Assembly: GCA_016861085.1 (NCBI GenBank)
Contig: BOKR01000001.1
Span: 67,271-131,270, forward strand
From: Patescibacteria group bacterium
GTDB lineage: Bacteria > Patescibacteriota > Microgenomatia > UBA1400 > PJMF01
Direction of reading: 5' to 3'
DNA: 64,000 bases
Shown: piece by piece, positions 1-64,000 of the stretch
Layout of the letters: every line of letters begins with the position of its first letter
Position numbering within the stretch: position 1 is the first letter of the stretch
The notes under the pieces: generated by a model
Told to the model about the DNA's origin: nothing
Databases searched by the model: none
The model's input: the letters and a program-made list of their open reading frames with translations, nothing else
Translations under genes and position numbers: made by a program

Positions 1-60
1 GCCCTTCACGCCCGGTTGTTAAAACGAAAGATGCTTTTGAGAGCCGGGCGTGAAGGGCAG
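1..60. other. GC-rich 15-bp perfect inverted repeat (GCCCTTCACGCCCGG ... CCGGGCGTGAAGGGC) forming a long hairpin; possible terminator or REP-like element for an upstream gene outside the window
   Basis: Inverted repeat read directly from the sequence. Its GC richness contrasts with AT-rich surroundings. No clean T-tract immediately after on the + strand. Confidence 0.3.
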
Positions 61-206
61 TTGATCAAATACCGATTAAGCTGTTGTTCTAGTTTTTTTG
101 TTTCATTTTTTTGGAATTAAGTATTACTATTCTGTCTTGAGTTCTTGTTTTTGCGTAGTGATTTTGTTGCTGTTTGATGATAAAATTCTTAGTCTGAACT
201 TTAATC

Positions 207-278
207 GCCCAGGTAGTTCAGTGGCAGAACGCTTTCTTGGTAAGAAAGTGGTCGAGGGTTCGATTCCCTCTCTGGGCT
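207..278 (+). tRNA. tRNA-Thr (anticodon GGT)
   Basis: Cloverleaf read by eye: acceptor GCCCAGG/TCTGGGC, D-arm TAGTTCAGTGGCAGAACG, anticodon stem CTTTC/GAAAG with loop TTGGTAA, T-arm GAGGG-TTCGATT-CCCTC. Confidence 0.85.
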
Positions 279-330
279 CAGTTTGCCTCAAGGTGATATA
301 CTTTTTGGCAGACACTTAAAAATTGAATAT

Positions 331-413
331 GCCAAGTTACCCAAGTGGTCAACGGGGGCAGACTGTAAATCTGCTGACTTTCGTCTTCGTAGGTTCGAAT
401 CCTTCACTTGGCA
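331..413 (+). tRNA. tRNA-Tyr (anticodon GTA), type II with long variable arm
   Basis: Acceptor GCCAAGT/ACTTGGC, anticodon stem GCAGA/TCTGC with loop CTGTAAA, long variable arm, T-loop TTCGAAT. Confidence 0.8.
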
Positions 414-451
414 CAAACCGGGAATTGGCCCGGCACACAAAAGTGTGGAGT

Positions 452-524
452 GCCACCTTAGCTCATTCGGTAGAGCATCTGTTTTGTAACCAGAAGGTGC
501 GGGGTTCGAATCCCCGAGGTGGCT
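452..524 (+). tRNA. tRNA-Thr (anticodon TGT); one mismatch at the base of the anticodon stem
   Basis: Acceptor GCCACCT/AGGTGGC, D-arm GCTC-ATTCGGTA-GAGC, anticodon loop TTTGTAA, T-arm CGGGG-TTCGAAT-CCCCG. The Thr-Tyr-Thr order resembles the enterobacterial thrU-tyrU-(glyT)-thrT cluster. Confidence 0.7.
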
Positions 525-577
525 CAGACTTGTGATATAATACCAGTCTATTTTTAAAAAGAAGAAAGATAAAAACT

Positions 578-787
578 ATGGCAGGCGCAAAAAAGAAAAA
601 AGGTCCACGACAAATTACTGGTTTACAATGTAGTGTTTGTAAAGCATTTGGATACGTTACCGAATATAACAAGAACAACGAGATTTTAATGAAACAAACA
701 AAAAATGTTTCTACTTTTCCATTGAGCAAATACTGTAAAGTATGTCAAAAACATACTGACCACAAACAAATGAAGAAATTGAAATAA
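578..787 (+). CDS. rpmG: 50S ribosomal protein L33
   Basis: Translation shows the L33 pattern: C-x-x-C ... Y-x-T-x-K-N-K ... KYC-x-x-C-x-KHT-x-HK. Confidence 0.8.
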   Translation: MAGAKKKKGPRQITGLQCSVCKAFGYVTEYNKNNEILMKQTKNVSTFPLSKYCKVCQKHTDHKQMKKLK

Positions 788-867
788 TCTATCTTTTTAG
801 AGAAAGTATTGAAGCCCTCAAGAAATTGAGGGCTTTTTATTTATTCTAATTTTAGTAAAATGCTCCT

Positions 868-1128
868 ATGAAAAGAGAAATTATGGATGAGTCAATAAAA
901 CAAGAGGCAAGACTTATTGTACAAGAAATCCGCACTCAGAAAGAACAAAAGAGATTAATTGATTTATCAAAGTTAGAAGCTTTTGCGAATAGGCTGGGTG
1001 GTAATCATCCAGTTGTAACGTCGATGCTCGATGAGGTTGAAGCAATGGGCATTGATGTTGTTGAAAGGATTTTAAAGCAACATGCAGATAAAAAAATGGG
1101 ACTCAGAAGGTTCACTCTAGCCAAATAG
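868..1128 (+). CDS. hypothetical protein (86 aa, charged, helical)
   Basis: ORF with ATG start. No recognisable motif. Confidence 0.35.
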   Translation: MKREIMDESIKQEARLIVQEIRTQKEQKRLIDLSKLEAFANRLGGNHPVVTSMLDEVEAMGIDVVERILKQHADKKMGLRRFTLAK

Positions 1129-1136
1129 AGATAGGC

Positions 1137-2453
1137 TTACTTAAATTTTTTCACAACTTCAATAATCTCTCTTGCTCCATGTAGGAAGAGAGGATCGATT
1201 CTCTGAGCATTATTCATCGCTTTTTCTACCCATGACTGAGCTTTCCCTTGAGCCGAGGTTAAGACTTCCAGTTGTGCTGCAATATTTTCTGTCAAAGCTA
1301 CCCGTGAGATTTCTTTTTGTTCAAAAACTTCTCTGATTTTTTCTTCCCATTCGCCCCATTCATCTAGGGTTAGTATAAAAGAGCCAGATGCAACAGCATC
1401 ATAAGCCATATCTCCAGAAGGTTTCGTAATAAAACCATGTGCCCATGGAAATGCATATTTGATGAGATCTTCGTTGGCGTCTATGAGCTGAGGATGGTAC
1501 AAAACTCTTAGTTCCGCCTTCTTATCATTCTTTAGGCCAACTTTGACCCGATTTTCTTTGGCAATTCTGAGTATTTCATCTCTGATGTCTTTGTGTGTGC
1601 CTGCATATACTAAAAGTTTAAAACTACAGTTTTTTTGTTTAAGTCTGGGGATGAGTTGTTCAACAACTTGCAGCATTTCTTTGCTATTGGTGCCTAGACC
1701 ACCAGTGGTAAGGCATAAATTAAGGCAGCCATTTCTCCAAGGAAGTTTTTTCTCTCTGCAAGCAACGATTCTTGGGTCGACGGGCGGACCGGTAACAATA
1801 ACTCTATCTGGATTTGCCTCTTTACCCATGAGAGCAGCTTTTTCAAGGAATTCGGTTTTTGTTTGTTCATTAAAAACACAAAAGAGCGCAGTATCTTTAT
1901 CAGCAAAAAACACGTATTCATCCCGAACATGAGGATCGGTGATTACCTGTACAACTCGTTTTCCTTGCCCAATTAATATATTCCCTGCAGCAATGTGAAG
2001 TGAAAGTATTGGATACTTAATGTTTTCAGTTAAGTGAAGGAGCGGAGGTGTGATGCTTTTTAAGATTGGAAGGCTTTGACGAGCAAATTTATCAATAAAA
2101 TCTTTAATAGCTTTAAGACTTGGGTTACGAGCTAGGAGTTTACCGATATCTTCTGTTAATAAGATAGAGCGCCATTGCTTATGTGAAACATAGTTAGTTG
2201 GATCAACGACCCACATTTTACTTGGATCAACCTTATTTCCCCAAGCCTTGACGGCAATACCGGCAGCCATAGAATAGTGGGCTCTTGAGAACACAACATC
2301 AGGGATAGTGTCGTCAGTGGGATATCCATGTACGCGTTTGAGATCTTCTCGATAGGCTGCTGAAACAGTAACTGTAGGAATTTTTGTCTTTTCCAACAAC
2401 TCCTTATCTTTACGTAGTGTCTTGATTAGAAATTTGTCAAAAAGTTCGGGCAT
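1137..2453 (-). CDS. GT-B glycosyltransferase, GT28-like (MGDG/diglucosyl-diacylglycerol synthase-like, MurG/UgtP superfamily)
   Basis: C-terminal HGFITKPSGDMAYDAVASGSF resembles the ITKPGG...E motif of MGDG synthase/UgtP. Size 438 aa. Confidence 0.45.
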   Translation of the reverse strand: MPELFDKFLIKTLRKDKELLEKTKIPTVTVSAAYREDLKRVHGYPTDDTIPDVVFSRAHYSMAAGIAVKAWGNKVDPSKMWVVDPTNYVSHKQWRSILLTEDIGKLLARNPSLKAIKDFIDKFARQSLPILKSITPPLLHLTENIKYPILSLHIAAGNILIGQGKRVVQVITDPHVRDEYVFFADKDTALFCVFNEQTKTEFLEKAALMGKEANPDRVIVTGPPVDPRIVACREKKLPWRNGCLNLCLTTGGLGTNSKEMLQVVEQLIPRLKQKNCSFKLLVYAGTHKDIRDEILRIAKENRVKVGLKNDKKAELRVLYHPQLIDANEDLIKYAFPWAHGFITKPSGDMAYDAVASGSFILTLDEWGEWEEKIREVFEQKEISRVALTENIAAQLEVLTSAQGKAQSWVEKAMNNAQRIDPLFLHGAREIIEVVKKFK

Positions 2454-2557
2454 GGAGTTAGTATAGCGTATATAAGAAACCCAAGAATAGTGGTTGTTTT
2501 GAAAAATAATACTGATAGAATATTCGCATATTAGGTTATGTAACCCTATTAAAAGGT

Positions 2558-3232
2558 ATGATTAGTAATTCGAGCAAGAAAACGGAAGCAATCGTGTTAA
2601 GAAAGGCAGGAAGGTCCTTGCGCCAGATTTCTGAGGAGTTGTGTATTTCAAAAAGTACTGCTTCATTGTGGGTTAGAAACATTGAGCTTGATGAAAAAGC
2701 ACTTGCTAAGATAAAAAATAGTACCTTAGCTGGGCAACAAAGAGCAATTCAAACAAGGAAGTTAAAGAAAAAAATGGCCCAGGAAGAGATAAAAAAAGCT
2801 GCTGGTAGAGTTTTTACAGAAATGAACCCTTCGAAAGAATTTCTAAAATTGGTAGGTGCTGTCCTTTTTTGGACTGAGGGTAGTAAGTCAGGTAGTTTCG
2901 TCTCATTTATTAATTCTGACTCTAAAATGATAGAATTATTCCTGTTTACATTAAGAACAGCGTTTAAGATAGATGAAAGCAAATTGAGAGCACTGGTTCA
3001 TTTTCATGAATACCATGAAGAAAGTGAACTAAAGAAATATTGGTCGTTAGTTACTGGGATACCTGTGAATCAATTTAGCAAAAGTTACAAAAAACCAAAC
3101 ACTGGAATTAGAAAGAAGGCTGGCTATTTGGGAAGCCTTAGGATAAGATACTACGACGTTAAGGTTGCACAAGAGTTGACTGAGATTTATACTATGCTTC
3201 CTGAGGTATTAAAACATAGGGTTATAATGTAA
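2558..3232 (+). CDS. DNA-binding protein with N-terminal HTH (resolvase/IS-type helix-turn-helix) and a degenerate LAGLIDADG-like homing-endonuclease-like core; 3' end overlaps tRNA-Trp
   Basis: N-terminal LRQISEELCISKSTASLWVRN looks like an HTH. KEFLKLVGAVLFWTEGSKSGSFVSF aligns loosely with the I-CreI segment KEFLLYLAGFVDGDGSI. The downstream GYLGSLRIRYYD resembles GVGYVRDRG. AAAGG RBS before the ATG. Confidence 0.4.
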   Translation: MISNSSKKTEAIVLRKAGRSLRQISEELCISKSTASLWVRNIELDEKALAKIKNSTLAGQQRAIQTRKLKKKMAQEEIKKAAGRVFTEMNPSKEFLKLVGAVLFWTEGSKSGSFVSFINSDSKMIELFLFTLRTAFKIDESKLRALVHFHEYHEESELKKYWSLVTGIPVNQFSKSYKKPNTGIRKKAGYLGSLRIRYYDVKVAQELTEIYTMLPEVLKHRVIM

Positions 3233-3288
3233 TGGTAGCATTAGTGTCTCCAAAACACTCCGTCCAGGTTCGAATCCTGGTAGCCCTG
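3218..3288 (+). tRNA. tRNA-Trp (anticodon CCA)
   Basis: Acceptor AGGGTTA/TAGCCCT with one G-U pair, D-arm AATG-TAATGGTAG-CATT, anticodon stem AGTGT/ACACT with loop CTCCAAA, T-arm CCAGG-TTCGAAT-CCTGG. The first 15 nt lie inside the preceding ORF. Confidence 0.75.
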
Positions 3289-3339
3289 CAAATATCTTAT
3301 AATATTTACTTATTTTCATTTTACTGATATAATCTCCTC

Positions 3340-4113
3340 ATGAAAAAGACATTGGTTAATCCAGCAGAACTGCAAATGGGTGCTAGAACAGTAATTTCCC
3401 CAGAAGCATTTGATAAGCTCTTAGAAACAAAGAATATCTCGTTGGCCCTAATAAGGGCATGGACAGTTATGCCACTTTCAAGATATATGGATGATCTGAA
3501 TGGATTTAATACTCATAATCAACAATGGATTCAAAGGCTTCCAACAGAAGAGAAAAAGTCAGGTTTTCTTTTTTTAGGTAAGAAGCAGGAAGTTTTTCCA
3601 ACAGAACAAGAAGTTTTAAGTCTTTTTCAACAAATCCGCAGGTACTATGGATGGCAGTCAGGTATGAGCGATTTATTGAGGGGTACTTATCCGAAAATAG
3701 CTGAACAATTATATCAAGGCGATTATTCATCAGTTGTGCATCTTGGTTGCATATATTCAAAGTATGCCCCTTTGGACAGTTGGGACAAGGTGTATAAGAT
3801 GGTTGAAGAGGGTAATACTTATCCTCATTCGAAACCAAATCACCAGACAATTCAAAAAGGAATTGATCTACTTAAAAGAGCTGTAGGGAGAGTATCTTTG
3901 GTTAACAAGATATACAAGGAAGCTTCTCTGCGGCAAGGAGTTCACGTAATATATGGAGGAGATAGTTTTCTTGATTTTTACAGGATATCCCAAAGAAATG
4001 AAAGACTAGATAGTGCAGTCTGGAATGCAACTAGGATGGAAACTCGTATTCCCCTAAAATTTGCTACAGCAGTTCTACCACTTGGTATTTATGAGAGAGA
4101 AAAACTCATCTGA
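3340..4113 (+). CDS. hypothetical protein (257 aa)
   Basis: ORF. The TGATATAAT extended -10 lies about 7 nt upstream of the ATG with no SD, suggesting a leaderless transcript. Confidence 0.4.
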   Translation: MKKTLVNPAELQMGARTVISPEAFDKLLETKNISLALIRAWTVMPLSRYMDDLNGFNTHNQQWIQRLPTEEKKSGFLFLGKKQEVFPTEQEVLSLFQQIRRYYGWQSGMSDLLRGTYPKIAEQLYQGDYSSVVHLGCIYSKYAPLDSWDKVYKMVEEGNTYPHSKPNHQTIQKGIDLLKRAVGRVSLVNKIYKEASLRQGVHVIYGGDSFLDFYRISQRNERLDSAVWNATRMETRIPLKFATAVLPLGIYEREKLI

Positions 4114-4141
4114 CTTGTGATTGTAGTATACTCAACTACAT

Positions 4142-4531
4142 ATGAAATTAGATGCAGTTGGAGTCGTCTCTACAGACCTTTCTAAAACAATTACCTTTTA
4201 TAAATTACTGGGTTTTTCTTTTGGTGAACTAACCTCAGACGGAAAACATGTTGAGAGTGAGCCAAGTGAAGGTTTTGCAAGGCTGATGATTGATACTCAA
4301 GATGTTATCGAAGCTATCATTGGGGAAACACCAAGACCAGGGAACCATTCAAGTTTTGCAGTGAATTATTCTAGTCCTGACGAAGTTGATGATGTTGTGA
4401 AGAAGGTTGCAGAGTCAGGTTTTATGGTTGTCAAAGAACCTTGGGATGCATTCTGGGGGCAACGGTATGCAGTGGTTGAAGATCCAGATGGATATAAAGT
4501 TGATTTATATGCGCAGTTAGAGAACCATTGA
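4142..4531 (+). CDS. VOC/glyoxalase-bleomycin resistance family protein
   Basis: The C-terminal segment WDAFWGQRYAVVEDPDGYKVDL is typical of the glyoxalase-like fold. Confidence 0.6.
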   Translation: MKLDAVGVVSTDLSKTITFYKLLGFSFGELTSDGKHVESEPSEGFARLMIDTQDVIEAIIGETPRPGNHSSFAVNYSSPDEVDDVVKKVAESGFMVVKEPWDAFWGQRYAVVEDPDGYKVDLYAQLENH

Positions 4532-4609
4532 TCAGTCAAGCTATTTAGTGTTGACATTTTTTATAATGTGGGCTTGAATAAGGTAAGTACTAATACCTAA
4601 ATGGAATAA

Positions 4610-4939
4610 ATGCAAGAAACTTTTAGTTCAAGAATGCTTTTGATAGTTATTTTGTTGATCCTAGCTGGAATAGCTACCTATTTTATTGCTAATTCAAATC
4701 GACCAGCTCAAAATGGTGATGGTACTACCGTTCCAACACCCGCAGCATCGCCAGATGAACAGGTTTTTTGTACTTTAGACGCAAAACAGTGTCCTGATGG
4801 TAGTTATGTTGGAAGAGTCCCGCCAAATTGTGAATTTGCCCCATGTCCTGATTTCGATGCTACAGATGATCCGGACGCGATGATGGAAGGATCCGGAGAA
4901 GTGCAAGTAGATCCAATTCAGTTACAAGTGTCATACTAA
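4610..4939 (+). CDS. small secreted or membrane-anchored Cys-rich protein
   Basis: N-terminal hydrophobic segment LLIVILLILAGIATYFIA, then C-x5-C-x15-C-x4-C-P with acidic tail. Confidence 0.4.
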   Translation: MQETFSSRMLLIVILLILAGIATYFIANSNRPAQNGDGTTVPTPAASPDEQVFCTLDAKQCPDGSYVGRVPPNCEFAPCPDFDATDDPDAMMEGSGEVQVDPIQLQVSY

Positions 4940-4969
4940 TAGCGAAAATAAATACTGTATAGTATCAGT

Positions 4970-5812
4970 ATGAGCAATTCACCAGAGCACAGACCGCTTT
5001 CAAAAGTAAAATTGTACAATTTTTCAGTTGGTGGGTTTATTTCTGATAGATCATTTTTAGCACAAGACGAAATTACAAAAACAGGCGTAGCCCAAGCGCA
5101 AGAAGTGATTAACAAGAGGGAAGAGGGATTGCTTGTATATTTTGCCCATCTGGGTTTGTTGGACATCTTTGGGACGGCAGCAGTAATGGAGGATTTTGCC
5201 GATTTCAAGGCAGTTTTTCCGGTAGCCGCATCTTGGTTTTATTTTCCTGCACTTCGTCCCATTTTTGAGCAGCTCATTAGACAAGTTCCACATGAGTTTA
5301 TTCCAGTTTTTCGCAAAGAAGAGTTGGGAACGTCTTCTGAAGATGTAGCGGTTATTAATTTTTCTGGTTTGTCTCAGGAAGAAATGAAGTCAGCAAATCG
5401 GGCCTATGCAAAAAAGGCTGAAGAAAACTTGCACGATGGTGGAGTAGTTATGCTTGCTCCCTATGGGGGTAGAGCGCCATTATTTGAACACTTGCGAAGT
5501 GGTTCTATTCGATTGTTGCAGTCGGGGCGGCCTGTTATTTTTTCTTTGACTCACTGGAATTGGCGCAAACTCAAATATGAAGTATTTTTTTCGAAAGTAT
5601 ATCGGTTTTCTGAGGAGCTTTCAAAAGATGATGCACATAATACAATTTATACTGAGTATGCACGCATGGCGCAGTTATGTGGGGTGACCAGAAAACAAAT
5701 GCTTGAATCAAAATCTGGTTCACCAGTATCTAGAGGAGCATGGAAATTTTTATCAAAACTAATAACACTTGCAGTATTGCGTGATGAAGAAAAAAGACGT
5801 CCAAAAGGATGA
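4970..5812 (+). CDS. acyltransferase-like protein (putative lysophospholipid/glycerol-phosphate acyltransferase family)
   Basis: HX4D motif (FAHLGLLD) and a PYGGR block resembling motif III of LPLAT/PlsC acyltransferases. Confidence 0.35.
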   Translation: MSNSPEHRPLSKVKLYNFSVGGFISDRSFLAQDEITKTGVAQAQEVINKREEGLLVYFAHLGLLDIFGTAAVMEDFADFKAVFPVAASWFYFPALRPIFEQLIRQVPHEFIPVFRKEELGTSSEDVAVINFSGLSQEEMKSANRAYAKKAEENLHDGGVVMLAPYGGRAPLFEHLRSGSIRLLQSGRPVIFSLTHWNWRKLKYEVFFSKVYRFSEELSKDDAHNTIYTEYARMAQLCGVTRKQMLESKSGSPVSRGAWKFLSKLITLAVLRDEEKRRPKG

Positions 5813-5813
5813 T

Positions 5814-6446
5814 TTAAAAAAGCGATTTTATTTTTAAGACAATCCACTGCCAGAGCGTCAGTTCTTTGTTCTCTTCAACACTTATCTGAGTGTTTGCAGA
5901 AGGAGGTAGAGTTGGGGTTGGAGGGGTAAGATTCTTATTTTGAAATGGCATTGGTGTACCTGAAGGAAGTAAGTTTGCAATACCGTTTTGCAATTCAGTT
6001 TCAGTAAATGTTTTTCCACAAGTTTCAGGAGATTTTTGGCCAACCAGATACACGGGCTTATTTTTTTCTGTCTCTTCGTAAATATCAAAGAACACTGTTG
6101 GACTTGGAAAATACCAACAGTAATCTGTTGTTGCTACTTCTTTTGAAGTACACGAAAAGATACTATTTTCAGGATTGATGATGGTTAATGATGCTTCTCC
6201 AGAGTCATTGGTGACTATTTCGTGGAGTGCTATTTCGGATTCTAAAACACCGTCTATTTTTTTGGGAAGTTGCTTACAGATAATAGTTTGATTATTGATT
6301 GGATCTTCGAGGTCTGTCTGGACGATAATTGTTCGTGAACCACTTGTCTGAGCAAATACAATGTTTCCCTGTCCTGTAGTAAAGACGAAAATTGAGAATA
6401 AAATGATGACTGGTATGAATAAGGCTTCGTGCCCAACATTTTTCAT
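5814..6446 (-). CDS. secreted hypothetical protein with Pro/Thr-rich C-terminus
   Basis: N-terminal signal-like segment IPVIILFSIFVFTTGQG and a PTPTLPP linker. Confidence 0.4.
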   Translation of the reverse strand: MKNVGHEALFIPVIILFSIFVFTTGQGNIVFAQTSGSRTIIVQTDLEDPINNQTIICKQLPKKIDGVLESEIALHEIVTNDSGEASLTIINPENSIFSCTSKEVATTDYCWYFPSPTVFFDIYEETEKNKPVYLVGQKSPETCGKTFTETELQNGIANLLPSGTPMPFQNKNLTPPTPTLPPSANTQISVEENKELTLWQWIVLKIKSLF

Positions 6447-6475
6447 TGCAGATGTAAGTGTAACATACTAGAAAT

Positions 6476-7717
6476 TTATCCACGACCTGCAAGAATGTTC
6501 CGGATGGCTTGTTCGACACTAAGTCTTGGTTCAGAATATCGAGACTCATCAATTTCCCATGAGGGGGCAAGCGTAAAATGTTCTTTTTTAATATTTTCTG
6601 GTTCAATAAGCTGGTAATCTATGCCTTGTATAAATCCGGCATGCTTTAGCTCCCCGTGAAGGTAGTCATGATGTTTTTGAGGCAAACATATTGTCGATAT
6701 AATTCCTTGTTTACTAGCAATTAATATATAATTAATAAGACTAATTTTCTCTTGATCTCCTTTCGGAGGTAACCATGCTACTCTTAATCTTTGGCCATGC
6801 ATCGATCTGACAAACATATATTTGACTTGTTCCGATGGTTGTAGCAGTACCATTTGGGAGTCTGGTTGCATATGTGCGGTAACATTGTAGTAAGCTTCCT
6901 CATCAAGACTTTTCACTATTTTTCTTGAGTTACCTTCTACTTTATCAATAATTTTGTTCTGTGTTACCTGTTGTCCGGGGAAGACTATAGAACGTACCTT
7001 GCTTTTGTTCCAGAGAGATTCAATGATAGCGCTGATGAAGTGCGCGTCACCGCCACCTCCTGAGAGTTTAATAACACACACATTTTCTTGTTCAAATATT
7101 TCTGTAAATCCTAATTCTTTGAGTTTGTGTGTGCTCAGCTCTTGGAAACCTTTTTGAGGATCAACCGGGTAAATGAGTTGAACGTATTCTAGTCCATGCT
7201 CACTTTTCATTATTTCATAAGCGTTTCGATTCCAGACCAAATAGTTAATGTTTCTTTGAGCCTCAGTAGGTTTTCTATATGGGGATAATTTTCCCATAGC
7301 ATCTGGTAAAACCATGATCACAGTGAATTTTCTACCATTAATTGAAACTCTGGTAGCTGCTTCACCCATCATGTTTTGTGGAGTAAGAAAAAAATGAGCT
7401 CTAGGATTGTTCTTTAACGCATTCTTAATAAACCGTTCCAAAGAACTAATAAATGGTTTTGTTTTTATAGAGTCTCTTAGTTGTGCGCTATTTTTTGTGT
7501 ATTCAATTGCTTCATCAACGTTTTGAGATGAACTTGTATGTACTCTTCTTGCAATGTCGATCCAAAAGCCAGCTGGATTTTCACCAATTATGTCAAACCC
7601 TGCATCTTTGAGTATTTTGTTGATCGCCAGCCTTTCGACCCGATTGCCCCAGCCAATCTCGGGTGTTGTACTATATATCTGTACTTTTTCCGGTTCTTTT
7701 TGTAGGGCTCTAATCAT
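6476..7717 (-). CDS. hypothetical protein (413 aa), possible glycosyltransferase/capsule-biosynthesis-like fold
   Basis: Long ORF with an ATG start. No firm motif; it has a Gly-rich KLSGGGGDAH segment. Confidence 0.3.
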   Translation of the reverse strand: MIRALQKEPEKVQIYSTTPEIGWGNRVERLAINKILKDAGFDIIGENPAGFWIDIARRVHTSSSQNVDEAIEYTKNSAQLRDSIKTKPFISSLERFIKNALKNNPRAHFFLTPQNMMGEAATRVSINGRKFTVIMVLPDAMGKLSPYRKPTEAQRNINYLVWNRNAYEIMKSEHGLEYVQLIYPVDPQKGFQELSTHKLKELGFTEIFEQENVCVIKLSGGGGDAHFISAIIESLWNKSKVRSIVFPGQQVTQNKIIDKVEGNSRKIVKSLDEEAYYNVTAHMQPDSQMVLLQPSEQVKYMFVRSMHGQRLRVAWLPPKGDQEKISLINYILIASKQGIISTICLPQKHHDYLHGELKHAGFIQGIDYQLIEPENIKKEHFTLAPSWEIDESRYSEPRLSVEQAIRNILAGRG

Positions 7718-8354
7718 AGTTGAGGTTATTTTCCTCTAAAAGAGTTGTTGTTTCCCCATGTCCAGGATAACAAATTGTTTCTGGTGGTAAAGTAGCGAAT
7801 AATTTTTGTATTGATTTTTGTAAGTCCCTGGGAGATGAATACTCAAAATCAGTACGGCCAACACCTGCTTTAAAGAGTGTATCCCCAGTGAAGAGCAAGG
7901 GTTGTGGTTCGTTTGCAAATAAAACGATTGATCCTGGAGTATGTCCTGGGGTTTCGTATACAACAAGTGACGACTTGCCAATTTGTATGAGAGATCCTTC
8001 TGATAATGGCTTTGTTTCTTGTGGAACGGGGTCAACTTCTTGTTTGAGCCAATATTTTCCACTAGACTGGGCTTTTTTAAGCAATTGCGTATCTTTCTGG
8101 TTCATAAAAATAGGAATATCAAAATTTAATTTTAGTTCTAAACTTCCCAAAACATGATCAAAGTGAGCGTGTGTAAATAATATACAAAGTGGTGTTAATT
8201 TAAGATCGAGAATTGTTTGAGTAATAAAATCACCACTATCAGCAGGATCAATAACTATACATTCATTAGTTTGTTTGCAGTATGCAATATAGCAATTAGT
8301 TTCGAGCTGTCCTATGGTTAAAGTTTCAACTTGTAGATTGTTTTTTTGCAACAT
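7710..8354 (-). CDS. MBL-fold metallo-hydrolase (hydroxyacylglutathione-hydrolase-like)
   Basis: THAHFDH (HxHxDH) motif. ETPGHTPGS and a C-terminal YPGHG. Confidence 0.7.
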   Translation of the reverse strand: MLQKNNLQVETLTIGQLETNCYIAYCKQTNECIVIDPADSGDFITQTILDLKLTPLCILFTHAHFDHVLGSLELKLNFDIPIFMNQKDTQLLKKAQSSGKYWLKQEVDPVPQETKPLSEGSLIQIGKSSLVVYETPGHTPGSIVLFANEPQPLLFTGDTLFKAGVGRTDFEYSSPRDLQKSIQKLFATLPPETICYPGHGETTTLLEENNLNYD

Positions 8355-8363
8355 GATAGCAAT

Positions 8364-9008
8364 TTATAGAACCCAAAAATTAGAGAGTAGGGTGACTACG
8401 AACTCGATTATGGGAGAAATTAATTGCGAAATGGCACTCCTTGACCCAAAAAGAGGGAGGATGAGAGCTAGAAGCACAAGATTACCGTATCGGCTCATAA
8501 ACAGTTCATATTCAAGTGCAATTTCTTTGGGCAAAATTGCTTGCGCAATTTTGCTGCCGTCAAGTGGATACACAGGCACAAGATTAAAAATTGCGAGCAT
8601 GACATTAATAAAAATAAGAGGCAAAAGGATACCTATTGCCAGACCTTGTAGGTTGAAAACACCAATGATTAGAGATAGTAGTGTAGCCAACAGAATATTT
8701 GAAGCTGGTCCGGCCAAAGCTATTAAAGCAGTGTCTTTTTTAGGATCTTTGAGGTTATACGGATCAAATTGTACTGGTTTTCCCCAACCAAAACCAATCA
8801 GTAGGATTGCTATTGTTCCTAAGGGGTCAAGGTGTGCGCGAGGATCTAAGGTGACTCTGCCTTGGTATCGTGGAGTCGGGTCACCAAGTTTGTCTGCAAC
8901 AAAAGCGTGAGCAAACTCATGGATAGTCACTGAAATAACTAATCCTGCAGCTACAATGACAAAGCTGAGTGGGTCTGAAAAAAGTAATGAAAGTAATCCT
9001 GATCTCAT
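8364..9008 (-). CDS. site-2 protease family (M50) intramembrane metalloprotease
   Basis: HEFAHA (HExxH) within a TM helix, multiple TM segments, LDGS motif. Confidence 0.7.
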   Translation of the reverse strand: MRSGLLSLLFSDPLSFVIVAAGLVISVTIHEFAHAFVADKLGDPTPRYQGRVTLDPRAHLDPLGTIAILLIGFGWGKPVQFDPYNLKDPKKDTALIALAGPASNILLATLLSLIIGVFNLQGLAIGILLPLIFINVMLAIFNLVPVYPLDGSKIAQAILPKEIALEYELFMSRYGNLVLLALILPLFGSRSAISQLISPIIEFVVTLLSNFWVL

Positions 9009-9093
9009 GATTTTTGATTATACAGTATTTTTTAGCAATTTAGTCTGCTTTTGAGTTTGCTAATATTTTGGGTTCGTTGTATAATTCCTTTCT

Positions 9094-9306
9094 ATGTCAA
9101 GTTTTGCATTCAAACATAAATCAACTGCGCATGTCGGACACAATGTGTCTCATGCCAAAAATAAAACTAAAAGAAAGTTTAGATATAACTTACACACTGT
9201 TACAGTTGTTGTAGATGGTATCAAACAAAAAATGAGAGTTCCAAGCAGGGTTTTAAAAACCCTCAAACAATCAGGTTTAACCACACACTGGAGAAAACCA
9301 GAGTAG
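9094..9306 (+). CDS. rpmB: 50S ribosomal protein L28
   Basis: GHNVSHAKNKTKRKFRYNLH matches the L28 core (SHA-N-TKR-F-NL). The TATAAT sits about 8 nt upstream of the ATG with no SD. Confidence 0.75.
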   Translation: MSSFAFKHKSTAHVGHNVSHAKNKTKRKFRYNLHTVTVVVDGIKQKMRVPSRVLKTLKQSGLTTHWRKPE

Positions 9307-9327
9307 AGTAATTGTTTTGATAATTAA

Positions 9328-9360
9328 AATAACGCAACTTGATTGCGTTATTTTTTTATC
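9328..9360. terminator. bidirectional intrinsic terminator between convergent rpmB and the acyltransferase gene
   Basis: AATAACGCAA-cttga-TTGCGTTATT hairpin followed by TTTTTTT; the complement is also T-rich. Confidence 0.65.
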
Positions 9361-10164
9361 TCAAATATCAAAATCAGAGTAAAAACCTCTTAACTCTTTT
9401 GGCATTAGAAGCGAAAGATTGTACATGAGTAAGTCGGCAATTTTTTGAGCCCGTTCAGTTTCTTCTCTTGGCAATAGCACGTCAAAAATAGTTACTAATT
9501 CTGCCAGAGATTCAGGTTTTCCAACAACAACCTGCGGTTTTTGTGAGTATTCTTTGTAGACGATTGCAATGGGAAGGTATTTTATATTTCGTGGTGCTAC
9601 TTTTTCTAATTTACCAATTCCAGGCCTGGCTCGTAGTATTGTTCCCGTTTCTTTATTTCTTTTTCCCTCTGGAGTGATGCCATATACTGAACGTGATCTG
9701 TTAAGTAAGCCACGTGTTTTCTTTTTGAGTTGCTTTATTAACGTTTCCCTAAGGTGCGGTGGGTAGCTTTCTAGGTCATCATGCTGGATGACAGGGACTG
9801 CTCTAATATTTAATAATCTAAGAGCACGAAGTAAAATGGCATTGATTGGGTCCCTAGAAAAGTCGTAATGCTTCATTCCAGCTGGGCCAAGGAACCGAAT
9901 TGCATTTGTGAGGTGAGAGAGAACTAAAGAAATTGCCACAGGGGCGTCTTTTGTTGAAGTATGGTTTAAGTACACAATAAGTGCCTCTTTTTTGAGTGTT
10001 TCATTTGCCAAGGTCAAGTTATGAAGACTCTGCTCAGAAAGGGGTTCAAACCCTTGTAATTCACTCACAATATTCCAAATAAATTCAGAGATTGGCGCAC
10101 GGGGAGAAGGTTTTTTCTCTGAGCTAACTCGTTCTGTAACCCCTAAAGATCTTCGCAGTGACAT
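9361..10164 (-). CDS. 1-acyl-sn-glycerol-3-phosphate acyltransferase-like (PlsC family)
   Basis: NHTSTKD (HX4D) and GITPEGKR (the FPEGTR-like block). Confidence 0.5.
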   Translation of the reverse strand: MSLRRSLGVTERVSSEKKPSPRAPISEFIWNIVSELQGFEPLSEQSLHNLTLANETLKKEALIVYLNHTSTKDAPVAISLVLSHLTNAIRFLGPAGMKHYDFSRDPINAILLRALRLLNIRAVPVIQHDDLESYPPHLRETLIKQLKKKTRGLLNRSRSVYGITPEGKRNKETGTILRARPGIGKLEKVAPRNIKYLPIAIVYKEYSQKPQVVVGKPESLAELVTIFDVLLPREETERAQKIADLLMYNLSLLMPKELRGFYSDFDI

Positions 10165-10173
10165 GCTAGCTTT

Positions 10174-11127
10174 CTAAGTAGTATATATCGAATTTTTAAC
10201 GTCGCTCCAATTACCCGGATTTTTTCCTTCGATATGAACTGTTTTTAAAATGAGTATTCCATTTTGTAGTTCAGATTCTAGTACTTTCATTCGTTTTTCT
10301 CCTTGGGTCGTTGGCACAATAGTCCATAAAACTGGCCAAGGAGAGAAGGCTTTTACTGCTCTATCAAGGGTGAGAGGGAAGAGGCCATTCGCCTTGTAAG
10401 CTTGTTGCAATAGTTCAGAAAGCACCCCAATATCGGTTGGGCGAAGTCCCTGTTGAGCCATTTGTATATGTTTCCATGGGACAAAGGCTTGTTCCTTGCT
10501 AATTTGTTTCGCTATGATTGTGGGGGAACTTTCTGGCTGTGGGACGACCTTATCTGGATTTTGCGCAAATTGAGCAACTTTTTGACTCAAGTTCTTGCAC
10601 ATGAGTTCAAATGCGTGCTGATAATATTCTTCTTGATTCCAAGTTGGGTCAACAGCAAAAAAATCCTGATGAATGATGGGTCCATGATCAAGTTTCTCAT
10701 CCATAACCATAAGCGTAACGGCAGAATTTTTTTCGTTAAAGAGTATCGCAAATTGCCCTGGAGAGCTTCCGCGCCATTTTGGTAACTGTGAGGGATGAAT
10801 GTTAAGAGGAGCAATCTTTGGCAATTGGAGCAGCCAGTTTGGGATGATATAGCCAAAGTCAACTACAAGCAATAAATCAGGGTGAGGTAAAAGTGCAATT
10901 TTTTCTTGAATACTAGAATCCAATTTTTTTTCTACGTATACAACCGGAATATTTTTTTCTTGAGCAAACAAATCCATTGGGTTGGGAGAAATCACTTGCT
11001 TTCTTCCAACTGGTTTTGCAATTGGGGTAAGAATCCAAACAATTTCAAATAGATTGCTTTTAAGTAAGGCTTCAGCACACTGCAGAGTTCGCTTTGTTGT
11101 TCCAGCAATAGCGATAGTATATTTCAT
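10174..11127 (-). CDS. fmt: methionyl-tRNA formyltransferase
   Basis: LNIHPSQLPKWRGSSP matches the Fmt active-site block. It overlaps def on the same strand. Confidence 0.8.
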   Translation of the reverse strand: MKYTIAIAGTTKRTLQCAEALLKSNLFEIVWILTPIAKPVGRKQVISPNPMDLFAQEKNIPVVYVEKKLDSSIQEKIALLPHPDLLLVVDFGYIIPNWLLQLPKIAPLNIHPSQLPKWRGSSPGQFAILFNEKNSAVTLMVMDEKLDHGPIIHQDFFAVDPTWNQEEYYQHAFELMCKNLSQKVAQFAQNPDKVVPQPESSPTIIAKQISKEQAFVPWKHIQMAQQGLRPTDIGVLSELLQQAYKANGLFPLTLDRAVKAFSPWPVLWTIVPTTQGEKRMKVLESELQNGILILKTVHIEGKNPGNWSDVKNSIYTT

Positions 11128-11129
11128 GA

Positions 11130-11678
11130 TTAAAATAATTTCAGGAGCTCATGATCAACTTCTTGAAATTTATCTTTCATATATTCTTTATAGACTGGTA
11201 GATCAAATTCTAGAGCATAATCGGTGAATAAAATGCCATCTAAATGATCGAGTTCATGTTGAAAAACTCTGGCTTCGAAAGCCTCAAATCGGGCAGACTG
11301 GTTGACAAGTTTCCCATTTTCTAAAATTTGAAACTCTGCATCAATCCACTCCCATCTTGGTACAGGTCCGTAAAGCTCTGGCATGGAAAGGCAGCCTTCC
11401 ATAATTGGATCTTCAGGGTCTGGGCCAAATGTTTTGTTTTTACTTGTTTTGACTATTCTGGGGTTAATGTATGACTGCAAAGCTGAAACATTGAGACAAA
11501 AGAGGCGGAGAGCAGTATTGATTTGTGGTGCAGCTAATCCAACCCCACGAGGATTTCTTTTTTTATGTAGAGTCTCTTGCAGATCAGCGACAAGTGAAAC
11601 CAGTTTCTTATCTACAATAGTCACGGGTTTGGCGACTTTTCTGAGTGTTTCGTGTGGGATTTCAATTATTTTTTTCAC
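11130..11678 (-). CDS. def: peptide deformylase
   Basis: GVGLAAPQI, EGCLS and QHELDHL motifs. Confidence 0.9.
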   Translation of the reverse strand: MKKIIEIPHETLRKVAKPVTIVDKKLVSLVADLQETLHKKRNPRGVGLAAPQINTALRLFCLNVSALQSYINPRIVKTSKNKTFGPDPEDPIMEGCLSMPELYGPVPRWEWIDAEFQILENGKLVNQSARFEAFEARVFQHELDHLDGILFTDYALEFDLPVYKEYMKDKFQEVDHELLKLF

Positions 11679-11693
11679 CTGATTATTATAGCA

Positions 11694-13847
11694 TTACTTC
11701 TGGTTGTCTAAGTTTTTTTTCAGTGACTCAATCTTTTTTATTAGTTCTTCATTTCCTGGGGTGATATTTTTGAGAATATATTCGAGTGGTTGCAGTGCTT
11801 CTGCATACTTTTCTTGTGACTCGTAAATTTCGCTCACTTTCCAAAGGGCGCGTTCATAATTCGGTTTCAGTTCTAAGGCTTGTTGATAGAGTTCCATGGC
11901 TGTTTGAGTGTTTCCATCTGTGTGTTCAATAACAGCCAGAGTATACACAAGTTTTGGGTCGGTGGGAGCTAATTTCATGGCTTCTAGCAATGTCAATTTT
12001 GCTTCATCTATAAATCGTTCATCTAATTGAGAAAGTGTCACCATGATCCGGGCTCTTGTTTTATAAAAGTTTAGATGGCGATCATTTAATTCTAATGTTT
12101 TATTACTAGCGGCTACAGTTTCGTTAGCAATTTGAGCTGCTGCTGTTGCCTCGTTAATTGTTGCAAAATGTGCTGCCAATTTAGCGTAATTATCTCCTAA
12201 AGTGTCATAAAATAGTGCTTCTTTGGGAGAGCGAGCAATCGCCTCAAGTTGTTTTTGAATCCCATATTCATATTGCCCTGCAGAAAAGTAATTTTTTCCT
12301 TCAGCATAGGCTTTATCTGCCGCCCAGTAGTTGTACGTTTTGAAAAGCAGGAACAAGGCAATAACGGCAACCAGAGTTATGCCAAAATATTGAGAACCAT
12401 CAACAATAGTTAGTTTTTTGCCCTTTGTATTAGCACTCATTTTTTCATCAACTTCGTTTGCATATACAACACAGGTGATTGCAAAGAAAATGTACATCAA
12501 TACGTTAACCCCCACAGTAGAGAAACCAAAAAAGTTAGAAATAAATAATGCAACCTGACCAGAGAAGAGCGCTAGCACTATCAGTTTTTCTGTTTGTGTA
12601 TATTTTGGTGAGAAAAAAATTCGAATGGTGATAAGAGTTAAAACGAAGTAGACACTTAAGTAGGTGAGGATCCCGATAGTGCCAGTATTTGCCATGATAT
12701 TGAGGAGTTCATTGTGGGCTTTATTGTATAAGAAATCCCACTCCGAAACGTCATTATGCTCGCGAATTCTATCTTGATAGTAGCTATACGCAAAAGTTTC
12801 AACACCTGATCCGATGATCGGATATCGCTGCCAGACCTTTAACGCGCCGGTCCAGACAATTTTTCGAATCTCTCCAGAATCAGTTCCACCACCTTCAAGT
12901 CGGTCAACAGCGATTTCCGTATTTTGTTCTATGACTGCAGGTTGAGTATCTCTCTGATTTCTTAGAATATCAAAAATACTTGGAGTTAAGCCCGTACCAT
13001 TTATGAGAGCAATTGCAAAAACTGCAACTATAACACCAACAGCTGTTGGGAGATGAATTTTTTTCCAAAAAGAGTTTCTATTTTTTCCAAAAAGGATTAC
13101 TGTGCCTGTTAGAAACGTAATAGCTCCACCTGCCAAACCAACAATACCAGATCTCGATCTCGTATAGAGTAAAACAAGGAACAAGGCAAGCAAAGTACAA
13201 ATAAACAATACCCGGCGAGCTATAGACAGGTTTTTTTGGGTTGCTGCGACAAGTGAAATCGGCAACAGCGTGATGACATAAGCAGCAAGCCAGTTAGGTT
13301 GGCCAAAGGTAGCATAGACTCTTGATTGTACATCTTGAACCCAGCAATCAACGCCAAAAGACCTATTTCCAGGAACAAATAGACAGCTAATTGAGTGCCC
13401 AAAATGCTCAAGGATTCCGTATATAGAGACTATTAGGCCAGAAACAAACGCGCTTAGAAAAAATCCGCCTATATCTTTTTTCTTTACATTACTCACAAAC
13501 GCATAGAATAGAACCACATAGGCAATAGTTGAAAGGAATCCACCGTTAAATCTTGAGTAGTACCCAAATAACGAGGTATACGGATGAATTGAGAAGATCG
13601 TAGAAACTAACTGGGAAAAGACAAAGAAGGCAACTGGATAGTCAAGCGGCGTCCGTTTCAAGATGACTTTCTTTTCAAAAATCATTCTTACTATCCATAG
13701 AAAGCTAATACAGATAGTCAAAGCGTACACCAATATCATTTTATTGAACTCGAAGAGCTCTTCGTTTTCAAACCGAAAATAAAGTGGAACACTCAATATC
13801 AACAGATTAAAGAAACTGACGATAAGAAACTGAGGTGTAATTTTCAT
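11694..13847 (-). CDS. O-antigen ligase (WaaL)-like polytopic membrane protein fused to C-terminal TPR repeats
   Basis: More than 10 TM helices, followed by TPR-like repeats (AEGKNYFSAGQYEYG..., ALELKPNYERALWKVSEIY). Confidence 0.55.
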   Translation of the reverse strand: MKITPQFLIVSFFNLLILSVPLYFRFENEELFEFNKMILVYALTICISFLWIVRMIFEKKVILKRTPLDYPVAFFVFSQLVSTIFSIHPYTSLFGYYSRFNGGFLSTIAYVVLFYAFVSNVKKKDIGGFFLSAFVSGLIVSIYGILEHFGHSISCLFVPGNRSFGVDCWVQDVQSRVYATFGQPNWLAAYVITLLPISLVAATQKNLSIARRVLFICTLLALFLVLLYTRSRSGIVGLAGGAITFLTGTVILFGKNRNSFWKKIHLPTAVGVIVAVFAIALINGTGLTPSIFDILRNQRDTQPAVIEQNTEIAVDRLEGGGTDSGEIRKIVWTGALKVWQRYPIIGSGVETFAYSYYQDRIREHNDVSEWDFLYNKAHNELLNIMANTGTIGILTYLSVYFVLTLITIRIFFSPKYTQTEKLIVLALFSGQVALFISNFFGFSTVGVNVLMYIFFAITCVVYANEVDEKMSANTKGKKLTIVDGSQYFGITLVAVIALFLLFKTYNYWAADKAYAEGKNYFSAGQYEYGIQKQLEAIARSPKEALFYDTLGDNYAKLAAHFATINEATAAAQIANETVAASNKTLELNDRHLNFYKTRARIMVTLSQLDERFIDEAKLTLLEAMKLAPTDPKLVYTLAVIEHTDGNTQTAMELYQQALELKPNYERALWKVSEIYESQEKYAEALQPLEYILKNITPGNEELIKKIESLKKNLDNQK

Positions 13848-13961
13848 ACTGATAGTATATAGAGTAACCTACTTTTTAATATTTTCAAAATCAATTAAAA
13901 ACTGCTATAGTGGTTGGAAGAGCAAATTTCTTGCTTAGTTTTGTTAGTAACAAAGGAAAAC

Positions 13962-14639
13962 ATGAACGATCAAACTGCCCAAGACCCGACACAACAAACA
14001 ACTTCGTATGTTGATGACTATGTACCACCAACTGATGATAGCAACTTGACAGAAATTCCGTTGGAAGATGCAACGCCAACAACTGTTCCAGTGGTAGCTT
14101 CTGACGACACTGACGATGAAGACGATGATAATGCCATGGAGGATGTACTCTCTGATGAAGACTTTGAAGGTGATACTGATGTGAAGTCAGATGAAGATAT
14201 TGAGGCTCAGAATATATTTGTGATGTTAGGTGTTGATGAAGGCGATGAGGCCTTAAAAGAGAAATTTTTAGATCAATTGCAAGAAGTCATTTGGGATGAT
14301 TTTCTTAAAAATGATGTTGAGTTGTTGCTTACTCAAGATGAACTTACAGCGTTTAACACACACAAAGAAAAGGTTGATTCATCTCAAGGAGAGGCTCAAG
14401 AAAAAGCTAAAGATGAAATGGTCGAATATCTTGAAAAACTGATCCCAGACTTAGAAGATATCATGCTTGAGAAAGCACTTGATCTAAAAGCTGATTTATT
14501 TGTCGAGAGAATCAACGGCATGAAAGAGTATTTCACCGAAAAACCTGAACAACTAGCCTTAGTGAATGAAGCTGAGCAGCTGATGTATGAAGACAAGTGG
14601 AAATCTGCTGCTGCTATATTAAACGGTATCAAAGAATAA
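13962..14639 (+). CDS. highly acidic hypothetical protein (Asp/Glu-rich)
   Basis: ORF-track start is 13914, but the likely ATG is at 13962 after AAAGGAAAAC. It contains DDTDDEDDDNAMEDVLSDEDFEGDTD. Confidence 0.4.
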   Translation: MNDQTAQDPTQQTTSYVDDYVPPTDDSNLTEIPLEDATPTTVPVVASDDTDDEDDDNAMEDVLSDEDFEGDTDVKSDEDIEAQNIFVMLGVDEGDEALKEKFLDQLQEVIWDDFLKNDVELLLTQDELTAFNTHKEKVDSSQGEAQEKAKDEMVEYLEKLIPDLEDIMLEKALDLKADLFVERINGMKEYFTEKPEQLALVNEAEQLMYEDKWKSAAAILNGIKE

Positions 14640-14661
14640 AAAGATACTATATACTAGCCCC

Positions 14662-15672
14662 ATGAATGTTTTTGGAGTCATTTCATCGATAGCTGGTCCT
14701 TTACTGTCCAAAACAGAACCTTTACTCATAGATCTCGGATCAGCATTTACTCGAGTGTATCTTGGAGAAACACAGCTCTACAATGAACCTACTTGTTTAG
14801 CAGTTCACACCAGTTCTCAGTCAGTTATTGCGTTTGGCGAAAGAGCACTTAAGTTATTAGGTAAAACTCCAAATTCTGTTGAAGTTTGTTTTCCTGTTTT
14901 ACAGGGAGAAATTGCACATACTCAGTATTTAGAGTACTACCTTACTGCACTTTTAAACAAAGTCTTGCCACAAATGCAGTTAAAACGTCACATCCTTGGT
15001 TTGTCTGCAAAAGTTGCAATACCTAGCTCGTTATCTCCTGCAAAAAAGACATTACTTGGTCAGGTGATGAAATCAGTTGGATTTACTAAAGTTGAGTACA
15101 TTGAAAGTGGGTTTGTAGTCGCAAAACATATTGCTGCAAAAGATTCAAAACTTAAGGACATTTGTGTTCTTGATATTGGCGCACAGAAAGCAGAGATTTC
15201 TATTTTTTCAGTTGGAGAACTTGCCTTTAATCAGTCGTATAGCTGGGGTGGAATATATTTGACAGAAGAGCTTCAAAGAATCGTCAGATCAAAACACCAT
15301 TGTGTTGTGGGTTGGCATATTGCTGAGGATGCTAAAAAAGAAATAGGTAGTGTCATAACTAACAAAGAGAAAGTAGCAATCAGAGGAAAAGATTTGGTAA
15401 CACAAGCAGGCAAAACGGTCATTGTTGATACCACTGATATTAAAGCCGAATTTTCAAAATTACTTGGTGAGTTGCTTGATAATATTCAGCAGTTTATCTC
15501 TTTACTACCATCAGAAGTTGCTGTGTCTGTACTAGATAAAGGGATTTATATTACAGGCGGAACAAGTCAACTAAAAGGGATTGATCAAGCGATAATTGAA
15601 AAATTTAAATGTGATGTTCTGGTCTCAACTAATCCGGAAAAAGATGTGATCATTGGGTTACAAAACCTGTGA
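14662..15672 (+). CDS. mreB: rod shape-determining actin-like protein MreB (divergent)
   Basis: IDLGSAFTRVY phosphate-1 motif, GGTSQLKG adenosine motif. It is followed by mreC and mreD. Confidence 0.65.
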   Translation: MNVFGVISSIAGPLLSKTEPLLIDLGSAFTRVYLGETQLYNEPTCLAVHTSSQSVIAFGERALKLLGKTPNSVEVCFPVLQGEIAHTQYLEYYLTALLNKVLPQMQLKRHILGLSAKVAIPSSLSPAKKTLLGQVMKSVGFTKVEYIESGFVVAKHIAAKDSKLKDICVLDIGAQKAEISIFSVGELAFNQSYSWGGIYLTEELQRIVRSKHHCVVGWHIAEDAKKEIGSVITNKEKVAIRGKDLVTQAGKTVIVDTTDIKAEFSKLLGELLDNIQQFISLLPSEVAVSVLDKGIYITGGTSQLKGIDQAIIEKFKCDVLVSTNPEKDVIIGLQNL

Positions 15673-16430
15673 ATATGAAAAAAGACCTTGTGACTATTGC
15701 TATGATTGTTTTTCTAAGCATGCTTTTTGAGTTTGTTGGCTGGTTTGACCCCGTAAGAATACTTGGAGAGAGGATCGCAGTTCCGGTTACGACAGTATCT
15801 ACAAAAATAGTAGAAAAATTATTGTTACCATATAGTGCGCTTGAGTTTAGCTTGACCAAGTCAAAGTATCTTAAGCAGCTTGAGGCAAATTACGCAAAAG
15901 CTTTAGCTAATTTAGCAGAAGTAGACGCACTACGAGCGGAAAATGAAGAATTAAAAACATTGTTAGGGGCCAGTGATAGAAAGTTAGACAAAAAAATTAT
16001 TATTGGTGCTCCGATTGTTTCTTTAGCATTTCCAGCAGTTGGCGTTGGCTCAGTTGATGGCGTGCAAGAGAAGGATATGGTGCTGATTCACGGTACGTTA
16101 GTTGGGACAATTGATCAAGTGACGGAGTATCAATCAAAAGTCTCTTTATTGAGTTCAAGAAGAAAGACAAGAATATTGGCCAGGACAGAATCAGGTGTAG
16201 AAGGAGTTATTGATGGGGACGGAAAAAACGTACTATTGACTCATATTCCTAGATCAACTCCAGTACAAGAAGGCGAACGGGTAGTTACAGTGGGTCAAGA
16301 GGGGATTGAGAGAAACATTTTTATTGGTACAGTTCAAAAAGCTATCAGTGAACCTTCCGATGCAACTCAGACGTTTCTTATTTCACAAATTGTATCATTC
16401 TATAGTTCGATATTAGTGGAGGTGCAGTAA
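15669..16430 (+). CDS. mreC: rod shape-determining protein MreC
   Basis: N-terminal TM, coiled coil (LRAENEELKTLL), beta-rich C-terminus. It sits between mreB and mreD. Confidence 0.6.
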   Translation: MNMKKDLVTIAMIVFLSMLFEFVGWFDPVRILGERIAVPVTTVSTKIVEKLLLPYSALEFSLTKSKYLKQLEANYAKALANLAEVDALRAENEELKTLLGASDRKLDKKIIIGAPIVSLAFPAVGVGSVDGVQEKDMVLIHGTLVGTIDQVTEYQSKVSLLSSRRKTRILARTESGVEGVIDGDGKNVLLTHIPRSTPVQEGERVVTVGQEGIERNIFIGTVQKAISEPSDATQTFLISQIVSFYSSILVEVQ

Positions 16431-16888
16431 TGTCATTGATATTGAGGTTTCTTGAACTATTGATTAGACTGGCAGCACTATTTTTCATAGTGGCATTTGA
16501 AAGAGTAATTGGTTTACCAATTTTTTTACTTACTTTTTCTATGACAACCATATTTACCTCACGATCAGTAAATAAGTTTATTTTTTTCATCTTTGCATCT
16601 TTTGCTTTGGCCATTTTTTATCAACAGTCATTTGCGTTATCGTTCCTAATCTTCACCTTTTTTTATCTCGGATTTATTTTTGGTGGACACCTAATAGAAT
16701 CAAACTTTAATAGATTTATGCTTCTGCTTTTCGTGAGTGCCATTATAGTTATGGTTAGCTCTGGGGTCTCAGTTTCATTTTGGATTATTGTTCAACTCAT
16801 TTTTGGTTTGTTAGGTTCAGCTGTGTTTTTATTGAAGTATTTTCTTGTGAAATATGGATTTATTGGGAAAAGGTTTGTCCATTCATGA
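16430..16888 (+). CDS. mreD: rod shape-determining protein MreD-like small polytopic membrane protein
   Basis: Multi-TM, 152 aa. Its stop overlaps the mrdA start (ATGA). Confidence 0.45.
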   Translation: MSLILRFLELLIRLAALFFIVAFERVIGLPIFLLTFSMTTIFTSRSVNKFIFFIFASFALAIFYQQSFALSFLIFTFFYLGFIFGGHLIESNFNRFMLLLFVSAIIVMVSSGVSVSFWIIVQLIFGLLGSAVFLLKYFLVKYGFIGKRFVHS

Positions 16889-18795
16889 AACAAAAATTTG
16901 TATATGCTGTTGTAGCGTTTATATTTAGCGGTTTACTATTTAGACTGATTGACACACAGATTTTTCAAGGGAAGGTATTCGCTGACTTAGCTGATAGGAA
17001 CAGAACATATACAGTTTTTGAGCCTGAACAAAGGGGTGTGTTTTTAGATCGGTATGACCAGCCTTTGGTTTTCAATAAACCAGTTTATTTTAAACTTGAT
17101 TCTTCAGAGAGTTTATATAGCGAAAAAACTAGGATAGATAGAGATGAAGCTTTGGAGATAATGACATATAATCCAGATCTGATTCGAATGGATTATGAAC
17201 GTGAATACAGGTATCCACAGGCACTGGCACATATACTTGGCTATGTTGGTAGGGTAACAGCGGATGATTTGTTGGCTGATAGTAGTTTGAGGATTAGCGA
17301 CAAAATTGGAAAAATGGGTTTAGAGTTACAGCTTCAAGACTACTTGCAAGGAATGTCAGGATTTAAGAAATTTGAGATCAATGCGATGGGAGTGAAACAA
17401 CATCTAATCGCTGAAGAACCAGGGAAATCGGGGAACTCTGTTTCAACTACCCTTGATCCTTTTCTTTCTCAGGCAGCCTTAGCAGCAATGGGTGATAAGC
17501 TGGGAAGCGTAGTTATTTTGGATGGTGAAACAGGTGAGGTATTGGCCTTAGTGAGTACCCCAACTTTTGATGTCAGCTATTTGAGTGAAACAACTTCTAG
17601 TCAGAACACAGAGTTGGAACGGGTTAAAACTGTTCAATCATTCTTTTCTCATCCTCAAAAACTTTTTTTTAATCGCAGTATTAGTGGGGCATATCCACCA
17701 GGTTCAGTATTTAAATTGATTACTGCTCTCTCAGGACTAGAAAATCAAAAAATAACCAAAGATACAACAGTTTTGGACGAAGGAGTACTTAAAGTTGGTG
17801 AATACTCATATGCAAACTGGTATTTCACTCAATTTGGTAGAAAAGAGGGAGATATATCTTTGCAACGGGCTATTTCAAGGAGTAATGATATTTATTTTTA
17901 CAAAGTTGCTGAGTGGGTTGGCCCAGAAAAAATTAAAGAGATGGCAGAACTATTTGGACTTGGAAAGAAAACTGGTTTACAGATAGGGTCAGAAATTGAA
18001 GGGTTACTTCCTGATCCTGAGTGGAAGCAGCAGGTCTTAGGGGAACGTTGGTTTCTGGGAAATACATATCACTTTGGAATAGGGCAGGGAGATTTATTGG
18101 TTTCGCCAATCCAGGTTGCCCAGATGATACAGGCAATAACAAATAAAGGTACTCTTTGTACGCCATCTGTACTGTCTAGTAACTTTCAAACTGGGTATTC
18201 GCAGACAGGTCGTTGTGGTGAAGTTGGGGTTATGCAAGAAAACCTAGAGTTGATCATAAAAGGTATGCTTGATGCTTGTAGTAGCGGTGGAACTGGTTTT
18301 CCGTTTTTTCCATACAATTCACAGGTTAGAAATACTCAGTTAAGTGCATATGAAGAAATTGATGCTGGTGCAGTTGCTTGTAAGACCGGCACATCGGAAT
18401 TTGGAGCCTCAGATGCAAGAGGGTATCGAAAGACACATGGTTGGTTTGTTGCCAGTTTTGGGACAACTCAGCTGATTGAGAAAGTGAAAGCAAAGGAGAG
18501 CTATTTAACAGCTTCATCTGGAGTAGTGACAGACTCAGATACAGCTACACAAAGCGCTGAACTATTTGAAGATAAAACAAATAAAGAACTTTGGACAAAG
18601 AATATTATTCAGCATGGGTTTCCTAAAAAGCTAGTAATAGTTGCTCTGGTTGAGAGTGATGAGGTCAATCCTTATAGAGAAGGTTCAAAAGATGCTGGCC
18701 CAGTGGTGAAAGAGATTTTTGATTGGATGTTTGCTGACGTTGTGAGTAGTCTGAGTGAAGAGATTGAAGTGATTCCTGATTACTCGAGAGAATGA
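16885..18795 (+). CDS. mrdA: penicillin-binding protein 2 (class B transpeptidase)
   Basis: SVFK (SxxK), SRSND (SxN) and KTGTSE (KTG) motifs. The likely start MKQKFVY is at 16885 rather than the track start at 16780. Confidence 0.8.
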   Translation: MKQKFVYAVVAFIFSGLLFRLIDTQIFQGKVFADLADRNRTYTVFEPEQRGVFLDRYDQPLVFNKPVYFKLDSSESLYSEKTRIDRDEALEIMTYNPDLIRMDYEREYRYPQALAHILGYVGRVTADDLLADSSLRISDKIGKMGLELQLQDYLQGMSGFKKFEINAMGVKQHLIAEEPGKSGNSVSTTLDPFLSQAALAAMGDKLGSVVILDGETGEVLALVSTPTFDVSYLSETTSSQNTELERVKTVQSFFSHPQKLFFNRSISGAYPPGSVFKLITALSGLENQKITKDTTVLDEGVLKVGEYSYANWYFTQFGRKEGDISLQRAISRSNDIYFYKVAEWVGPEKIKEMAELFGLGKKTGLQIGSEIEGLLPDPEWKQQVLGERWFLGNTYHFGIGQGDLLVSPIQVAQMIQAITNKGTLCTPSVLSSNFQTGYSQTGRCGEVGVMQENLELIIKGMLDACSSGGTGFPFFPYNSQVRNTQLSAYEEIDAGAVACKTGTSEFGASDARGYRKTHGWFVASFGTTQLIEKVKAKESYLTASSGVVTDSDTATQSAELFEDKTNKELWTKNIIQHGFPKKLVIVALVESDEVNPYREGSKDAGPVVKEIFDWMFADVVSSLSEEIEVIPDYSRE

Positions 18796-18835
18796 TGTCA
18801 GCGTTTTGTAAGATAGGACCTCTATACTTCTTGAC

Positions 18836-19972
18836 ATGGTGGTGGATTTCCTTGAACTATTACGCTTTCAGTTTTCAGAACATGACAAGTCTTTTTTGTT
18901 ACAGCTTCTCCTGGTTCCAAGGTTGGGAAGAAAAACTGCTGCAATGATTCTTTTATACCTAAAAAAACACAAAAGTAATGAATGTGATTTTTGGGTATCT
19001 TTAGAAGATTACTTTCAAGAATTAGGAATAAAGAAAAGTGTTGCTGAAAGAATCAATAAGAATTTATTAGAGCAAAATTATTATACGTTGTTAAATCAAA
19101 TTGAGAGATTAAATATTCGGGTCATCACTTTTTGGGAAAAGGACTATCCTAAGCACTTGCTAAATACTGCTGATTTTCCGTTACTCTTATTCACTCGAGG
19201 GGAAGTATCACTACTGCAAAGCAAAGCTATTGCTGTTGTTGGCACACGAAAAATGACTTCATATGGCGAAATGGTAACAAGAAAATTGGTGGAAGAGTTA
19301 GTTGATTTTGGTTACACTATTGTCTCAGGATGTATGTATGGGGTTGATGAGGTCGCCCATCGTGAAGCTATTCGTTCTAGGGGTAAAACGATTGCTGTTT
19401 TGGGGTATGGTTTGGCTGTTTTGTCGCCACAACAAACGTTACAGGATCTAGTTATTGCGAATGGTGGTTGTGCTGTAACGGAATATCTTCCATCTGTTAG
19501 TGCCAACAAAGGCACGTTTCCCGAAAGAAACAGGATTGTGGCAGGATTAAGTAGTGGAGTTTTGGTGACAGAGGCTGCACTAAAGAGTGGTACACATATT
19601 ACTGTTGACTTCGCGCTTGAAGCAGGCAGAGAGATTTTTGCAATCCCTGGCAGTATTCTTAATCCTTACACAGAAGGAACAAAATACTTACTAAACCAAG
19701 GGGCCACGTTGGTGAGTTCAGGGGCAGATATAGTTGCAGAATTAGAAAAAGCAGTTACAATACCAAATTCTGCTCGACGGCCTTTTGCTGAACCACAGCT
19801 TGATGAAACAGCAAAAAAGATAGTTTCAAAGTTGCACTATATGCCGCTAAGTACAGACGAATTAGTCAAAGAAACAAATCTAACTATTCAAGAGTTACTT
19901 ACTGCGCTGGGTATGTTAGAGTTAGAAAATATAGTAGAAAATAAAGCCGGCTTGTGGCGGTGTATGGTATAG
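18836..19972 (+). CDS. dprA: DNA-processing protein DprA/Smf
   Basis: AVVGTRKMTSYG...GVDEVAHREAI Rossmann-like DprA core. It lies upstream of topA, a conserved pairing. Confidence 0.7.
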   Translation: MVVDFLELLRFQFSEHDKSFLLQLLLVPRLGRKTAAMILLYLKKHKSNECDFWVSLEDYFQELGIKKSVAERINKNLLEQNYYTLLNQIERLNIRVITFWEKDYPKHLLNTADFPLLLFTRGEVSLLQSKAIAVVGTRKMTSYGEMVTRKLVEELVDFGYTIVSGCMYGVDEVAHREAIRSRGKTIAVLGYGLAVLSPQQTLQDLVIANGGCAVTEYLPSVSANKGTFPERNRIVAGLSSGVLVTEAALKSGTHITVDFALEAGREIFAIPGSILNPYTEGTKYLLNQGATLVSSGADIVAELEKAVTIPNSARRPFAEPQLDETAKKIVSKLHYMPLSTDELVKETNLTIQELLTALGMLELENIVENKAGLWRCMV

Positions 19973-19981
19973 TAGTGTCTT

Positions 19982-22171
19982 ATGAATCTAGTTATAGTTG
20001 AATCCCCAACAAAAGCAAAAAAGTTAAAACATTTCTTAGGTAGTGAGTACCAGGTTGAAGCAAGTGTTGGCCATATTCGTGATTTACCAAAAACTGGGCT
20101 AGGGGTTGATGTAGAACATGATTTCGAACCAACATATGAAGTTAGTGAAAATAAGGTAAAAGTTGTCACAAAACTTAAACAAGCAGCCTCTCATGCTGAG
20201 AAAATTTATCTTGCAACTGACCCTGATCGAGAAGGTGAGGCAATTGCCTGGCATATTAAATATCTTTTGGAAGAAGGAAAGGGTAAAAAAAAGACCAACG
20301 CTGAGTTTTTTCGTGCAACATTTCATGAAATTACTAAGAGTGCTGTCTTAAAAGCAATAGAACACCCTTCGAAAATAAACAAAGATCTTGTTGATGCGCA
20401 ACAGGCTCGTAGGGTACTTGATAGGTTGGTTGGATATAAAGTTTCTCCAGTGCTTTGGAAGAAAATTAGGCGTGGGCTATCTGCAGGTAGAGTGCAGTCA
20501 GTGGCGTTACGTCTTGTGGTTGAACGAGAGCGCGAAATAGAAGCTTTCAAAGCAGAAGAATATTGGGAACTAACAACAGCTTTGTCTACAAAACAGGACA
20601 AAAGAAAAGTTTTTTCAAAAGAGGGTAAACTTGATGATGACTTGCCAGAACATATATTTGCAGGATTAGTGAGTCAGGTTAACTCAAAAAAGTTCACACC
20701 AACAAAACAAGCAGATGTTGAACCAGTCTTAGCAGTATTACCAACAGCGGAGTATGTTGTCAATTTAGTAGAAAAGAAGGAGCGAAACCGCTCAAGTTTA
20801 CCTCCTTTTACTACATCAACGCTCCAACAAAAAGCTGCAACGAGTTTTGGGTATTCTGGTAAGCAAACCATGCAGATTGCGCAACAATTGTATGAAGAAG
20901 GTCTCATCACATATCATCGAACTGACTCAGTAACGCTATCTCAGACTGCCATTGAAATGGCAAGAGAGTATATTGGGTCTCAATTCGGTCAACAGTATTT
21001 GCCTGAAAAACCAAGGGTTTTTGCCAAACAAAGCAAAAATGCTCAAGAAGCCCATGAAGCGATTCGTGTCACAGATATTGGTGTTACTCATAAGGACATA
21101 CAAGGGAAAAGTTCGCGTTTTTCTACTCAGCATGCTAAGTTATATGAGCTTATCTGGAAGCGGTTTATTGCAAGTCAAATGGAAACTGCAATTTATGATC
21201 AGACTTCAGTTGATGTTGTGTTTACCCCTAAAGAAGTAAAAAATTCAATTAAGCAGGGAATTATTAAGATAACTGGTTCTGTGCTTAAGTTTGATGGTTG
21301 GATGAGATTATTCCCAAATAGAGAAGATAGCTTGATTCCGGAGTTAACCAAGGGGCAACAAGTACACTTTACTGATTTGTTTGCTGCACAAAAATTTACT
21401 CAACCACCAGCAAGGTATAACGATGCTTCACTGATTAAAGAACTTGAAAAGAGAGGCATTGGCCGTCCAAGTACGTATGCTTCAATTATTTCTGTGATTA
21501 TTGACAGAGGTTATATCGAACGCACTCAAAAGAAATTCTTTGCTACTCCAGTAGGAATGACAGTCACAGACTTTCTCTTAAAATATTTTGAACAAATTAT
21601 GGACTATGAGTTTACAGCTGAGATGGAAGAAGATCTTGATAGGATTTCGCTAGGAAAAAAGAAGTGGAAAGATATTGTTGGCACTTTTTATGGTCCACTT
21701 GAAAAGAAAATTGAGACTGTGACAGATAAAGCAGAACGGACTCAAATTCCTGTAGAGAAAACTGGTGAAAAATGTCCGACCTGTGGTGACACTGAGCATG
21801 GTGAAATAGTAATTCGCACTGGTAGATTTGGCAAGTTTAAAAGTTGTAGTAGATTTCCAGAGTGCAAATATACTGAAAATATTGTTGAAATAGTTGAAGA
21901 TGTTGTATGTCCACTCTGTGGCAAGGGAGAAGTCACAATAAAGAATACTCGTTGGGGTAAACCATTTTTTGGGTGTAGTACCTACCCAACTTGCAATTGG
22001 GCTAGTTGGAAAAAACCTGAAAAAGGTGAAAAAATTACTCAATCTCAGTGGGATGAACTACAAAAGAAACGAGAAGAGAGAAAACAAAAGTGGTTGGAGA
22101 GCAGAAAAGGCAGTGGTGAGGCTCGAAAGGTAGTAACGACTAAGAAAAAAAGAGCTAAAAAATCAAAATGA
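19982..22171 (+). CDS. topA: DNA topoisomerase I with C-terminal zinc ribbons
   Basis: N-terminal MNLVIVESPTKAKKL (Toprim), then the TopA core. C-terminal C-x2-C ... C-x2-C repeats. Confidence 0.9.
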   Translation: MNLVIVESPTKAKKLKHFLGSEYQVEASVGHIRDLPKTGLGVDVEHDFEPTYEVSENKVKVVTKLKQAASHAEKIYLATDPDREGEAIAWHIKYLLEEGKGKKKTNAEFFRATFHEITKSAVLKAIEHPSKINKDLVDAQQARRVLDRLVGYKVSPVLWKKIRRGLSAGRVQSVALRLVVEREREIEAFKAEEYWELTTALSTKQDKRKVFSKEGKLDDDLPEHIFAGLVSQVNSKKFTPTKQADVEPVLAVLPTAEYVVNLVEKKERNRSSLPPFTTSTLQQKAATSFGYSGKQTMQIAQQLYEEGLITYHRTDSVTLSQTAIEMAREYIGSQFGQQYLPEKPRVFAKQSKNAQEAHEAIRVTDIGVTHKDIQGKSSRFSTQHAKLYELIWKRFIASQMETAIYDQTSVDVVFTPKEVKNSIKQGIIKITGSVLKFDGWMRLFPNREDSLIPELTKGQQVHFTDLFAAQKFTQPPARYNDASLIKELEKRGIGRPSTYASIISVIIDRGYIERTQKKFFATPVGMTVTDFLLKYFEQIMDYEFTAEMEEDLDRISLGKKKWKDIVGTFYGPLEKKIETVTDKAERTQIPVEKTGEKCPTCGDTEHGEIVIRTGRFGKFKSCSRFPECKYTENIVEIVEDVVCPLCGKGEVTIKNTRWGKPFFGCSTYPTCNWASWKKPEKGEKITQSQWDELQKKREERKQKWLESRKGSGEARKVVTTKKKRAKKSK

Positions 22172-22749
22172 AAATAGCACTATTTGGTGGCGCCTTTGAT
22201 CCACCTCATATTGGACACAAAGTTGTTGCTGATTCGTTGATTCAAAACAAAATAGTTGATGAGGTATGGTTTGTTCCTGTTTTTAAGCACCCGTGGGCTG
22301 ACCGGTATGGGAAGCAACAACTCACAGATTATGATGCAAGAGTTAAAATGCTTAATTTAACTGCTGAGTCAATAAAAAACTCAAAAAAAATTAAAGTTGA
22401 GCATTTCAAAGAGGTGAGTTTCACCTATGATACCCTCAAATATTTTTCAGAAAGATTACCCCAGCATGAATTTTGCTGGGTGATGGGGTCAGAATATTTA
22501 GATCGTTTTGACGATTTTCTAAAAGGTCATCCAAGATTAATAGACTTTACTTTTTATATTTACCCCAGAGCTGGTTATCAGCTGAATGAATCTTTGAGAA
22601 AGCCAAATATGATTTTTCTTACAGACATGCCTGAAGTTACAGCATCATCTACAGAAATTAGAAAACTGATAAAAGAGAAACAGCCGGTAAAAAAATTGTT
22701 GCTGAGTTCTGTTTTGAAGTTCATTCAAGAGAACAACTTGTATTTCTAG
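22168..22749 (+). CDS. nadD: nicotinate-nucleotide adenylyltransferase
   Basis: LFGGAFDPPHIGH motif. ATGA overlap with topA. Confidence 0.8.
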   Translation: MKIALFGGAFDPPHIGHKVVADSLIQNKIVDEVWFVPVFKHPWADRYGKQQLTDYDARVKMLNLTAESIKNSKKIKVEHFKEVSFTYDTLKYFSERLPQHEFCWVMGSEYLDRFDDFLKGHPRLIDFTFYIYPRAGYQLNESLRKPNMIFLTDMPEVTASSTEIRKLIKEKQPVKKLLLSSVLKFIQENNLYF

Positions 22750-22795
22750 TGAATTATTCATCGTTTTGTGGTAGCGTTGTTTACGAAAGGTTTTT

Positions 22796-23710
22796 ATGAA
22801 GAAAGAAACTTTACCTAACGTGGTTACATATAATCAAAAACGAGTACCAGATGAGCAATATAAAAATCTGCTTAAGTTTATTCTTGAAAATGGTACAGTA
22901 GCAGAATCTCAACAAGAGATAGATGCGCTCACTTACATGGCGCCGCCCTCACTACGCTTTAAATTGGCAAATGGTTTTCCAATTATTACAGAAAGAAAAA
23001 TTAGCAAAAAAGTGTGGGGACAGGCGATAGGAGAGATAATTGGATTTATTAATGGGGCTAGAACTCAAGAAGAGTTACAGACATATGGGTGTGATTGGTG
23101 GCATTCATGGGTAACGGAAGCTAAATGCAAAAAACGCGGTTTAGAAGAGGGTGATATGGGTCCTGGTAGTTATGGTGCGGCTTTTCATGATTTCCCAACT
23201 GCAGAAGGACCAACGTACAATCAATTTCAAAACATTATTGAGCAAATCAAAGAAAAGCCGCACTTAAGAACCCACTTTATTTCTCCGTGGATTCCTCAAT
23301 ATACAATTCGCGGAAAAGGGAAGCAACAAAAAGTAGTTGTCTGTCCTTGTCATGGTTGGATTCATATTAGAATAATTGACAATAAATTAACACTACACAT
23401 GTTCCAAAGAAGTAGTGATACCCCGATTGGCTTACCAGCTAATTTAGCGCAATATGCTGCACTTACGATGATGATTGCTCAGGTTACAGGATATGAAGCG
23501 TATGAGTATATTCATAGTTTTTCTGATGCGCATATTTATGTTGATCAGATCAATCACGTCAAAGAATTAGTTCAGCGCGAGACAAAACCATTTCCAATTA
23601 TGAAAATGAATCCAAAAGTCAAAGATTTATTTCAGTTTAGGGTTGAAGATTTTGAATTGGAAGAGTATGAATCTCATCCTGGCATGTGGGATATTCCAGT
23701 TGCAATTTAG
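22796..23710 (+). CDS. thyA: thymidylate synthase (ThyA-type)
   Basis: CPCHGW (nucleophile Cys), QRSSD, GLPANLAQYAALT, SDAHIY. Confidence 0.8.
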   Translation: MKKETLPNVVTYNQKRVPDEQYKNLLKFILENGTVAESQQEIDALTYMAPPSLRFKLANGFPIITERKISKKVWGQAIGEIIGFINGARTQEELQTYGCDWWHSWVTEAKCKKRGLEEGDMGPGSYGAAFHDFPTAEGPTYNQFQNIIEQIKEKPHLRTHFISPWIPQYTIRGKGKQQKVVVCPCHGWIHIRIIDNKLTLHMFQRSSDTPIGLPANLAQYAALTMMIAQVTGYEAYEYIHSFSDAHIYVDQINHVKELVQRETKPFPIMKMNPKVKDLFQFRVEDFELEEYESHPGMWDIPVAI

Positions 23711-23736
23711 GAGATTATAGGGGTTGTATATTGTAA

Positions 23737-24228
23737 GTGCAACTCAATACAGCAATTATTTACGAATATATGAATAAAAAAAATACTCAACAATTTGTAG
23801 ATTTAGATAATGCGCGTGAAGACGAACAAAAGCAAGTCATGCAAGAAATAATTACTGCTGATCATTGCCCATTTTGTCTAGAAAACTTAAGAAAATACCA
23901 TAAGCAACCTATTTTAAAAGAGGGCAAATATTGGATACTCACAAAAAACCAATGGCCATACAAATATACAAAGATTCATTTGTTAGCGATTTACAAAGAA
24001 CATGCCACAAAGTTGTCAGAACTAGACCCTCAATCAGGTGTCGAATTACTGCAATTTATGCAGTGGGCCGAGAGAGAACATAAAATCCCGGGTGGCGGTT
24101 GGGCAATGCGGTTTGGTGATACAAATTATTCTGCCGGTACTGTGAATCATTTACACGTTCAGTTTATTCAACCAGATATAGAACATCCTGAATTTGAGCC
24201 AGTCAGGATTAAGCTTGGTAAAGGATGA
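23737..24228 (+). CDS. HIT-family (histidine triad) nucleotide hydrolase/transferase
   Basis: C-x2-C near the N-terminus and HLHVQF triad. The alternative ATG start is at 23770. Confidence 0.6.
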   Translation: MQLNTAIIYEYMNKKNTQQFVDLDNAREDEQKQVMQEIITADHCPFCLENLRKYHKQPILKEGKYWILTKNQWPYKYTKIHLLAIYKEHATKLSELDPQSGVELLQFMQWAEREHKIPGGGWAMRFGDTNYSAGTVNHLHVQFIQPDIEHPEFEPVRIKLGKG

Positions 24229-24314
24229 TCTCTTTATTCTCTACTCAATAGTTATATCTATATCAATTGTGGGTGTATAATGACTCAATTTATCAATTTG
24301 TAGAAAGGCATTCT

Positions 24315-24695
24315 ATGCAAAAAGGTCCAATTTGTCATGAGGAGGAAGCCCATTTAAATCGACAAGTGTCGATTCCTCGTCCAACGGATTTTTCAGAGCA
24401 AATTCATAAGCAAGAAGTTACTCAAGCAAGGAATCTCTTGAATGCTTTAGAATCAAGCGAACCGTTTGCAAATATTCGTGCCGTGATTGATAGAATTACT
24501 GCTATAAAAAGAAATACAATGTTTAAAAACACGACTGTTTCACATATTTCAGAGTCAACTCTAACGACCAAAAATATTGGAGAAACGCTTGGATACAGAA
24601 ACCTTAATGTCAGGGTGCATGGATATTTCATTTGGTTCACCAGACAAGATGGAGCATGGCACATCAATTTCTGTGCAACACCTAATGGTAATTAG
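24315..24695 (+). CDS. hypothetical protein
   Basis: ORF-track start is 24267. The likely start is MQKGPI after an AAAGG RBS. Confidence 0.3.
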   Translation: MQKGPICHEEEAHLNRQVSIPRPTDFSEQIHKQEVTQARNLLNALESSEPFANIRAVIDRITAIKRNTMFKNTTVSHISESTLTTKNIGETLGYRNLNVRVHGYFIWFTRQDGAWHINFCATPNGN

Positions 24696-25552
24696 TCATT
24701 AATCAAAACGACTTTGACATTGGAGTTTGTAAGTATTCTCTCGCCATCAAGTATTGAGTATCCGTCACTGTAGTATAGTTTTGCGATACCACTAGCAGCA
24801 ATCTGTTTTGCGCACACAGGACAAGGAAATGTTGAAACATACATGCTTGTTCCTTGTAGTGGGACTCCTTTTTTTGCGCAATCAGCGATTATGGCAGCTT
24901 CGGCATGGACAGCAGTTGAAAGATCAATATGTTCACCTTTGTGGAAGGAATTCCGTGGATCTGAGTCAATATATGGAGTGTACGGGCTTGGTAAATGGTG
25001 GTTGTGAGCAATAGCGATGATTTTATGTGGCTTTTCAGAAAAAACGAGAGCGCCAACTTGGCGCCACCAGTCTGAGCTCAACTGAGCTGTTTTTTTTGTT
25101 TTTGCAACCAAACTTTGGATCAATTCTCCAAAATTTTTTTCAGTTTTAGTTTGTTTGTTTTGTACAGACTGCTTTTCTAGTGTATTTTCTCGATTCCACC
25201 TCAGGAAGGTATCATCAAAAACGATTTTACTCTTTGTGAGGTATTTTCTGGCAATCCAAATAAAAATATCTTCTTTTGGCAAGATAATTTCTTGCCCAGG
25301 TTCATCTAAAAACGGTAAGTCGTTAGCACTTAGCAAACTAATTTTTCTTTCAGGCAAGAGCGCTTCTAGGCTGACTTCAGCTTGGGTTGGGCTAATAGCC
25401 CGTATTTCTTTTCGCAAGTAATCGAATTCTTGATCAATCAGTTCAATTAAGCTCTCGTTTGTGATAAAAATATCCGCATTTTTGTGTGATTCGAGAAAAT
25501 GTAAATATCCAGCGTGAATGACAGGAAGGTAGACAATAATTTTAGGTTTCAT
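24692..25552 (-). CDS. dCMP deaminase (cytidine/deoxycytidylate deaminase zinc-binding domain) with an about 150-aa N-terminal extension of unknown function
   Basis: HAEAAIIADCAKKG and PCPVCAKQI (H-x-E ... PC-x2-C). The in-frame start MKPKIIVY is chosen to avoid a 90-nt overlap with the upstream gene. Confidence 0.65.
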   Translation of the reverse strand: MKPKIIVYLPVIHAGYLHFLESHKNADIFITNESLIELIDQEFDYLRKEIRAISPTQAEVSLEALLPERKISLLSANDLPFLDEPGQEIILPKEDIFIWIARKYLTKSKIVFDDTFLRWNRENTLEKQSVQNKQTKTEKNFGELIQSLVAKTKKTAQLSSDWWRQVGALVFSEKPHKIIAIAHNHHLPSPYTPYIDSDPRNSFHKGEHIDLSTAVHAEAAIIADCAKKGVPLQGTSMYVSTFPCPVCAKQIAASGIAKLYYSDGYSILDGERILTNSNVKVVLIND

Positions 25553-26105
25553 CTTTGAGTTCCTCCAAAATTTGTTCGATAGTTTGTATGAGTCGATTAG
25601 AGATCGTTTTTGTAACTCGTTTTTCGGCTCCAATCTGTACTAAACGAATTTTTGCACTCGTAGAAGTTGTCGCTTTTCTTCTTAAAACCACTACTTTTCC
25701 GCAAAATTCTAGTAACTGTTTTTTTTCTGCTGGTGTATATGTATCTGCGGTAGCAATTAAAACATCTGGCCGAATGAGTTTGATTAGCTCCCATTTTGGC
25801 TCAGACAGTTTTTTGAGAACAACATGATCTACGTCGGCAATATAAGTAAGCATTTCCATGCGTTCATCTTCTGGTACAACTGGGCGGTCTGGGCCTTTTC
25901 TAGTGCGGATTTTTTCATCACTATCAATGCCAACAAATAAAATATCACCATATTTTTTTGCTTCACAGAGATACCGGCAGTGACCAATGTGCAACATATC
26001 AAAAGAACCAGAAGTCAAAACAATTTTTTTCTTCTGTTTACGATACTTTTTGCTGAGTTTGGGAACTTCAGTGTAACTTGCAACTATTTTTTTGCCATTT
26101 TTCAT
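25542..26105 (-). CDS. cytidylyltransferase/adenylyltransferase-like nucleotidyltransferase (HIGH family, RfaE-II/TagD-like)
   Basis: GSFDMLHIGHCRYL matches GxFDxxHxGH. Confidence 0.6.
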   Translation of the reverse strand: MKNGKKIVASYTEVPKLSKKYRKQKKKIVLTSGSFDMLHIGHCRYLCEAKKYGDILFVGIDSDEKIRTRKGPDRPVVPEDERMEMLTYIADVDHVVLKKLSEPKWELIKLIRPDVLIATADTYTPAEKKQLLEFCGKVVVLRRKATTSTSAKIRLVQIGAEKRVTKTISNRLIQTIEQILEELKDET

Positions 26106-26186
26106 TTCTCACCAATCCTACTACATGATATGAGAATCTGACTAGGAGCTGTTACTACTAGAGTTCCTGTGTTAGGATAATTTGAT

Positions 26187-26711
26187 ATGCAAGTCATTTT
26201 GGTCGCTTCAGTAACAGCAGATGGTTTTATTGCTCAAAGCAAAGAGCAGTCTTCATTAGCTTGGACTAGTAGAGAAGACACTAGATTTTTTGTGCAGAAA
26301 ACAAAAGAGATTGGGACGGTAATAATGGGGGCAGCTACTTTTGAAACAATCCAGCCAAAGCATTTACCATTTTCCGGAAGAACAATAATTGTCCTGAGTC
26401 GTTCTAAAGTGTATGACCAATATGATCCAAAAGATGTTCGTGCAGAGAGTGGTACGATTCCAGAAGTTTTGGAAAAACTAGAGCGTCAAGGAGTTCAACA
26501 GGCTGTTCTAGCAGGTGGGGCAAGTGTATACACCCAATGTATGCAGGCGGGACTTGTAGATGAATTATTTTTAACGGTTGAACCAATTGTTTTTGGATCT
26601 GGAGTGAAATTATTTTCAGATGCAGTGCTCACAAAACTGCAACTTTTAGAAGTTTTAGACTTATCAGATCAAACAAAAGTGTTTCACTATAAGGTGGTCA
26701 AAGATGAGTAA
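26187..26711 (+). CDS. folA: dihydrofolate reductase family protein
   Basis: Size and N-terminal VILVASVTADGFIA pattern typical of the DHFR/RibD C-terminal fold. Overlaps dut by 8 nt. Confidence 0.55.
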   Translation: MQVILVASVTADGFIAQSKEQSSLAWTSREDTRFFVQKTKEIGTVIMGAATFETIQPKHLPFSGRTIIVLSRSKVYDQYDPKDVRAESGTIPEVLEKLERQGVQQAVLAGGASVYTQCMQAGLVDELFLTVEPIVFGSGVKLFSDAVLTKLQLLEVLDLSDQTKVFHYKVVKDE

Positions 26712-27162
26712 GCCAATTAAAGTTGTTTACAAGCAGTTTGACACAACATTGCCCAAACCAGAATATAAAACCCCTGGGGCAGCGGCGCTTGATATGTATG
26801 CCAGAACAGAAGTAGTTATTCCTGCTCGTGGAATAGGATACGTGCCGTTAAATGTGGCATTACAACTGCCAGAGAACCATTGGGCGTTATTATCTGCTCG
26901 TAGTAGTTTGCACAAGCGGGGTTTGATGTTAGCAAATGGTATTGGTGTAGGTGATTATGATTATAGGGGCCCCAATGATGAATATTTGGCAGCACTGTAT
27001 AACTTTACAGATACGGCAGTGACTGTTGAAAGGGGTGAGCGGATCGTGCAGTTAATTGTAATGCACCGCGAACCAGTTCAGTTGCAGGTGGTTGAGGACT
27101 TTGATACAAAAGATCCAACAACCAAAGACCGTGGTGGATTTGGTTCAACTGGTCGTAAATAA
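26704..27162 (+). CDS. dut: dUTP diphosphatase
   Basis: AALDM, GVGDYDYRG and RGGFGSTG motifs. Confidence 0.85.
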   Translation: MSKPIKVVYKQFDTTLPKPEYKTPGAAALDMYARTEVVIPARGIGYVPLNVALQLPENHWALLSARSSLHKRGLMLANGIGVGDYDYRGPNDEYLAALYNFTDTAVTVERGERIVQLIVMHREPVQLQVVEDFDTKDPTTKDRGGFGSTGRK

Positions 27163-27385
27163 TTTATTTTGAGTTTGTAATTTGTCACAGCAATGACCAA
27201 TTCATAGCAATTTTATTCCGTATTTTTTTTGTTCAAAGACGTAAATTTTGCCCTCAAATGGGTTTAGAGCTCAATACTTCAATACGTTCTCAAAACACAT
27301 GATATAGATATATCTAGTTGTTAAACTACAATATATTGTGGTTTATTGGTTTTTATTCTCTATTGAAAATTTAGAAAAATAACGC

Positions 27386-28324
27386 ATGAAATTAGCAACA
27401 GTATCAGAAGCAGAAAATCCGTATTCGTGGAAGATGGAAATTGCGAAAGCACTTGAAACATCCTCAGAAGTTTCAGACAGAATTAAAAGTACCAGAAAGT
27501 CATTGATTCAGCTTCGTAAGTTTATCGAAGACGTACTCAGATGGCAAAAGGAACGCCCACCACTTTTTGAGACAGATACAAACCTAGATATTTTAACTGT
27601 TTTGTTATTAGGAGAGATTGAAGAAGTTTCAGAACTCCGTGAGCTTGAAGGCTTAAAAGGGTATGATTTCAAATCAGAAAAAGGGGAAACAATTGATGCC
27701 GGTTTTTTCTTGGCATGCGTTGACCATATGGTACGATCACTTGGAGGTGACATTGACCACCAAAGGGCGCTGGCAACAGCTAATGGTCATGCAAAAGGTT
27801 CACGCGCGATTGAACTGCTGCGTGAGGTGAGTGGTAATCTTAGTAAAAAAACACTTGAAAAAGACTTGCAGTACCTCTGGACATTGTGGATATCATACTT
27901 AATCCATATGAAGTATCCGGTGAGTCCAAATCGGGTTCTGCACGAATATACTCTTCCTAAGAATAATGGGAATTATGTAAAAGAATTATTGCAGGGTAAC
28001 CCAATTTTTGAGCGTGCTTTTAATAGAAAAATGGACCGAGATGAAAAAATCGCATACTTTGCTCATTATAGAAAAGCAATGCGGTTAATTAGGGATTTCA
28101 TCCTGAAATATGTTGATCCAAATGTTGAACACACTGGATTAAAGCCTGAGCATTATAGACCCTACAAAATCTTTATTTATAGCTTTATGAACTTTAGCTC
28201 TGTGGGCTTAAATCCTCAGAAGGCGCTAGAAATGTTAGAATCACAGTTATATGTTGATTTTAAGGTTGCCAGAACCCCACAAACCCCTGCAATCTTGCGA
28301 CCAAATCACAGACTGCCAAATTAG
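27386..28324 (+). CDS. hypothetical protein with N-terminal MazG-like nucleotide pyrophosphohydrolase-like helix (EExxE ... E ... D)
   Basis: LLLGEIEEVSELRELEG ... FLACVDHM resembles the MazG/dCTPase metal-binding helix pair. The C-terminal 180 aa are unassigned. Confidence 0.3.
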   Translation: MKLATVSEAENPYSWKMEIAKALETSSEVSDRIKSTRKSLIQLRKFIEDVLRWQKERPPLFETDTNLDILTVLLLGEIEEVSELRELEGLKGYDFKSEKGETIDAGFFLACVDHMVRSLGGDIDHQRALATANGHAKGSRAIELLREVSGNLSKKTLEKDLQYLWTLWISYLIHMKYPVSPNRVLHEYTLPKNNGNYVKELLQGNPIFERAFNRKMDRDEKIAYFAHYRKAMRLIRDFILKYVDPNVEHTGLKPEHYRPYKIFIYSFMNFSSVGLNPQKALEMLESQLYVDFKVARTPQTPAILRPNHRLPN

Positions 28325-28361
28325 GATACAAAAGTGTTATAAATAAGAGAAGGAAAAAAAT

Positions 28362-28997
28362 ATGGGAACAGATAATGGATATTTAATTACACTCGAGGGC
28401 GGAGAAGGTGGAGGTAAAACCACACAAATCGTTCGGCTTCGTGACAGTTTAACCAAGGCAGGTAAGGACGTAGTAGTGCTTCGTGAACCAGGTGGGACAG
28501 TCATTTCAGAGCAAATTCGTGAAGTGGTACTCTCTGCCAAAAATGTAGGGATTGCTTTCACAACTGAGGTTTTATTATTTCAAGCTGCACGTGCGCAAAT
28601 TTATCGCGAGATCGTCTTGCCATCTATGGAAGCGGGCAAGGTTGTGATTATTGATCGTTCCCGTGATAGTTCCGTTGTGTACCAAGGAATGGTGAGAGGT
28701 TTCGGGAAAGATTTGATTGAGCAGCTGAACGATATCTCAACCAAAAATACGTATCCGAACTTAACACTTTTGCTTGATGTTGAGGTTGAAACTGGTTTGA
28801 AGAGAAGAGAGTCCGCTGGTGCTATGAATCGCCTTGACATGGAAGCAACTGATTTTCATAACAAAGTAAGAACAGCTTATTTAGAGTTAGCAAAAGCAGA
28901 CAACTCTGGTCGTTGGCAAATTATTGACGCCGCTAAATCAATCGATGAAGTAGAGCAAGATATCTGGAAGATTGTGTCAGGCAAGACGGGGATTTAG
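28362..28997 (+). CDS. tmk: thymidylate kinase
   Basis: ITLEGGEGGGKTTQ P-loop and the DRSRDSS lid region. Confidence 0.85.
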   Translation: MGTDNGYLITLEGGEGGGKTTQIVRLRDSLTKAGKDVVVLREPGGTVISEQIREVVLSAKNVGIAFTTEVLLFQAARAQIYREIVLPSMEAGKVVIIDRSRDSSVVYQGMVRGFGKDLIEQLNDISTKNTYPNLTLLLDVEVETGLKRRESAGAMNRLDMEATDFHNKVRTAYLELAKADNSGRWQIIDAAKSIDEVEQDIWKIVSGKTGI

Positions 28998-29995
28998 TCT
29001 TCTTCTTGAGCTAGTGAGCCAATTACGATTGGGCCCAAGCCAAGGTCATCAGCTAGTAGTTTGATAATGTTCATGCTGTTCTCAACAGTTTTTTCCAATA
29101 TATATTGAGATTTTTTATCAAGTCTAGGGTACTCCTTGATAAACTTTTTGACGAGTATGGTTTGAAGTTTTCTGAACATTTTATTGAAATGCATGAATGA
29201 ATCATTGATTATTCTTTTTGCTTCATCTGTGTCATTTAAAAGATGCGGAAAATACCTACTTAGGGCCTGAAGTACAAGTCTATCTTCTGATTGATGTGCA
29301 TTTCGTCCTTCTTTTGAATAATAAGTGCGATGGTGATATTTAGCTATTGCCAATGTTAGCATGCTTGCCCTTGATACACCCAAAATTTTTGTTAACTGTT
29401 CTAAATACTTCTCGTATTTGGCAGAAGTCTCTGGATCTGGGTCAAGTGATAAAAGTTGTGTGAGATTGTAAACCCCGTCAGCAACTTCAGCCATAACTTT
29501 CGTAATTGAAGGCTCACCACCATCAAGATATGCTGCATGTATTGCCATGACTTCAGCAGCTTCGGCAGCCTTATAGTGGTCATCTACCTTTGTTCGGACT
29601 GGGTCACCTTCGTGGTTGAGAACACCAGATAAAATATAGGTTCCGTCTAGAGATCCGACTAAACTCATCAGCTTATCACTCCATGTTGCCCTGATATTTT
29701 TTCTGCCAGTATTTTCTCGGTAGAGTTTATTTTCACGTTCCAAAAAAGGAATTTGCAGCAAATAGGTTTGGAACCTTTGGTTATTACCACAAATGTCAAG
29801 TAGCTTAGCAGTCGGAATGAGTTGCAAATTTTCCTGAATTTTTTGGATAAAATCTGGATTTGCTATTTGTTGATTAAATAACTCAAGATTAGTGCTTTGC
29901 AAGGTGATAAGTTCAAGGAAAAAAGAAACACACTCTGGAACAATTTCTTGTTCTTCTAAGTGAAGTCTTGTTATATCATCAATATGATGTGTCAT
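28994..29995 (-). CDS. hypothetical protein (about 334 aa)
   Basis: ORF-track end is 30046. The start MTHHIDD at 29995 is preferred because a TATAAT lies 9 nt upstream (leaderless). No confident domain. Confidence 0.3.
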   Translation of the reverse strand: MTHHIDDITRLHLEEQEIVPECVSFFLELITLQSTNLELFNQQIANPDFIQKIQENLQLIPTAKLLDICGNNQRFQTYLLQIPFLERENKLYRENTGRKNIRATWSDKLMSLVGSLDGTYILSGVLNHEGDPVRTKVDDHYKAAEAAEVMAIHAAYLDGGEPSITKVMAEVADGVYNLTQLLSLDPDPETSAKYEKYLEQLTKILGVSRASMLTLAIAKYHHRTYYSKEGRNAHQSEDRLVLQALSRYFPHLLNDTDEAKRIINDSFMHFNKMFRKLQTILVKKFIKEYPRLDKKSQYILEKTVENSMNIIKLLADDLGLGPIVIGSLAQEED

Positions 29996-30102
29996 TAAAA
30001 AAATATTATAAGATATTTTAAAACCAAAGTCAACAGTCTTTCTCACTTGCTAACTTTAAAAAACGTTTGTAGTATGGAGGTCTCAATACCGGTTGGTTTA
30101 GA

Positions 30103-30720
30103 ATGGATATCCGTATGAAATTGCCTCGAGCAGTCCAAAATTTAATAGAAAAATTTGAAAAATTACCTGGTGTTGGACCAAAGTCGGCGCAGCGTTTAGT
30201 ATTTTACTTGCTTCACAATCCGGACCATGAGTTAGAAGATTTTGCACAGAAAATTACTGCGCTTAAGAAAAATACTGTTTTGTGTGAACACTGCCACAAC
30301 GTGAGTGAATCTAATCCCTGCAGTATCTGTGGCGACCCAAGCAGAGAAGTTGAAGTTTTATGTGTAGTTGAACAGCCTTTAGACGTGATTGCTTTAGAAC
30401 GATCAAATTCTTTCAAAGGGAAATACCATGTGTTGCATGGGAGTATTGCACCATTAAACAACATTGGGCCAGATCAGTTATTTTTACATGATATAGCGGA
30501 TCGTTTAGAGGGGGTGACTGAACTCATTATTGCTACAAATCCAACTATGGAAGGTGAAGCCACAGCTTTGTACATCAGTGAGTATCTGGCGACTAGAGGT
30601 GCTGGTGCCAACAAAGTGACTATAACCAGAATCGGTCATGGGTTACCTATTGGGGCTGATATTGAATATGCTGATGGGGTGACGCTGGCTCGTGCTCTTG
30701 AAGGAAGACGGAAGTTATAA
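30103..30720 (+). CDS. recR: recombination protein RecR
   Basis: KLPGVGPKSAQRL HhH, a C4 zinc finger CEHCHN...CSIC, and a Toprim domain. Confidence 0.85.
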   Translation: MDIRMKLPRAVQNLIEKFEKLPGVGPKSAQRLVFYLLHNPDHELEDFAQKITALKKNTVLCEHCHNVSESNPCSICGDPSREVEVLCVVEQPLDVIALERSNSFKGKYHVLHGSIAPLNNIGPDQLFLHDIADRLEGVTELIIATNPTMEGEATALYISEYLATRGAGANKVTITRIGHGLPIGADIEYADGVTLARALEGRRKL

Positions 30721-30730
30721 GTAAGAACAT

Positions 30731-30759
30731 TTGCGGTCAGCGCAAAATTGTGCTACACT
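30731..30759 (+). promoter_or_regulatory. sigma-70-like promoter (TTGCGG-N17-TACACT with TGn), its -35 embedded in the palindrome TTGCGgtcagCGCAA
   Basis: Hexamers and spacing read from the sequence. Predicted TSS is near 30766. Confidence 0.45.
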
Positions 30760-30768
30760 GAGTAACAG

Positions 30769-30836
30769 ATGACACAGTTTCATCCAATATTGAACGCCAC
30801 AGAGCTCTTTTAGAAGAGTCGTGGTGTTTTTTTTAT
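30769..30836 (+). promoter_or_regulatory. leaderless 14-codon uORF (MTQFHPILNATELF) whose 3' end and stop lie inside an intrinsic terminator hairpin plus U-tract; putative attenuator upstream of hpf
   Basis: ATG at 30769 sits about 3 nt from the predicted TSS. Hairpin CCACaGAGCTCTT-ttag-AAGAGtcGTGG then TGTTTTTTTTATT. A second imperfect hairpin (30833-30880) overlaps the U-tract. Confidence 0.35.
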
Positions 30837-30942
30837 TTCGAAGCCGACCTTTTTCGTAAGAAAAAGTCGTAGCTTCGAAATACGGAAAGCGCTTTTGGGA
30901 CTTGGTCATTCATTCGAGTACAAACTTGAAGAAAGGATCCGT

Positions 30943-31272
30943 ATGACTGTAATAGTTGAGTCAAAGAAAATGAAGTTAACTCAAGCTATTAGGATCTTTG
31001 CCGAAAATCAGGCGGAGAAACTCAAAAAATTGGAGAAAGGGGTTTCACAGGTTCGTATTTACCTTGAAAGTGTTGCTCATAAGAAGTCTGACACGTACTC
31101 AAATATTGTGACGTATTGTGTTTCAATTCCAGGAAAAAACTTAGTTGTAAAAAAACATGCAGTTGATATGTATACTGCGATTGTTGATGCGACTGAAGGA
31201 GCCGTAAGAAAGCTACGAAAAGCCAACGAAAAACGCATGACTATGAAACGAAAGGCTTATAGTCCTACTTGA
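30943..31272 (+). CDS. hpf: ribosome hibernation promoting factor / ribosome-associated inhibitor A (short form)
   Basis: MTVIVESKKMKLTQAIRIFAENQAEKLKKL ... DMYTAIVDATEGAVRKLRK matches the YfiA/HPF fold pattern. Strong RBS GAAAGGA. Confidence 0.6.
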   Translation: MTVIVESKKMKLTQAIRIFAENQAEKLKKLEKGVSQVRIYLESVAHKKSDTYSNIVTYCVSIPGKNLVVKKHAVDMYTAIVDATEGAVRKLRKANEKRMTMKRKAYSPT

Positions 31273-31308
31273 TTATTTAGGTACTTATCTTGTATCGTGT
31301 AGGTATAT

Positions 31309-31803
31309 ATGGACGATACAAATCAGATAAGTGATCAAGTTAGTGCACAAGATGACGCTGTGCAACAGGCTCAACCAACTAGCCAGCAAGTCGCATCAGC
31401 ACCTACGCCAACATCAGCCGCGGCAAATCCAAGTGGCGGTGGGACACAAAAAAACCCTCTCGATGTTCTCGAGCAGCTTTTAAGTGAAATAGATGGTGGT
31501 AAGACGGGTAATGCAACTCCTGCAAAACCGAGTGGTCCAACACCAGAAGAAATTGCGGCTCAAAAAGCTGCCGAAGAACTGGAACAAAGACGAATCGAGT
31601 ATGAACAAAAGCAAGCCCAACAGCAGGTTATTGATCAAGAAAAAATTGATCAACAGCGTCAAGCACTCGTCGAAGAGATGAGTAATGGTACGGCAAACGT
31701 TGCTCGAGCTCAACAAGACGAACAGAAAAAAATTGAGCAGGAGGAGAAGCAACAAGCAGAAGAAGGTTTCGAGATTGTTCAGTTAGATCATACAAAAATT
31801 TGA
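31309..31803 (+). CDS. low-complexity Gln/Glu/Ala-rich hypothetical protein
   Basis: Composition read from the translation. Predicted disordered or coiled-coil. Confidence 0.4.
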   Translation: MDDTNQISDQVSAQDDAVQQAQPTSQQVASAPTPTSAAANPSGGGTQKNPLDVLEQLLSEIDGGKTGNATPAKPSGPTPEEIAAQKAAEELEQRRIEYEQKQAQQQVIDQEKIDQQRQALVEEMSNGTANVARAQQDEQKKIEQEEKQQAEEGFEIVQLDHTKI

Positions 31804-31815
31804 TAAAAGGATAGT

Positions 31816-32505
31816 ATGCCTGGCCCAGGTGGAGCTCCGGGTATGGGGGGAATGAGTCCTCCTGGCGGAGAAATTTCAGAACAACTTGCAAAAATGATGG
31901 GGAGCAGCGCGAAAAGCGGCCCTAGTTCTGGTGGCGGCTCACCAGGATCGGGGCAAATGGGTGCAGCTCAGGTGGCGCAAGCCCAACAAATGTTGGGCCA
32001 GAGTGGCGCAATTCCTGGAGCGCTCGAAGGAAGTGCTGCTGGTAAAACTCCGGGTACTGCTGGTCAAACTGCGACACCGCCAACTCCTCCTCGAGAAGTT
32101 GGAACTATTCAAGAGGAAGTCAAGCGTGGCTTCTCTGATATCTTCACTGGCATAAAGGAATTTTTCAATATAAATACTTGGTTGGGAATTAATCCAAATA
32201 CGCTTGACCCACAACAACAGGCACAGGCTAAACAACTACATTCAAGATATCAACAACTAGATCAGGAACAACAAGCTGTTGCACGTCAAATGTTCGAAGA
32301 AAAAATGCAAAGGAAACGAAAACAAGAAGAAGAAGAGCAACGCAAAAAGCAAATGGAGGCTGAAAAACAGGCTCAATCTTTTGAAATGCCAAGTAGTCCT
32401 CAAAAAGGTGCAGTTGGCCCTGGTGGTGGGAAGAGCAAAAAACAAAATGTGTTGACGAAATTAAAGCAAGACCGAACTACACTTAATAATACCCAAGGCG
32501 AATAA
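31816..32505 (+). CDS. low-complexity Gly/Pro/Gln-rich hypothetical protein with Q/E/K-rich coiled-coil C-terminus
   Basis: MPGPGGAPGMGGMSPPGG ... followed by a charged coiled-coil region. Confidence 0.4.
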   Translation: MPGPGGAPGMGGMSPPGGEISEQLAKMMGSSAKSGPSSGGGSPGSGQMGAAQVAQAQQMLGQSGAIPGALEGSAAGKTPGTAGQTATPPTPPREVGTIQEEVKRGFSDIFTGIKEFFNINTWLGINPNTLDPQQQAQAKQLHSRYQQLDQEQQAVARQMFEEKMQRKRKQEEEEQRKKQMEAEKQAQSFEMPSSPQKGAVGPGGGKSKKQNVLTKLKQDRTTLNNTQGE

Positions 32506-32577
32506 TTCGGGAGCTTTCTTCGCTTTGGCTCCTTTTTTCAAGATGATAGAATACAATAGTTTGAGGATACTACTTAT

Positions 32578-34068
32578 ATGCGACTAAAACTGTATAGCAC
32601 ACTGGATAAAAAAATTACTCAACTACAGCCACTTCACGAGAAAAGAGTGGGGTTATATGCCTGTGGGTTTACAGTATATGACTATACCCATATTGGTCAC
32701 TTGCGAAAATATACAATGGATGATGTGTTAATTCGAGCCTTGCGGTACGGAAACCAGAATCTTGCTGAGAAAATCGGTGTAGATTTGCAATCGTATGAAG
32801 TTACATTTGTTCAAAATGTGACTGATGTTGGTCATTTAGCTTCTGATGCTGATACTGGCGAAGACAAACTAGAAAAAGGTGCTAAAAAATATGGTAAAAG
32901 TGTTTGGGATATTGCACATGAGTTTGAAGCATATTTTTTTAAGAGTATGGACTTGATGGGTAACCTTCGACCAGATGTGAGTTGCAGAGCTACTGAGCAT
33001 ATTCAAGAACAGCTTGATATGGTGATTGAACTTGAGCGCAAAGGGTACACCTATATTATTGAGGGTGATGGAGTATATTTTGACACGAGCAAGTTTCCTG
33101 AGTATGGAAAAATGGCTGGTCTGGATGTATCGCAGCAAGAAGAAGGCGCTCGTATTGGCCTGGTAGATGGCAAGCGAAACCCTGCTGACTTTGCCCTTTG
33201 GAAATTTGAACGACCTGGAGAAAATAGGGCTATGGTATGGCCAAGTCCGTGGCATGAGAGAAGTTTTCCAGGCTGGCATATTGAATGTAGTGCAATGGCC
33301 ATGAAGTATCTGGGCGAACAGTTCGATATTCACACTGGTGGAATTGATCACATCCCGGTGCATCATACAAATGAAATTGCTCAAGCAGAAGCAACAACGG
33401 GCAAAAAACCGTTTGTGCGGTATTGGGTACATCATAATCATTTGCATATTAATGGCGAAAAAATGAGCAAGTCTCTTGGGAATTTTTTCACGATTGACGA
33501 TGTTTTAGAACGCGGCTTTCATCCAATGGCTTTGCGATTATTGTTTTTAACAGCTCACTACCGTTCAGAGATGAATTTCACTTGGGAAAATTTAGAAGGG
33601 GCACAAAAGGCGTATGAAAAGCTGTTGAAAGCAGTGTCAATGCTAGAAGAAAACTCTGTTTTAATTTCACAACTTGGTGAGTCAGCAGTTACTCACGTTA
33701 CCGCATTTTTTGAAAGTATACGCAATGATTTAAATACAGCCCAAGCAGTGAGTGTTGTCTGGTCGGTTATTAAAGATTCCTCAGTAGAAGATGCAGAAAA
33801 GAAAACAATTTTACTAGAATTTGATAAAATTTTGGGGTTAGGATTAAGTACAGCGAGGGAAACTTTGGAAGAGATTGGCAAAGCTCAAGTGACTCAAATA
33901 GAAGAAATACCAGAAGAAATCTCTCAAAAAGTTGGGCAGCGTGAGTTGGCAAGAAAAAATAAAGATTTTGCAACTTCAGACAAGATCAGAAATGAATTGC
34001 TCAAGCTAGGGTGGAGTGTTGAGGATACTTCTGTAGGGCCAGTAACCGTAAAGATAAAGAGACCATAA
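32578..34068 (+). CDS. cysS: cysteine--tRNA ligase
   Basis: CGFTVYDYTHIGH (HIGH) and KMSKSLGN (KMSKS). Confidence 0.9.
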   Translation: MRLKLYSTLDKKITQLQPLHEKRVGLYACGFTVYDYTHIGHLRKYTMDDVLIRALRYGNQNLAEKIGVDLQSYEVTFVQNVTDVGHLASDADTGEDKLEKGAKKYGKSVWDIAHEFEAYFFKSMDLMGNLRPDVSCRATEHIQEQLDMVIELERKGYTYIIEGDGVYFDTSKFPEYGKMAGLDVSQQEEGARIGLVDGKRNPADFALWKFERPGENRAMVWPSPWHERSFPGWHIECSAMAMKYLGEQFDIHTGGIDHIPVHHTNEIAQAEATTGKKPFVRYWVHHNHLHINGEKMSKSLGNFFTIDDVLERGFHPMALRLLFLTAHYRSEMNFTWENLEGAQKAYEKLLKAVSMLEENSVLISQLGESAVTHVTAFFESIRNDLNTAQAVSVVWSVIKDSSVEDAEKKTILLEFDKILGLGLSTARETLEEIGKAQVTQIEEIPEEISQKVGQRELARKNKDFATSDKIRNELLKLGWSVEDTSVGPVTVKIKRP

Positions 34069-34233
34069 TTCTAGATTTTTGCTCTCGACTTATCTCAGGT
34101 TTAATGATAGGATATTTGTCTGACCATTTTTGGTTGCACTTTATAAGTGCAGATATTCACGGGAAGGGATATAGTAATAGTATAACCAGGGGCTCAATAA
34201 GGAGTCTTGGGTTTTTGTATACGGTGAAGGTAT

Positions 34234-35958
34234 ATGTTACAGACATATAAGCGGTACTACCAGTTTTTATGGAAGTATAAGTGGCAAATGAGTTTGTTCA
34301 CTGTGTTTTTAGTGGCTTTATCTATTACTGAAAGTGTGTATCCATACTTTTTTAAGCTATTTGTGGACGCAATCCCACTCAAAGATCCAGTTTTATTGCT
34401 TACGATATTACTTTCTTATGTTGGTATAAGATTACTGAAGCTTGCGTTTGATTTAGCAACATACTTTTCTGGTGACAGTGCTTTGCTTGCTACAGCAAGA
34501 GATATTAGAGTTGCGGTTTTTAAGAAAATTCAAGATTTAGATTTTGCGTATCACCTTACCAAAAGCACTGGATCAATGATTTCTGCAATTAAACGTGGTG
34601 ACTTAGCTGTATTTAACTTCTTTCACATGGTGAACATCAATTTAGTTCGAGCATTGATAAGCTTTACAGTTTTATTGGTGTTATTTGCCCAGCTCAAGCT
34701 TGAAATTGCAGGATTAATGCTTTGTTCAATGATTCTTAATTCAATATTCGCTTATTTTTTAATTAAGAGAAACGTGGCTGCTAGAGTGAAGTTTAATGAT
34801 AGCGAAGATGAGGTTTCTGACGTAATTGTTGACAACCTTATCAACTTTGAAACAGTCAAGTTTTTTGCAAAGGAGCGAGCGGAGTATACAAGACTCGGAA
34901 AAACATTTGTGCCGTGGATGAAAGCACTCTGGGGATACGCAAATTCGTTTAGAGCAATTGATATTGTAATTGGGGTTACTGGCAACGCTAGTTTATTAGC
35001 AGTTTTGTACTTCGGACTACAATATCTATTGCGTGGTCAAATCTCAACTGGAGAATACATCATGATTTTGGGGTTTGTTGACTCTTTTTATGGTAGATTT
35101 TTTGATCTTGTTTTTCAGATGAGAGACGTAGCTAAAAACAATGCTGATCTACAGTCATATTTTAACGTGTTTAACAGCGATACGTTGGTGAAAGATCCCC
35201 AGAAACCTGTTGAAGTTGAGACCGTCGAAGGTGAAATTGTTTTCGACAATGTCAATTTTTCATATCCTGAGGGTAAAGGTGATGCAATTAAAGATCTGAC
35301 TTTTAAGATTGAGCCAGGTGAATCCGTGGCACTTGTTGGACGTTCTGGCGCAGGTAAAACAACAATCACAAAATTATTGATGCGTTTTTATGATCCAGTC
35401 TCTGGTGCAATTTTAATTGACGGTATTGATATTAGAACAATGACAAAGTCAAACTTGCGTTCGTTTATGGGAATTGTTCCCCAAGAGCCAGTTTTATTCA
35501 ATGAATCTATCGCATACAATATTGGCTATGGTGCTGGGACCACCGATATCACTGAAATAGCATATGCAGCAAAAATGGCAAATTTAGATGAGTTTATTAA
35601 AGACTTGCCAGAAGGCTATGATACAAAAGTTGGGGAGCGTGGTGTTCGACTTTCAGGTGGACAAAAGCAACGCTTAGCTATTGCTCGTATGATCTTGTCT
35701 AATCCAGACATTATCATTTTCGATGAGGCAACCAGTCAATTAGATAGTCAATCAGAAAAATTGATTCAAGATGCATTTTGGAAAGTATCAAAGAATAAGA
35801 CAACATTAATTATTGCTCACCGATTGTCATCAATTACAAAAGCAGACAGAATTATTGTGATGGACAACGGGCAAATTGCCGAGATGGGGACTCACAAAGC
35901 ATTACTGGCCAAAGAAGGTTTGTACGCCAAATTTTGGAAGCTACAGACAGTTGGGTAG
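34234..35958 (+). CDS. ABC transporter fused permease/ATP-binding protein (MsbA-like exporter)
   Basis: Six N-terminal TM helices. Walker A GRSGAGKTT, signature LSGGQKQRLAIAR, Walker B IIIFDEATS. Confidence 0.85.
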   Translation: MLQTYKRYYQFLWKYKWQMSLFTVFLVALSITESVYPYFFKLFVDAIPLKDPVLLLTILLSYVGIRLLKLAFDLATYFSGDSALLATARDIRVAVFKKIQDLDFAYHLTKSTGSMISAIKRGDLAVFNFFHMVNINLVRALISFTVLLVLFAQLKLEIAGLMLCSMILNSIFAYFLIKRNVAARVKFNDSEDEVSDVIVDNLINFETVKFFAKERAEYTRLGKTFVPWMKALWGYANSFRAIDIVIGVTGNASLLAVLYFGLQYLLRGQISTGEYIMILGFVDSFYGRFFDLVFQMRDVAKNNADLQSYFNVFNSDTLVKDPQKPVEVETVEGEIVFDNVNFSYPEGKGDAIKDLTFKIEPGESVALVGRSGAGKTTITKLLMRFYDPVSGAILIDGIDIRTMTKSNLRSFMGIVPQEPVLFNESIAYNIGYGAGTTDITEIAYAAKMANLDEFIKDLPEGYDTKVGERGVRLSGGQKQRLAIARMILSNPDIIIFDEATSQLDSQSEKLIQDAFWKVSKNKTTLIIAHRLSSITKADRIIVMDNGQIAEMGTHKALLAKEGLYAKFWKLQTVG

Positions 35959-35974
35959 TCGCAGTAAGGCTAGA

Positions 35975-36916
35975 CTAGAACACTCCACTCTTATCCATAG
36001 TGAGCATTGTTTTTTCCCAATTTCGTTCGCGTTCTCGCCAGGTTGTTACGATCAGATCTTCAAGAGGTTCTAATTTTCTTTGACTTTCAGTCAGGTTTTG
36101 ATTGAAGTTTTTATTGACAAACCCAACTGGATTTGTCCATGCAGATGGAGGGTGACTTTTTTGTAGTTCACTTAAACTACTAAAAATTGAAGCTAGTATA
36201 TAGTGTCGAAGTTGATTTAGATTTTCATTGGGGAAAAGCCCTGACATGACAGATTCTTTTAAATTGGTTTTATGTAGCACTTGTCGTATTTGGTCTTGGG
36301 TATAGACTTGGTCTTTATTTGGTCGTGGTAGACCCATGGCCATTGCTGTATCACAAAGTGAAAATAAGAAGAGTGAAAAAGTGTCAGACCAATTAGGAAC
36401 TTGAGTTTGAAAATCAATAAGATATTTGTTGAGTTGACGGTCGTGTATATGAGCGAGGAATGCCCATTTTTGAACAAATGGTTGCAAACGAGGGCTAGTG
36501 GTCTTAGCCCAAATTCTGAGTAAATCGCCACCCATTTGTGGATGCAGCCAATGTCGAGCTCGATCATAGCTTGGGCGTTTTATGCGATCCGCAGGGTGAA
36601 CAAGTTTTTTTGCCACTTCACTGTCAATATCAGCTGCTGTTTTGCCGATATCATGTAAAAGCCAAAATGGTGCCCTAAAAAAAACACTCTGTTGAGCCGA
36701 AAAGGAAAGTTTAAGTCTTAAAAATAGGTCCTGGGCTAGTCTAGTGGCAGTGTGGTGAACCGCAACAGAATGCATGAAAGTCCCAGGGTCTCTATGTGCA
36801 AATGATTCTAGAAGTGATTTCAGCTCTGGCCAAGTCATGAGTACTTGGTCAAAAGATTTGGGGAGATTAACAGTTACCTCATGTAAGCTTGATACTTCTG
36901 GATGAACGGGATTCAT
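35975..36916 (-). CDS. HD-domain phosphohydrolase
   Basis: H...HD signature (HSVAVHHT ... LLHDIGK). The start MNPVHPE at 36916 is preferred over the track start at 36994, which would overlap the divergent ATPase gene. Confidence 0.55.
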   Translation of the reverse strand: MNPVHPEVSSLHEVTVNLPKSFDQVLMTWPELKSLLESFAHRDPGTFMHSVAVHHTATRLAQDLFLRLKLSFSAQQSVFFRAPFWLLHDIGKTAADIDSEVAKKLVHPADRIKRPSYDRARHWLHPQMGGDLLRIWAKTTSPRLQPFVQKWAFLAHIHDRQLNKYLIDFQTQVPNWSDTFSLFLFSLCDTAMAMGLPRPNKDQVYTQDQIRQVLHKTNLKESVMSGLFPNENLNQLRHYILASIFSSLSELQKSHPPSAWTNPVGFVNKNFNQNLTESQRKLEPLEDLIVTTWRERERNWEKTMLTMDKSGVF

Positions 36917-36971
36917 GGGCAGTATTATATACGTATTTTTAGAAAATAAACTTTGATATAATGGTGCGATT

Positions 36972-39602
36972 ATGACCGAGAAACAACCGACCATCCCGTT
37001 TTATTCCCAAAAACTTAGTAAGATTGAAGTTGATCTTAATACTGACTTTACCAAAGGATTAACTGGTGTTGAGGCAGAGAAACGATTACAAGCATATGGT
37101 CCGAATTCACTGCCTGAAGTTGCTAAAGATCCCTGGTGGAAAAAATTTCTATCACAATTTCAGGATTTTTTGATTTATATACTAATTGCTGGTTTAATAT
37201 TTTCCTTTTTAGCGGGAGAGTACATTGATGGGTTAGTTATTTTGATTATTGTTTTGGGTAATGCTATTTTGGCGTTCATTCAAGAGGGCAAGGCGGAGAA
37301 AGACTTAGAAGAAATCCAAAAGATTTCTGCCCCATATTGTACTGTACGCAGAGGAGGCAAAACCGAGAAAATACCAGTGTCACAAGTTGTTGTTGGTGAC
37401 ATTTTGCTTCTTGAAACAGGAGACCAAGTAGCTGCTGATGCGCGCTTGATTTCTTTAGTTAAGATGCAGGTTGATGAGTCATCTTTGACTGGTGAATCAG
37501 AATTTGTTAAGAAACAGACTGATCCTGTTGGTGAAGAAATGAATTTAGCTGACAGAACTAATATGGTTTTTAAACATTCATTGGTTCGGTATGGAAGGGG
37601 TGAGGCTGTTGTAACCGCAATCGGTGTCGAAACTGAGATCGGAAAAATTGCTGAGAAATTAATGGCAACCGAGAAAATGCCAACCCCTCTTGAAAGACAA
37701 CTTGAACATCTTGGTAAACGTTTGGGAGTTGCTGCACTTGTTATTTGTGCTCTTATATTTTTCTTAAACTGGGGTTGGAGAGGCAATCCACTGGTTCACT
37801 CTATTATTGATTCTGTATCTTTGGCAATTGCAGTGGTACCCGAAGGTCTACCAGCAATCGTGACAATTTGTTTGGCAATTGGAGTACAGGTGATGAGAAG
37901 AAAAAATGCAATTGTAAAGCATTTGCCAGCAATCGAAACGCTTGGTTCAACTGATTTCATTTGTACTGATAAAACTGGGACGATCACAGAAGGGGAGATG
38001 CGAGCGGTTGCTGCATACTTTGATGGCAAATCTCATAATTTCAGAGACATAGAAAATAAAAAAGTAAACCAGAGCCTATCTAGACTGCTAGAAATTGCAC
38101 TTTCTTGTAATAATGCTACCGATGGTTCTGGCTCACCAACAGAAGTCGCACTACTAGAAATTGCAACAAAATTTGGCATAGTTCGAGTTGCAAAAGTTGA
38201 TGAAAACCCATTCGACTCAGCTCGAAAAGCAATGAGTACAATTCATAAAACTGGAAAAAAATATATTTCAATGGTTAAAGGTTCACCTGAAGCAATTTTA
38301 GCAAGTTCAACACACATACTAGAGCACGGCAAACACTCTGCTATGACAACAGAGAAACTCAAAAAGCTACATACAGATCTTTCTGAAATCTCAAGAAAGG
38401 GATTGCGCGTTTTAGCATTTGCGTACAAAGATTCGCTAACAAGTATTCCAAAAAGTACTAAATCTGCAGAGAGTGATTTGACATTTGTTGGTTTTATTGG
38501 CTTGAAAGATCCAATTAGAAAAGAGGCAAGAGAAGCAATCGCACAACTCAAAGCGACCGGTATTACGCCCGTTATGATCACTGGAGACCAACATGAAACT
38601 GCATTTATTATTGCGAAAGAAGCAGGAATTTTAGACGCTGATGATGAACTTGATACAAGTGTAGTGCATGGTCAACAGTTACAAGGTATGACAGATGCTC
38701 AACTGCAAAATATTTGTGAAAAAGTTAAGGTTTATGCCAGAGTTGAACCAAATGACAAGCTTAGAATTGTTCAAGCTCTTCAATCAAAAAAACACATTGT
38801 AGCCATGTCTGGTGACGGGATTAATGACTCTCCAGCGATTAAAGCAGCAGATATTGGATTGGCAATGGGTATTCGTGGTACTGAAGTGACAAAAAGTGTA
38901 GCAGATGTGGTGCTCGTTGATGATAATTATCTTACTATTGCGGCTGCAGTGGCAAATAGCAGAGTTATTTTAAGAAATATCAAATTTTTCACATCATACT
39001 TACTTTCTTGTAATGCTGCGGAGATTCTTATTGTTCTTTTTGCGGTTCTTTCTGGATTGCCGATGCCTTTGAATGCACGGTTGTTATTATGGTTAAATGT
39101 CGTTTCTGACTTCTTGCCGGCACTTGCAATGTCATATGAACCATTTAGTTCTGCGGTAATGAAGCGTGGTCCAAATCCAGCTGGAGCTCCAGTTATTGAC
39201 AGGAGAATGTGGATTCATATTTCAGTACAAACTCTTGTCTCTTCAGTGCTTGTATTTTTGACTTACGTGTACTATGACCACTTTTCGCACGAAATGGGCA
39301 TGACTGCAGCTTTTGTTGTGTTGGCAATGGCTGAGGTTTTTAGAGCTTTAACGGCACGCTCTCACATTTTTTCATTGTTCCAAATCGGTGCATTCAAAAA
39401 CAAGGTAAGTAACCTTGCTGTTGTTGTTTCTTCTGCTTTGGTTCTGTCTTTGGTGTATATTCCATTTATGAGACATATCTTTGATACAGTGTACTTGGAT
39501 TTTTCAGTTCTTAGGAACTTATTGCTCATAGCACTTGTGATGCCAGTTGTTGAAGAGTTGACAAAGTGGTTTATTAGGGCGAATAAAATTCAACCGTATT
39601 AG
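36972..39602 (+). CDS. cation-transporting P-type ATPase (P2-type, Ca2+/Mg2+-like)
   Basis: DKTGTITEG phosphorylation motif, TGES, GDGINDSPAIKAADIG. 8-10 TM helices. The TATAAT is 9 nt upstream of the ATG. Confidence 0.85.
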   Translation: MTEKQPTIPFYSQKLSKIEVDLNTDFTKGLTGVEAEKRLQAYGPNSLPEVAKDPWWKKFLSQFQDFLIYILIAGLIFSFLAGEYIDGLVILIIVLGNAILAFIQEGKAEKDLEEIQKISAPYCTVRRGGKTEKIPVSQVVVGDILLLETGDQVAADARLISLVKMQVDESSLTGESEFVKKQTDPVGEEMNLADRTNMVFKHSLVRYGRGEAVVTAIGVETEIGKIAEKLMATEKMPTPLERQLEHLGKRLGVAALVICALIFFLNWGWRGNPLVHSIIDSVSLAIAVVPEGLPAIVTICLAIGVQVMRRKNAIVKHLPAIETLGSTDFICTDKTGTITEGEMRAVAAYFDGKSHNFRDIENKKVNQSLSRLLEIALSCNNATDGSGSPTEVALLEIATKFGIVRVAKVDENPFDSARKAMSTIHKTGKKYISMVKGSPEAILASSTHILEHGKHSAMTTEKLKKLHTDLSEISRKGLRVLAFAYKDSLTSIPKSTKSAESDLTFVGFIGLKDPIRKEAREAIAQLKATGITPVMITGDQHETAFIIAKEAGILDADDELDTSVVHGQQLQGMTDAQLQNICEKVKVYARVEPNDKLRIVQALQSKKHIVAMSGDGINDSPAIKAADIGLAMGIRGTEVTKSVADVVLVDDNYLTIAAAVANSRVILRNIKFFTSYLLSCNAAEILIVLFAVLSGLPMPLNARLLLWLNVVSDFLPALAMSYEPFSSAVMKRGPNPAGAPVIDRRMWIHISVQTLVSSVLVFLTYVYYDHFSHEMGMTAAFVVLAMAEVFRALTARSHIFSLFQIGAFKNKVSNLAVVVSSALVLSLVYIPFMRHIFDTVYLDFSVLRNLLLIALVMPVVEELTKWFIRANKIQPY

Positions 39603-39703
39603 CAACAAGCTTTTTTGCAATGTGCTTTGTGGTAAAATACACGAAGTAAAAGAACAAACGCATATTTTTTGTCTTAACGGCAAAATCAGTAAGAAAGAAA
39701 CTA

Positions 39704-40423
39704 ATGCCCAAATATCCAATTAACGAATCAAAGAATAAGATTGCAGTCATTTCCTTAGGAGGATCACTCATTGTTCCTGACAAAGTAGATACACAATATC
39801 TTTCACAATTCAGAACATTTATTTTAGACCAGCTCAATAAAGGCTGGCGTTTTTTTATTATTACAGGTGGTGGAGCTCAAGCCAGAAACTATAGTGAAGC
39901 AGCAACAAAAATAATGGGAAATGAGATTACCAAAGATGACCAAGATTGGTTGGGAATTCACGCAACTCGTTTTAATGCTCACTTAGTTAGAACTATCTTT
40001 AGAAATCAAGCGCAGCCTGTAATTATTACTAACCCAGAAACTGGTAAAATCTCCGATGCAAAAATTGTTGTAGCTGCAGGTTGGAAACCCGGGTGGTCTA
40101 CAGACTTTATTGCAGCCAAAGTTGCGCAAAGAATCAACGCTCCATATTTAATTAATTTATCAAATATTAAGCAAGTTTATACGGATGATCCTAGAACTAA
40201 TCCAGATGCTAAACCGATTGAGAAAATGACTTGGAGTGAGTTTCGTGACATGGTAGGAGATGAGTGGACCCCAAGCATGAATACCCCATTTGATCCAATT
40301 GCCGCTAAGCTAGCGCAAAAAGAAGGCCAAACAGTGCTTGTCATGGAAGGAAAGAACTTGGAAAACTTAGAAAAAGCACTCAACGGCGAAGAGTTTTTTG
40401 GGACCGTGATTTGTCCAGAATAA
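39704..40423 (+). CDS. pyrH: UMP kinase
   Basis: KIAVISLGGS ... ITGGGAQAR amino-acid-kinase-fold motifs of PyrH. Confidence 0.75.
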   Translation: MPKYPINESKNKIAVISLGGSLIVPDKVDTQYLSQFRTFILDQLNKGWRFFIITGGGAQARNYSEAATKIMGNEITKDDQDWLGIHATRFNAHLVRTIFRNQAQPVIITNPETGKISDAKIVVAAGWKPGWSTDFIAAKVAQRINAPYLINLSNIKQVYTDDPRTNPDAKPIEKMTWSEFRDMVGDEWTPSMNTPFDPIAAKLAQKEGQTVLVMEGKNLENLEKALNGEEFFGTVICPE

Positions 40424-40438
40424 ACTTTGTTACTACCT

Positions 40439-41185
40439 TTATAAATAGATTTCTCCAAGGATCAGATAACGAAGGCCAATTAAGAACAGGGCAATTAGTA
40501 CGATGGTTCTAAAGCTTTTTTGTTGAATTTTATTCACAAAATTTTTGGCAATGAATGCTCCCACAAATGAAATTGGGATACAAATGAGTAAAATAAACAA
40601 CCAAGGAGCGGTAAGTCTAGTGTCACCAATAATATATTGAACCAATCTAGAACTGTCGATCATAAATCCGATGACCCCAGAGGTTACAAGGAATGTTGCT
40701 TTCTGTAAGTTAAATGCAGAAAGAAATGCACTGCGAATTGATCCACCAACTCCAAAAACACCTGAGAAGAATCCGGAAAGCGCTCCTCCAACGACTGCGT
40801 TTCTTGAATCGGCTTTTAATTTCCACCTTGGCTTACAAAAAACAAACACGCTATAAGAGATTAAAAACAACCCAAATAATTGTTTTAGTAAGTGCGTGGG
40901 CAATATAAGTGGGAGCCCTGCAGCAAAAAAACTCACGACTAAACCCGGAATTCCAAACAGAAGCACTAGCTTGACGTTGATTCCTTTCTTGAAAAACGTG
41001 ATTTTCCAGATATTACTAAACCAATGTATGATACCAACAAAGAGTAACGTTTCAGGGACAGGTAGGATAAAAGAAATAATGGGAACCATGATTGTCGACG
41101 TTCCAAAACCAGTTACAGTTCCAATAATTGAGGCTATCAAAGTCAGTATGCTAATGAGAAAAATATTTGGCATCATAGTAAGCAT
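40439..41185 (-). CDS. TauE/SafE (TSUP) family sulfite/anion exporter-like membrane protein
   Basis: Polytopic with duplicated GxGGG motif segments (GFFSGVFGVGGS). Confidence 0.6.
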   Translation of the reverse strand: MLTMMPNIFLISILTLIASIIGTVTGFGTSTIMVPIISFILPVPETLLFVGIIHWFSNIWKITFFKKGINVKLVLLFGIPGLVVSFFAAGLPLILPTHLLKQLFGLFLISYSVFVFCKPRWKLKADSRNAVVGGALSGFFSGVFGVGGSIRSAFLSAFNLQKATFLVTSGVIGFMIDSSRLVQYIIGDTRLTAPWLFILLICIPISFVGAFIAKNFVNKIQQKSFRTIVLIALFLIGLRYLILGEIYL

Positions 41186-41237
41186 ATCACAAAGTTTTTA
41201 AGGTATAATACCTCTAGAGAAAACAAAGAAAGAGAGT

Positions 41238-42317
41238 ATGAGTTTATCAGTCGGAATCGTTGGTTTACCAAATGTGGGCAAATCTACACTATTTAATGCA
41301 TTATTAAAGCGTCAAGCTGCTTTGGCAGCTAATTATCCGTTTGCCACGATTGACCCCAATACAGGGATTGTTCCTGTACCTGATGACCGACTAGAAAAAC
41401 TTGCTGCAGTTGTAGGAACAACGGTAATAAAGCCCGCCACTGTTGAATTTGTTGATATTGCTGGGTTGGTTAAAGGTGCAAGTCAAGGAGAAGGTCTAGG
41501 TAACAAATTCTTGGCAAATATTAGAGAAACCGATTTAATAGTTCATGTGGTGCGCGGTTTTACTGATACTTCAATTCTTCGTGAAGGCAGTGTTGATCCA
41601 AAGTCTGACAGAGAGATAATTGAAATGGAGTTATTGTTAGCAGATATGGCAACGCTTGAAAAGCAAAGACAGCCAAAAGTTGCTGATAAGGAATTGCAGT
41701 TTAAATGGCAAGTGGTTGAAAAGATGCAGCAAGCTGCTAGTCAGGGCAAGTTACTTATCACAGTCCTTGAGTCTGAAGATGAACAAAAAGTGGCACGAGA
41801 ACTAGGCTTATTAACTGCAAAAAAAATTCTGTATGCTGTAAATGTTGATGAATCAGTTGTTGGAAAACAAGAAGAAGAGACCAAAAAATATGCAGCTGCT
41901 TTTGGTGTTTCCGCTGAACAAGTGGTAATAATCAGTGCCAAGATTGAATCGGAAGTTGCAGCCTTATCAGATGATGATGCAGCCCTTTTTCTAGCTGAAC
42001 TAGGATTAGAGAAGAGTGGTTTAGAACGATTAATCCAAAAAGCGTTTCATTTTTTAGGTCTACAAACATATTTGACCGCTGGAGAAATTGAAGTAAGAGC
42101 ATGGACAATTACTGCAGGGACCAAGGCCCCGCAAGCTGCCGGTGTGATTCACACAGACTTTGAAAAGAAGTTCATTAAAGCCAAAGTTGTGAGTTATACT
42201 GATTTTATTGAATTGGGAGGCTGGAAGGGTACCAAAGAAAAGGGCAAACAACGTCTTGAAGGTAAAGATTACATCATGCAGCCTGATGATATTGTTGAAT
42301 TCATGATCGGTGCATAA
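41238..42317 (+). CDS. ychF: ribosome-binding ATPase YchF (Obg-family)
   Basis: GIVGLPNVGKSTLFNAL G1 motif and the TGS domain at the C-terminus. Confidence 0.85.
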   Translation: MSLSVGIVGLPNVGKSTLFNALLKRQAALAANYPFATIDPNTGIVPVPDDRLEKLAAVVGTTVIKPATVEFVDIAGLVKGASQGEGLGNKFLANIRETDLIVHVVRGFTDTSILREGSVDPKSDREIIEMELLLADMATLEKQRQPKVADKELQFKWQVVEKMQQAASQGKLLITVLESEDEQKVARELGLLTAKKILYAVNVDESVVGKQEEETKKYAAAFGVSAEQVVIISAKIESEVAALSDDDAALFLAELGLEKSGLERLIQKAFHFLGLQTYLTAGEIEVRAWTITAGTKAPQAAGVIHTDFEKKFIKAKVVSYTDFIELGGWKGTKEKGKQRLEGKDYIMQPDDIVEFMIGA

Positions 42318-42377
42318 GCACTCAGCAAAAGAGAGGATTGACACGTCAGTCCTTTTTATAAGAAGATAGAAATATCT

Positions 42378-43823
42378 TTGATGCAAATCAGAACTTCATT
42401 AAAACTATCGACTATTATATTGCTCTTTGTTTTTTTGGCTCTTGCGAGCCTAATTGTGGTCTCATTTCAGCTGATAGATTCAGCTCGGCTACAGCGTTCC
42501 CTGACAACTGACATGCTTGTTGATATCAACAATCTACGAGGGCTAACTCTTGAGTATCTTTTGTACCCGAATGAGCGTGGAGAAGTTCAATTATTTAGTC
42601 AAATTAGCATGTTGCAAGAACGTTTAGAGTTCGTTATTCCAGTGAACCCCGATGAAGAGATGCTAATTTTTAATTTAAAAGAGGATAATAAACAATTAGT
42701 ATCACTGTTGCAACAACTTACAGCAAATTCTAATGGAGCGGGCATCCATTTTAAAGCAGATACACAACTGCAAGATTTATTGATTGGACAAATTACTATC
42801 GTTTCTCAAAGAATTATTAGTGGCGCTTTAGAACTGTCTAAATCTAGTGAACAAAGAATGTATACCACATTGAATGCTGCATATGTTGCAATTACAATTT
42901 CATCATTCATCCAGCTTTTTATAGTTCTTTTTATTATCTTTTTTCTTTTTAACAGGAAAATTTTTAAACCTCTTATCCGGTTAGAAAATGCCACTCATAT
43001 TGTGTCTAGAGGAAACCTTGACTATAAAGTACCAATTACAAACTATAATGAGGTGGGTAGACTTTCAAAATCATTCAATACAATGGTAGAACGTCTAAAA
43101 GGGATAGACGAGATTAAGGCAAGATTCTTGAGTACAGCGGCACATCAACTGCGTACACCTATTGGCGCAATTCGTTGGAACGCAGAAATTTTGTTAAAGT
43201 CAGACAAAGTCTCAGCAAAAGAGAAGCATAGCTTACTCAACGATATTCATGATAGTTCAATTCGTTTGTCAAAAACTATTGATGAATTGCTAGACGCTTC
43301 TCGTATAGAGCGAGGAAAAATAATTGATTCTCCACAGAAAGTTGATTTCCTGGAGTTAATTGAAGCTGTTGTTAAAGATCTAAAATATGAGTTAGAAAAG
43401 AGAAAAATCACGGTGAAGATTGAACGTTCAGTTCGAGAACTCCCTGAGGTTTTAGTTGATATGGAAAAGATGTTTGAGATCCTGATGAATTTAATTTCAA
43501 ATGCGGTTATTTACAGTAATCCAGGAGGAACAGTGGTCATTAGCGGTAGTTTAGATCAAGATAGGATAGAAGTAGCAGTGTCAGATGCCGGAATCGGTAT
43601 TTCAAAAGACGATTATCAAAAGGTTTTTTCAAAATTTTACCGATCAAAGCAAGCTATGGAGAAGGAGCCGAATGGTATGGGAATAGGACTCTTTATTGCA
43701 AAGTCGTATCTAGAGAGTTGGGGAGGAGAGTTGAATTTTTCTAGTGAACTGGAAAAAGGAAGTACATTCAGAATAAGACTACCTGAAAATATGGTAGTAA
43801 AAGGAAAGAAGGTTCTGGCATGA
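42378..43823 (+). CDS. sensor histidine kinase (TM-HAMP-HisKA-HATPase)
   Basis: STAAHQLRTPIGAI (H-box), N/G1/G2 blocks (NLISNAVIYS, DAGIGI, GMGIGL). Confidence 0.8.
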   Translation: MMQIRTSLKLSTIILLFVFLALASLIVVSFQLIDSARLQRSLTTDMLVDINNLRGLTLEYLLYPNERGEVQLFSQISMLQERLEFVIPVNPDEEMLIFNLKEDNKQLVSLLQQLTANSNGAGIHFKADTQLQDLLIGQITIVSQRIISGALELSKSSEQRMYTTLNAAYVAITISSFIQLFIVLFIIFFLFNRKIFKPLIRLENATHIVSRGNLDYKVPITNYNEVGRLSKSFNTMVERLKGIDEIKARFLSTAAHQLRTPIGAIRWNAEILLKSDKVSAKEKHSLLNDIHDSSIRLSKTIDELLDASRIERGKIIDSPQKVDFLELIEAVVKDLKYELEKRKITVKIERSVRELPEVLVDMEKMFEILMNLISNAVIYSNPGGTVVISGSLDQDRIEVAVSDAGIGISKDDYQKVFSKFYRSKQAMEKEPNGMGIGLFIAKSYLESWGGELNFSSELEKGSTFRIRLPENMVVKGKKVLA

Positions 43824-44827
43824 AGAGAAAGCAATTAGCATTTAAGATGTTTTTTGTACTGATTGTTGTGATTATAGTGGCTATTAGTAGCAGTACAAAA
43901 GTTTTTAGGCAAGATTCAAATAAAGTAGAGAAAGTTACTATAGGTATAGTTGGTGACACGTCATCGTTAGTTGTATTTGCGAAAGAAAAAGGATACTTTT
44001 TAGACCAAGGTCTTGATGTGGAAATAAAGCAGTATGCGGTTGGGGCAGGTGCTCTTAACGACTTGTTAAGCGGAAACATTGATATAGCGGTTGGATCAGA
44101 ACACGCTGGTGTCAGGAGCAGTTTTAATTCCGACAAATTCAAAATAGGTGCGACAATTGCTAAGACTACTGCCTTTGAAATAGTTGCTCGTCGAGATAGA
44201 GGAATCACCAATCCCCAAGACATTATGGGGAAAACAGTTGGCTCTACTTCAGGAACTGCTGGTGAATTTTGGTTAAGTGTTTTTTTACGAAGTAACCAAA
44301 TGAGTCGCGATGATATTGATTTTATTTCTCTTTCACCCGCTGAACTACCTAAAGCATTAACTGAAGGAAAAATTGATGCAATGTTGAACCTTGAGCCTCA
44401 CACATACAATGCCAAAGTGGTGTTAGGTGAGAATGCGGTTAGTTTTAGAGGACAACGAGGACAGGGAGTTTATTCTGGTCTCTACTTTTCTAACAATTTG
44501 TTAGAAAGACAACCAGTTATTCCAGAAAAAATTATAAGAGCACTTGTAATGGCTGAGGGTTTTTTTAATGAGAATAGGGAAGAATCTTTGGCAATTATTT
44601 CAGAATATTTTGGTCATACTATTGAGTATATTGAGAACGTTGTTGTTCCAAAGTATGAGTTTGAGGTTTCTCTAGAACAGGCTTTAATATTGACAATGGA
44701 AGATCAAGCTCGTTGGATGGTTGATACTGGTATAGTTGAAGTACAAGAGATTCCGAATTTTCTGAATTATTTCTACTTTGATGCACTCCAGACGGTAAAA
44801 CCAGAATCAGTCACTATAGTCTACTAA
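43820..44827 (+). CDS. periplasmic substrate-binding protein (NMT1/SsuA/phosphonate-binding-like) translationally coupled to the kinase
   Basis: N-terminal signal anchor and type-2 SBP-like composition. ATGA overlap with the kinase stop. Confidence 0.5.
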   Translation: MKRKQLAFKMFFVLIVVIIVAISSSTKVFRQDSNKVEKVTIGIVGDTSSLVVFAKEKGYFLDQGLDVEIKQYAVGAGALNDLLSGNIDIAVGSEHAGVRSSFNSDKFKIGATIAKTTAFEIVARRDRGITNPQDIMGKTVGSTSGTAGEFWLSVFLRSNQMSRDDIDFISLSPAELPKALTEGKIDAMLNLEPHTYNAKVVLGENAVSFRGQRGQGVYSGLYFSNNLLERQPVIPEKIIRALVMAEGFFNENREESLAIISEYFGHTIEYIENVVVPKYEFEVSLEQALILTMEDQARWMVDTGIVEVQEIPNFLNYFYFDALQTVKPESVTIVY

Positions 44828-44844
44828 AACTCTGATATATTTTG

Positions 44845-44937
44845 TGATATAATACCTCAAGTTATATAAAGTATGTTTTGTCCATCCGCCAAATGCGGAT
44901 ACCACAGCTCTAGGACAAAACCAGAAAGGAGCACATC
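44845..44937 (+). promoter_or_regulatory. promoter (TGaTATAAT) plus structured 5' leader of the rpsF-ssb-rpsR operon; candidate S6:S18-binding autoregulatory leader
   Basis: Nested hairpin TTTTGTCC-ATCCGC-caaat-GCGGAT-...-GGACAAAA immediately upstream of the AAAGGAG RBS. Confidence 0.4.
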
Positions 44938-45279
44938 ATGATGGAACTTGTCAAAGACAAGCGAGTTCGTCAGTACGAACTTACCTACCTCTTACCAGAG
45001 GTTTTAACTTCTTCAGAAGTTGCTACAGTAAAAGAAGCAATCGAGCAGTTGCTTAAGAAAAATAAAGTAACAGTTGTTTCCCAAGAAGATTGGGGAAAGA
45101 AATTGTTAGCATACCCAATTAAGTATAAAAGCCAAAAACAACATGAGGCATATTACACTCATATGGTTTTAGAGGCTGATTCGACAAGAATGCCAAAGTT
45201 CGAAAACGACTTGTATTTAAAGCAAGAAGTTATGCGCCATTTATTAGTTTTGGCAGAGAATGTTAAGGCAGGAGAATAA
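44938..45279 (+). CDS. rpsF: 30S ribosomal protein S6
   Basis: YELTYLL ... EDWGKKLLAYPIK matches the S6 pattern. Confidence 0.8.
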   Translation: MMELVKDKRVRQYELTYLLPEVLTSSEVATVKEAIEQLLKKNKVTVVSQEDWGKKLLAYPIKYKSQKQHEAYYTHMVLEADSTRMPKFENDLYLKQEVMRHLLVLAENVKAGE

Positions 45280-45359
45280 AATACGAATGGGACTTGAGTA
45301 ATCTACAGTTTATGTAAGAATTGTAGATACAATGAAGCTCAGTAACAGGAAGGAAAAAC

Positions 45360-45827
45360 ATGTCAACAAAATCGCTTAACAAAGTTATGCTGATAGGTAA
45401 CGTAACCAGAGATCCAAATCTCAGATATACGGCGCAGAATACTGCAGTGTGTTCTTTTGGTCTTGCTACAAACCGAACATGGGTTGGTGCAGACGGGAAA
45501 GAAAAACAGGAGCAGGTAGAGTTTCATAACATTGTTGCGTGGGCTAAGTTGGCAGATATTTGTGGTTCACTGCTCCATAAAGGAGACAAAGTCTATATTG
45601 AAGGTCGCCTACAAACCAGAGCTTGGAAGGGTGAAGACGGTGTAGAAAAGAAAACCACAGAAGTAATAGCAGAGAACATGCTTTTGTTACGAACAGCATC
45701 AGGTCAAATGGCAGGTAAAGCTACTTCAGATGATGATGATAAAGATCTTATGAAAAAGGTTGAAGCCACTAAGATGCCTGAAGAAGACTTTGATGTTGAA
45801 GATGTTTCAGACGATGTTCCATTTTAA
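45360..45827 (+). CDS. ssb: single-stranded DNA-binding protein
   Basis: OB-fold NKVMLIGNVTRDPNLRY ... and acidic tail DDVPF. Confidence 0.9.
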   Translation: MSTKSLNKVMLIGNVTRDPNLRYTAQNTAVCSFGLATNRTWVGADGKEKQEQVEFHNIVAWAKLADICGSLLHKGDKVYIEGRLQTRAWKGEDGVEKKTTEVIAENMLLLRTASGQMAGKATSDDDDKDLMKKVEATKMPEEDFDVEDVSDDVPF

Positions 45828-45848
45828 TTATAAAAAAGGAATACAATT

Positions 45849-46076
45849 ATGATCAAAAAAAAGAAAAAAATTAGAGTTAAAAAGGCTCCAAGAGTATCAG
45901 CTGATGTCAGTTTCACATATAAAGATACTGAAATGATGGCGAAGTTTATCACAGAGCAAGGTTCAATTCTTTCAAGAGAAGAAACCGGTTTATCTCAAAA
46001 ACAGCAAAGACAACTTGCAAGAGAAGTAAAGCGTGCAAGACACTTAGCGCTGTTGCCATTTACCCAAGTTTTGTAA
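45849..46076 (+). CDS. rpsR: 30S ribosomal protein S18
   Basis: [39 protein letters not shown]. Confidence 0.85.
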
Positions 46077-46105
46077 ATTGGCTCAAAATTATTTTTGAAA
46101 ATTGG

Positions 46106-46156
46106 AAGCCCCCGCAGCAATTGGAAATTGCTAAAGCGGGGGCTTCTTGGTTTTCC
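46106..46156 (+). terminator. intrinsic terminator of the rpsF-ssb-rpsR operon (11-bp GC stem with nested inner hairpin)
   Basis: GAAGCCCCCGC ... GCGGGGGCTTC followed by TTGGTTTT. Confidence 0.7.
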
Positions 46157-46197
46157 TGCTTCAAACTTTTTAGATCTTCAGATAAAATAAACCTCTG

Positions 46198-47484
46198 ATG
46201 CAAAACCCATTTCAAAAGAAAAACAATCGATTTGTTGTAGATGTAGGCTTTATTGGTAAAGTTATCACAGTCATACTTTTACTTTTTATTGGTGCTTTTG
46301 CTGAAAGCAAGTATCTCATTTTAGATAGATATTTTCAGATCAATCCTTCTTCACCGCAGACTGGTGCAACTCAGCTTTCTAAGTTAGTAAATACAAACTC
46401 CCCCAAAGAAAAAGAGGACGTTGATTTTGATATTTTTTGGGAAGTATGGAACTTATTAGAGCGCGACTATGTTTACCCAGAAAAACTTGATGCGACTAAA
46501 ATGGTTGATGGGGCAGTTGGTGGACTAGCAGCTTCTTTGGAAGATCCTTACACCATGTATTTGCCAAAAGAGGCAAATGAACGCAGTGCACAGGATTTGG
46601 CAGGCGCATTTTATGGGGTTGGTATTGAATTAGGATACATTGATGGCATACTGGCAGCGGTTTCTCCACTTGAAGGCACTCCAGCTTTTGCAGCAGGTGT
46701 TAAGGCAGGGGACTTAATCATAAATGTTAAAGACGAAGCCAAAGGCATTGATGAAGATAGTACTCGTTGGCCACTCAATAAGGCAGTTGATGCAATTCGA
46801 GGTCCAAAAAATTCACCAGTTATCTTGACTTTACTTCGTGAAGGGGTTGAAGCTCCTTTTGAGGTAACCATTAAGCGTGGTGAAATCATTGTTGAGTCCG
46901 TTACTTTAGAATTTACTGAATCGGCAGGAAAAAGAGTTGCCCATCTAAAAGTGTCTCGTTTTGGAGAAAGAACAGATGCAGAGTGGAATACAGCAGTTGC
47001 TGAAATCGTCAAACAGAAGAACTCTATTAATGGGATCGTTTTAGATATGCGTAACAACCCTGGAGGTTTCTTTGAAGGCGCAATCAATATTTCAAGCGAA
47101 TTTATTGATGCTGGAACAGTGGTTACGCAAAAAGATAGATTATTTGAACAAGACTTTGAAGCAAGAGGAAAAGCACGTCTTGCTGGAATTCCTGTTGAGG
47201 TTTTAGTGAATAAAGGAAGCGCTTCTGCTTCTGAAATTGTTGCTGGTGCTTTGCGAGATAGATTAGGTGCACAGCTGATTGGAACAAAAACATTTGGAAA
47301 AGGTACTGTTCAGGATAGAAGAGAATTGTCTAATGGTGCCGGTATTCACATTACCGTGGCGCGCTGGATGCTCCCAGGTGGTGATTGGATTCATGATGAA
47401 GGAATTCCAGTCAACGTTGAGGTTGAAGATAATCCAGAGACAGAAGCTGATGAGCAACTACTAAAAGCTATCGAAATAATTTAA
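46198..47484 (+). CDS. carboxyl-terminal processing protease (S41 family)
   Basis: PDZ domain plus GSASASEIVAGAL catalytic block. N-terminal membrane anchor. Confidence 0.8.
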   Translation: MQNPFQKKNNRFVVDVGFIGKVITVILLLFIGAFAESKYLILDRYFQINPSSPQTGATQLSKLVNTNSPKEKEDVDFDIFWEVWNLLERDYVYPEKLDATKMVDGAVGGLAASLEDPYTMYLPKEANERSAQDLAGAFYGVGIELGYIDGILAAVSPLEGTPAFAAGVKAGDLIINVKDEAKGIDEDSTRWPLNKAVDAIRGPKNSPVILTLLREGVEAPFEVTIKRGEIIVESVTLEFTESAGKRVAHLKVSRFGERTDAEWNTAVAEIVKQKNSINGIVLDMRNNPGGFFEGAINISSEFIDAGTVVTQKDRLFEQDFEARGKARLAGIPVEVLVNKGSASASEIVAGALRDRLGAQLIGTKTFGKGTVQDRRELSNGAGIHITVARWMLPGGDWIHDEGIPVNVEVEDNPETEADEQLLKAIEII

Positions 47485-47487
47485 ACA

Positions 47488-48483
47488 TTATTCGTCAAAC
47501 TCGGAATCAGAGCCTGAGATCTCGATTTCTTCACCGCTATACAATTTATCAAGAACAGGGTGGAGTTCACTGATAAGTTTACCCATATATCCTTCCATGA
47601 TATTTGGCAAATCATACCAAGACTGTTTAGTGCGGTGATCAGTGATTCTGTTTTGAGGATAATTGTAGGTGCGAATTTTTTCAGCACGCTGTGCTCGGCC
47701 AATTGCACTTCTTGCTTTGCCAAGTTCTTTCTCTTTTTTTTCTTCTTCGATTTCCCACAACTGAGAACGAAGTAACTCAAGCGCGATTTTGCGATTTTGT
47801 TCTTGTTTTTTTTCTTGTCTGGAAACGATTACAATACCTGTTGGCTTATGGGTTAAGCGAGCAGCACTACTGGTTTTATTAACAGATTGTCCACCAGCAC
47901 CACTGGATCGCATAAACTGCCACTCAATGTCTTCTTCACGAATTTCTATTTCTTTAGATGCAATCTCTGGTAATACAGCTATTGAGGCGGTTGAAGTATG
48001 AATGCGGCCCTGTGCTTCAGTAGCTGGGACACGTTGTACCCTATGAACTCCAGATTCATACTTTAGCAATTCGTAGGCAGTAATATAACTTTTACCTTCT
48101 TTGTTGAGCTTTGGAAATTCTGTTGTTTTGCCACTGACCTTAATGACCATGTCGTCGATATAGGTAATTTTTAATTTATACATTTCTGCAAAACGAATAT
48201 ACATTCGAATCAGGTCGTTGCCCCAGATTTTAGCTTCATCACCACCAGCTCCAGAGCGAACCTCAATCGTACAATTTACTCTTTCATCGCTTGTTTGTGT
48301 GTCTCCACCGTCCATATTTTGCTCATACTGAAGCGCTGCTTCATCTAGGGCTTGTTTTTGCTGGACTAAAGAATCAAGCTCTGCTTTTGCTAGCTCAGCA
48401 AAATCTGGATCTTCTAGTAGTCGCTGTGTTTCTTGAATTTTAGCAATGAGTTCATCGATCTGTGCTTGATAGGGGTTAAACAT
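47488..48483 (-). CDS. prfA: peptide chain release factor 1
   Basis: The GGQ loop (SGAGGQSVNKT) and PAT tripeptide (RVPATEAQGRIHTS) indicate RF1 rather than RF2 (SPF). Confidence 0.85.
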   Translation of the reverse strand: MFNPYQAQIDELIAKIQETQRLLEDPDFAELAKAELDSLVQQKQALDEAALQYEQNMDGGDTQTSDERVNCTIEVRSGAGGDEAKIWGNDLIRMYIRFAEMYKLKITYIDDMVIKVSGKTTEFPKLNKEGKSYITAYELLKYESGVHRVQRVPATEAQGRIHTSTASIAVLPEIASKEIEIREEDIEWQFMRSSGAGGQSVNKTSSAARLTHKPTGIVIVSRQEKKQEQNRKIALELLRSQLWEIEEEKKEKELGKARSAIGRAQRAEKIRTYNYPQNRITDHRTKQSWYDLPNIMEGYMGKLISELHPVLDKLYSGEEIEISGSDSEFDE

Positions 48484-48567
48484 GCTGTCTTTCGTATATC
48501 ACTTACTATAGCGTACCACAACAGCCCTTGAATTTCTCAAGGTTGAGGGATTTGTGTGTCTGAAAAG

Positions 48568-48918
48568 TTATGCAGCCAGCTCAGCTTTATTAGCTTTTTC
48601 GGCTTTCTTCATTGCTGTTTGTTGTTCACGCAGAATATCTTTGTATGATTTAGAATCACCTGCATCTGCATCATCAGCCTTTGCTTTTTTGCTCTTAGAA
48701 GTTTGTTGAACTTGTTGTGCCGCTTGCATTTTCTTGAGGAATTTATCAACACGACCTTGTCTGTCAACAAATTTCATTTCACCAGTAAAGAATGGGTGAC
48801 ATTTGTTACAGATATCAACTGTTAATGTTTCAGATACTGAACCAACAGTAAAAACATTACCACAGCTACAGGTAACTTGTGCTTTGTCATTGTAATTTGG
48901 ATGTATGCCTTTTTTCAT
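48568..48918 (-). CDS. rpmE: 50S ribosomal protein L31 with C-terminal K/A-rich extension
   Basis: MKKGIHPNY ... C-x-C ... C-x2-C-HPFFTG. The start is chosen at MKKGIHP. Confidence 0.8.
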
Positions 48919-49009
48919 AGAGTAGTATTGTACCACAACTTAGGTCATATTGTAGAGGTGAAATCAGGTAGAGTTATTGACTTTTAGTCGCAAACTGTGT
49001 CATACTGGA

Positions 49010-49385
49010 TAGGTCATAGGGTAAATGAAAGGATTGATGGATTAATAGAATTTTTTGTGAGCGTGTGGTCCGTCATGGAGCAAAAACAAGTTGTTTTTTG
49101 ACGGAAGACGAGGAAGAAGGATGTTTGTGATTCATTTACAAGCGATCGAACCAAATTTATTTTTGCATATTTGCCGAATTATTATCGCAATACCTGGAAA
49201 AATAGCATTTGAGTATCTACGGAGACCTTCTAGGCGATTGAACGTCTATTCACGGATGTATTAAAACTGCAAAGCAATTTGTAGGAAAGAGTGCAGACCG
49301 GTTTCAATTTTCATAACTATTGTTAGAGAGCGATTTTTTTTTGCTTGTCGTTTTGTGGCAGGCAAGACAACTAAAGGAGGAAACT
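49010..49385 (+). ncRNA. long structured 5' leader of glmS; candidate glmS-ribozyme-like element
   Basis: A 449-nt divergent intergenic region. The 10-mer AAGACGAGGA (49105-49114) matches the conserved glmS ribozyme core (…AAGACGAGGAUGG…), with flanking UUGACG and AUCGAA similarities. The rest of the consensus is not convincingly matched by eye. Confidence 0.3.
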
Positions 49386-51185
49386 ATGTGTGGAATTTAC
49401 ATGACAATTCAACAGACAGATGTTCATGCTGGAGAAAAGGTTTTTGCAGGACTTAAGAAAATTGAATATCGAGGATACGATTCTTGGGGGGTGGTAGTTT
49501 TAAATAAGTTTGGCTTCACTTTAAAGAAAAGGACTGGAAAACTCAGTAAACTGGGACAGATGCACTTTGTTGAAGGGAAGTGTGCATTGGGTCATACTCG
49601 ATGGGCAACTCACGGTGGAGTGACGAAGGAGAATGCTCACCCACATCTGGCAAAAAATAAATCTTTTGTTTTGGCTCAAAATGGTGTGGTGGAAAATTTT
49701 CAAGAGCTTCGAGAGCAACTTCTTGATTGGGGATATGATTTTGATTCTGAAACAGATACTGAGGTAATTGTTGGATTGCTAGAGTTTGAAATGGAGCAAC
49801 AAAAAGAACAGAAGCTAACATCAAAAATTATTAGATCAGTGTTTCGAAAGCTCACTGGTAGAAATACAATTGCGATTTTGACACAGTCTGGGGATTCATT
49901 TGCAGTTCGTGATGGCTCACCGCTAATCGTGGGCAGGAGCAAGGATTCAGCGGAGATTTATTTTTCTTCTGATGTGGTTTCATTAAGTGGTGATGCTGTT
50001 GAGTATGTTGTTATCCAGTCTGGGCAGATGGTGGAATATGTGGGTAAGAAACTTAAAATAACAGAAGTTAAATCAGGAAAATTAGTTCCATTTTCATTTG
50101 TACCAATGAGTCTTGATGCAACTGTTGTTGATAAAGAAGGATATAGCTCATTTATGCTAAAAGAAATTTATGAGCAAGCAAAAGTATTAAGCAAGGTTGT
50201 GGTTGGGAAGGAAAAAGAATTCAAGGCTGTTGCTAAGACAATCAAAAATGCAAAAACAGTGTTCACGTTGGGAGCGGGTACCGCTAGTTATGCAGCCGGA
50301 CACACGGCGTATATACTTAGAAAATTAGGTGTGCCAGCAGTGGCAATTGCTTCTTATGAATCTGACTCATTTAAACAGCTTTGTGACGAGAAAAGCGTTT
50401 GTATTGTGTATAGTCAAAGCGGAGAAACTGCAGATACAAATGAGGTTGTTGAATGGATGAAGGCGAAGGGTGCAAAAATTATTAGTGCAGTGAACATGCC
50501 CGGAAGTACACTCACTCAACTCTCTGACTTTCCATTTATGTTACAAGTTGGTCCCGAACTGGCGGTTGCTTCTACTAAAGCTTTTTTTGGGCAAATGGTT
50601 TGGGGGATGACAGTTTGTGAACTTTTAAGTGGATCTAAATTTGTTGAAATAAAGGAAATTATTTATAAATTTGAACAACAATTGCGTGTTTGGTTTGCCG
50701 ATATTCTAGTCCAAGATAAAATCCGAAAATTGGCAGAGAGTTTAGTTCATAAGCAACATTTATTTGTATTAGGTCGGGGCGATTTGTATAGTTCAAGTTT
50801 AGAAAGTGCGCTCAAACTCAAAGAAATTTCGTACATTCATGCTGAAGGGTTTTCTGGTGGAGAACTCAAACATGGGGTAATTGCACTCATAGAACAGGGA
50901 ACTCCCGTACTTTGTTTGGTTGCAGAAGATGAAAACAAAGCTAACATGCTCAATGCTATTTCAGAAATTAATGCTCGGGGTGGTTTTACAATTGTTATAG
51001 CAAGCAAAGATAATGAATTATATAAAGAATGGATTGAGGTTCCAGAATTGAAATTTAGAGGAATGAGTTTTATGACACTAATGAGCATTGTACCTTCACA
51101 ACTATTGACTTGCTATATGGCCATGAAAAAAGGTTGTGACGTAGATAAACCAAGGAATCTAGCTAAGAGTGTGACCGTGAAGTAG
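49386..51185 (+). CDS. glmS: glutamine--fructose-6-phosphate aminotransferase
   Basis: N-terminal MCGI (Ntn Cys), two SIS domains, SQSGETADT. Strong RBS AAAGGAGG. Confidence 0.9.
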   Translation: MCGIYMTIQQTDVHAGEKVFAGLKKIEYRGYDSWGVVVLNKFGFTLKKRTGKLSKLGQMHFVEGKCALGHTRWATHGGVTKENAHPHLAKNKSFVLAQNGVVENFQELREQLLDWGYDFDSETDTEVIVGLLEFEMEQQKEQKLTSKIIRSVFRKLTGRNTIAILTQSGDSFAVRDGSPLIVGRSKDSAEIYFSSDVVSLSGDAVEYVVIQSGQMVEYVGKKLKITEVKSGKLVPFSFVPMSLDATVVDKEGYSSFMLKEIYEQAKVLSKVVVGKEKEFKAVAKTIKNAKTVFTLGAGTASYAAGHTAYILRKLGVPAVAIASYESDSFKQLCDEKSVCIVYSQSGETADTNEVVEWMKAKGAKIISAVNMPGSTLTQLSDFPFMLQVGPELAVASTKAFFGQMVWGMTVCELLSGSKFVEIKEIIYKFEQQLRVWFADILVQDKIRKLAESLVHKQHLFVLGRGDLYSSSLESALKLKEISYIHAEGFSGGELKHGVIALIEQGTPVLCLVAEDENKANMLNAISEINARGGFTIVIASKDNELYKEWIEVPELKFRGMSFMTLMSIVPSQLLTCYMAMKKGCDVDKPRNLAKSVTVK

Positions 51186-52188
51186 CTCTTTTTTTAATAC
51201 GCTTTTCTGCGATATAAACGCCAAGAAGTATAAGTGCCATAGCAATGATTTGAAGCATATGAACCTTTTCTTGCAGCAAAAGCATACCAGCAGGGACAAA
51301 AATGAGCGGTTGTAAGTACCAAAAAAGGCTGGCCTCCGAGGCCTCAATGCCATCTTGGCCTTTGATGTACGCTGTTAGACCGATGATAGAGCCAAATATT
51401 GCCATGTACCCGGAGGCCAGCCATACAGATTGGTGCTGTAAATCAAGCTGCACTGCTTGTAAAAATTGTGTGCCAAGATTAGTCATCGAGACGTTTAATC
51501 CATTATTTTGTACCCACAGTTCGATTAAGCTTAAAAGTAAGAAGGAGACTATCCCGAAATAAAAACTAATACCTGTTACAAATAGTTTAGGTAAGTTTTT
51601 ATAGTATTTTTTAGCCATTATCATCGCAATTGCCGTTGTGATGTTTTGCGCAATAATGAATAGATTGCCCTCAAGCGACAAGCCTTCAGGTGACATACCA
51701 TTAAGAATGATTGGCAGAAATGTAAGCAGTGAAGTACCTAAAAATGCAGTAAAAAGCCCAAGCCATTCATGTGCTTCTTCTTTTTCTCGTAGAATGAAAA
51801 TACCCGCCAGAACAACAAAAATAGGTGTAGTTGTTGTAAGGAAACTTGCTTCAATTGCTGAGGTTTTAGCTAAGCCAAGATATAGTAAACCTAAAGAAAC
51901 CACAGTGCCAAAGAATTCTACAAGTAAAACTTTTTGTATGGCACTAATTTTGTTTTTTACCTTGGGCCAGTAGTACAACAAGATTGGAATGCTACACAGC
52001 GCGGCTATGACATATCGGTAGAGTAGGTATCGGAAGGGAGTTGTGACTTCAAGACTAGGTTTGACAATAATGAGTGCCAGACCCCAAGTGATCGTATTGA
52101 TGAGTAGGAAGAGATAAGACTTCAGTCGAACCTGGGCAGATTTTTTCATGCAATTCTTGGTAAAACTCCTTATCAGTAAGAGTATCAT
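51163..52188 (-). CDS. EamA/DMT-family transporter
   Basis: Ten predicted TM helices in two 5-TM repeats. An alternative start MKKSAQ lies near 52149. Confidence 0.6.
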   Translation of the reverse strand: MILLLIRSFTKNCMKKSAQVRLKSYLFLLINTITWGLALIIVKPSLEVTTPFRYLLYRYVIAALCSIPILLYYWPKVKNKISAIQKVLLVEFFGTVVSLGLLYLGLAKTSAIEASFLTTTTPIFVVLAGIFILREKEEAHEWLGLFTAFLGTSLLTFLPIILNGMSPEGLSLEGNLFIIAQNITTAIAMIMAKKYYKNLPKLFVTGISFYFGIVSFLLLSLIELWVQNNGLNVSMTNLGTQFLQAVQLDLQHQSVWLASGYMAIFGSIIGLTAYIKGQDGIEASEASLFWYLQPLIFVPAGMLLLQEKVHMLQIIAMALILLGVYIAEKRIKKRATSRSHS

Positions 52189-52230
52189 AAAAAATTTATC
52201 TCTGGTATCATTCGTTTATATGGAGTCACA

Positions 52231-52983
52231 ATGAAAAAGTTACTCATTGAAGCACCTTTATTTAATTGGCTACAGACCAATAACATCAAAGGTGTTTTAT
52301 TTGATCTTGACGATACAATTATTAAAACAAATGAAATCTTCATGGCTGCAGTCCAGGAAGTTGTAGCTTTATATGTTAAAGCACTGCCCCAGTTAAGCTC
52401 TGATGAAGTAAGTACGTTGTTTGATGAAATCAATATCTCAGTACATGGACGTTACTCTGTGAATCCAAAACGGTGGGAACATGTGATTGCTGAGTTTGAA
52501 GCTGAAGCTGGAGTTAAGAGATCAATTGCTCGGACAGCTTTGCACAGATTAGCAATGATTTATAAAACTCATCCAGAATACGAGAAAGATGCAGAAAAGT
52601 TATTGCAGTTGTTAAAAAAATGGCGAGTTATGGTTGGTCTAGTAACTCATGCCAATGCACAATGGACACTATTCAAGTTAGAGAGCTTAGGACTAGCAGA
52701 TTTTTTTAATCATGTTGCAGTTGTCTCAGAAAATAAACTTCACAAAAATAGTGATGATTGGTTACGGGCAGCAGAAGATATACAAGTACGCCCTAAAAAC
52801 CTGCTTGGAGTTGGCGACAACATGCAAGGAGATGTTCAGTCAGCAGTTACAGCTGGTTTTGGGAAAGTTGCTTGGGTTGACAAAAAAAATGGTTGGGACC
52901 ATTACCGAACTGGTGAGCGACCATCAGGCGTTTTGGTAGTAGAAGCTGCAGGTGACTTACTTGAACTCAAATTCAAAAAGTAG
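52231..52983 (+). CDS. HAD-superfamily hydrolase
   Basis: N-terminal motif I FDLDDT. GVGDNMQGD motif IV-like. Confidence 0.65.
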   Translation: MKKLLIEAPLFNWLQTNNIKGVLFDLDDTIIKTNEIFMAAVQEVVALYVKALPQLSSDEVSTLFDEINISVHGRYSVNPKRWEHVIAEFEAEAGVKRSIARTALHRLAMIYKTHPEYEKDAEKLLQLLKKWRVMVGLVTHANAQWTLFKLESLGLADFFNHVAVVSENKLHKNSDDWLRAAEDIQVRPKNLLGVGDNMQGDVQSAVTAGFGKVAWVDKKNGWDHYRTGERPSGVLVVEAAGDLLELKFKK

Positions 52984-54228
52984 TTAGATTTGTTTTATTT
53001 TTTTGACGACTTCTTCTAAAGTAAGTAGCTCTTGTTCTCCTGAAGCCATATTTTTGAGTTGAACTTTATTTTCAGAAACTTCAGCATCACCAATTACGAC
53101 AACATACGGAATATTTTTCTGATTAGCTAGTTTGAATTGTTTACCGATTTGATCAACTTCTGGATAGACTTCAGTCCTAATGTTATTTGCTCGTAAAGTT
53201 TTAGCAGCGTTAAGTGAATTTTTTATCAGGTTCTCATCAAAAACGGTGACTAACACCTGGCTGGAAACGGTGGCTGTTTGCGGGACTAAGCCCAATTCAA
53301 CAACTGCCTCGACAGTACGGTCAAAGCCTATTGCAAATCCGTTTGCTTTAATATCTCGTCCACACAATTCTCCAATCAATCTATCATATCTACCACCACC
53401 ACCAACCGAACCGCCTGAATATTCAGGAACTTTCCCTTCAAAAATAATGCCAGTGTAATAATCTAAACCGCGTGCAAGGGTAGGAGTAAAGACTAGGGCG
53501 TCTTGATCTACCCCGAGCTCAACAGCTCGTTCAACAGTTTCTTTTAAACTTGCAGACATTGTGGCAGAAGTAATCTCACGCAGTACGTCACGGGCATCTT
53601 TTTCATATAGACCTTTGCCAATTAACTCGTCAACAACTTGTTTTTCACTGAGTTTATCGAGCTTGTCGATTGATTGGATAATTGAGAAAACATTCACTTC
53701 ATCATTTGCGAAAGGAGAGATAGTATTCATCAAAGTGGTGCGATCATTTATGAATAGTTTGATAGATTTCAAACCTAAATTCTGATACACAAAATAGTAC
53801 ACTGCTAATAGTTCAGCATCGACAACAGTGCTATCACTTTCAAAGATGTCACAATCACATTGGGTAAACTCTCTAAATCTACCTTTTTGTGGTTTGTCTG
53901 CTCGAAATACATTTTGGATTTGATATCTTCTGAAAAATTTTGGTAATTCATTTTGGTACTGGGATAAAACACGACTGGTTGGCACAGTTTGGTCATATCG
54001 CAACGCAATTTTTCTGCCTCCTTGGTCCTCAAAAGAGTAGATTAATTTATCTGCTTCATCACCATATTTTCCCATGAGTAAACTGGCATATTCCAGGGTT
54101 GGTGTTTCGATAGGTTCAAAACCGAATATTTCGAATGTTTCTTTAATTTTTTTGGTTACATAGTTTCTGATGTTCTTTTCTTTTGGCAAGAAATCTCTGA
54201 AACCTTTTAATGTTTGTACTTGTTGCAT
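52984..54228 (-). CDS. hisS: histidine--tRNA ligase
   Basis: TLKGFRDFLP N-terminus. Class II motifs (GGRYD, FGFDR-like). Confidence 0.85.
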   Translation of the reverse strand: MQQVQTLKGFRDFLPKEKNIRNYVTKKIKETFEIFGFEPIETPTLEYASLLMGKYGDEADKLIYSFEDQGGRKIALRYDQTVPTSRVLSQYQNELPKFFRRYQIQNVFRADKPQKGRFREFTQCDCDIFESDSTVVDAELLAVYYFVYQNLGLKSIKLFINDRTTLMNTISPFANDEVNVFSIIQSIDKLDKLSEKQVVDELIGKGLYEKDARDVLREITSATMSASLKETVERAVELGVDQDALVFTPTLARGLDYYTGIIFEGKVPEYSGGSVGGGGRYDRLIGELCGRDIKANGFAIGFDRTVEAVVELGLVPQTATVSSQVLVTVFDENLIKNSLNAAKTLRANNIRTEVYPEVDQIGKQFKLANQKNIPYVVVIGDAEVSENKVQLKNMASGEQELLTLEEVVKKIKQI

Positions 54229-54275
54229 ATTTTTCCTTCTTAATTTTGATTAATTATACATTGTTGTTTTCTGAA

Positions 54276-54305
54276 ATTAAAAACTCCCTTGTTGGGAGTT
54301 TGATA
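54276..54305. terminator. hairpin AAACTCCC-ttgtt-GGGAGTTT, likely the terminator for the upstream minus-strand M24 peptidase gene
   Basis: Perfect 8-bp stem with T-rich flank on the minus strand. Confidence 0.45.
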
Positions 54306-54412
54306 CGTTTTAAAAAAACCACTAAAATCAACTCCCTTGCATATGAGAGTGATGATGAGTGATTAATTTTGTTTTTGTATCTTTCATCTAACAGATGATT
54401 GTATCATATAAC

Positions 54413-55498
54413 TTATACTGTAGTAAGGATCTCGTATCCTGTAGCTGTTGTAAGAATAGTATCTTCATATCTATAGCCAAAATTATCCTCAAGATAGATG
54501 CCTGGCTCTACAGTGATAGTCATGTTGGCTGTAATTGGTTCGGAATTTCTCCAGCTCAAAGAGGGAGCTTCATGGATATCTAAGCCTAAACCATGCCCAG
54601 TTGTGTGAATGAAATTGTCTCCATACCCTTGGTTTGAAATGTGTATTCTAGCGGCATTATCAATGTCTTTTGCCAAAACAGTTCTTTTATGGTGTTCTCC
54701 AAATTGAACAAGAGCTGCATTTTGAGCATCCCTCACGATCGTTTCAATTTTTTTAAATTGCGGACTTGGATTTGGTCCAAACCAAAATGTTCTAGTCATA
54801 TCCGCACAATAGTTGTTAAGTTTTGCACCGATATCGATGAGAACAACAGTATCATTCTCGAGTTTTTTGTTGTTTGGCTGGTGATGTGGGAGGGCGCTAT
54901 TAGCTGCGAACCCGACAATTGTAGGGAAGGCAAGTTGCTTTACCCCATTTTTTTTAAATGCTGTTTCAATGAGATCAGCGACATCTAACTCTGTCATGCC
55001 TTTTTGTAAGTCTAATTGTACTTCTTTAAGCACTCTGGCAGTTATTTTGCATGCCTTTTTTATTGCTGAAATTTCATTCGTATCTTTTTGTTTTAGCAAC
55101 TCATTGGCTGGGTTTTGTTCCATTGGTTTTGCCCGTAGATTACTGACCTTAGAAATTGAATCAAGCTCTGCTACAAACAGTGTTGTAGGATCATAAAAGA
55201 GCGTTTGCGCGTTTGTCTTTTTTACCAAATCCTCAAAATGGAATTGTAGTTGTGCTGGAAAAGTGCCTGAAAAGTAAGTTAAAAAATCAGAGTTACAAAG
55301 CGGAGCAAAACTTGTGTGAATGAGCGCTGCAGTTTTAGAGCCACAGATAAAAAAAGCCTCTCTCTCATTAGGAACTAAAAATTGAAATCCAGTAAAATAT
55401 GAGATATGGCTTGGGTTAGAAAAAAGATACAGAGTGTTGGGGTTGAGCTTTTGCTTTAGTTTTTTGACACGGTCACTATAAACGGTTTCTTGAAACAT
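54413..55498 (-). CDS. M24-family Xaa-Pro aminopeptidase/dipeptidase
   Basis: HGLGLDIHE and VEPGIY metal-ligand blocks. Confidence 0.8.
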   Translation of the reverse strand: MFQETVYSDRVKKLKQKLNPNTLYLFSNPSHISYFTGFQFLVPNEREAFFICGSKTAALIHTSFAPLCNSDFLTYFSGTFPAQLQFHFEDLVKKTNAQTLFYDPTTLFVAELDSISKVSNLRAKPMEQNPANELLKQKDTNEISAIKKACKITARVLKEVQLDLQKGMTELDVADLIETAFKKNGVKQLAFPTIVGFAANSALPHHQPNNKKLENDTVVLIDIGAKLNNYCADMTRTFWFGPNPSPQFKKIETIVRDAQNAALVQFGEHHKRTVLAKDIDNAARIHISNQGYGDNFIHTTGHGLGLDIHEAPSLSWRNSEPITANMTITVEPGIYLEDNFGYRYEDTILTTATGYEILTTV

Positions 55499-55504
55499 AA
55501 AATA

Positions 55505-56218
55505 TTACTCATCGCTTTCTGCCAAAGGTGCAAGTGAACGAATTGTTGATGCTTCAATTTTCGATTCAATGTTATACCCAGAAACCAGAACAGTTAGATC
55601 CTCAGAAAGATCACTAAACGAGATTTCAGTGCCGGTAAGGTCTTCAAATTCGGTTGTCTTTACAATGGATATTGTGGTTTCAGCTTCATCAGATCTGGGT
55701 TTGATGGTAATACTGTTCTTGGTAACAGCGGTTATTGTGCCAATCCGGACATATTGAGGTTTTGGAAGCAAACTCTTTGTATATACATATAGGAATACTG
55801 GGCTGAAATCATCATCTTTGATTCTGCCAAGAATGGTTACCCAGTTTTCAACAGCGATGTCTTCACTTTTTATTAGTTTACCATCCCTTGTAATGGTAAG
55901 AGTCTCATCAAGAGGAATAATTCTACTTCCTAATCGGTTAGTAATAGTGATTGTTTCACCAGTAACACGAATGATTTGTCCAAATAGTGCGACTTTGCGA
56001 TTAAGGAGGTTATCAATTGCGCCTTTTACTTTACTGTTTTCAATGTTTTCTTTGATAATTTTCTTAATGTTTTCAAATGACGCAGATTGGGTAGATTCAT
56101 CTTCAGTTTCCTGTGCAAACACAGGAATAGAGACTATAGAAATCTGAGTCAGAGAAAGGAATAGTAGTGCTATAAGTCCAAATTTAAAGTTATTCATTTG
56201 TCTCTCCCGGATTCTCAT
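55505..56218 (-). CDS. secreted hypothetical protein
   Basis: Signal-peptide-like N-terminus (LIALLFLSLTQISIVSIPVFA), acidic. Confidence 0.4.
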   Translation of the reverse strand: MRIRERQMNNFKFGLIALLFLSLTQISIVSIPVFAQETEDESTQSASFENIKKIIKENIENSKVKGAIDNLLNRKVALFGQIIRVTGETITITNRLGSRIIPLDETLTITRDGKLIKSEDIAVENWVTILGRIKDDDFSPVFLYVYTKSLLPKPQYVRIGTITAVTKNSITIKPRSDEAETTISIVKTTEFEDLTGTEISFSDLSEDLTVLVSGYNIESKIEASTIRSLAPLAESDE

Positions 56219-56726
56219 CTTGATTCTCTGCAGAGGCAGTGGCTTGTTGCGCTTCTAGTTCTTTTTGTGCTGCTTCGAGTTTTTCAAATGCGTCAGAAAC
56301 GACCACTAACCGTTCTTCAACTACAGCTGAGCTATTCTCATCAATAACATGAACTCGAATGAAATTTTCTGCGTCGACTAAAGAAACTTTGATTGCAAAA
56401 TTTCCCGATTCGTCTGAGGTTGAAACATAATCATCGTCGTTTACAAACACAATAATAAATGTGTTAGCGATTGTAGTTCCGGTCACTGTCAATTCTTTTT
56501 CCGTTTGGATTGTACCGTCTTCAGGATTGTGCAAAGCTAGGACAGTTGGGGTAGCAGTGGCTTCTGTTTCAGTTTGTGTTATAAGTTCAGTAATGGGTTT
56601 TTCTGTGATCGTATTTTTGACTCTATACACACCAAAAGTGATAATCAAGCCCATGCTTAAACCAACAAAAATAGCGATTAGTACTTCTTTTTTCATACAG
56701 ACTATCAGGCAGATGATTGACACCAT
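56190..56726 (-). CDS. membrane-anchored hypothetical protein with extracytoplasmic beta-rich domain
   Basis: N-terminal TM, then Thr-rich linker. Overlaps the downstream gene start. Confidence 0.4.
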   Translation of the reverse strand: MVSIICLIVCMKKEVLIAIFVGLSMGLIITFGVYRVKNTITEKPITELITQTETEATATPTVLALHNPEDGTIQTEKELTVTGTTIANTFIIVFVNDDDYVSTSDESGNFAIKVSLVDAENFIRVHVIDENSSAVVEERLVVVSDAFEKLEAAQKELEAQQATASAENQDENPGETNE

Positions 56727-56795
56727 TATACAGCACCTGGATTGCTAATTCTTGCGCGTTTGCGTGTCAACCAAACCAATGATACCATACGGTAT

Positions 56796-57458
56796 ATGAC
56801 AATAACATACCACGGACATTCAACATTTAAAATTAAAGGCAGAGTAGGAACGGTCGTTACTGATCCATACGATGACTATATTGGCTTGATACTCCCAAAA
56901 ATGAGTACGGATATAGCTACGGTTAGTCACGACCATAAAGATCATAATGCGGTAAAAACGTTGGTTGGAACAGCTCGACGCAATAATCCGTTTATTGTCA
57001 CTGATGCAGGTGAGTATGAGGTAGGAGGCATATCTGTTTTTGGAGTGCAAACGCATCATGATGCAAATGGTGGAGTAGAGCGTGGCAAAAATATGGTATT
57101 TACCATTCTAGTCGATGGAATTCGCGTATGCCATTTAGGTGATTTAGGCCATGAGTTGAGTCCTGACCAGCTAGAAGAGATTGGTGAGGTTGATGTGTTG
57201 TTATGCCCAGTTGGAGGAACCTACACTATAGATCCAGAACTAGCGGTAAAAACAATTCGTGCAATTGAACCAAGTATTGTGATCCCAATGCATTATAAAA
57301 CTGCAAAACACAATCCAGACGTTTTTGGTGATCTCAAAACACTTGAGGATTTCTTAAAAGTGTATGGTGTCAGCCCAACACCTGTTGCTAAACTTGAACT
57401 GGCAAGTAAATCTTCACTTCCAGAGGAAACTGAGTTGGTAGTTTTAAGTGAAGTGTAG
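56796..57458 (+). CDS. MBL-fold metal-dependent hydrolase (UlaG/YtkL-like)
   Basis: TVSHDHKDHN (HxHxDH). The start MTITYHGH is preferred over the track start at 56742. Confidence 0.6.
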   Translation: MTITYHGHSTFKIKGRVGTVVTDPYDDYIGLILPKMSTDIATVSHDHKDHNAVKTLVGTARRNNPFIVTDAGEYEVGGISVFGVQTHHDANGGVERGKNMVFTILVDGIRVCHLGDLGHELSPDQLEEIGEVDVLLCPVGGTYTIDPELAVKTIRAIEPSIVIPMHYKTAKHNPDVFGDLKTLEDFLKVYGVSPTPVAKLELASKSSLPEETELVVLSEV

Positions 57459-57470
57459 TAAGGTACCTGT

Positions 57471-58796
57471 ATGGTGAAACAAGATGTCTCTGGCAGAGTT
57501 CCGCCGCAAAATGTTGATGCAGAAACCTCTGTACTTGGTGCCATTTTACTTGACAGTGAAGCAATTGTTGCCGTTGCTGACATCATTAATCCCGAAAGTT
57601 TTTATGTACCTGCACATCAGCATATCTATGCTGCCATGGAAGCATTATTTGAAAAACGCCAACCGATTGACGTTGTTACTCTGACCAATCAAATCAAAAA
57701 AATGAAGAAGTTAACCGAGGTTGGGGGAACTTCAGCGATTGCAGAACTATCAAACGTGGTTTCAACCGCTGCCAATGCAAAACATTACGCTCAGCTGGTG
57801 TCTGAGGCGTATGTAAAACGCCGTCTTATTTCTATGTCTGCAGAGATGAATGAATTGGCGTTTGATCCGGGCAAAGATGTTCTGGATATTATGGATTTAG
57901 CAGAGCAGAGAGTATTTGCTTTGTCTCAAACGCAAAATAAAAAAGCATTTACTCCAATTAAAGATACACTGGTAGAAAGTTTTGAGCGCTTGGATGAGTT
58001 ACAGAAACATTCTGGTGAGTTGCGTGGTGTTCCTACCGGATTTGCGGATCTTGATCGCTGTCTGGCTGGGTTTCAGAAATCTAACTTAATTATTTTAGCT
58101 GCCAGACCTGGTACAGGTAAGACAGCGTTTGCATTAAACATGGCGCAGCACATGTCTGTGGTGTCAAAAAAGAAGGTGGGTTTTTTCTCACTTGAAATGA
58201 GTAGAGAGGAGTTGGTTGACCGGTTGTTGGTGTCTCAGGCTGATATCGACGCCTGGAAATTAAAAACTGGCCGACTTGACCAACAGGATTTTTTGAAGTT
58301 GTCAGACGCAATGGGTGTGTTAGCTGATGCCCAAATTTTTATTGATGACACTCCGGCTTTGACTATTTTCGAGATGCGGACTAGAGCGAGGAGATTGAAG
58401 GTTGAGCATGATATCGATATGTTAGTTGTTGACTATCTGCAGTTGGCTCATGGACGGACCAAGGACAATCGTGTTACAGAGGTGGCTGAAATCTCACAGG
58501 GGCTAAAAAATATTGCCAGAGAGCTTAAAATCCCTGTTTTGGCTTTAGCACAGTTATCTCGTGCAGTTGAGAGTAGAACTGAAAAAACACCCCAATTGTC
58601 TGACTTGAGAGAGTCAGGATCTATCGAACAGGATGCTGACGTGGTGATGTTTTTGTATCGTAAGGATGATAATATTCGTGAAGCTGTAAACTTAAAGATT
58701 TCCAAGCACCGCAATGGTGGCATGGCTGATATTGATCTCTATTTCAGAGGGGATCGTATCAAGTTTTATGGTATGGAGACGCAGAGGGAGATGTAG
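57471..58796 (+). CDS. dnaB: replicative DNA helicase DnaB
   Basis: N-terminal ETSVLGAILLD, Walker A GTGKTAFAL. RecA-like C-terminal domain. Confidence 0.9.
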   Translation: MVKQDVSGRVPPQNVDAETSVLGAILLDSEAIVAVADIINPESFYVPAHQHIYAAMEALFEKRQPIDVVTLTNQIKKMKKLTEVGGTSAIAELSNVVSTAANAKHYAQLVSEAYVKRRLISMSAEMNELAFDPGKDVLDIMDLAEQRVFALSQTQNKKAFTPIKDTLVESFERLDELQKHSGELRGVPTGFADLDRCLAGFQKSNLIILAARPGTGKTAFALNMAQHMSVVSKKKVGFFSLEMSREELVDRLLVSQADIDAWKLKTGRLDQQDFLKLSDAMGVLADAQIFIDDTPALTIFEMRTRARRLKVEHDIDMLVVDYLQLAHGRTKDNRVTEVAEISQGLKNIARELKIPVLALAQLSRAVESRTEKTPQLSDLRESGSIEQDADVVMFLYRKDDNIREAVNLKISKHRNGGMADIDLYFRGDRIKFYGMETQREM

Positions 58797-58897
58797 TTGT
58801 TGAAATAAAATCAAACAAGCCTCCGAACCTTCGGTCCGAGTGAGGCTCTTATCGATTTTATTTCAACAAAGTTAAACCTCACCTTTGCACTATTTTA

Positions 58898-59170
58898 TTA
58901 GGCGCCAGGTTGATATCCAAAGAGTAAATAAACCAGACCACCAGATAAGACGAGAAACATGGCCGCAAATCCAAGGTTAGACTTGAGGTTTTTCATTGAT
59001 TTTTCAGGATCAGGATTGTCGACACTAATAATAATCACAGTTGCAACAATAAACCAGACTACGGCGCGGGCTACAACGGACCAGATGCTATCTACTCTAA
59101 ATATCGATCCAAGGATGTTTTGTAAAATATCCATACCCTTCATCATCCTACATATCTTCCAAAAATGCAA
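58898..59170 (-). CDS. small membrane protein (90 aa), TTG start
   Basis: Two hydrophobic helices. Weak. Confidence 0.25.
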   Translation of the reverse strand: MHFWKICRMMKGMDILQNILGSIFRVDSIWSVVARAVVWFIVATVIIISVDNPDPEKSMKNLKSNLGFAAMFLVLSGGLVYLLFGYQPGA

Positions 59171-59204
59171 GTTTCTTGATATACTACCTGTCTAGTTCTT
59201 TAGT

Positions 59205-59290
59205 GCCGAGGTGGCGGAATTGGTAGACGCGTGGGTCTCAAAAACCCATGAGGCTTAAATCTCGTGCGGGTTCGATTCCCGCCCTCGGCA
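59205..59290 (+). tRNA. tRNA-Leu (anticodon CAA), type II
   Basis: GCCGAGGTGGCGGAATTGGTAGACGCG ... anticodon stem TGGGT/ACCCA with loop CTCAAAA, long variable arm, T-arm GCGGG-TTCGATT-CCCGC, acceptor CCTCGGC. Confidence 0.85.
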
Positions 59291-59369
59291 CAGATAGAAA
59301 CAGGTTTTCTCAAAAGTTCCGCTATTTTGATATATTACTAAAGTTATTTAGACTAATTTAGGTTGTTTG

Positions 59370-59449
59370 TTATTGGCAATTTAGCCTGGATATGAGTCCT
59401 AACTATTGACAATATAGGACTCTTTTGCTATACTAGCGGTTGCCAATAA
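59370..59449 (+). promoter_or_regulatory. near-consensus sigma-70 promoter (TTGACA-N17-TATACT, 59406-59434) bracketed by nested inverted repeats: outer TTATTGGCAA/TTGCCAATAA, inner GAGTCCTA/TAGGACTC around the -35
   Basis: All elements read directly; the repeats are perfect. Confidence 0.5.
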
Positions 59450-59538
59450 TTTGCTAAGGGGATTCATCCCTGGTGCGAGTTGGAGGCGTTGCAAATTCAC
59501 ATTTCTGTTTTTCAAAATCCAAGCTAAAGGTGAAACAA

Positions 59539-59895
59539 ATGAAAACGTTCTTCTACAATCTCTATATCCGTTTTTTGTCTATTTTGGGCGCGTTGACCCT
59601 CAAACAGGCCAATGACGAAAAAACTGCCGTGATCAATGCGATCCGCGCGGCCATGGAAATGGCTGGTGTTAAGCCGGCTGACCTGGTTCGTAGCACAAAG
59701 AATCGCAAACGTGACGCGGCCAAGATTCGTCGTCAGGCTGAAAAAGATGAGGCCGCCGCTCGCAAGCTGGCCGCTGAGAAAGCTGTCCTGGCGAAAGAAG
59801 CTGGTGGCATTGAAACTGCCGCCGATGACGTGTTGAATATCCTGAAGGAAATCAACTTGTCCGCCACGACCGATTTCGACCTGCCCTCCGCCTAA
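59539..59895 (+). CDS. compositionally foreign gene: N-terminal hydrophobic signal/anchor followed by an Ala/Lys/Glu/Arg-rich helical domain; about 58% GC with enterobacterial-like codon usage
   Basis: AAGGTGA RBS 7 nt before the ATG. Codons CTG/CGT/CGC/GCG/GCC predominate, unlike the rest of the window. Followed by a strong terminator. Confidence 0.45.
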   Translation: MKTFFYNLYIRFLSILGALTLKQANDEKTAVINAIRAAMEMAGVKPADLVRSTKNRKRDAAKIRRQAEKDEAAARKLAAEKAVLAKEAGGIETAADDVLNILKEINLSATTDFDLPSA

Positions 59896-59923
59896 CGGCA
59901 ATTTGAAACAACATATGTGAATC

Positions 59924-59960
59924 GAGGCTGCCCTTTAAAAAGGCAGCCTCATTCCGTTTC
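59924..59960 (+). terminator. intrinsic terminator GAGGCTGCCCTTT-aaa-AAGGCAGCCTC
   Basis: Stem of at least 9 bp, then a T-containing tail. Confidence 0.55.
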
Positions 59961-60047
59961 TAGAGGCATTTTCTTTTTTCCTACGCATTATGTAAGATTC
60001 AATTTGTATTATTTACACCGATACTAACCACACTGTATAAAGGACGT

Positions 60048-60284
60048 ATGCTGACAAAATCAGATATCACTAAACTTAAAGAAATTTTCGCAACGAAAGC
60101 TGAACTAAAAGAACTTAAGTCAGATCTTGTCAAACTCAAAGATATGATTCACGAAGTCATTTTTGAACTTAAAGACATGAGGGAAGAATTTATCGCTATC
60201 ACATATAGAAACCGAGATCATTCAGATAAAATTGAGTCCCACGAGGTTAGAATTACAAATTTGGAAAAGAAGTTTTCATCTTGA
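60048..60284 (+). CDS. small coiled-coil hypothetical protein (78 aa)
   Basis: ORF with a candidate promoter TTTACA-N18-TATAAA upstream; heptad-like K/E/L pattern. Confidence 0.35.
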   Translation: MLTKSDITKLKEIFATKAELKELKSDLVKLKDMIHEVIFELKDMREEFIAITYRNRDHSDKIESHEVRITNLEKKFSS

Positions 60285-60288
60285 AAAC

Positions 60289-60789
60289 CTACTTCAACAG
60301 CCAAATCACCACAACTAAAATAATCTGCGGTACTATTCCTACCAAAATATTCGGAGTTGAGTGGTGAAACATGCCATGAAATTCGTTCAGTGGTTTGATA
60401 AACCAAGGTTCCCACCTCAAAAAATTTCTTGGTGCTTCAACTAGATCCGGAGCAATTCCCATCAACGCACCCATCCAGATGTGAAACGTATATGCGTCAC
60501 TCATATCTACAGGCTTGCCAAAATCTTTGAAAAAGAACCAATAAATGAGTCCGGCAGTCAGGGCCAAATCAACCAATTCTAAAAGAATTGCGCTGCTACG
60601 CTTTCTTTTGCCAACAGATAGCCCGGTCCCTACGTCCCAATGTGGAATCCAGTCGCACAAATAATGCATGGCAAGAGTGAGTGGTATGTATAAAGCAGGA
60701 TGGGGGAGCTTACTGGCAATAAAGGCCCCAGTGAGCGAGTGTGGTATAGATAACATGGTAAAGTTTAGTATACTAATTACGCACTGCAT
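60289..60789 (-). CDS. His-rich membrane-associated protein, possibly DUF457/YdjM-like membrane-bound metal-dependent hydrolase
   Basis: TM helices and conserved-looking His/Asp positions (HYLCDWIPHWD, HGMFHHS). Confidence 0.3.
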   Translation of the reverse strand: MQCVISILNFTMLSIPHSLTGAFIASKLPHPALYIPLTLAMHYLCDWIPHWDVGTGLSVGKRKRSSAILLELVDLALTAGLIYWFFFKDFGKPVDMSDAYTFHIWMGALMGIAPDLVEAPRNFLRWEPWFIKPLNEFHGMFHHSTPNILVGIVPQIILVVVIWLLK

Positions 60790-60825
60790 TGTACAATGGT
60801 CGAGATATAAAACAAGGTTAAAAGC

Positions 60826-61659
60826 ATGTTTCCAGTCTTACTTTCAGTTGGTCCACTACAACTTAAAACAATGTTTTTGTTTTTATTGCTTGGTTTTTTT
60901 CTTGCTAGTTTTGTATTTTGGCGAAAGTGCAGAGAAGAGCATTACTCAGAGTCCGATATTTTTGATAGTTTTTTGGTATCAGCGCTCTTGGGTGCAATAG
61001 TAGCTAGAGCAGTTTTCATTTTGTTTAATTTTCAAACTTTTGGGTTTCATGTATTAAGCTGGTTTGACATTGGTGCGTTTCCAGGCACAAATTTGATCGC
61101 CGGCTTGGCTGCTGCGGCATTTTCTATGTATAAAAACGCAGTAAAAAACAAGTGGGATGAATTTGAAGTGCTTGATTTTTGGGTGATGAGTGCGGCTCTT
61201 GGTTTATTTATTTATAACTTAGGTGCGTTTTTTGACGGAACAGGGTACGGATATGCAACCAGTTTACCGTGGGGGGTGGTATTTCCCAATCTGATAGAGC
61301 CACATCATCCAGTGCAAATGTATTTTGCGCTTTTTTATCTTGGTGTCTATTTGTATCTTTCAAAAGTCGAGTATTCGTATAGAACTTTTACTTGGTATAG
61401 ACATGGGAAAAAGACTGCCCAAACAGGATTTTTAACTTCTGCATTTTTAATTCAAGTGGCAGTCTTTACGTTTCTCATGGCATTTTTGAAACCAGCAACA
61501 CTGGAATTTTTGGGTATCAACTTTGACATGGTAATTAGCGGTTTATTGGGTTTAGTTGGAACGATGTTACTTTTTTCACGATCTGGGAGAAGCTTACCGC
61601 TTTTATCTAGAAAAAGAGTCAGACCAATTCGTACAAAACTCGAAGACATAAATGAATAA
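60826..61659 (+). CDS. lgt: prolipoprotein diacylglyceryl transferase
   Basis: MFPVLLSVGPLQL N-terminus and polytopic topology match Lgt. Followed directly by lspA. Confidence 0.65.
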   Translation: MFPVLLSVGPLQLKTMFLFLLLGFFLASFVFWRKCREEHYSESDIFDSFLVSALLGAIVARAVFILFNFQTFGFHVLSWFDIGAFPGTNLIAGLAAAAFSMYKNAVKNKWDEFEVLDFWVMSAALGLFIYNLGAFFDGTGYGYATSLPWGVVFPNLIEPHHPVQMYFALFYLGVYLYLSKVEYSYRTFTWYRHGKKTAQTGFLTSAFLIQVAVFTFLMAFLKPATLEFLGINFDMVISGLLGLVGTMLLFSRSGRSLPLLSRKRVRPIRTKLEDINE

Positions 61660-62062
61660 ATTTTCATCATTTTTTCCGGTGCTGTTACTTGTTTTTTTTG
61701 TTGATCAAAGTTCTAAATTTTTAGCTGCAATCTTAGGATTTCACATTACTTATAATTATGGAGTCTCTTTCAGCTTTATGACAGAGAGTCAACCAAAATT
61801 TCTTACATTCGTTTTATTTTTATTGCTGTATTATTTATATATGAGTTTTAAATCGCATTGGAAAAGAAATCCAATAGCGACGGGATTGTTTTTTGGTGGG
61901 GCAGTTTCGAACTTGTTTGATCGAGTAATCTTTGATTCAGTTAGAGATTGGGTGAGTATTCCGTTTACCCAAATTCAAAATAATGTGGCTGATTGGGCAA
62001 TTTTCATCGGGTTAGTTTTAATTGTGCAACCAATCATTTTTGCAAAGATGAACAAAGATTGA
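61652..62062 (+). CDS. lspA: lipoprotein signal peptidase II
   Basis: NYGVSFSF, GGAVSNLFDR, VADWAIF blocks. Confidence 0.75.
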   Translation: MNKFSSFFPVLLLVFFVDQSSKFLAAILGFHITYNYGVSFSFMTESQPKFLTFVLFLLLYYLYMSFKSHWKRNPIATGLFFGGAVSNLFDRVIFDSVRDWVSIPFTQIQNNVADWAIFIGLVLIVQPIIFAKMNKD

Positions 62063-62085
62063 CCTATTGCAGTAGAATACACAGT

Positions 62086-62943
62086 ATGAACAACTTGCTA
62101 AACCCCATTGATTTGATTGAAATAGTCTACGAGGACCAGGATATTATTGCGGTTAATAAGCCGGCTGGTGTCGTAGTGAATAGGGCTCAAACTGTAAAAG
62201 GTGAAACACTTCAGGATTGGTTAGAGCAGAACGTTTCTGAAATTCGTGCAGCAGTGAAGGAAGGCATATACCCAGAAGGCTGGATGTCTCAGATTCCAGA
62301 AGAATTTAGTGAAGAATTTGGTTCACCACAAGAGATTTTTTTGCAACGATCTGGTATCGCACATCGACTTGATAAGGATACAAGCGGCATACTGTTGGTG
62401 GCAAAACATCCTGGGTCATTATTAGAACTACTCAAACAATTTAGGGTTCGCGAAGTTAAGAAACAATATGTTTGTTTAACTCACGGTAAATTCGGCATGC
62501 CAAAAGGAGAGGTCTCTGCGCCAATTGGCAGAAGAAGTAGCAATAGAAAACTGTTTGGAATTGTTTCAGATGGTAGACCAGCAGTGACAGAGTACGAAGT
62601 ACAAAAATACTATCCAAACTTTGATGAGCAACGTTTGCTTCAAGAAACTGGTGAAAAAGAGTTGCGGTTTTCTTCTTACAATGGATTCTCGTTGGTAAAT
62701 TGTTTTCCCAAGACTGGGCGAACACATCAAATTCGTGTGCATTTGGCGCATTTGGCACACCCAATAGTTGGGGATATTTTCTATGTGGGCAAGAAACGGA
62801 GAAAGCTGGATGCACTGTGGTGCAAGCGTCATTTTTTGCATGCACAAACAATTGAATTTATTCATCCAAGAACAAAACAACGAATGTCTGTATCGGCTGG
62901 ACTCTCGAAAGACTTGCAGGAAGTTTTATCTTACTTACAATAG
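62086..62943 (+). CDS. RluA-family 23S rRNA pseudouridine synthase (RluD-like)
   Basis: IIAVNKPAGVVV and HRLDKDTSGILLVAK catalytic-Asp motif. The start at 62086 (MNNLLNP) is preferred over the alternative-start ORF at 61993. Confidence 0.8.
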   Translation: MNNLLNPIDLIEIVYEDQDIIAVNKPAGVVVNRAQTVKGETLQDWLEQNVSEIRAAVKEGIYPEGWMSQIPEEFSEEFGSPQEIFLQRSGIAHRLDKDTSGILLVAKHPGSLLELLKQFRVREVKKQYVCLTHGKFGMPKGEVSAPIGRRSSNRKLFGIVSDGRPAVTEYEVQKYYPNFDEQRLLQETGEKELRFSSYNGFSLVNCFPKTGRTHQIRVHLAHLAHPIVGDIFYVGKKRRKLDALWCKRHFLHAQTIEFIHPRTKQRMSVSAGLSKDLQEVLSYLQ

Positions 62944-62981
62944 TTTTATTTGTTGACGCAACTCACTTTCAAGATATATAA

Positions 62982-63602
62982 TTGCATATGGAACTAACCA
63001 ACACATTTTTTTCAAATGATCCGATTCAATACTTAGCCCCTTCATGGGATGACATGGATCGTTTGGTATTCTCAATTTCAAAAAAAATTATTGAAGCTGA
63101 TCTTAAATTTGATCGAATTGTGACAATGGCAAAAGGTGGCTGGCCTATGGCTCGGCCTTTGGTCGATTATATTCAAGCAAATGAAGTGGCTAGTATTGGC
63201 ATAAAGTTGTATAAGGGGATTAACGAGCGTAAGGCCGAGCCTGAAGTGTATCAAGATATCCCTGTCGATATAACTGGTGAAACGATTTTATTGTTTGATG
63301 ATGTTGCCGACACTGGTGAAACCTTGGAATTTGTTAAGCAATACCTGGAGGGTAGGGGAGCAAAAAAAATCTATACTGCAACCCTTTTTTATAAACCACA
63401 TTCCAGCATTAAGCCCGATTATTATGGCGAAGAAACACTTGCATGGATTATTTTCCCGTACGAACTTCGCGAAACAATGGACGTTCTCGTAGACAAGTGG
63501 GAAGGAGATGGGCTACATGAAGCAGCAATCGTTGATCGGTTTGAAACATTAGGGTTTAAGAGAAAAATGGTCGAGTATTTTTACTCAACTTTATATAGAT
63601 AG
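62982..63602 (+). CDS. type I phosphoribosyltransferase (purine PRTase-like)
   Basis: PRPP-binding motif ILLFDDVADTGETL. Confidence 0.65.
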   Translation: MHMELTNTFFSNDPIQYLAPSWDDMDRLVFSISKKIIEADLKFDRIVTMAKGGWPMARPLVDYIQANEVASIGIKLYKGINERKAEPEVYQDIPVDITGETILLFDDVADTGETLEFVKQYLEGRGAKKIYTATLFYKPHSSIKPDYYGEETLAWIIFPYELRETMDVLVDKWEGDGLHEAAIVDRFETLGFKRKMVEYFYSTLYR

Positions 63603-63615
63603 TCATAGTAATAGT

Positions 63616-63644
63616 TTGACAAAAAGGAAGTTATAGGATAAAAT
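63616..63644 (+). promoter_or_regulatory. sigma-70-like promoter TTGACA-N17-TAAAAT
   Basis: Read from the sequence. Predicted TSS is near 63651. Confidence 0.45.
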
Positions 63645-63650
63645 AGAGGG

Positions 63651-63790
63651 ACAAGTTAAGACAGATTTGCGTTAAAGCACCTTACAGGGCTTTTTCGCTC
63701 CCAAGTAACAGCAGTTTCGCTTTAGTTGAAAACAACTCAAGCCAAGCGGAAACCAAGTTGAGTAGAAAAGCTTCAATGGGTGTTTTTTTT
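63651..63790 (+). ncRNA. candidate small RNA (about 140 nt) running from the promoter to a U8 tract, with a long imperfect terminal hairpin (TTGAAAACAACTCAA ... TTGAGTAGAAAAGCTTCAA)
   Basis: No ORF of at least 30 codons and no strong SD. It ends in TGGGTGTTTTTTTT. Identity unknown; it did not match tmRNA, RNase P or SRP signatures by eye. Confidence 0.3.
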
Positions 63791-63816
63791 ATTTTCCCCG
63801 TTGAATTTGAAACAAA

Positions 63817-64000
63817 GATGAGTAGACAAACAATTGACAAACCAACTCAGACAGAAGTCCACAGAGCGTATTTAGCTCCACATTCCCTAGAACACTGGGA
63901 AAGGATTCAACGACTTGTCTTGACTGGCGAGTTCGGAGTGGAACCGAATCCGCAAGGGTATTCAGAAAAGTTAACTGCACCTCAGAATGTACCTGATTTT
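63817..64000 (+). CDS. partial hypothetical CDS running off the window end
   Basis: ATG at 63817, open to the edge (61 codons). Weak RBS. Confidence 0.25.

Follow-up and report, generated by a model that had tools for sequence, protein, structure and literature searches.

The recR-hpf intergenic region

The window, i.e. the whole stretch of 64,000 nucleotides analysed here, carries on its forward strand recR (30103-30720; Pfam RecR_HhH, RecR_ZnF, Toprim_4 and RecR_C) as the upstream neighbour of a gene for a short hibernation factor of the hpf/raiA type (30943-31272; 109 aa; PF02482, E 2e-11). The product of this gene is identical to the NCBI protein BroJett025_00860 of Patescibacteria group bacterium, and its Shine-Dalgarno sequence, GAAAGGA, lies at 30931-37. 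Into the intergenic region between the two genes (30721-30942, same strand) the original prediction had placed a promoter, an ATG and a TAG delimiting a short upstream open reading frame (uORF), a terminator with its run of eight T residues and a second hairpin, all of which are present at positions within 1-3 nt of those first given. An Rfam scan of the whole window at gathering thresholds returned nothing but tRNAs, a permissive scan (E up to 10) of 30600-31100 gave chance-level matches only and left the raiA motif RNA unmatched, and a plasmid collection searched with the locus yielded no match.

The leader promoter is characterized by an extended -10 element, TGcTACACT (30751-59; TGc at 30751-53, TACACT at 30754-59), separated by a 17-nt spacer from a -35-like TTGCGG (30731-36) that sits inside the palindrome TTGCGgtcagCGCAA (30731-30745). 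By themselves the promoter hexamers of the window are not above chance: TTGCGG fits the consensus at 3 of 6 positions, TTGCGG and TACACT together fit at 7 of 12, which is below the promoter-scan threshold, and the window has 209 copies of TGnTAnnnT compared with about 177 expected. From 30048 to 32136 the copy at 30751-59 is, with both strands considered, the sole TGnTAnnnT, and no second one is found between the terminator and hpf in the window. From the -10 spacing we infer a transcription start at A30767, G30768 or A30769, and with a start predicted 0-2 nt before the AUG the transcript would therefore be a leaderless mRNA for the 14-codon frame MTQFHPILNATELF (30769-30813; ATG at 30769-71). 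No Shine-Dalgarno sequence precedes this ATG in the window, and the TAG stop (30811-13) falls within the loop of the terminator.

The terminator hairpin (30792-30829; core CGCCAC/GTGGTG, inner stem GCTCTT/AAGAGT, loop TTAG) begins about 26 nt after the uORF AUG and, lying on the strand of recR, 72 nt past the stop of that gene, and together with T8 at 30827-34 it constitutes an intrinsic terminator (30792-30834), i.e. a G+C-rich stem-loop followed by a U-tract. The hairpin folds at -17.5 kcal/mol (z -5.3) and none of 200 shuffles folds as well; its stems covary in 11 close relatives, with 93% of cells paired and 14 double-change cells, a level reached in 0 of 500 shuffles. As judged from a scan of the 64 kb, it is one of about three convincing terminators.

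A second hairpin, ATTTCGAAGCCGACCTTTTTC / GAAAAAGTCGTAGCTTCGAAAT (30835-30881), folds at -23.2 kcal/mol (z -6.5), and on the window sequence alone both hairpins are beyond chance. The second hairpin had been thought to overlap the U-tract and to offer an alternative structure. Its repeat arms run from T30834, and thus it meets the U-tract only at the edge; as the two hairpins fold together in the minimum free energy (MFE) structure, it is no alternative to the terminator. The second hairpin is absent in 9 of 10 close relatives (including L081, L082 and L095-L099), is present only in L100 and is not repeated elsewhere in the window, and by this distribution it appears to be a lineage-specific insertion. 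It was rejected as an antiterminator on both grounds, co-folding with the terminator and absence from most close relatives. Pairing of a 5′ AUGGUU with AACC of the terminator 5′ arm, considered by eye in the L002 and L011 groups, was likewise rejected, being too weak and inconsistent, and no mutually exclusive antiterminator/terminator pairing conserved among the relatives was found.

Conservation of the leader among hpf loci

The comparison set comprises 45 non-redundant hpf loci of related Microgenomates-type Patescibacteria, gathered partly by a metagenome scan with an alignment of eight HPF sequences, whose HPF proteins are 36-90% identical to that of the window; the locus counts treat the loci as independent, with no phylogeny weighting, and by eye they represent ∼16 independent lineages. 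The same layout (extended -10, ATG, frame open into a hairpin with T-run) is found at 37 of the 45 loci, and all 37 have promoter, ATG, terminator and hpf in this order. As the other 8 relatives do not have it, the module is not indispensable. The anatomy of the leader and its conservation as a translated frame are read directly from these loci, and it is through conservation alone that the promoter and the ATG appear to gain significance. A TG-extended -10 with an ATG and an open frame 5′ of the terminator is present in 33 of the 37 relatives, compared with 0.26 expected from shuffles; the TG of the -10 is kept in 33 of 37, the -10 and the ATG are 8-9 nt apart in 30 of 37 (9 nt in the window), AG directly precedes the ATG in 25 of 37, and 23-34 nt lie between the ATG and the hairpin in 33 of 37. 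Neither the -35 hexamer nor the palindrome is visible by eye in close relatives, and both are probably dispensable for a promoter of the extended -10 type.

The frame opened by the ATG is distinguished from the other two by the complete absence of stops between the ATG and the hairpin base (0 of 306 codons over the 37 leaders, compared with 52 of 294 and 27 of 282). No locus of the 37 has an in-frame stop before the hairpin, and for the first set of 26 loci the value of zero loci with a stop was never reached in 5000 shuffles. These counts argue for selection that keeps the frame open. Loss of the uORF with retention of the hairpin, which the original prediction regarded as the mark of a plain upstream terminator of recR, is not what the relatives exhibit: the uORF is kept, as a stop-free ATG frame, across the 37 leaders. 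In all 37 the frame reaches the hairpin, its stop lying inside the hairpin in 20 and 9-91 nt beyond the stem in the remaining 17. The ending of the uORF within the terminator, put forward as a feature of the arrangement, does not persist as such, given these 17 overruns and given that in-hairpin stops are no commoner in the ATG frame (20/37) than in the other frames (14/37 and 18/37); we rejected it as a selected feature. The uORFs vary in length between 9 and 53 codons and their peptides are alike only among close kin, being unrelated between groups. With regard to regulatory codons, no single amino acid is enriched and no run occurs in the peptides of the 37 leaders. Natural variants are L014 and L028, which have lost the terminator and whose leaderless ATG shares the reading frame of hpf.

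The start codon itself is contained in a 5′ mini-hairpin, GAUGA (30768-72)/UCAUC (30780-84), spanning 30768-30784. Weak 5′ hairpins to which the AUG contributes its U or G as a paired base are present in 29 of 33 leaders compared with 53% of shuffles (mean z -1.34), and their partner sequences differ among lineages. In the MFE structure of the transcript from the start to hpf, i.e. the read-through RNA, a long-range helix is also seen over the start codon, formed between the 5′ end GATGACacAGT (30768-78) and a complementary block 3′ of the terminator, ACTTGGTCATT (30900-30910). This block is positionally conserved in 11 of 11 close relatives, with a variable pair that is CG in 4, UG in 4 and AU, GC and UA in 1 each, all of them paired, and 0 of 500 shuffles match the score. 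No partner block was found by eye in the L002, L006 and L011 groups. In these structure models the 5′ hairpin and, in the close clade, the long-range helix both sequester the AUG, which would hinder leaderless initiation and counts against reading the leader as an attenuator.

The terminator-hpf gap of the window, 116 nt, also holds a conserved GTACAAAC block. In close relatives the conserved sequence is GTACAAACTTGAAGAAAGGA (30918-30937), which includes the hpf Shine-Dalgarno sequence, and in the L002/L003/L084 group it appears as GTATAAA(C/T). GTAYAAAC may be a weak proximal -10 and thus part of a proximal hpf promoter, a point against the attenuator; its hexamer is without the final T, and its spacing to TTGGTC is 7-29 nt by our own count.

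Leaderless starts are also indicated elsewhere in the window. The genes rpmB, rpmE, topA, a P-type ATPase gene and a DHFR-like gene start 8-9 nt past a -10 element TGnTAnnnT (in rpmB the TG abuts TATAAT), and, with the exception of rpmB, their products match Pfam profiles from residues 1-11 onwards. On the reverse strand, the hisS leader (about 54229-54406) has a leaderless frame with THHHSH and 1:2/2:3/3:4 pairings, by which hisS appears to be preceded by a classical leaderless His-codon attenuator. Such sequences suggest that the source organism uses leaderless starts as well as leaderless leader peptides.

A probable ribosome-dependent attenuator and its alternatives

On balance, we consider it probable, with appreciable room for doubt, that the interval 30721-30942 is a regulatory leader of hpf, acting as a minimal, one-hairpin, ribosome-dependent transcription attenuator. 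The core of the original prediction, an attenuator working through a leaderless uORF, is borne out by the comparative test, shorn of the stop within the hairpin and of the second hairpin as alternative structure. That the frame is translated, how anti-termination comes about and which physiological signal is read we infer from this anatomy as follows. The extended -10 TGcTACACT would start the RNA at the AUG or 1-2 nt before it. If polymerase meets T8 before any ribosome is on the RNA, the hairpin would form and a transcript of about 65 nt would be released without hpf; if a ribosome has loaded at the 5′ AUG and has translated about 5 or more codons, it would cover the 5′ arm and block the hairpin, and polymerase would read into hpf, to be translated from its own Shine-Dalgarno sequence. 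The gene is thus probably switched on only if a ribosome loads fast enough to block the terminator. Transcripts arriving from recR should terminate, as the AUG is internal there and without a Shine-Dalgarno sequence, and thus the same hairpin would also end recR. As the leader has neither regulatory codons nor a conserved antiterminator, what it measures would be the speed of leaderless initiation and early elongation relative to transcription, and the leader would gauge the supply of initiation-competent ribosomes.

Quantitative data from Escherichia coli bear on such a race in both directions. Termination drops from about 90% to <10% if a ribosome stands at a stop codon only a few nt away from the terminator, and a spacing of >27 nt between stop and terminator restores it, whereas a terminator 30 nt after the start codon is unrepressed, ribosomes rarely catching polymerase in the first 100 nt (PMC4824070). 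Read-through into hpf would, for this last reason, need fast initiation or a pause. The 5′ hairpin is a candidate pause hairpin by analogy: the weak pairing over the AUG probably holds initiation sub-saturating, or the hairpin serves for pausing or synchronisation.

More tentatively, and with odds clearly against it as it stands, the leader may be a gauge of idle ribosomes and a self-titrating homeostat, in which vacant 70S ribosomes load at the 5′ AUG, block the terminator and turn hpf on. Idle 70S would be the species that initiates on leaderless mRNA and would raise read-through, which is the logic we favour; HPF would then fill the mRNA channel of the same 70S and stop initiation, such that termination is restored by negative feedback. 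With no parts other than a promoter, an AUG and one hairpin, in organisms whose regulatory repertoires are minimal, the homeostat would adjust the amount of HPF to the number of unemployed ribosomes. Pairing of the AUG, in the 5′ hairpin and in the long-range helix, would limit sensing to a brief co-transcriptional window. Speculatively, it is only under this feedback through idle 70S that the sign of the response, more translation giving more hibernation factor, is sensible.

An architecture identical to that of the ribosome-supply attenuator would serve an attenuator that is real and set by something else, and no feature of the sequence names the signal; we hold this to be unlikely, at a level that still deserves consideration. 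Three forms of it may be envisaged. Nucleotide-sensitive pausing of the pyrBI kind would accord with the 17 of 37 leaders in which the frame passes through the T-tract, which resembles pyrBI, but a conserved U-rich pause run 5′ of the terminator was not noticed by eye. A trans-acting protein or RNA could bind the 5′ hairpin or the terminator, and the conserved 5′ hairpin and post-terminator blocks are possible sites; across lineages, however, no motif is conserved except the promoter, the AUG and the terminator, which makes a sequence-specific binding partner unlikely. Finally, a fixed partial terminator could lower the output of a strong promoter, the level of read-through being held constant by uORF translation, but for a constitutive brake of this type the open frame would be needless.

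The promoter-to-terminator unit may instead be the gene of a trans-acting sRNA of about 65 nt, or a dual-function, attenuator-derived sRNA, with read-through into hpf being incidental. Promoter, 5′ stem-loop and terminator are the typical anatomy of an sRNA, and attenuator-derived sRNAs are known, rnTrpL reportedly being one. A non-coding RNA, however, gives no cause for a frame with 0 of 306 stops beside 52 and 27 in the other frames and leaves the ATG fixed 8-9 nt past the -10 unexplained; conservation is lacking in the stretch from the 5′ hairpin to the terminator, and the Rfam scans gave no family. Furthermore, the gap from the terminator to the hpf ATG is merely 25 nt in L058 and 31 nt in L005; as this leaves no room for another possible promoter, read-through is obligatory for hpf at these two loci. 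We accordingly regard an sRNA with incidental read-through as a slim chance.

A simpler account, in which a plain recR terminator lies beside an unrelated hpf promoter upstream and the ATG frame is coincidental, finds agreement in the position of the hairpin, 72 nt past the recR stop on the same strand, and in promoter hexamers that alone are not above chance. Against it, order, spacing and open frame are conserved in 37 loci, and the module stays with hpf at loci where recR lies elsewhere: it is directly 5′ of hpf where hpf is 0.8-1.1 kb from recR (L008, L031 and L033) and where a gene is inserted between recR and hpf (L097 and L101). After recR the module is missing in L001, L031 and L033, and by eye no hairpin with T-run is evident within 260 nt past the recR stop of L001. 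By these placements the module appears to travel with hpf and not with recR, and the comparative data already argue in contradiction of the plain recR terminator, which is left very improbable. Lowest of all we place a functional micro-protein with the hairpin merely as its terminator, for which the open frame and a similar N-terminus in close relatives (M-T/I/M-Q-F/L-H-Q) would speak, but which is hardly credible in view of lengths of 9-53 codons, sequences unrelated between groups, many frames that pass the T-tract into arbitrary sequence, and the conservation of TCATC at the level of RNA, as evident from L102, where it is read in a different frame.

Relation to known leaders and attenuators

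Patescibacteria are uncultured organisms of small genome that plausibly are growth-limited for much of their life and have few transcription factors. Our literature search found no description of hpf control in Patescibacteria (CPR), nothing on leader-peptide attenuation of hpf or raiA, and, as judged by titles and abstracts, no work on leaderless mRNAs of Patescibacteria. If the ribosome-dependent attenuator is real, the hpf leader would give this group its first candidate for cis-regulatory control of ribosome hibernation, and would be an unusually minimal attenuator, a 5′-terminal AUG racing polymerase to a hairpin about 26 nt away, that reports general translational capacity instead of the level of one amino acid. 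The feedback between 70S and HPF, if true, would link leaderless initiation mechanistically to hibernation. Taken with the hisS leader, the hpf leader suggests that CPR genomes probably employ leaderless leader-peptide attenuation as a regulatory idiom, and at about 180 nt the element is short and directly testable.

Structured RNAs upstream of hibernation-factor genes are known in two other cases. The raiA motif is a large structured RNA (about 200 nt) found upstream of hpf/raiA genes that influences their expression, and the hpf leader differs from it in size and in having no Rfam match even at E up to 10. In Pseudomonas aeruginosa, a hairpin in the hpf 5′-UTR affects expression, as related in PMC13159725 citing Akiyama 2018; this element is, as here, structured RNA 5′ of hpf, and the account given there describes it without a uORF or terminator.

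Regulatory short frames that begin with an AUG at the transcript 5′ end have been described in Deinococcus deserti, Corynebacterium glutamicum and mycobacteria (PMC4007540; bioRxiv 10.1101/834739). These frames sense a specific amino acid by cognate codons, of which the hpf leader has none; what the mycobacterial Cys sORFs control is access to the ribosome-binding site and not a terminator, and none of these frames is tied to hpf or to Patescibacteria. A quantitative basis for the hpf leader is provided by the synthetic tR2 series of Li et al. 2015, in which a ribosome represses a Rho-independent terminator near the stop: a stop placed 5 nt ahead of the hairpin lowered termination from about 90% to <10%, and distances beyond 27 nt restored it (PMC4824070). 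That series was engineered with long genes led by a Shine-Dalgarno sequence, and terminators within the first 100 nt of the frame were largely unrepressed (PMC4824070).

With the trp and his attenuators the hpf leader shares a promoter-proximal short frame and a terminator before the regulated gene, and with the hisS leader of the window it shares the promoter format and a predicted leaderless AUG. The trp, his and hisS leaders, however, contain runs of regulatory codons (THHHSH before hisS) as well as exclusive 1:2/2:3/3:4 pairings, and the hpf leader contains neither. The closest resemblance is to pyrBI and pyrE of E. coli, where a leader frame runs into or through an intrinsic terminator and a closely following ribosome blocks the hairpin with no need of an antiterminator. 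In agreement with this arrangement, the hpf leader frame overlaps or passes the terminator in 37 of 37 leaders and no conserved antiterminator pairing was found. The leader of pyrBI has 44 codons led by a Shine-Dalgarno sequence, its coupling is set by pause sites sensitive to UTP, and its target is pyrimidine genes, whereas the hpf leader is predicted to be leaderless, spans 9-53 codons, meets its terminator about 26 nt from the 5′ end and has a hibernation factor as its target; it is predicted to be a new form of ribosome-mediated attenuation.

Leader anatomy in the recR-hpf spacer

The short hpf/raiA-type gene (30943-31272, forward strand; PF02482) is separated from recR (30103-30720, forward strand) by a 222-nt spacer. 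Its product is identical to NCBI BroJett025_00860, and the relatives of its RecR neighbour are Pacebacteria-, Woesebacteria- and Microgenomates-type MAGs. All elements listed in the original prediction (promoter, ATG, open frame, both hairpins and the Shine-Dalgarno (SD) sequence of hpf) are present in the spacer. A -35-like TTGCGG at 30731-30736 is followed by an extended -10, TGcTACACT, at 30751-30759, a putatively leaderless uORF that opens at the ATG at 30769 (frame MTQFHPILNATELF) and closes at the TAG at 30811-30813, and a terminator hairpin at 30792-30829 (-17.5 kcal/mol, z -5.3) with T8 at 30827-30834. A second hairpin (30835-30881; -23.2 kcal/mol, z -6.5) and the hpf SD, GAAAGGA, complete the leader, to which no Rfam family was matched. 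Sites of the form TGnTAnnnT number 209 in the window (∼177 expected), and TGcTACACT is the sole one between 30048 and 32136.

A TTG at 30895 would give a 125-aa HPF, the equivalent of N-terminally extended database entries. Such homologues (P0003, P0005, P0011 and P0014) are 127-156 aa long, their N-termini having been extended into the leader by gene callers; the conserved MTVIVESK start and its SD mark the long entries as over-extensions. Downstream of hpf, two adjacent forward-strand ORFs (31309-31803 and 31816-32505), of low complexity and rich in Q, E, K, P and G, gave no real Pfam match, only a sub-threshold Med19 hit; relatives have comparable unannotated ORFs 3′ of hpf.

Conservation of the module upstream of hpf

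Loci of relatives were drawn from 80 RecR-anchored genome loci, 14 metagenome loci and 10 contigs with close HPF homologues, and removal of near-duplicates left 45 hpf upstream regions. The same module, i.e. an extended -10, a putatively leaderless ATG, an open frame and an intrinsic terminator, is found in 37 of these 45. Its -10 reads TAnnnT, with TG at -15/-14 in 33/37; the ATG, usually preceded by AG, lies 8-9 nt 3′ of the -10 in 30/37, and the hairpin base, with a T-run after the hairpin, 23-34 nt 3′ of the ATG in 33/37. The predicted promoter stands in part: the combination of TG-extended -10, ATG and open frame is observed at 33 loci against 0.26 expected when the 70 nt preceding each hairpin are shuffled, whereas the hexamers alone are not above chance (below the threshold of a consensus scan), and TTGCGG and its palindrome are, by eye, not conserved in relatives. 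Eight regions fail the automated test; six (L014, L022, L026, L028, L043 and L084) have no module, L083 comes from a truncated contig, and in L008 the module is, by eye, a variant whose uORF stop sits at the hairpin base.

The stop-free reading frame is the decisive statistic. Between ATG and hairpin base, the ATG frame holds no stop in 306 codons (0/37 loci), as compared with 52 stops in 294 codons (34 loci) in frame +1 and 27 in 282 codons (19 loci) in frame +2; for the first 26 loci, zero loci with a uORF stop was never reached in 5000 shuffles. Terminator stems carry compensatory changes. The placement of the uORF stop inside the hairpin, which the original prediction emphasized, did not prove to be a conserved feature, as the stop lies in the hairpin in 20/37 leaders, and in the other 17 it comes 9-91 nt beyond the stem. 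The first stop of the other two frames falls inside the hairpin just as often (14/37 and 18/37); A+T-rich loops simply contain stop triplets, and in-hairpin stops are no sign of selection.

The attenuator proposed below could instead be driven by NTP-sensitive pausing or a trans factor, or act as a constant brake, which we regard as unlikely, whereas an sRNA or dual-function leader RNA is less probable again, being contradicted by the frame statistics. A plain terminator of recR is very improbable, as synteny contradicts it along with the open frame. Where hpf lies 0.8-1.1 kb from recR (L008, L031 and L033), the module immediately precedes hpf, and no comparable element is found downstream of recR; in L097 and L101, a gene is inserted between the two and the module is still just upstream of hpf. 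In L001, whose RecR is the closest relative, hpf is not found near recR and, by eye, no hairpin and T-run is evident 3′ of that gene. The terminator stem ends only 25 nt (L058) and 31 nt (L005) before the hpf ATG, too short a distance for a promoter, so hpf transcripts there must arise by read-through. In L014 and L028 (intergenic regions of 48 and 87 nt), the terminator is lost and a leaderless ATG precedes the hpf ATG in the same frame, by 12 and 57 nt, respectively; translation of hpf may thus start at the 5′ end of a leaderless mRNA and give a protein with a short extension at its N-terminus. Such an arrangement points to hpf as the gene that the promoter serves, and suggests that the 5′ ATG is able to act as a start codon. 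Judged by gene order, the module belongs to hpf. The uORF peptides (9-53 codons) are unrelated between groups, and no amino acid forms a run in the 37 leaders, which argues for the arrival of translation at the terminator, and not the peptide product, as the object of selection; with no peptide conservation, a micro-protein gene is scarcely credible.

RNA features of the leader and probable leaderless starts in the window

A weak 5′-terminal hairpin includes the start codon (in the window, GAUGA 30768-30772 with UCAUC 30780-30784). Pairing involves the U or G of the AUG in 29/33 leaders versus 53% of shuffles (mean z -1.34), with partner sequences that differ between lineages, and L102 reads the conserved UCAUC in another frame, placing its conservation at the RNA level. 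In the close clade (the window and its nearest relatives, 11 leaders), a post-terminator block, ACUUGGUCAUU (30900-30910), is complementary to the 5′ end, GAUGACacAGU (30768-30778). The variable pair of this long-range helix is CG in four leaders, UG in four, and AU, GC and UA in one each, all paired; none of 500 shuffles reaches its covariation score, and the TSS-to-hpf transcript contains the helix in its MFE structure. Because polymerase reaches the block only once the choice to terminate or not has been made, the block cannot influence that choice; in full-length hpf mRNA, it would mask the 5′ end together with the start of the uORF. A further block, GTAYAAA(C/T), lies ∼20-30 nt 5′ of the hpf ATG (GTACAAAC, 30918-30925), and its occurrence in L002, L003, L084-L086, L101 and L102 extends well beyond the close clade. 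L084 carries it though without the uORF-terminator module; conceivable roles for the block are a weak proximal -10 and a binding site.

The second hairpin had been proposed as an alternative to the terminator, but both form in MFE structures. Its 47 nt lie directly 3′ of the T-tract, and its sequence is unique in the window. Absent from L081, L082 and L095-L099, it is common only to L100, with some compensatory changes between the two; its 5′ arm, ATTTCGGACCCG, occurs twice in L100. The hairpin is possibly a short palindromic element that has been inserted.

Many genes of the window start 6-10 nt after a -10 element (positions also include 3340 and 6446 (-)). The genes rpmB (9094), rpmE (48918, reverse strand), topA (19982), a P-type ATPase (36972) and a DHFR-like gene (26187) begin 8-9 nt after a -10 element, which is TGnTAnnnT except in rpmB, where the TG abuts TATAAT. 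An SD cannot fit for these five, and Pfam profiles align from residues 1-11 for all but rpmB, supporting those ATGs as true starts. Leaderless mRNAs thus appear, from start positions, to be routine in this genome, including those for ribosomal proteins L28 and L31. Upstream of hisS (52984-54228, reverse strand), the leader (54229-54406) carries TGaTACAAT (54406-54398) and, after 10 nt, an ATG at 54387 whose leaderless frame encodes MKDTKTKLITHHHSHMQGS. Two hairpins each have a U-run on their 3′ side, and the segments ACUCUC, GGGAGUU, AACUCCC and GGGAGUUUUUAAUUU (GGGAGUU) allow 1:2, 2:3 and 3:4 pairings. By its sequence, this is a classical four-segment histidine attenuator whose leader peptide would be read from a leaderless frame. 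Leader peptides of this type are known from Deinococcus and mycobacteria (PMC4007540; bioRxiv 10.1101/834739), and leaderless attenuation is plausible in this organism. Convincing intrinsic terminators are scarce, with ∼3 strong hairpin and T-run sites per 64 kb on our reading of the scan (814-833 (+), 30795-30826 (+) and 58855-58811 (-)) and a further one after rpmB (∼9331-9355) missed by it; this rarity makes the one before hpf conspicuous.

Proposed mechanism and known systems

The best-supported interpretation is a one-hairpin, ribosome-dependent attenuator. The anatomy and its conservation are observed, and from them we infer where transcription starts, that the frame is translated, that termination is thereby prevented and which signal is sensed. 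With no ribosome on the leader, the terminator would fold and a ∼65-nt transcript would be released, whereas a ribosome loaded at the 5′ AUG and moved ∼5 codons would cover the 5′ arm and allow polymerase to enter hpf. In recR-derived transcripts, the AUG is internal and lacks an SD, so these should terminate. In E. coli in vivo, termination drops from ∼90% to <10% when a ribosome occupies a stop codon 5 nt away from the terminator, and spacing >27 nt restores it (PMC4824070). The geometry of the hpf leader agrees with these data. A terminator no more than 100 nt into a frame usually escapes repression, as ribosomes have not yet caught polymerase (PMC4824070); the default in the hpf leader would thus be termination, with read-through dependent on initiation speed, and through this dependence the element would gauge the ribosomes competent to initiate. 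Initiation might be held sub-saturating by the 5′ hairpin, which could alternatively be a pause hairpin.

HPF and RaiA bind in the mRNA/tRNA channel of the 30S subunit. Leaderless initiation uses a 70S pathway (Moll et al. 2004, as cited in PMC4007540). On these grounds, the physiological logic we favour, though at a rather low probability, is that idle 70S ribosomes induce hpf and that HPF then blocks them in negative feedback.

As anticipated, literature searches did not turn up leader-peptide attenuation of hpf or raiA, and a search on leaderless mRNAs of Patescibacteria gave nothing on this topic. The nearest hpf-specific precedent is the 5′-UTR hairpin of Pseudomonas aeruginosa hpf (Akiyama 2018, as cited in PMC13159725). 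The mechanism proposed for the hpf leader belongs to known classes, represented by pyrBI, where the ribosome directly occludes the terminator, and by the leaderless leader peptides of Deinococcus, Corynebacterium and mycobacteria. Novelty lies in how the parts are combined: a codon-neutral uORF that is leaderless, a lone terminator only ∼26 nt into the transcript, helices that would mask the AUG, a target gene that encodes a hibernation factor, and the Patescibacteria setting.

Follow-up and report, generated by a model that had tools for sequence, protein, structure and literature searches.

Phage morons, such as gene 15 of HK97, are pieces of extra DNA that lie between otherwise adjacent genes, carry their own promoter and terminator, and deviate in GC content (PMC3594210). 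Here, we compare with these elements a locus of BroJett025, a Patescibacteria MAG with a tiny, AT-rich genome; a literature search for this MAG by name found nothing. The locus lies in a 64,000-nt stretch of contig BOKR01000001.1 (here called the window), and the corresponding loci of relatives are designated by L-numbers (e.g., L005 and L047). It holds a cassette of ~0.67 kb, a single stand-alone gene unit directly 3' of tRNA-Leu(CAA). Like a moron, this cassette has a predicted promoter of its own, stands apart from the other window genes in GC3, and is extra DNA relative to syntenic relatives; the moron terminator has a possible counterpart in a 3' hairpin. Unlike a moron, it lies outside any phage or prophage, with core genes as neighbors and no matches to phage or viral collections, and its frame is reused with unrelated ORFs, which is foreign to the moron concept. 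Our verdict is that of a moron-like expression cassette in a tRNA-adjacent variable hotspot.

With tRNA-linked genomic islands and islets, the cassette shares the position directly 3' of a tRNA gene, an atypical composition, a patchy occurrence among relatives, and strain-dependent cargo at the site. It differs from them in being only ~0.67 kb long and in lacking an integrase, mobility genes, and a repeat of the tRNA 3' end. Integron gene cassettes are similar in that unrelated ORFs are exchanged behind a common promoter region at one chromosomal site. In contrast to integrons, the locus has no integrase gene around it and a single cassette per site, no attC-like recombination site was recognized in an informal look at the cassette ends, and the ORF moves together with, or is framed by, its promoter, leader, and terminator. 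Insertion via homologous recombination between conserved flanks appears to be the more likely route. Overall, we consider it quite probable that positions 59341 to 59960 constitute a self-contained, horizontally exchanged, protein-coding expression cassette in a variable hotspot of the core chromosome of BroJett025, the hotspot being bounded by tRNA-Leu(CAA) on one side and by the promoter of a conserved coiled-coil gene on the other.

On its left, the variable site is anchored by the native, conserved tRNA-Leu(CAA) gene (59205 to 59291, plus strand; detected by ARAGORN and, at 61.5 bits, by the Rfam tRNA model), which keeps its position in relatives L005 to L014 and is 94% identical to the L005 copy. 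The cassette starts ≤50 nt from the 3' end of this gene. The spacer in between (59292 to 59340) contains the left insertion junction, the breakpoint of which is only approximate: homology to the L005 module begins at ~59341 (AAGTTATT), and just 3' of the tRNA, L005 and L006 have only AGATGTTTT in common. The right end lies at ~59960, and the alignment with L007 and L045 resumes at ~59961. The right-hand conserved flank is a native 78-aa coiled-coil gene (60048 to 60284, plus strand), which lies outside the cassette, has its own promoter and a GC3 (0.308) equal to expectation, and has homologues at the same place in L007, L009, L011, L038, L041, L045, L046, L048, and L055. The surrounding genes are core chromosomal genes (dnaB, tRNA-Leu, lgt, lspA, and rluD). 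No integrase or transposase Pfam family was found among the called genes within 10 kb on either side of the cassette, and a search of the 64-kb window for the last 23 nt of the tRNA, tolerating up to three mismatches, found no further copy.

Relatives L006, L007, L037, L038, and L051 to L055 lack the segment from ~59296 to 59960 at the corresponding site. Only ~15 bp separates the tRNA from the next conserved gene in L006, the site is empty (30 to 49 bp) in L037 and L051 to L054, and the native 78-aa gene follows straight after the tRNA in L007. The coiled-coil gene stands alone at the site in L007, L038, L046, and L055, and other cargo, consisting of an HNH nuclease (Pfam E value of 3.9e-7 for the L056 domain) or an amidase-like gene, is present in L040, L050, and L056. 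In other relatives, the frame of the cassette recurs around different genes. Comparison of the window with L005 gave identities of 94% for the tRNA, 87.6% for the upstream gene, and 83.3% for the promoter and leader, and the ORFs were 48.8% identical versus a shuffle level of 47.3 ± 1.1; L047 and the window have three colinear blocks in common. The recurring frame consists of the promoter core, an anti-Shine-Dalgarno (anti-SD) block, a GCC-TAA-CGGC stop context, and the downstream junction, and it is found with other GC-rich ORFs of 88 aa and 186/185 aa and with a third, partial type. The similarity of the window protein to those of the other cassettes is no better than that of shuffles (z of 0.6 to 1.8). 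As the site in relatives is empty, holds other cargo, or carries the same promoter with an unrelated GC-rich gene, the segment is a real, horizontally exchanged accessory cassette, and the horizontal acquisition at a tRNA locus proposed in an earlier note on this DNA is borne out by these empty sites in close relatives and by the synonymous nature of the codon bias described below. The ORF types (three complete and one partial) all come from one clade and one site; the claim of mobility is thus confined to that site and lineage.

Searches with parts of the frame extended this comparison to metagenomes and viruses. The 20-nt promoter core and the 21-nt leader pattern had no matches in JGI metagenomes, and these two and a 36-nt degenerate promoter pattern had none in IMG/VR. 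A leader 17-mer occurred in six viral contigs, which we attribute to chance because all six matches lie inside unrelated coding sequence. A diversity-generating retroelement target was also considered and rejected: blastn of the cassette against the 64-kb window returned only the cassette itself, with no template-like repeat.

The earlier note had allowed for an artifact, arising either from chimeric assembly or from contamination in which a proteobacterial fragment became attached to the Patescibacteria contig. Such an origin would be in line with the abrupt change in composition and with several contig breaks (the L003 contig ends inside the cassette, that of L004 begins beside it, that of L005 stops 12 nt past its ORF, and that of L045 begins inside an ORF). 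We give it next to no credence. The sequence and context of the locus are identical across four independent assemblies, the complete 756-bp segment with its context being present in DRR258781 and SRR8466088 and parts of the segment recurring, with a single SNP, in SRR7904081 and SRR31091722. Moreover, the AT-rich promoter and leader also occur in relatives, the segment matches no E. coli genome, plasmid, or phage, and allele diversity between strains at the site is the better explanation for the contig breaks.

The only ORF of the cassette with a start signal, BroJett025_01140 (59539 to 59895, plus strand; 118 aa), is preceded by a Shine-Dalgarno (SD) sequence (AAAGGTGA; 59526 to 59533) and has a foreign codon usage. 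Its GC content is 0.40 in the first 21 codons and 0.557 in the remainder; the later codons are thus GC-rich, as had been described, but at this value instead of ~58%. The GC3 of the ORF is 0.61, compared with 0.31 ± 0.03 (maximum, 0.395) for 46 window genes and with 0.30 ± 0.04 expected from its own amino acids and native codon choice (z of 7.6). Two control genes, the 78-aa neighbor and one for a G/P-rich protein, gave a z of ~0, and the GC3 values of other cassette ORFs were 0.625 (L005; z of 6.7) and 0.55 (L047). The codons GCA, AGA, TTA, CTT, and CCA, which are the preferred native ones, are not used at all, and highly expressed native genes in the window, the class to which those for ribosomal proteins and EF-Tu belong, do not have the codon choice of the ORF. 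Since the bias is synonymous, amino acid composition does not explain it. The "enterobacterial" character ascribed to the gene applies to its codon style, the E. coli codon table being favored by +0.44 bits per codon (−0.26 ± 0.06 for native genes), but not to its DNA, as blastn of positions 59441 to 59960 found no match in 5,426 E. coli genomes. Fusion of a native AT-rich leader to captured DNA, another possibility raised previously, is not supported by the GC3 of the first 21 codons (0.667 versus an expected 0.32; z of 3.7), which are AT-rich only because of their F/Y/I/L/N residues.

These values also bear on whether the gene is native and vertically inherited, with its GC content owed to a high share of Ala, Arg, and Gly or to selection for expression and its lack in other strains to lineage-specific loss. 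Divergence from L005 is similar for the promoter and leader and for the native flanks (83% versus 88% identity), so the frame could be ancestral to both strains, and a second GC-rich island in the window (31726 to 32150) is fully accounted for by its amino acid composition. In the cassette, however, the GC excess lies at synonymous sites and the preferred native codons are unused, the ORFs behind the shared frame are unrelated, and the empty sites of L006 and L037 fall between carriers by flanking-gene identity. We therefore regard vertical inheritance as very unlikely.

The 118-aa protein retrieved only itself from 5.8 billion clusters and, by phmmer, from 1.84 billion cluster representatives. 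Its matches in Pfam, PHROGs (phage families), PADLOC (anti-phage defense), and NCBIfam were at chance level (E values of ≥0.005 in the last three), and tblastn against plasmids and phages gave no match. The L005 protein likewise retrieved only itself, and the L047 ORF had no match in Pfam, PDB sequences, phages, plasmids, or viral contigs. A BLAST of the segment at 59480 to 59900 and of the protein had been proposed; the searches described here yielded neither an E. coli DNA match nor a protein relative among the 1.84 billion representatives. As no library contains a donor or relative of the protein, the argument for horizontal origin is drawn from composition and patchy distribution. Patchy presence could also mean repeated loss rather than repeated gain.

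AlphaFold2 without an alignment modeled the protein as three long helices (pLDDT of 67; pTM of 0.27), and the protein is accordingly predicted to be all-alpha; a Foldseek search of the PDB with this model returned nothing and gave no information. The N terminus is hydrophobic (MKTFFYNLYIRFLSILGALTL), with a borderline mean Kyte-Doolittle value of ~1.4 (calculated by hand) over a stretch that includes Arg, Asn, and Tyr. Residues 22 to 51 (…AVINAIRAAMEMAGVKPADLVR) match the end of the N-terminal oligomerization domain of the H-NS family (PF22470; E value of 0.0033) over 30 of 79 profile positions, with a score of 17.7 against a curated gathering cutoff of 24.5. The protein resembles this family in being helical and rich in Ala, Lys, and Glu, and it differs in that the match is partial and below the cutoff and that the C-terminal H-NS DNA-binding domain has no Pfam match at an E value of ≤1. 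None of the other cassette ORFs has an H-NS match, and we treat the likeness as a lead only. Candidate motifs shared by the cassette proteins (an N-terminal F-Y/W-R, "M.G[VI].P", and a C-terminal "LP..A") were not supported by Smith-Waterman comparisons with shuffles, with the exception of the pair formed by L047 and the L045 C terminus (z of 5.0).

Judged from the sequence, the coding signals favor a protein over an RNA product. The base composition of the ORF by codon position (G1 of 0.41, G2 of 0.11, and A3 of 0.12, with the same G1 and G2 in the L005 ORF) is like that of coding sequence, and all cassette members have an SD sequence and an ATG at the equivalent place, while the sequence from start to stop is unrelated. 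This wholesale replacement argues against an RNA of conserved structure. Between L047 and L048, there are six synonymous and five nonsynonymous changes (leaving out an N-terminal indel), i.e., similar counts despite ~3 times more nonsynonymous sites. In Rfam 15, which includes tmRNA, RNase P, 6S, GOLLD, and ROOL, positions 58500 to 60500 matched only the tRNA and chance-level models at an E value of ≤10; only tRNAs reached the gathering score in the whole window, and ARAGORN detected no tmRNA. We thus consider it improbable that the locus is a structured noncoding RNA gene with a strong promoter and a terminator hairpin in which the ORF is incidental. Points in favor of such a gene are that GC-rich islands of AT-rich genomes are often RNA genes, that the protein has no relatives, and that a 125-aa antisense ORF is also present, long open frames arising easily here. 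The full transcript, including pairing between the leader and the 3' untranslated region (UTR), folds with a z of −3.84, and the ORF alone folds with a z of −2.35 in the window and −2.52 in L047, but the fold of the L005 ORF is not more stable than those of its shuffles (z of +0.73). Folding z-scores of −2.4 to −3.8 leave room for a role at the RNA level.

Upstream of the ORF, a promoter scan predicted a sigma-70-type promoter (TTGACA-17 nt-TG-n-TATACT; 59406 to 59434, plus strand), the top site in 2 kb. Its boxes (TTGACA, 59406 to 59411; TATACT, 59429 to 59434) agree with 11 of 12 consensus positions, and the TG extension makes it an extended −10 promoter. The promoter is kept in L005 (−10 box, TATAAT) and L047 (TACAAT), and transcription is predicted to start near 59441. 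The near-perfect promoter and the two perfect nested inverted repeats reported in the earlier note are present as claimed, and its coordinates were accurate within 1 nt. The outer, 10-bp repeat (TTATTGGCAA/TTGCCAATAA; 59370 to 59379 and 59440 to 59449) brackets the promoter, and its right arm doubles as part of a stem-loop at the 5' end of the transcript. The inner, 8-bp repeat (GAGTCCTA/TAGGACTC; 59394 to 59401 and 59415 to 59422), a candidate operator, belongs to a composite palindrome, GAGTCCTA-ac-TATTG-A-CAATA-TAGGACTC (59394 to 59422), with the −35 box at its center. All symmetry centers fall at 59408 to 59409.5, within the −35 hexamer. Among 2,000 dinucleotide shuffles of this 160-nt region, 20 contained a perfect repeat of ≥10 bp and none contained the nested pair.

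Only the inner one of the two palindromes is conserved; the outer repeat is found in this strain only and not in L005 or L047. A 38-nt promoter core is identical in L005, and TATTGACAATATAGGAC is identical in L047, where the left palindrome arm has one mismatch. The earlier proposal of an operator is therefore retained for the inner, −35-centered palindrome, the conservation of which in L005 and L047 is consistent with a regulator site, but not for the strain-specific outer repeat. A trans-acting dimeric regulator may bind the conserved palindrome. A wider regulon was not found: the inner palindrome has no second copy in the 64-kb window, GTCCTA-N13-TAGGAC occurs there once (0 expected), and ATTGNCAAT, with 6 copies versus 2.8 expected, is unconvincing. 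The promoter, transcription start, translation, and regulation discussed here are all predictions.

The leader of ~98 nt begins with a stable stem-loop (59442 to 59487, plus strand; −21.2 kcal/mol, z of −2.6), followed by UUCACA. Of the 16 pairs of this stem-loop, 4 have one-sided changes in L005 and none is broken; the L047 leader differs in sequence and has an analogous 5' stem-loop (−22.8 kcal/mol, z of −3.1). In predicted folds of the window and L005 transcripts, the conserved UUCAC(A) (59496 to 59501) is able to pair with the SD sequence (AAAGGUGA, 59526 to 59533; whole element, 59496 to 59533, plus strand), a pairing that may have a regulatory role. The sequence CAAAT[T/A]CACATTTC is common to the window, L047, and L048. 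At the other end of the ORF lies an element (59888 to 59922, plus strand) made up of the stop codon context and a 3' UTR segment; the stop codon context (CCGCCTAACGGC) shows a 12/12 match with the L047 and L048 cassettes. The 3' UTR sequence AUGUGAAU is complementary to AUUCACAU in the leader, and the two pair over a long range in the full-transcript fold; this 8-bp complement is weak evidence, as an estimated ~0.09 would be expected by chance. The cassette ends with a GC-rich hairpin (59924 to 59950, plus strand; 9-bp perfect stem, −21.7 kcal/mol with its extension, z of −4.4). The strong terminator described earlier is upheld as a strong hairpin but not as a called terminator, because its U tract is not continuous and it went unreported in the terminator scan. 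The 5' stem-loop and the 3' hairpin could stabilize a strongly transcribed mRNA.

A structured leader of this kind raises the question of a toxin-like module of the type I toxin-antitoxin (hok/sok) kind, in which a small membrane-active protein would be kept untranslated by mRNA folding, either through masking of the SD sequence or through the 5' end folding back to pair with the 3' end. The cassette resembles hok/sok-type toxin mRNAs in encoding a small protein with a hydrophobic end, in its long, structured, and conserved leader, and in the possible masking of the ribosome-binding site by UUCAC and the perfect 8-bp 5'/3' complement, and it is a stand-alone mobile unit. Type I toxins are usually <60 aa, however, and the cassette products (118 to 186 aa), being 2 to 4 times longer, are far above that size. 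In addition, the hydrophobic stretch is borderline and includes Arg, Asn, and Tyr, neither the L005 nor the L047 product has a comparable N-terminal helix, the promoter scan found no antisense RNA promoter inside the cassette, and the evidence for the pairing is weak. Such a module has, in our estimation, only a small chance of being the correct reading.

For the exchanged, protein-coding cassette that we favor, a mode of exchange and a role can be proposed. Within the population, homologous recombination between the conserved flanks would exchange cassettes, which fits the absence of an integrase or a duplicated tRNA end. The small, variable protein may have an accessory, conflict-type role in interactions with phages, hosts, or competitors, given that other strains have an HNH nuclease or an amidase-like gene in this position; this conflict-related function is a guess based on genomic context. 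A more far-reaching idea, which we hold as doubtful, is that the frame (i.e., the palindromic promoter, the 5' stem-loop leader with its anti-SD block, the GCC-TAA-CGGC stop context, and the terminator) serves specifically as an expression slot, with unrelated GC-rich ORFs being swapped in from an external pool without an integrase. If this is true, the site would be a population-level cassette-exchange locus in ultra-small Patescibacteria, its diversity kept by frequency-dependent selection, and the slot might encode small effectors, immunity proteins, or anti-phage proteins. The GC-rich codon choice common to all alleles might reflect descent from, or adjustment to, a mobile element or partner organism of higher GC content.

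In Patescibacteria (CPR), which have very small genomes and live in dependence on other cells, the acquisition and expression of accessory genes are, to our knowledge, poorly understood. The locus provides a clean, small example of a tRNA-side slot in the core genome, the cargo of which differs between closely related strains and in which, in some strains, a conserved and predicted high-expression frame drives unrelated, relative-less ORFs of foreign composition. If the alleles are interaction or defense factors, the locus would mark strain-level conflict and would also offer a strong promoter and leader of natural origin for use in later genetic tools; otherwise, it represents a well-documented moron-like islet outside a phage.

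The 118-aa open reading frame (ORF) BroJett025_01140 (ATG at 59539 to TAA at 59893-59895, plus strand) is the coding part of a cassette (i.e., a promoter, leader, ORF, and hairpin; approximately 59341-59960) downstream of a tRNA-Leu(CAA) gene (59205-59291; ARAGORN and Rfam). The earlier note described a GC-rich foreign gene here, and the composition bears this out. The GC content of the ORF beyond codon 21 is 55.7%, versus 38.5% for the window, and its GC3 is 0.61, versus 0.31 +/- 0.03 (maximum, 0.395) for the window's 46 ORFs with 200 aa or more. Amino acid composition is ruled out as the full cause of this bias, given that the GC3 expected from the amino acid sequence and native synonymous usage is 0.30 +/- 0.04 (z 7.6). 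Preferred native codons (i.e., GCA, AGA, TTA, CTT, and CCA) are never used in the cassette ORF, in which CTG, TTG, GCC, GCG, CGT, and CGC predominate. Three controls were native by GC3: the adjoining 78-aa gene (z 0.0), an upstream 81-aa gene (z 1.2), and the sole other GC-rich island in the window (31726-32150; up to 0.58 GC; GC3, 0.32). The ORF of this island (31816-32505, plus strand) encodes a 229-aa low-complexity Gly/Pro/Ala/Ser/Gln-rich protein beside a Gln/Ala/Glu-rich 164-aa protein (31309-31803), and because its GC3 is native, its GC excess reflects amino acid composition. The proposed fusion of a native AT-rich leader to captured DNA fails, since the first 21 codons are also foreign in GC3 (0.667, versus 0.32 expected; z 3.7); the AT richness of these codons at positions 1 and 2 comes from the F, Y, I, L, and N residues that they specify.

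Scored with an Escherichia coli codon table against native usage, the cassette ORF gained 0.44 bits per codon, versus -0.26 +/- 0.06 for native genes. "Enterobacterial" is thus a fair description of its codon style and of that alone. Searches of E. coli genomes, plasmids, phages, and viral contigs returned no match to the cassette. A chimeric assembly or contamination could also place foreign-looking DNA at this locus. However, Logan assemblies from four unrelated runs (DRR258781, SRR8466088, SRR7904081, and SRR31091722) encode the exact protein in an unchanged gene context, and it is also present as BroJett025_01140 in an NCBI metagenome-assembled genome (MAG) of a Patescibacteria group bacterium. 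A 756-bp segment is identical between two assemblies, and a third differs within the cassette by one single nucleotide polymorphism (SNP), at 59528. Recurrence of the locus across independent assemblies excludes both artefacts for practical purposes.

Related loci were retrieved using DnaB (GTDB genomes) and the downstream 155/166-aa membrane protein (a large protein collection), which yielded the corresponding site in roughly 20 related strains. The conserved order is dnaB, an 82-aa gene, tRNA-Leu(CAA), a variable interval, the 155-aa gene, lgt, and lspA. The variable interval contains (i) just 15 to 49 bp (L006, L037, and L051-L054); (ii) a homologue of the native 78-aa coiled-coil gene alone (L007, L038/L039, L046, and L055); (iii) the coiled-coil gene and additional AT-rich genes (L009 and L011); (iv) an AT-rich 162-aa ORF (L040; 4567-5055, minus strand) or its degraded remnants (L041-L044); (v) a weak C92/NlpC-P60-like amidase ORF (L050; 4465-4815, minus strand); (vi) a gene with a terminal HNH nuclease domain (L056; 931-1443, minus strand; Pfam E value, 3.9e-7); or (vii) a GC-rich cassette (the window, L005, L045, L047, and L048). 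The L047 slot also shows a weak C92/NlpC-P60-like ORF (5703-6296, minus strand), and such ORFs in L047, L048, and L050 are of intermediate GC content. This range of contents marks the site as an insertion/deletion hotspot, at which the window carries extra DNA (approximately 59296 to 59960) relative to L007 and L006. Horizontal transfer, as the earlier note proposed, is supported by the foreign codon usage and by a site that is empty or otherwise filled in relatives. Among relatives, the native coiled-coil gene to the right of the cassette (60048-60284) comes in lengths of 68, 78, 79, 80, 96, 110, and 113 aa (compared in L007, L038, L041, L046, L048, and L055, with just a truncated copy in L047), the differences arising from how many short repeats it contains (e.g., "EEFATKKDL" units in L038; "QLK.EV.QL" units in L041). 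Several MAG records (GTDB) among L005-L007 and L012-L014, which are nearly identical to the window genome in DnaB and gene order, are titled "uncultured Pseudomonadales bacterium." The same near-identity holds for NCBI protein P0027, labelled "Pseudomonadales bacterium," on a 1.08-Mb contig, and these labels look wrong.

The GC-rich cassettes share a frame around different ORFs. In L005, whose DnaB is 95% identical to that of the window, the tRNA-Leu gene is followed by the same promoter (identical over a 38-nt core that takes in the inner palindrome and promoter spacer), the same leader, and an 88-aa ORF (GC3, 0.625; z 6.7) for which a search for relatives found none. The window and L005 are 94% identical in the tRNA, 87.6% in the upstream gene, and 83.3% in the promoter and leader, versus 48.8% in the ORF, for which the shuffle level is 47.3 +/- 1.1. 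By this comparison, the ORF was replaced rather than having diverged gradually. In L047 (155-aa protein 79% identical to that of the window), the promoter region retains TATTGACAATATAGGAC (17/17) and the left palindrome arm with one mismatch; a 5' stem-loop of different sequence but equal stability (-22.8 kcal/mol; z -3.1), the block CAAATACACATTTC, the Shine-Dalgarno (SD) sequence GAGGTGAAA, and a 186-aa ORF (GC3, 0.55) are also present. The stop context CCGCCTAACGGC is common to L047 and the window, and the L047 3' hairpin is GGGCCCGG. In L045 (166-aa protein 95% identical to that of the window), a further, different GC-rich ORF is seen at its 3' end, together with an L047-type hairpin. Smith-Waterman comparisons against shuffles detected similarity solely between L047 and the L045 C terminus (z 5.0) and no relationship of the window ORF to the other cassette ORFs (z 0.6 to 1.8). 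With flanking proteins at least 95% identical and unalike ORFs, three strains thus carry three ORFs in one frame. L048 is the L047 allele minus approximately 190 nt, including the promoter and 5' stem-loop; the deletion lies approximately 600 to 700 nt downstream of its tRNA-Leu (window orientation) and appears to be bounded by two GTTTTA repeats. The 185-aa ORF of L048 remains intact; the allele may thus be silent, or it may be transcribed by readthrough from upstream.

The promoter (TTGACA, 59406-59411; 17 nt; TATACT, 59429-59434; TG before the -10 box) matches 11 of 12 positions and was the top-scoring site of a 2-kb region. Repeat searches recovered, as previously noted, two perfect inverted repeats flanking it, one nested in the other: an outer repeat with 10-bp arms (59370-59379/59440-59449) and an inner repeat with 8-bp arms (59394-59401/59415-59422), which on reading the sequence extends to GAGTCCTA-ac-TATTG-A-CAATA-TAGGACTC. 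The -35 hexamer contains every centre of symmetry (59408 to 59409.5). When the 160-nt region was dinucleotide shuffled 2000 times, perfect repeats of at least 10 bp arose 20 times and the nested pair not once. The suggestion that these repeats are operators is plausible for the inner palindrome, which occurs once in the 64-kb window and is kept in every promoter-bearing cassette, but not for the outer repeat, which was found in the window strain alone. The inner palindrome fits a candidate site for a dimeric regulator occluding the -35 box; since no regulator gene lies within the cassette or among the adjoining genes, we treat repression as hypothetical.

The leader begins with a stem-loop (59442-59487; -21.2 kcal/mol; z -2.6), of which 16/16 pairs are retained in L005, 4 being altered on one side only. 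Stable 5'-terminal stem-loops, e.g., in the ompA and ermC leaders, shield bacterial mRNAs from 5'-end-dependent decay, and by analogy this element would stabilize the cassette mRNA. In predicted folds of the window and L005 leaders, the SD sequence (AAAGGTGA, 59526-59533, in the window) can base pair with a conserved UUCAC. In L004 (run SRR31091722), the A-to-G SNP at 59528 converts AAAGGTGA to AAGGGTGA, and six more SNPs all lie in the 155-aa gene. Of the strong terminator proposed earlier, the hairpin stands (59924-59950; 9-bp GC stem found by inverted-repeat search; -21.7 kcal/mol with its extension; z -4.4), but its U tract is interrupted and a terminator scan made no call there. Directly before it, the 3' untranslated region (UTR) segment AUGUGAAU (59906-59922) is perfectly complementary to the leader segment AUUCACAU (59495-59511), which takes in this UUCAC, a pairing that surrounds the entire ORF in the full-transcript fold; the L047 counterpart is weaker (UACAC..UUCG with CGAAGUGUA). 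Because an 8-bp complement is expected by chance an estimated ~0.09 times, this complementarity is a lead only, and it could represent either a fold-back control element or coincidence.

Such structure bears on whether the locus specifies an RNA rather than a protein. The predicted full transcript is more stably folded than its shuffled versions (z -3.84), with much of this excess coming from the 5' stem-loop and the terminator hairpin; the ORF by itself gave z values of -2.35 in the window and -2.52 in L047 but +0.73 in L005. Rfam returned no match to the cassette at E values up to 10. The window and L005 ORFs have a coding-type composition by codon position (G1, 0.41; G2, 0.11; A3, 0.12), the SD sequence and ATG are retained at the equivalent place in every family member, and the L047 and L048 alleles differ by six synonymous and five nonsynonymous changes (N-terminal indel left out). 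From these features, we conclude that the cassette ORF in all likelihood encodes a protein; its transcript may have an additional RNA-level role.

AlphaFold2 without an alignment predicted three long helices in this protein (residues 2-41, 46-87, and 91-107; pLDDT, 67), and Foldseek found no match to the model. The sole sequence-profile lead is a subthreshold hit aligning in part with the end of the H-NS N-terminal oligomerization domain (E value, 0.0033; 17.7 bits; cutoff, 24.5), which was absent from the other cassette alleles. Three features of context tentatively suggest an accessory, conflict-type role: (i) the hypervariable slot, with a nuclease or amidase-like gene in other strains; (ii) a self-contained unit geared to strong expression; and (iii) rapid allele turnover.

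No integrase or transposase was found among the neighboring genes, nor were a duplication of the tRNA 3' end or a template-like repeat suggestive of a diversity-generating retroelement. The most economical mechanism of exchange would be homologous recombination between conserved flanks, with the tRNA and promoter/leader on the left and the downstream junction and coiled-coil gene promoter on the right. Contigs break at the cassette site in several assemblies (L003, L004, L005, and L045), which fits co-existing alleles. Like a tRNA-linked islet, the cassette adjoins a tRNA gene, but no integrase or att repeat accompanies it; as in an integron slot, ORFs are swapped behind a single promoter, but again no integrase is present, and nothing attC-like was seen on reading the sequence. 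Its architecture agrees with the published description of phage morons, which possess a promoter and a terminator of their own, a GC content that deviates, and the status of extra DNA relative to relatives (PMC3594210), although its predicted terminator is a hairpin whose U tract is interrupted and it does not lie within a phage. We classify the cassette as a moron-like unit with a reusable regulatory frame at a chromosomal hotspot of Patescibacteria.
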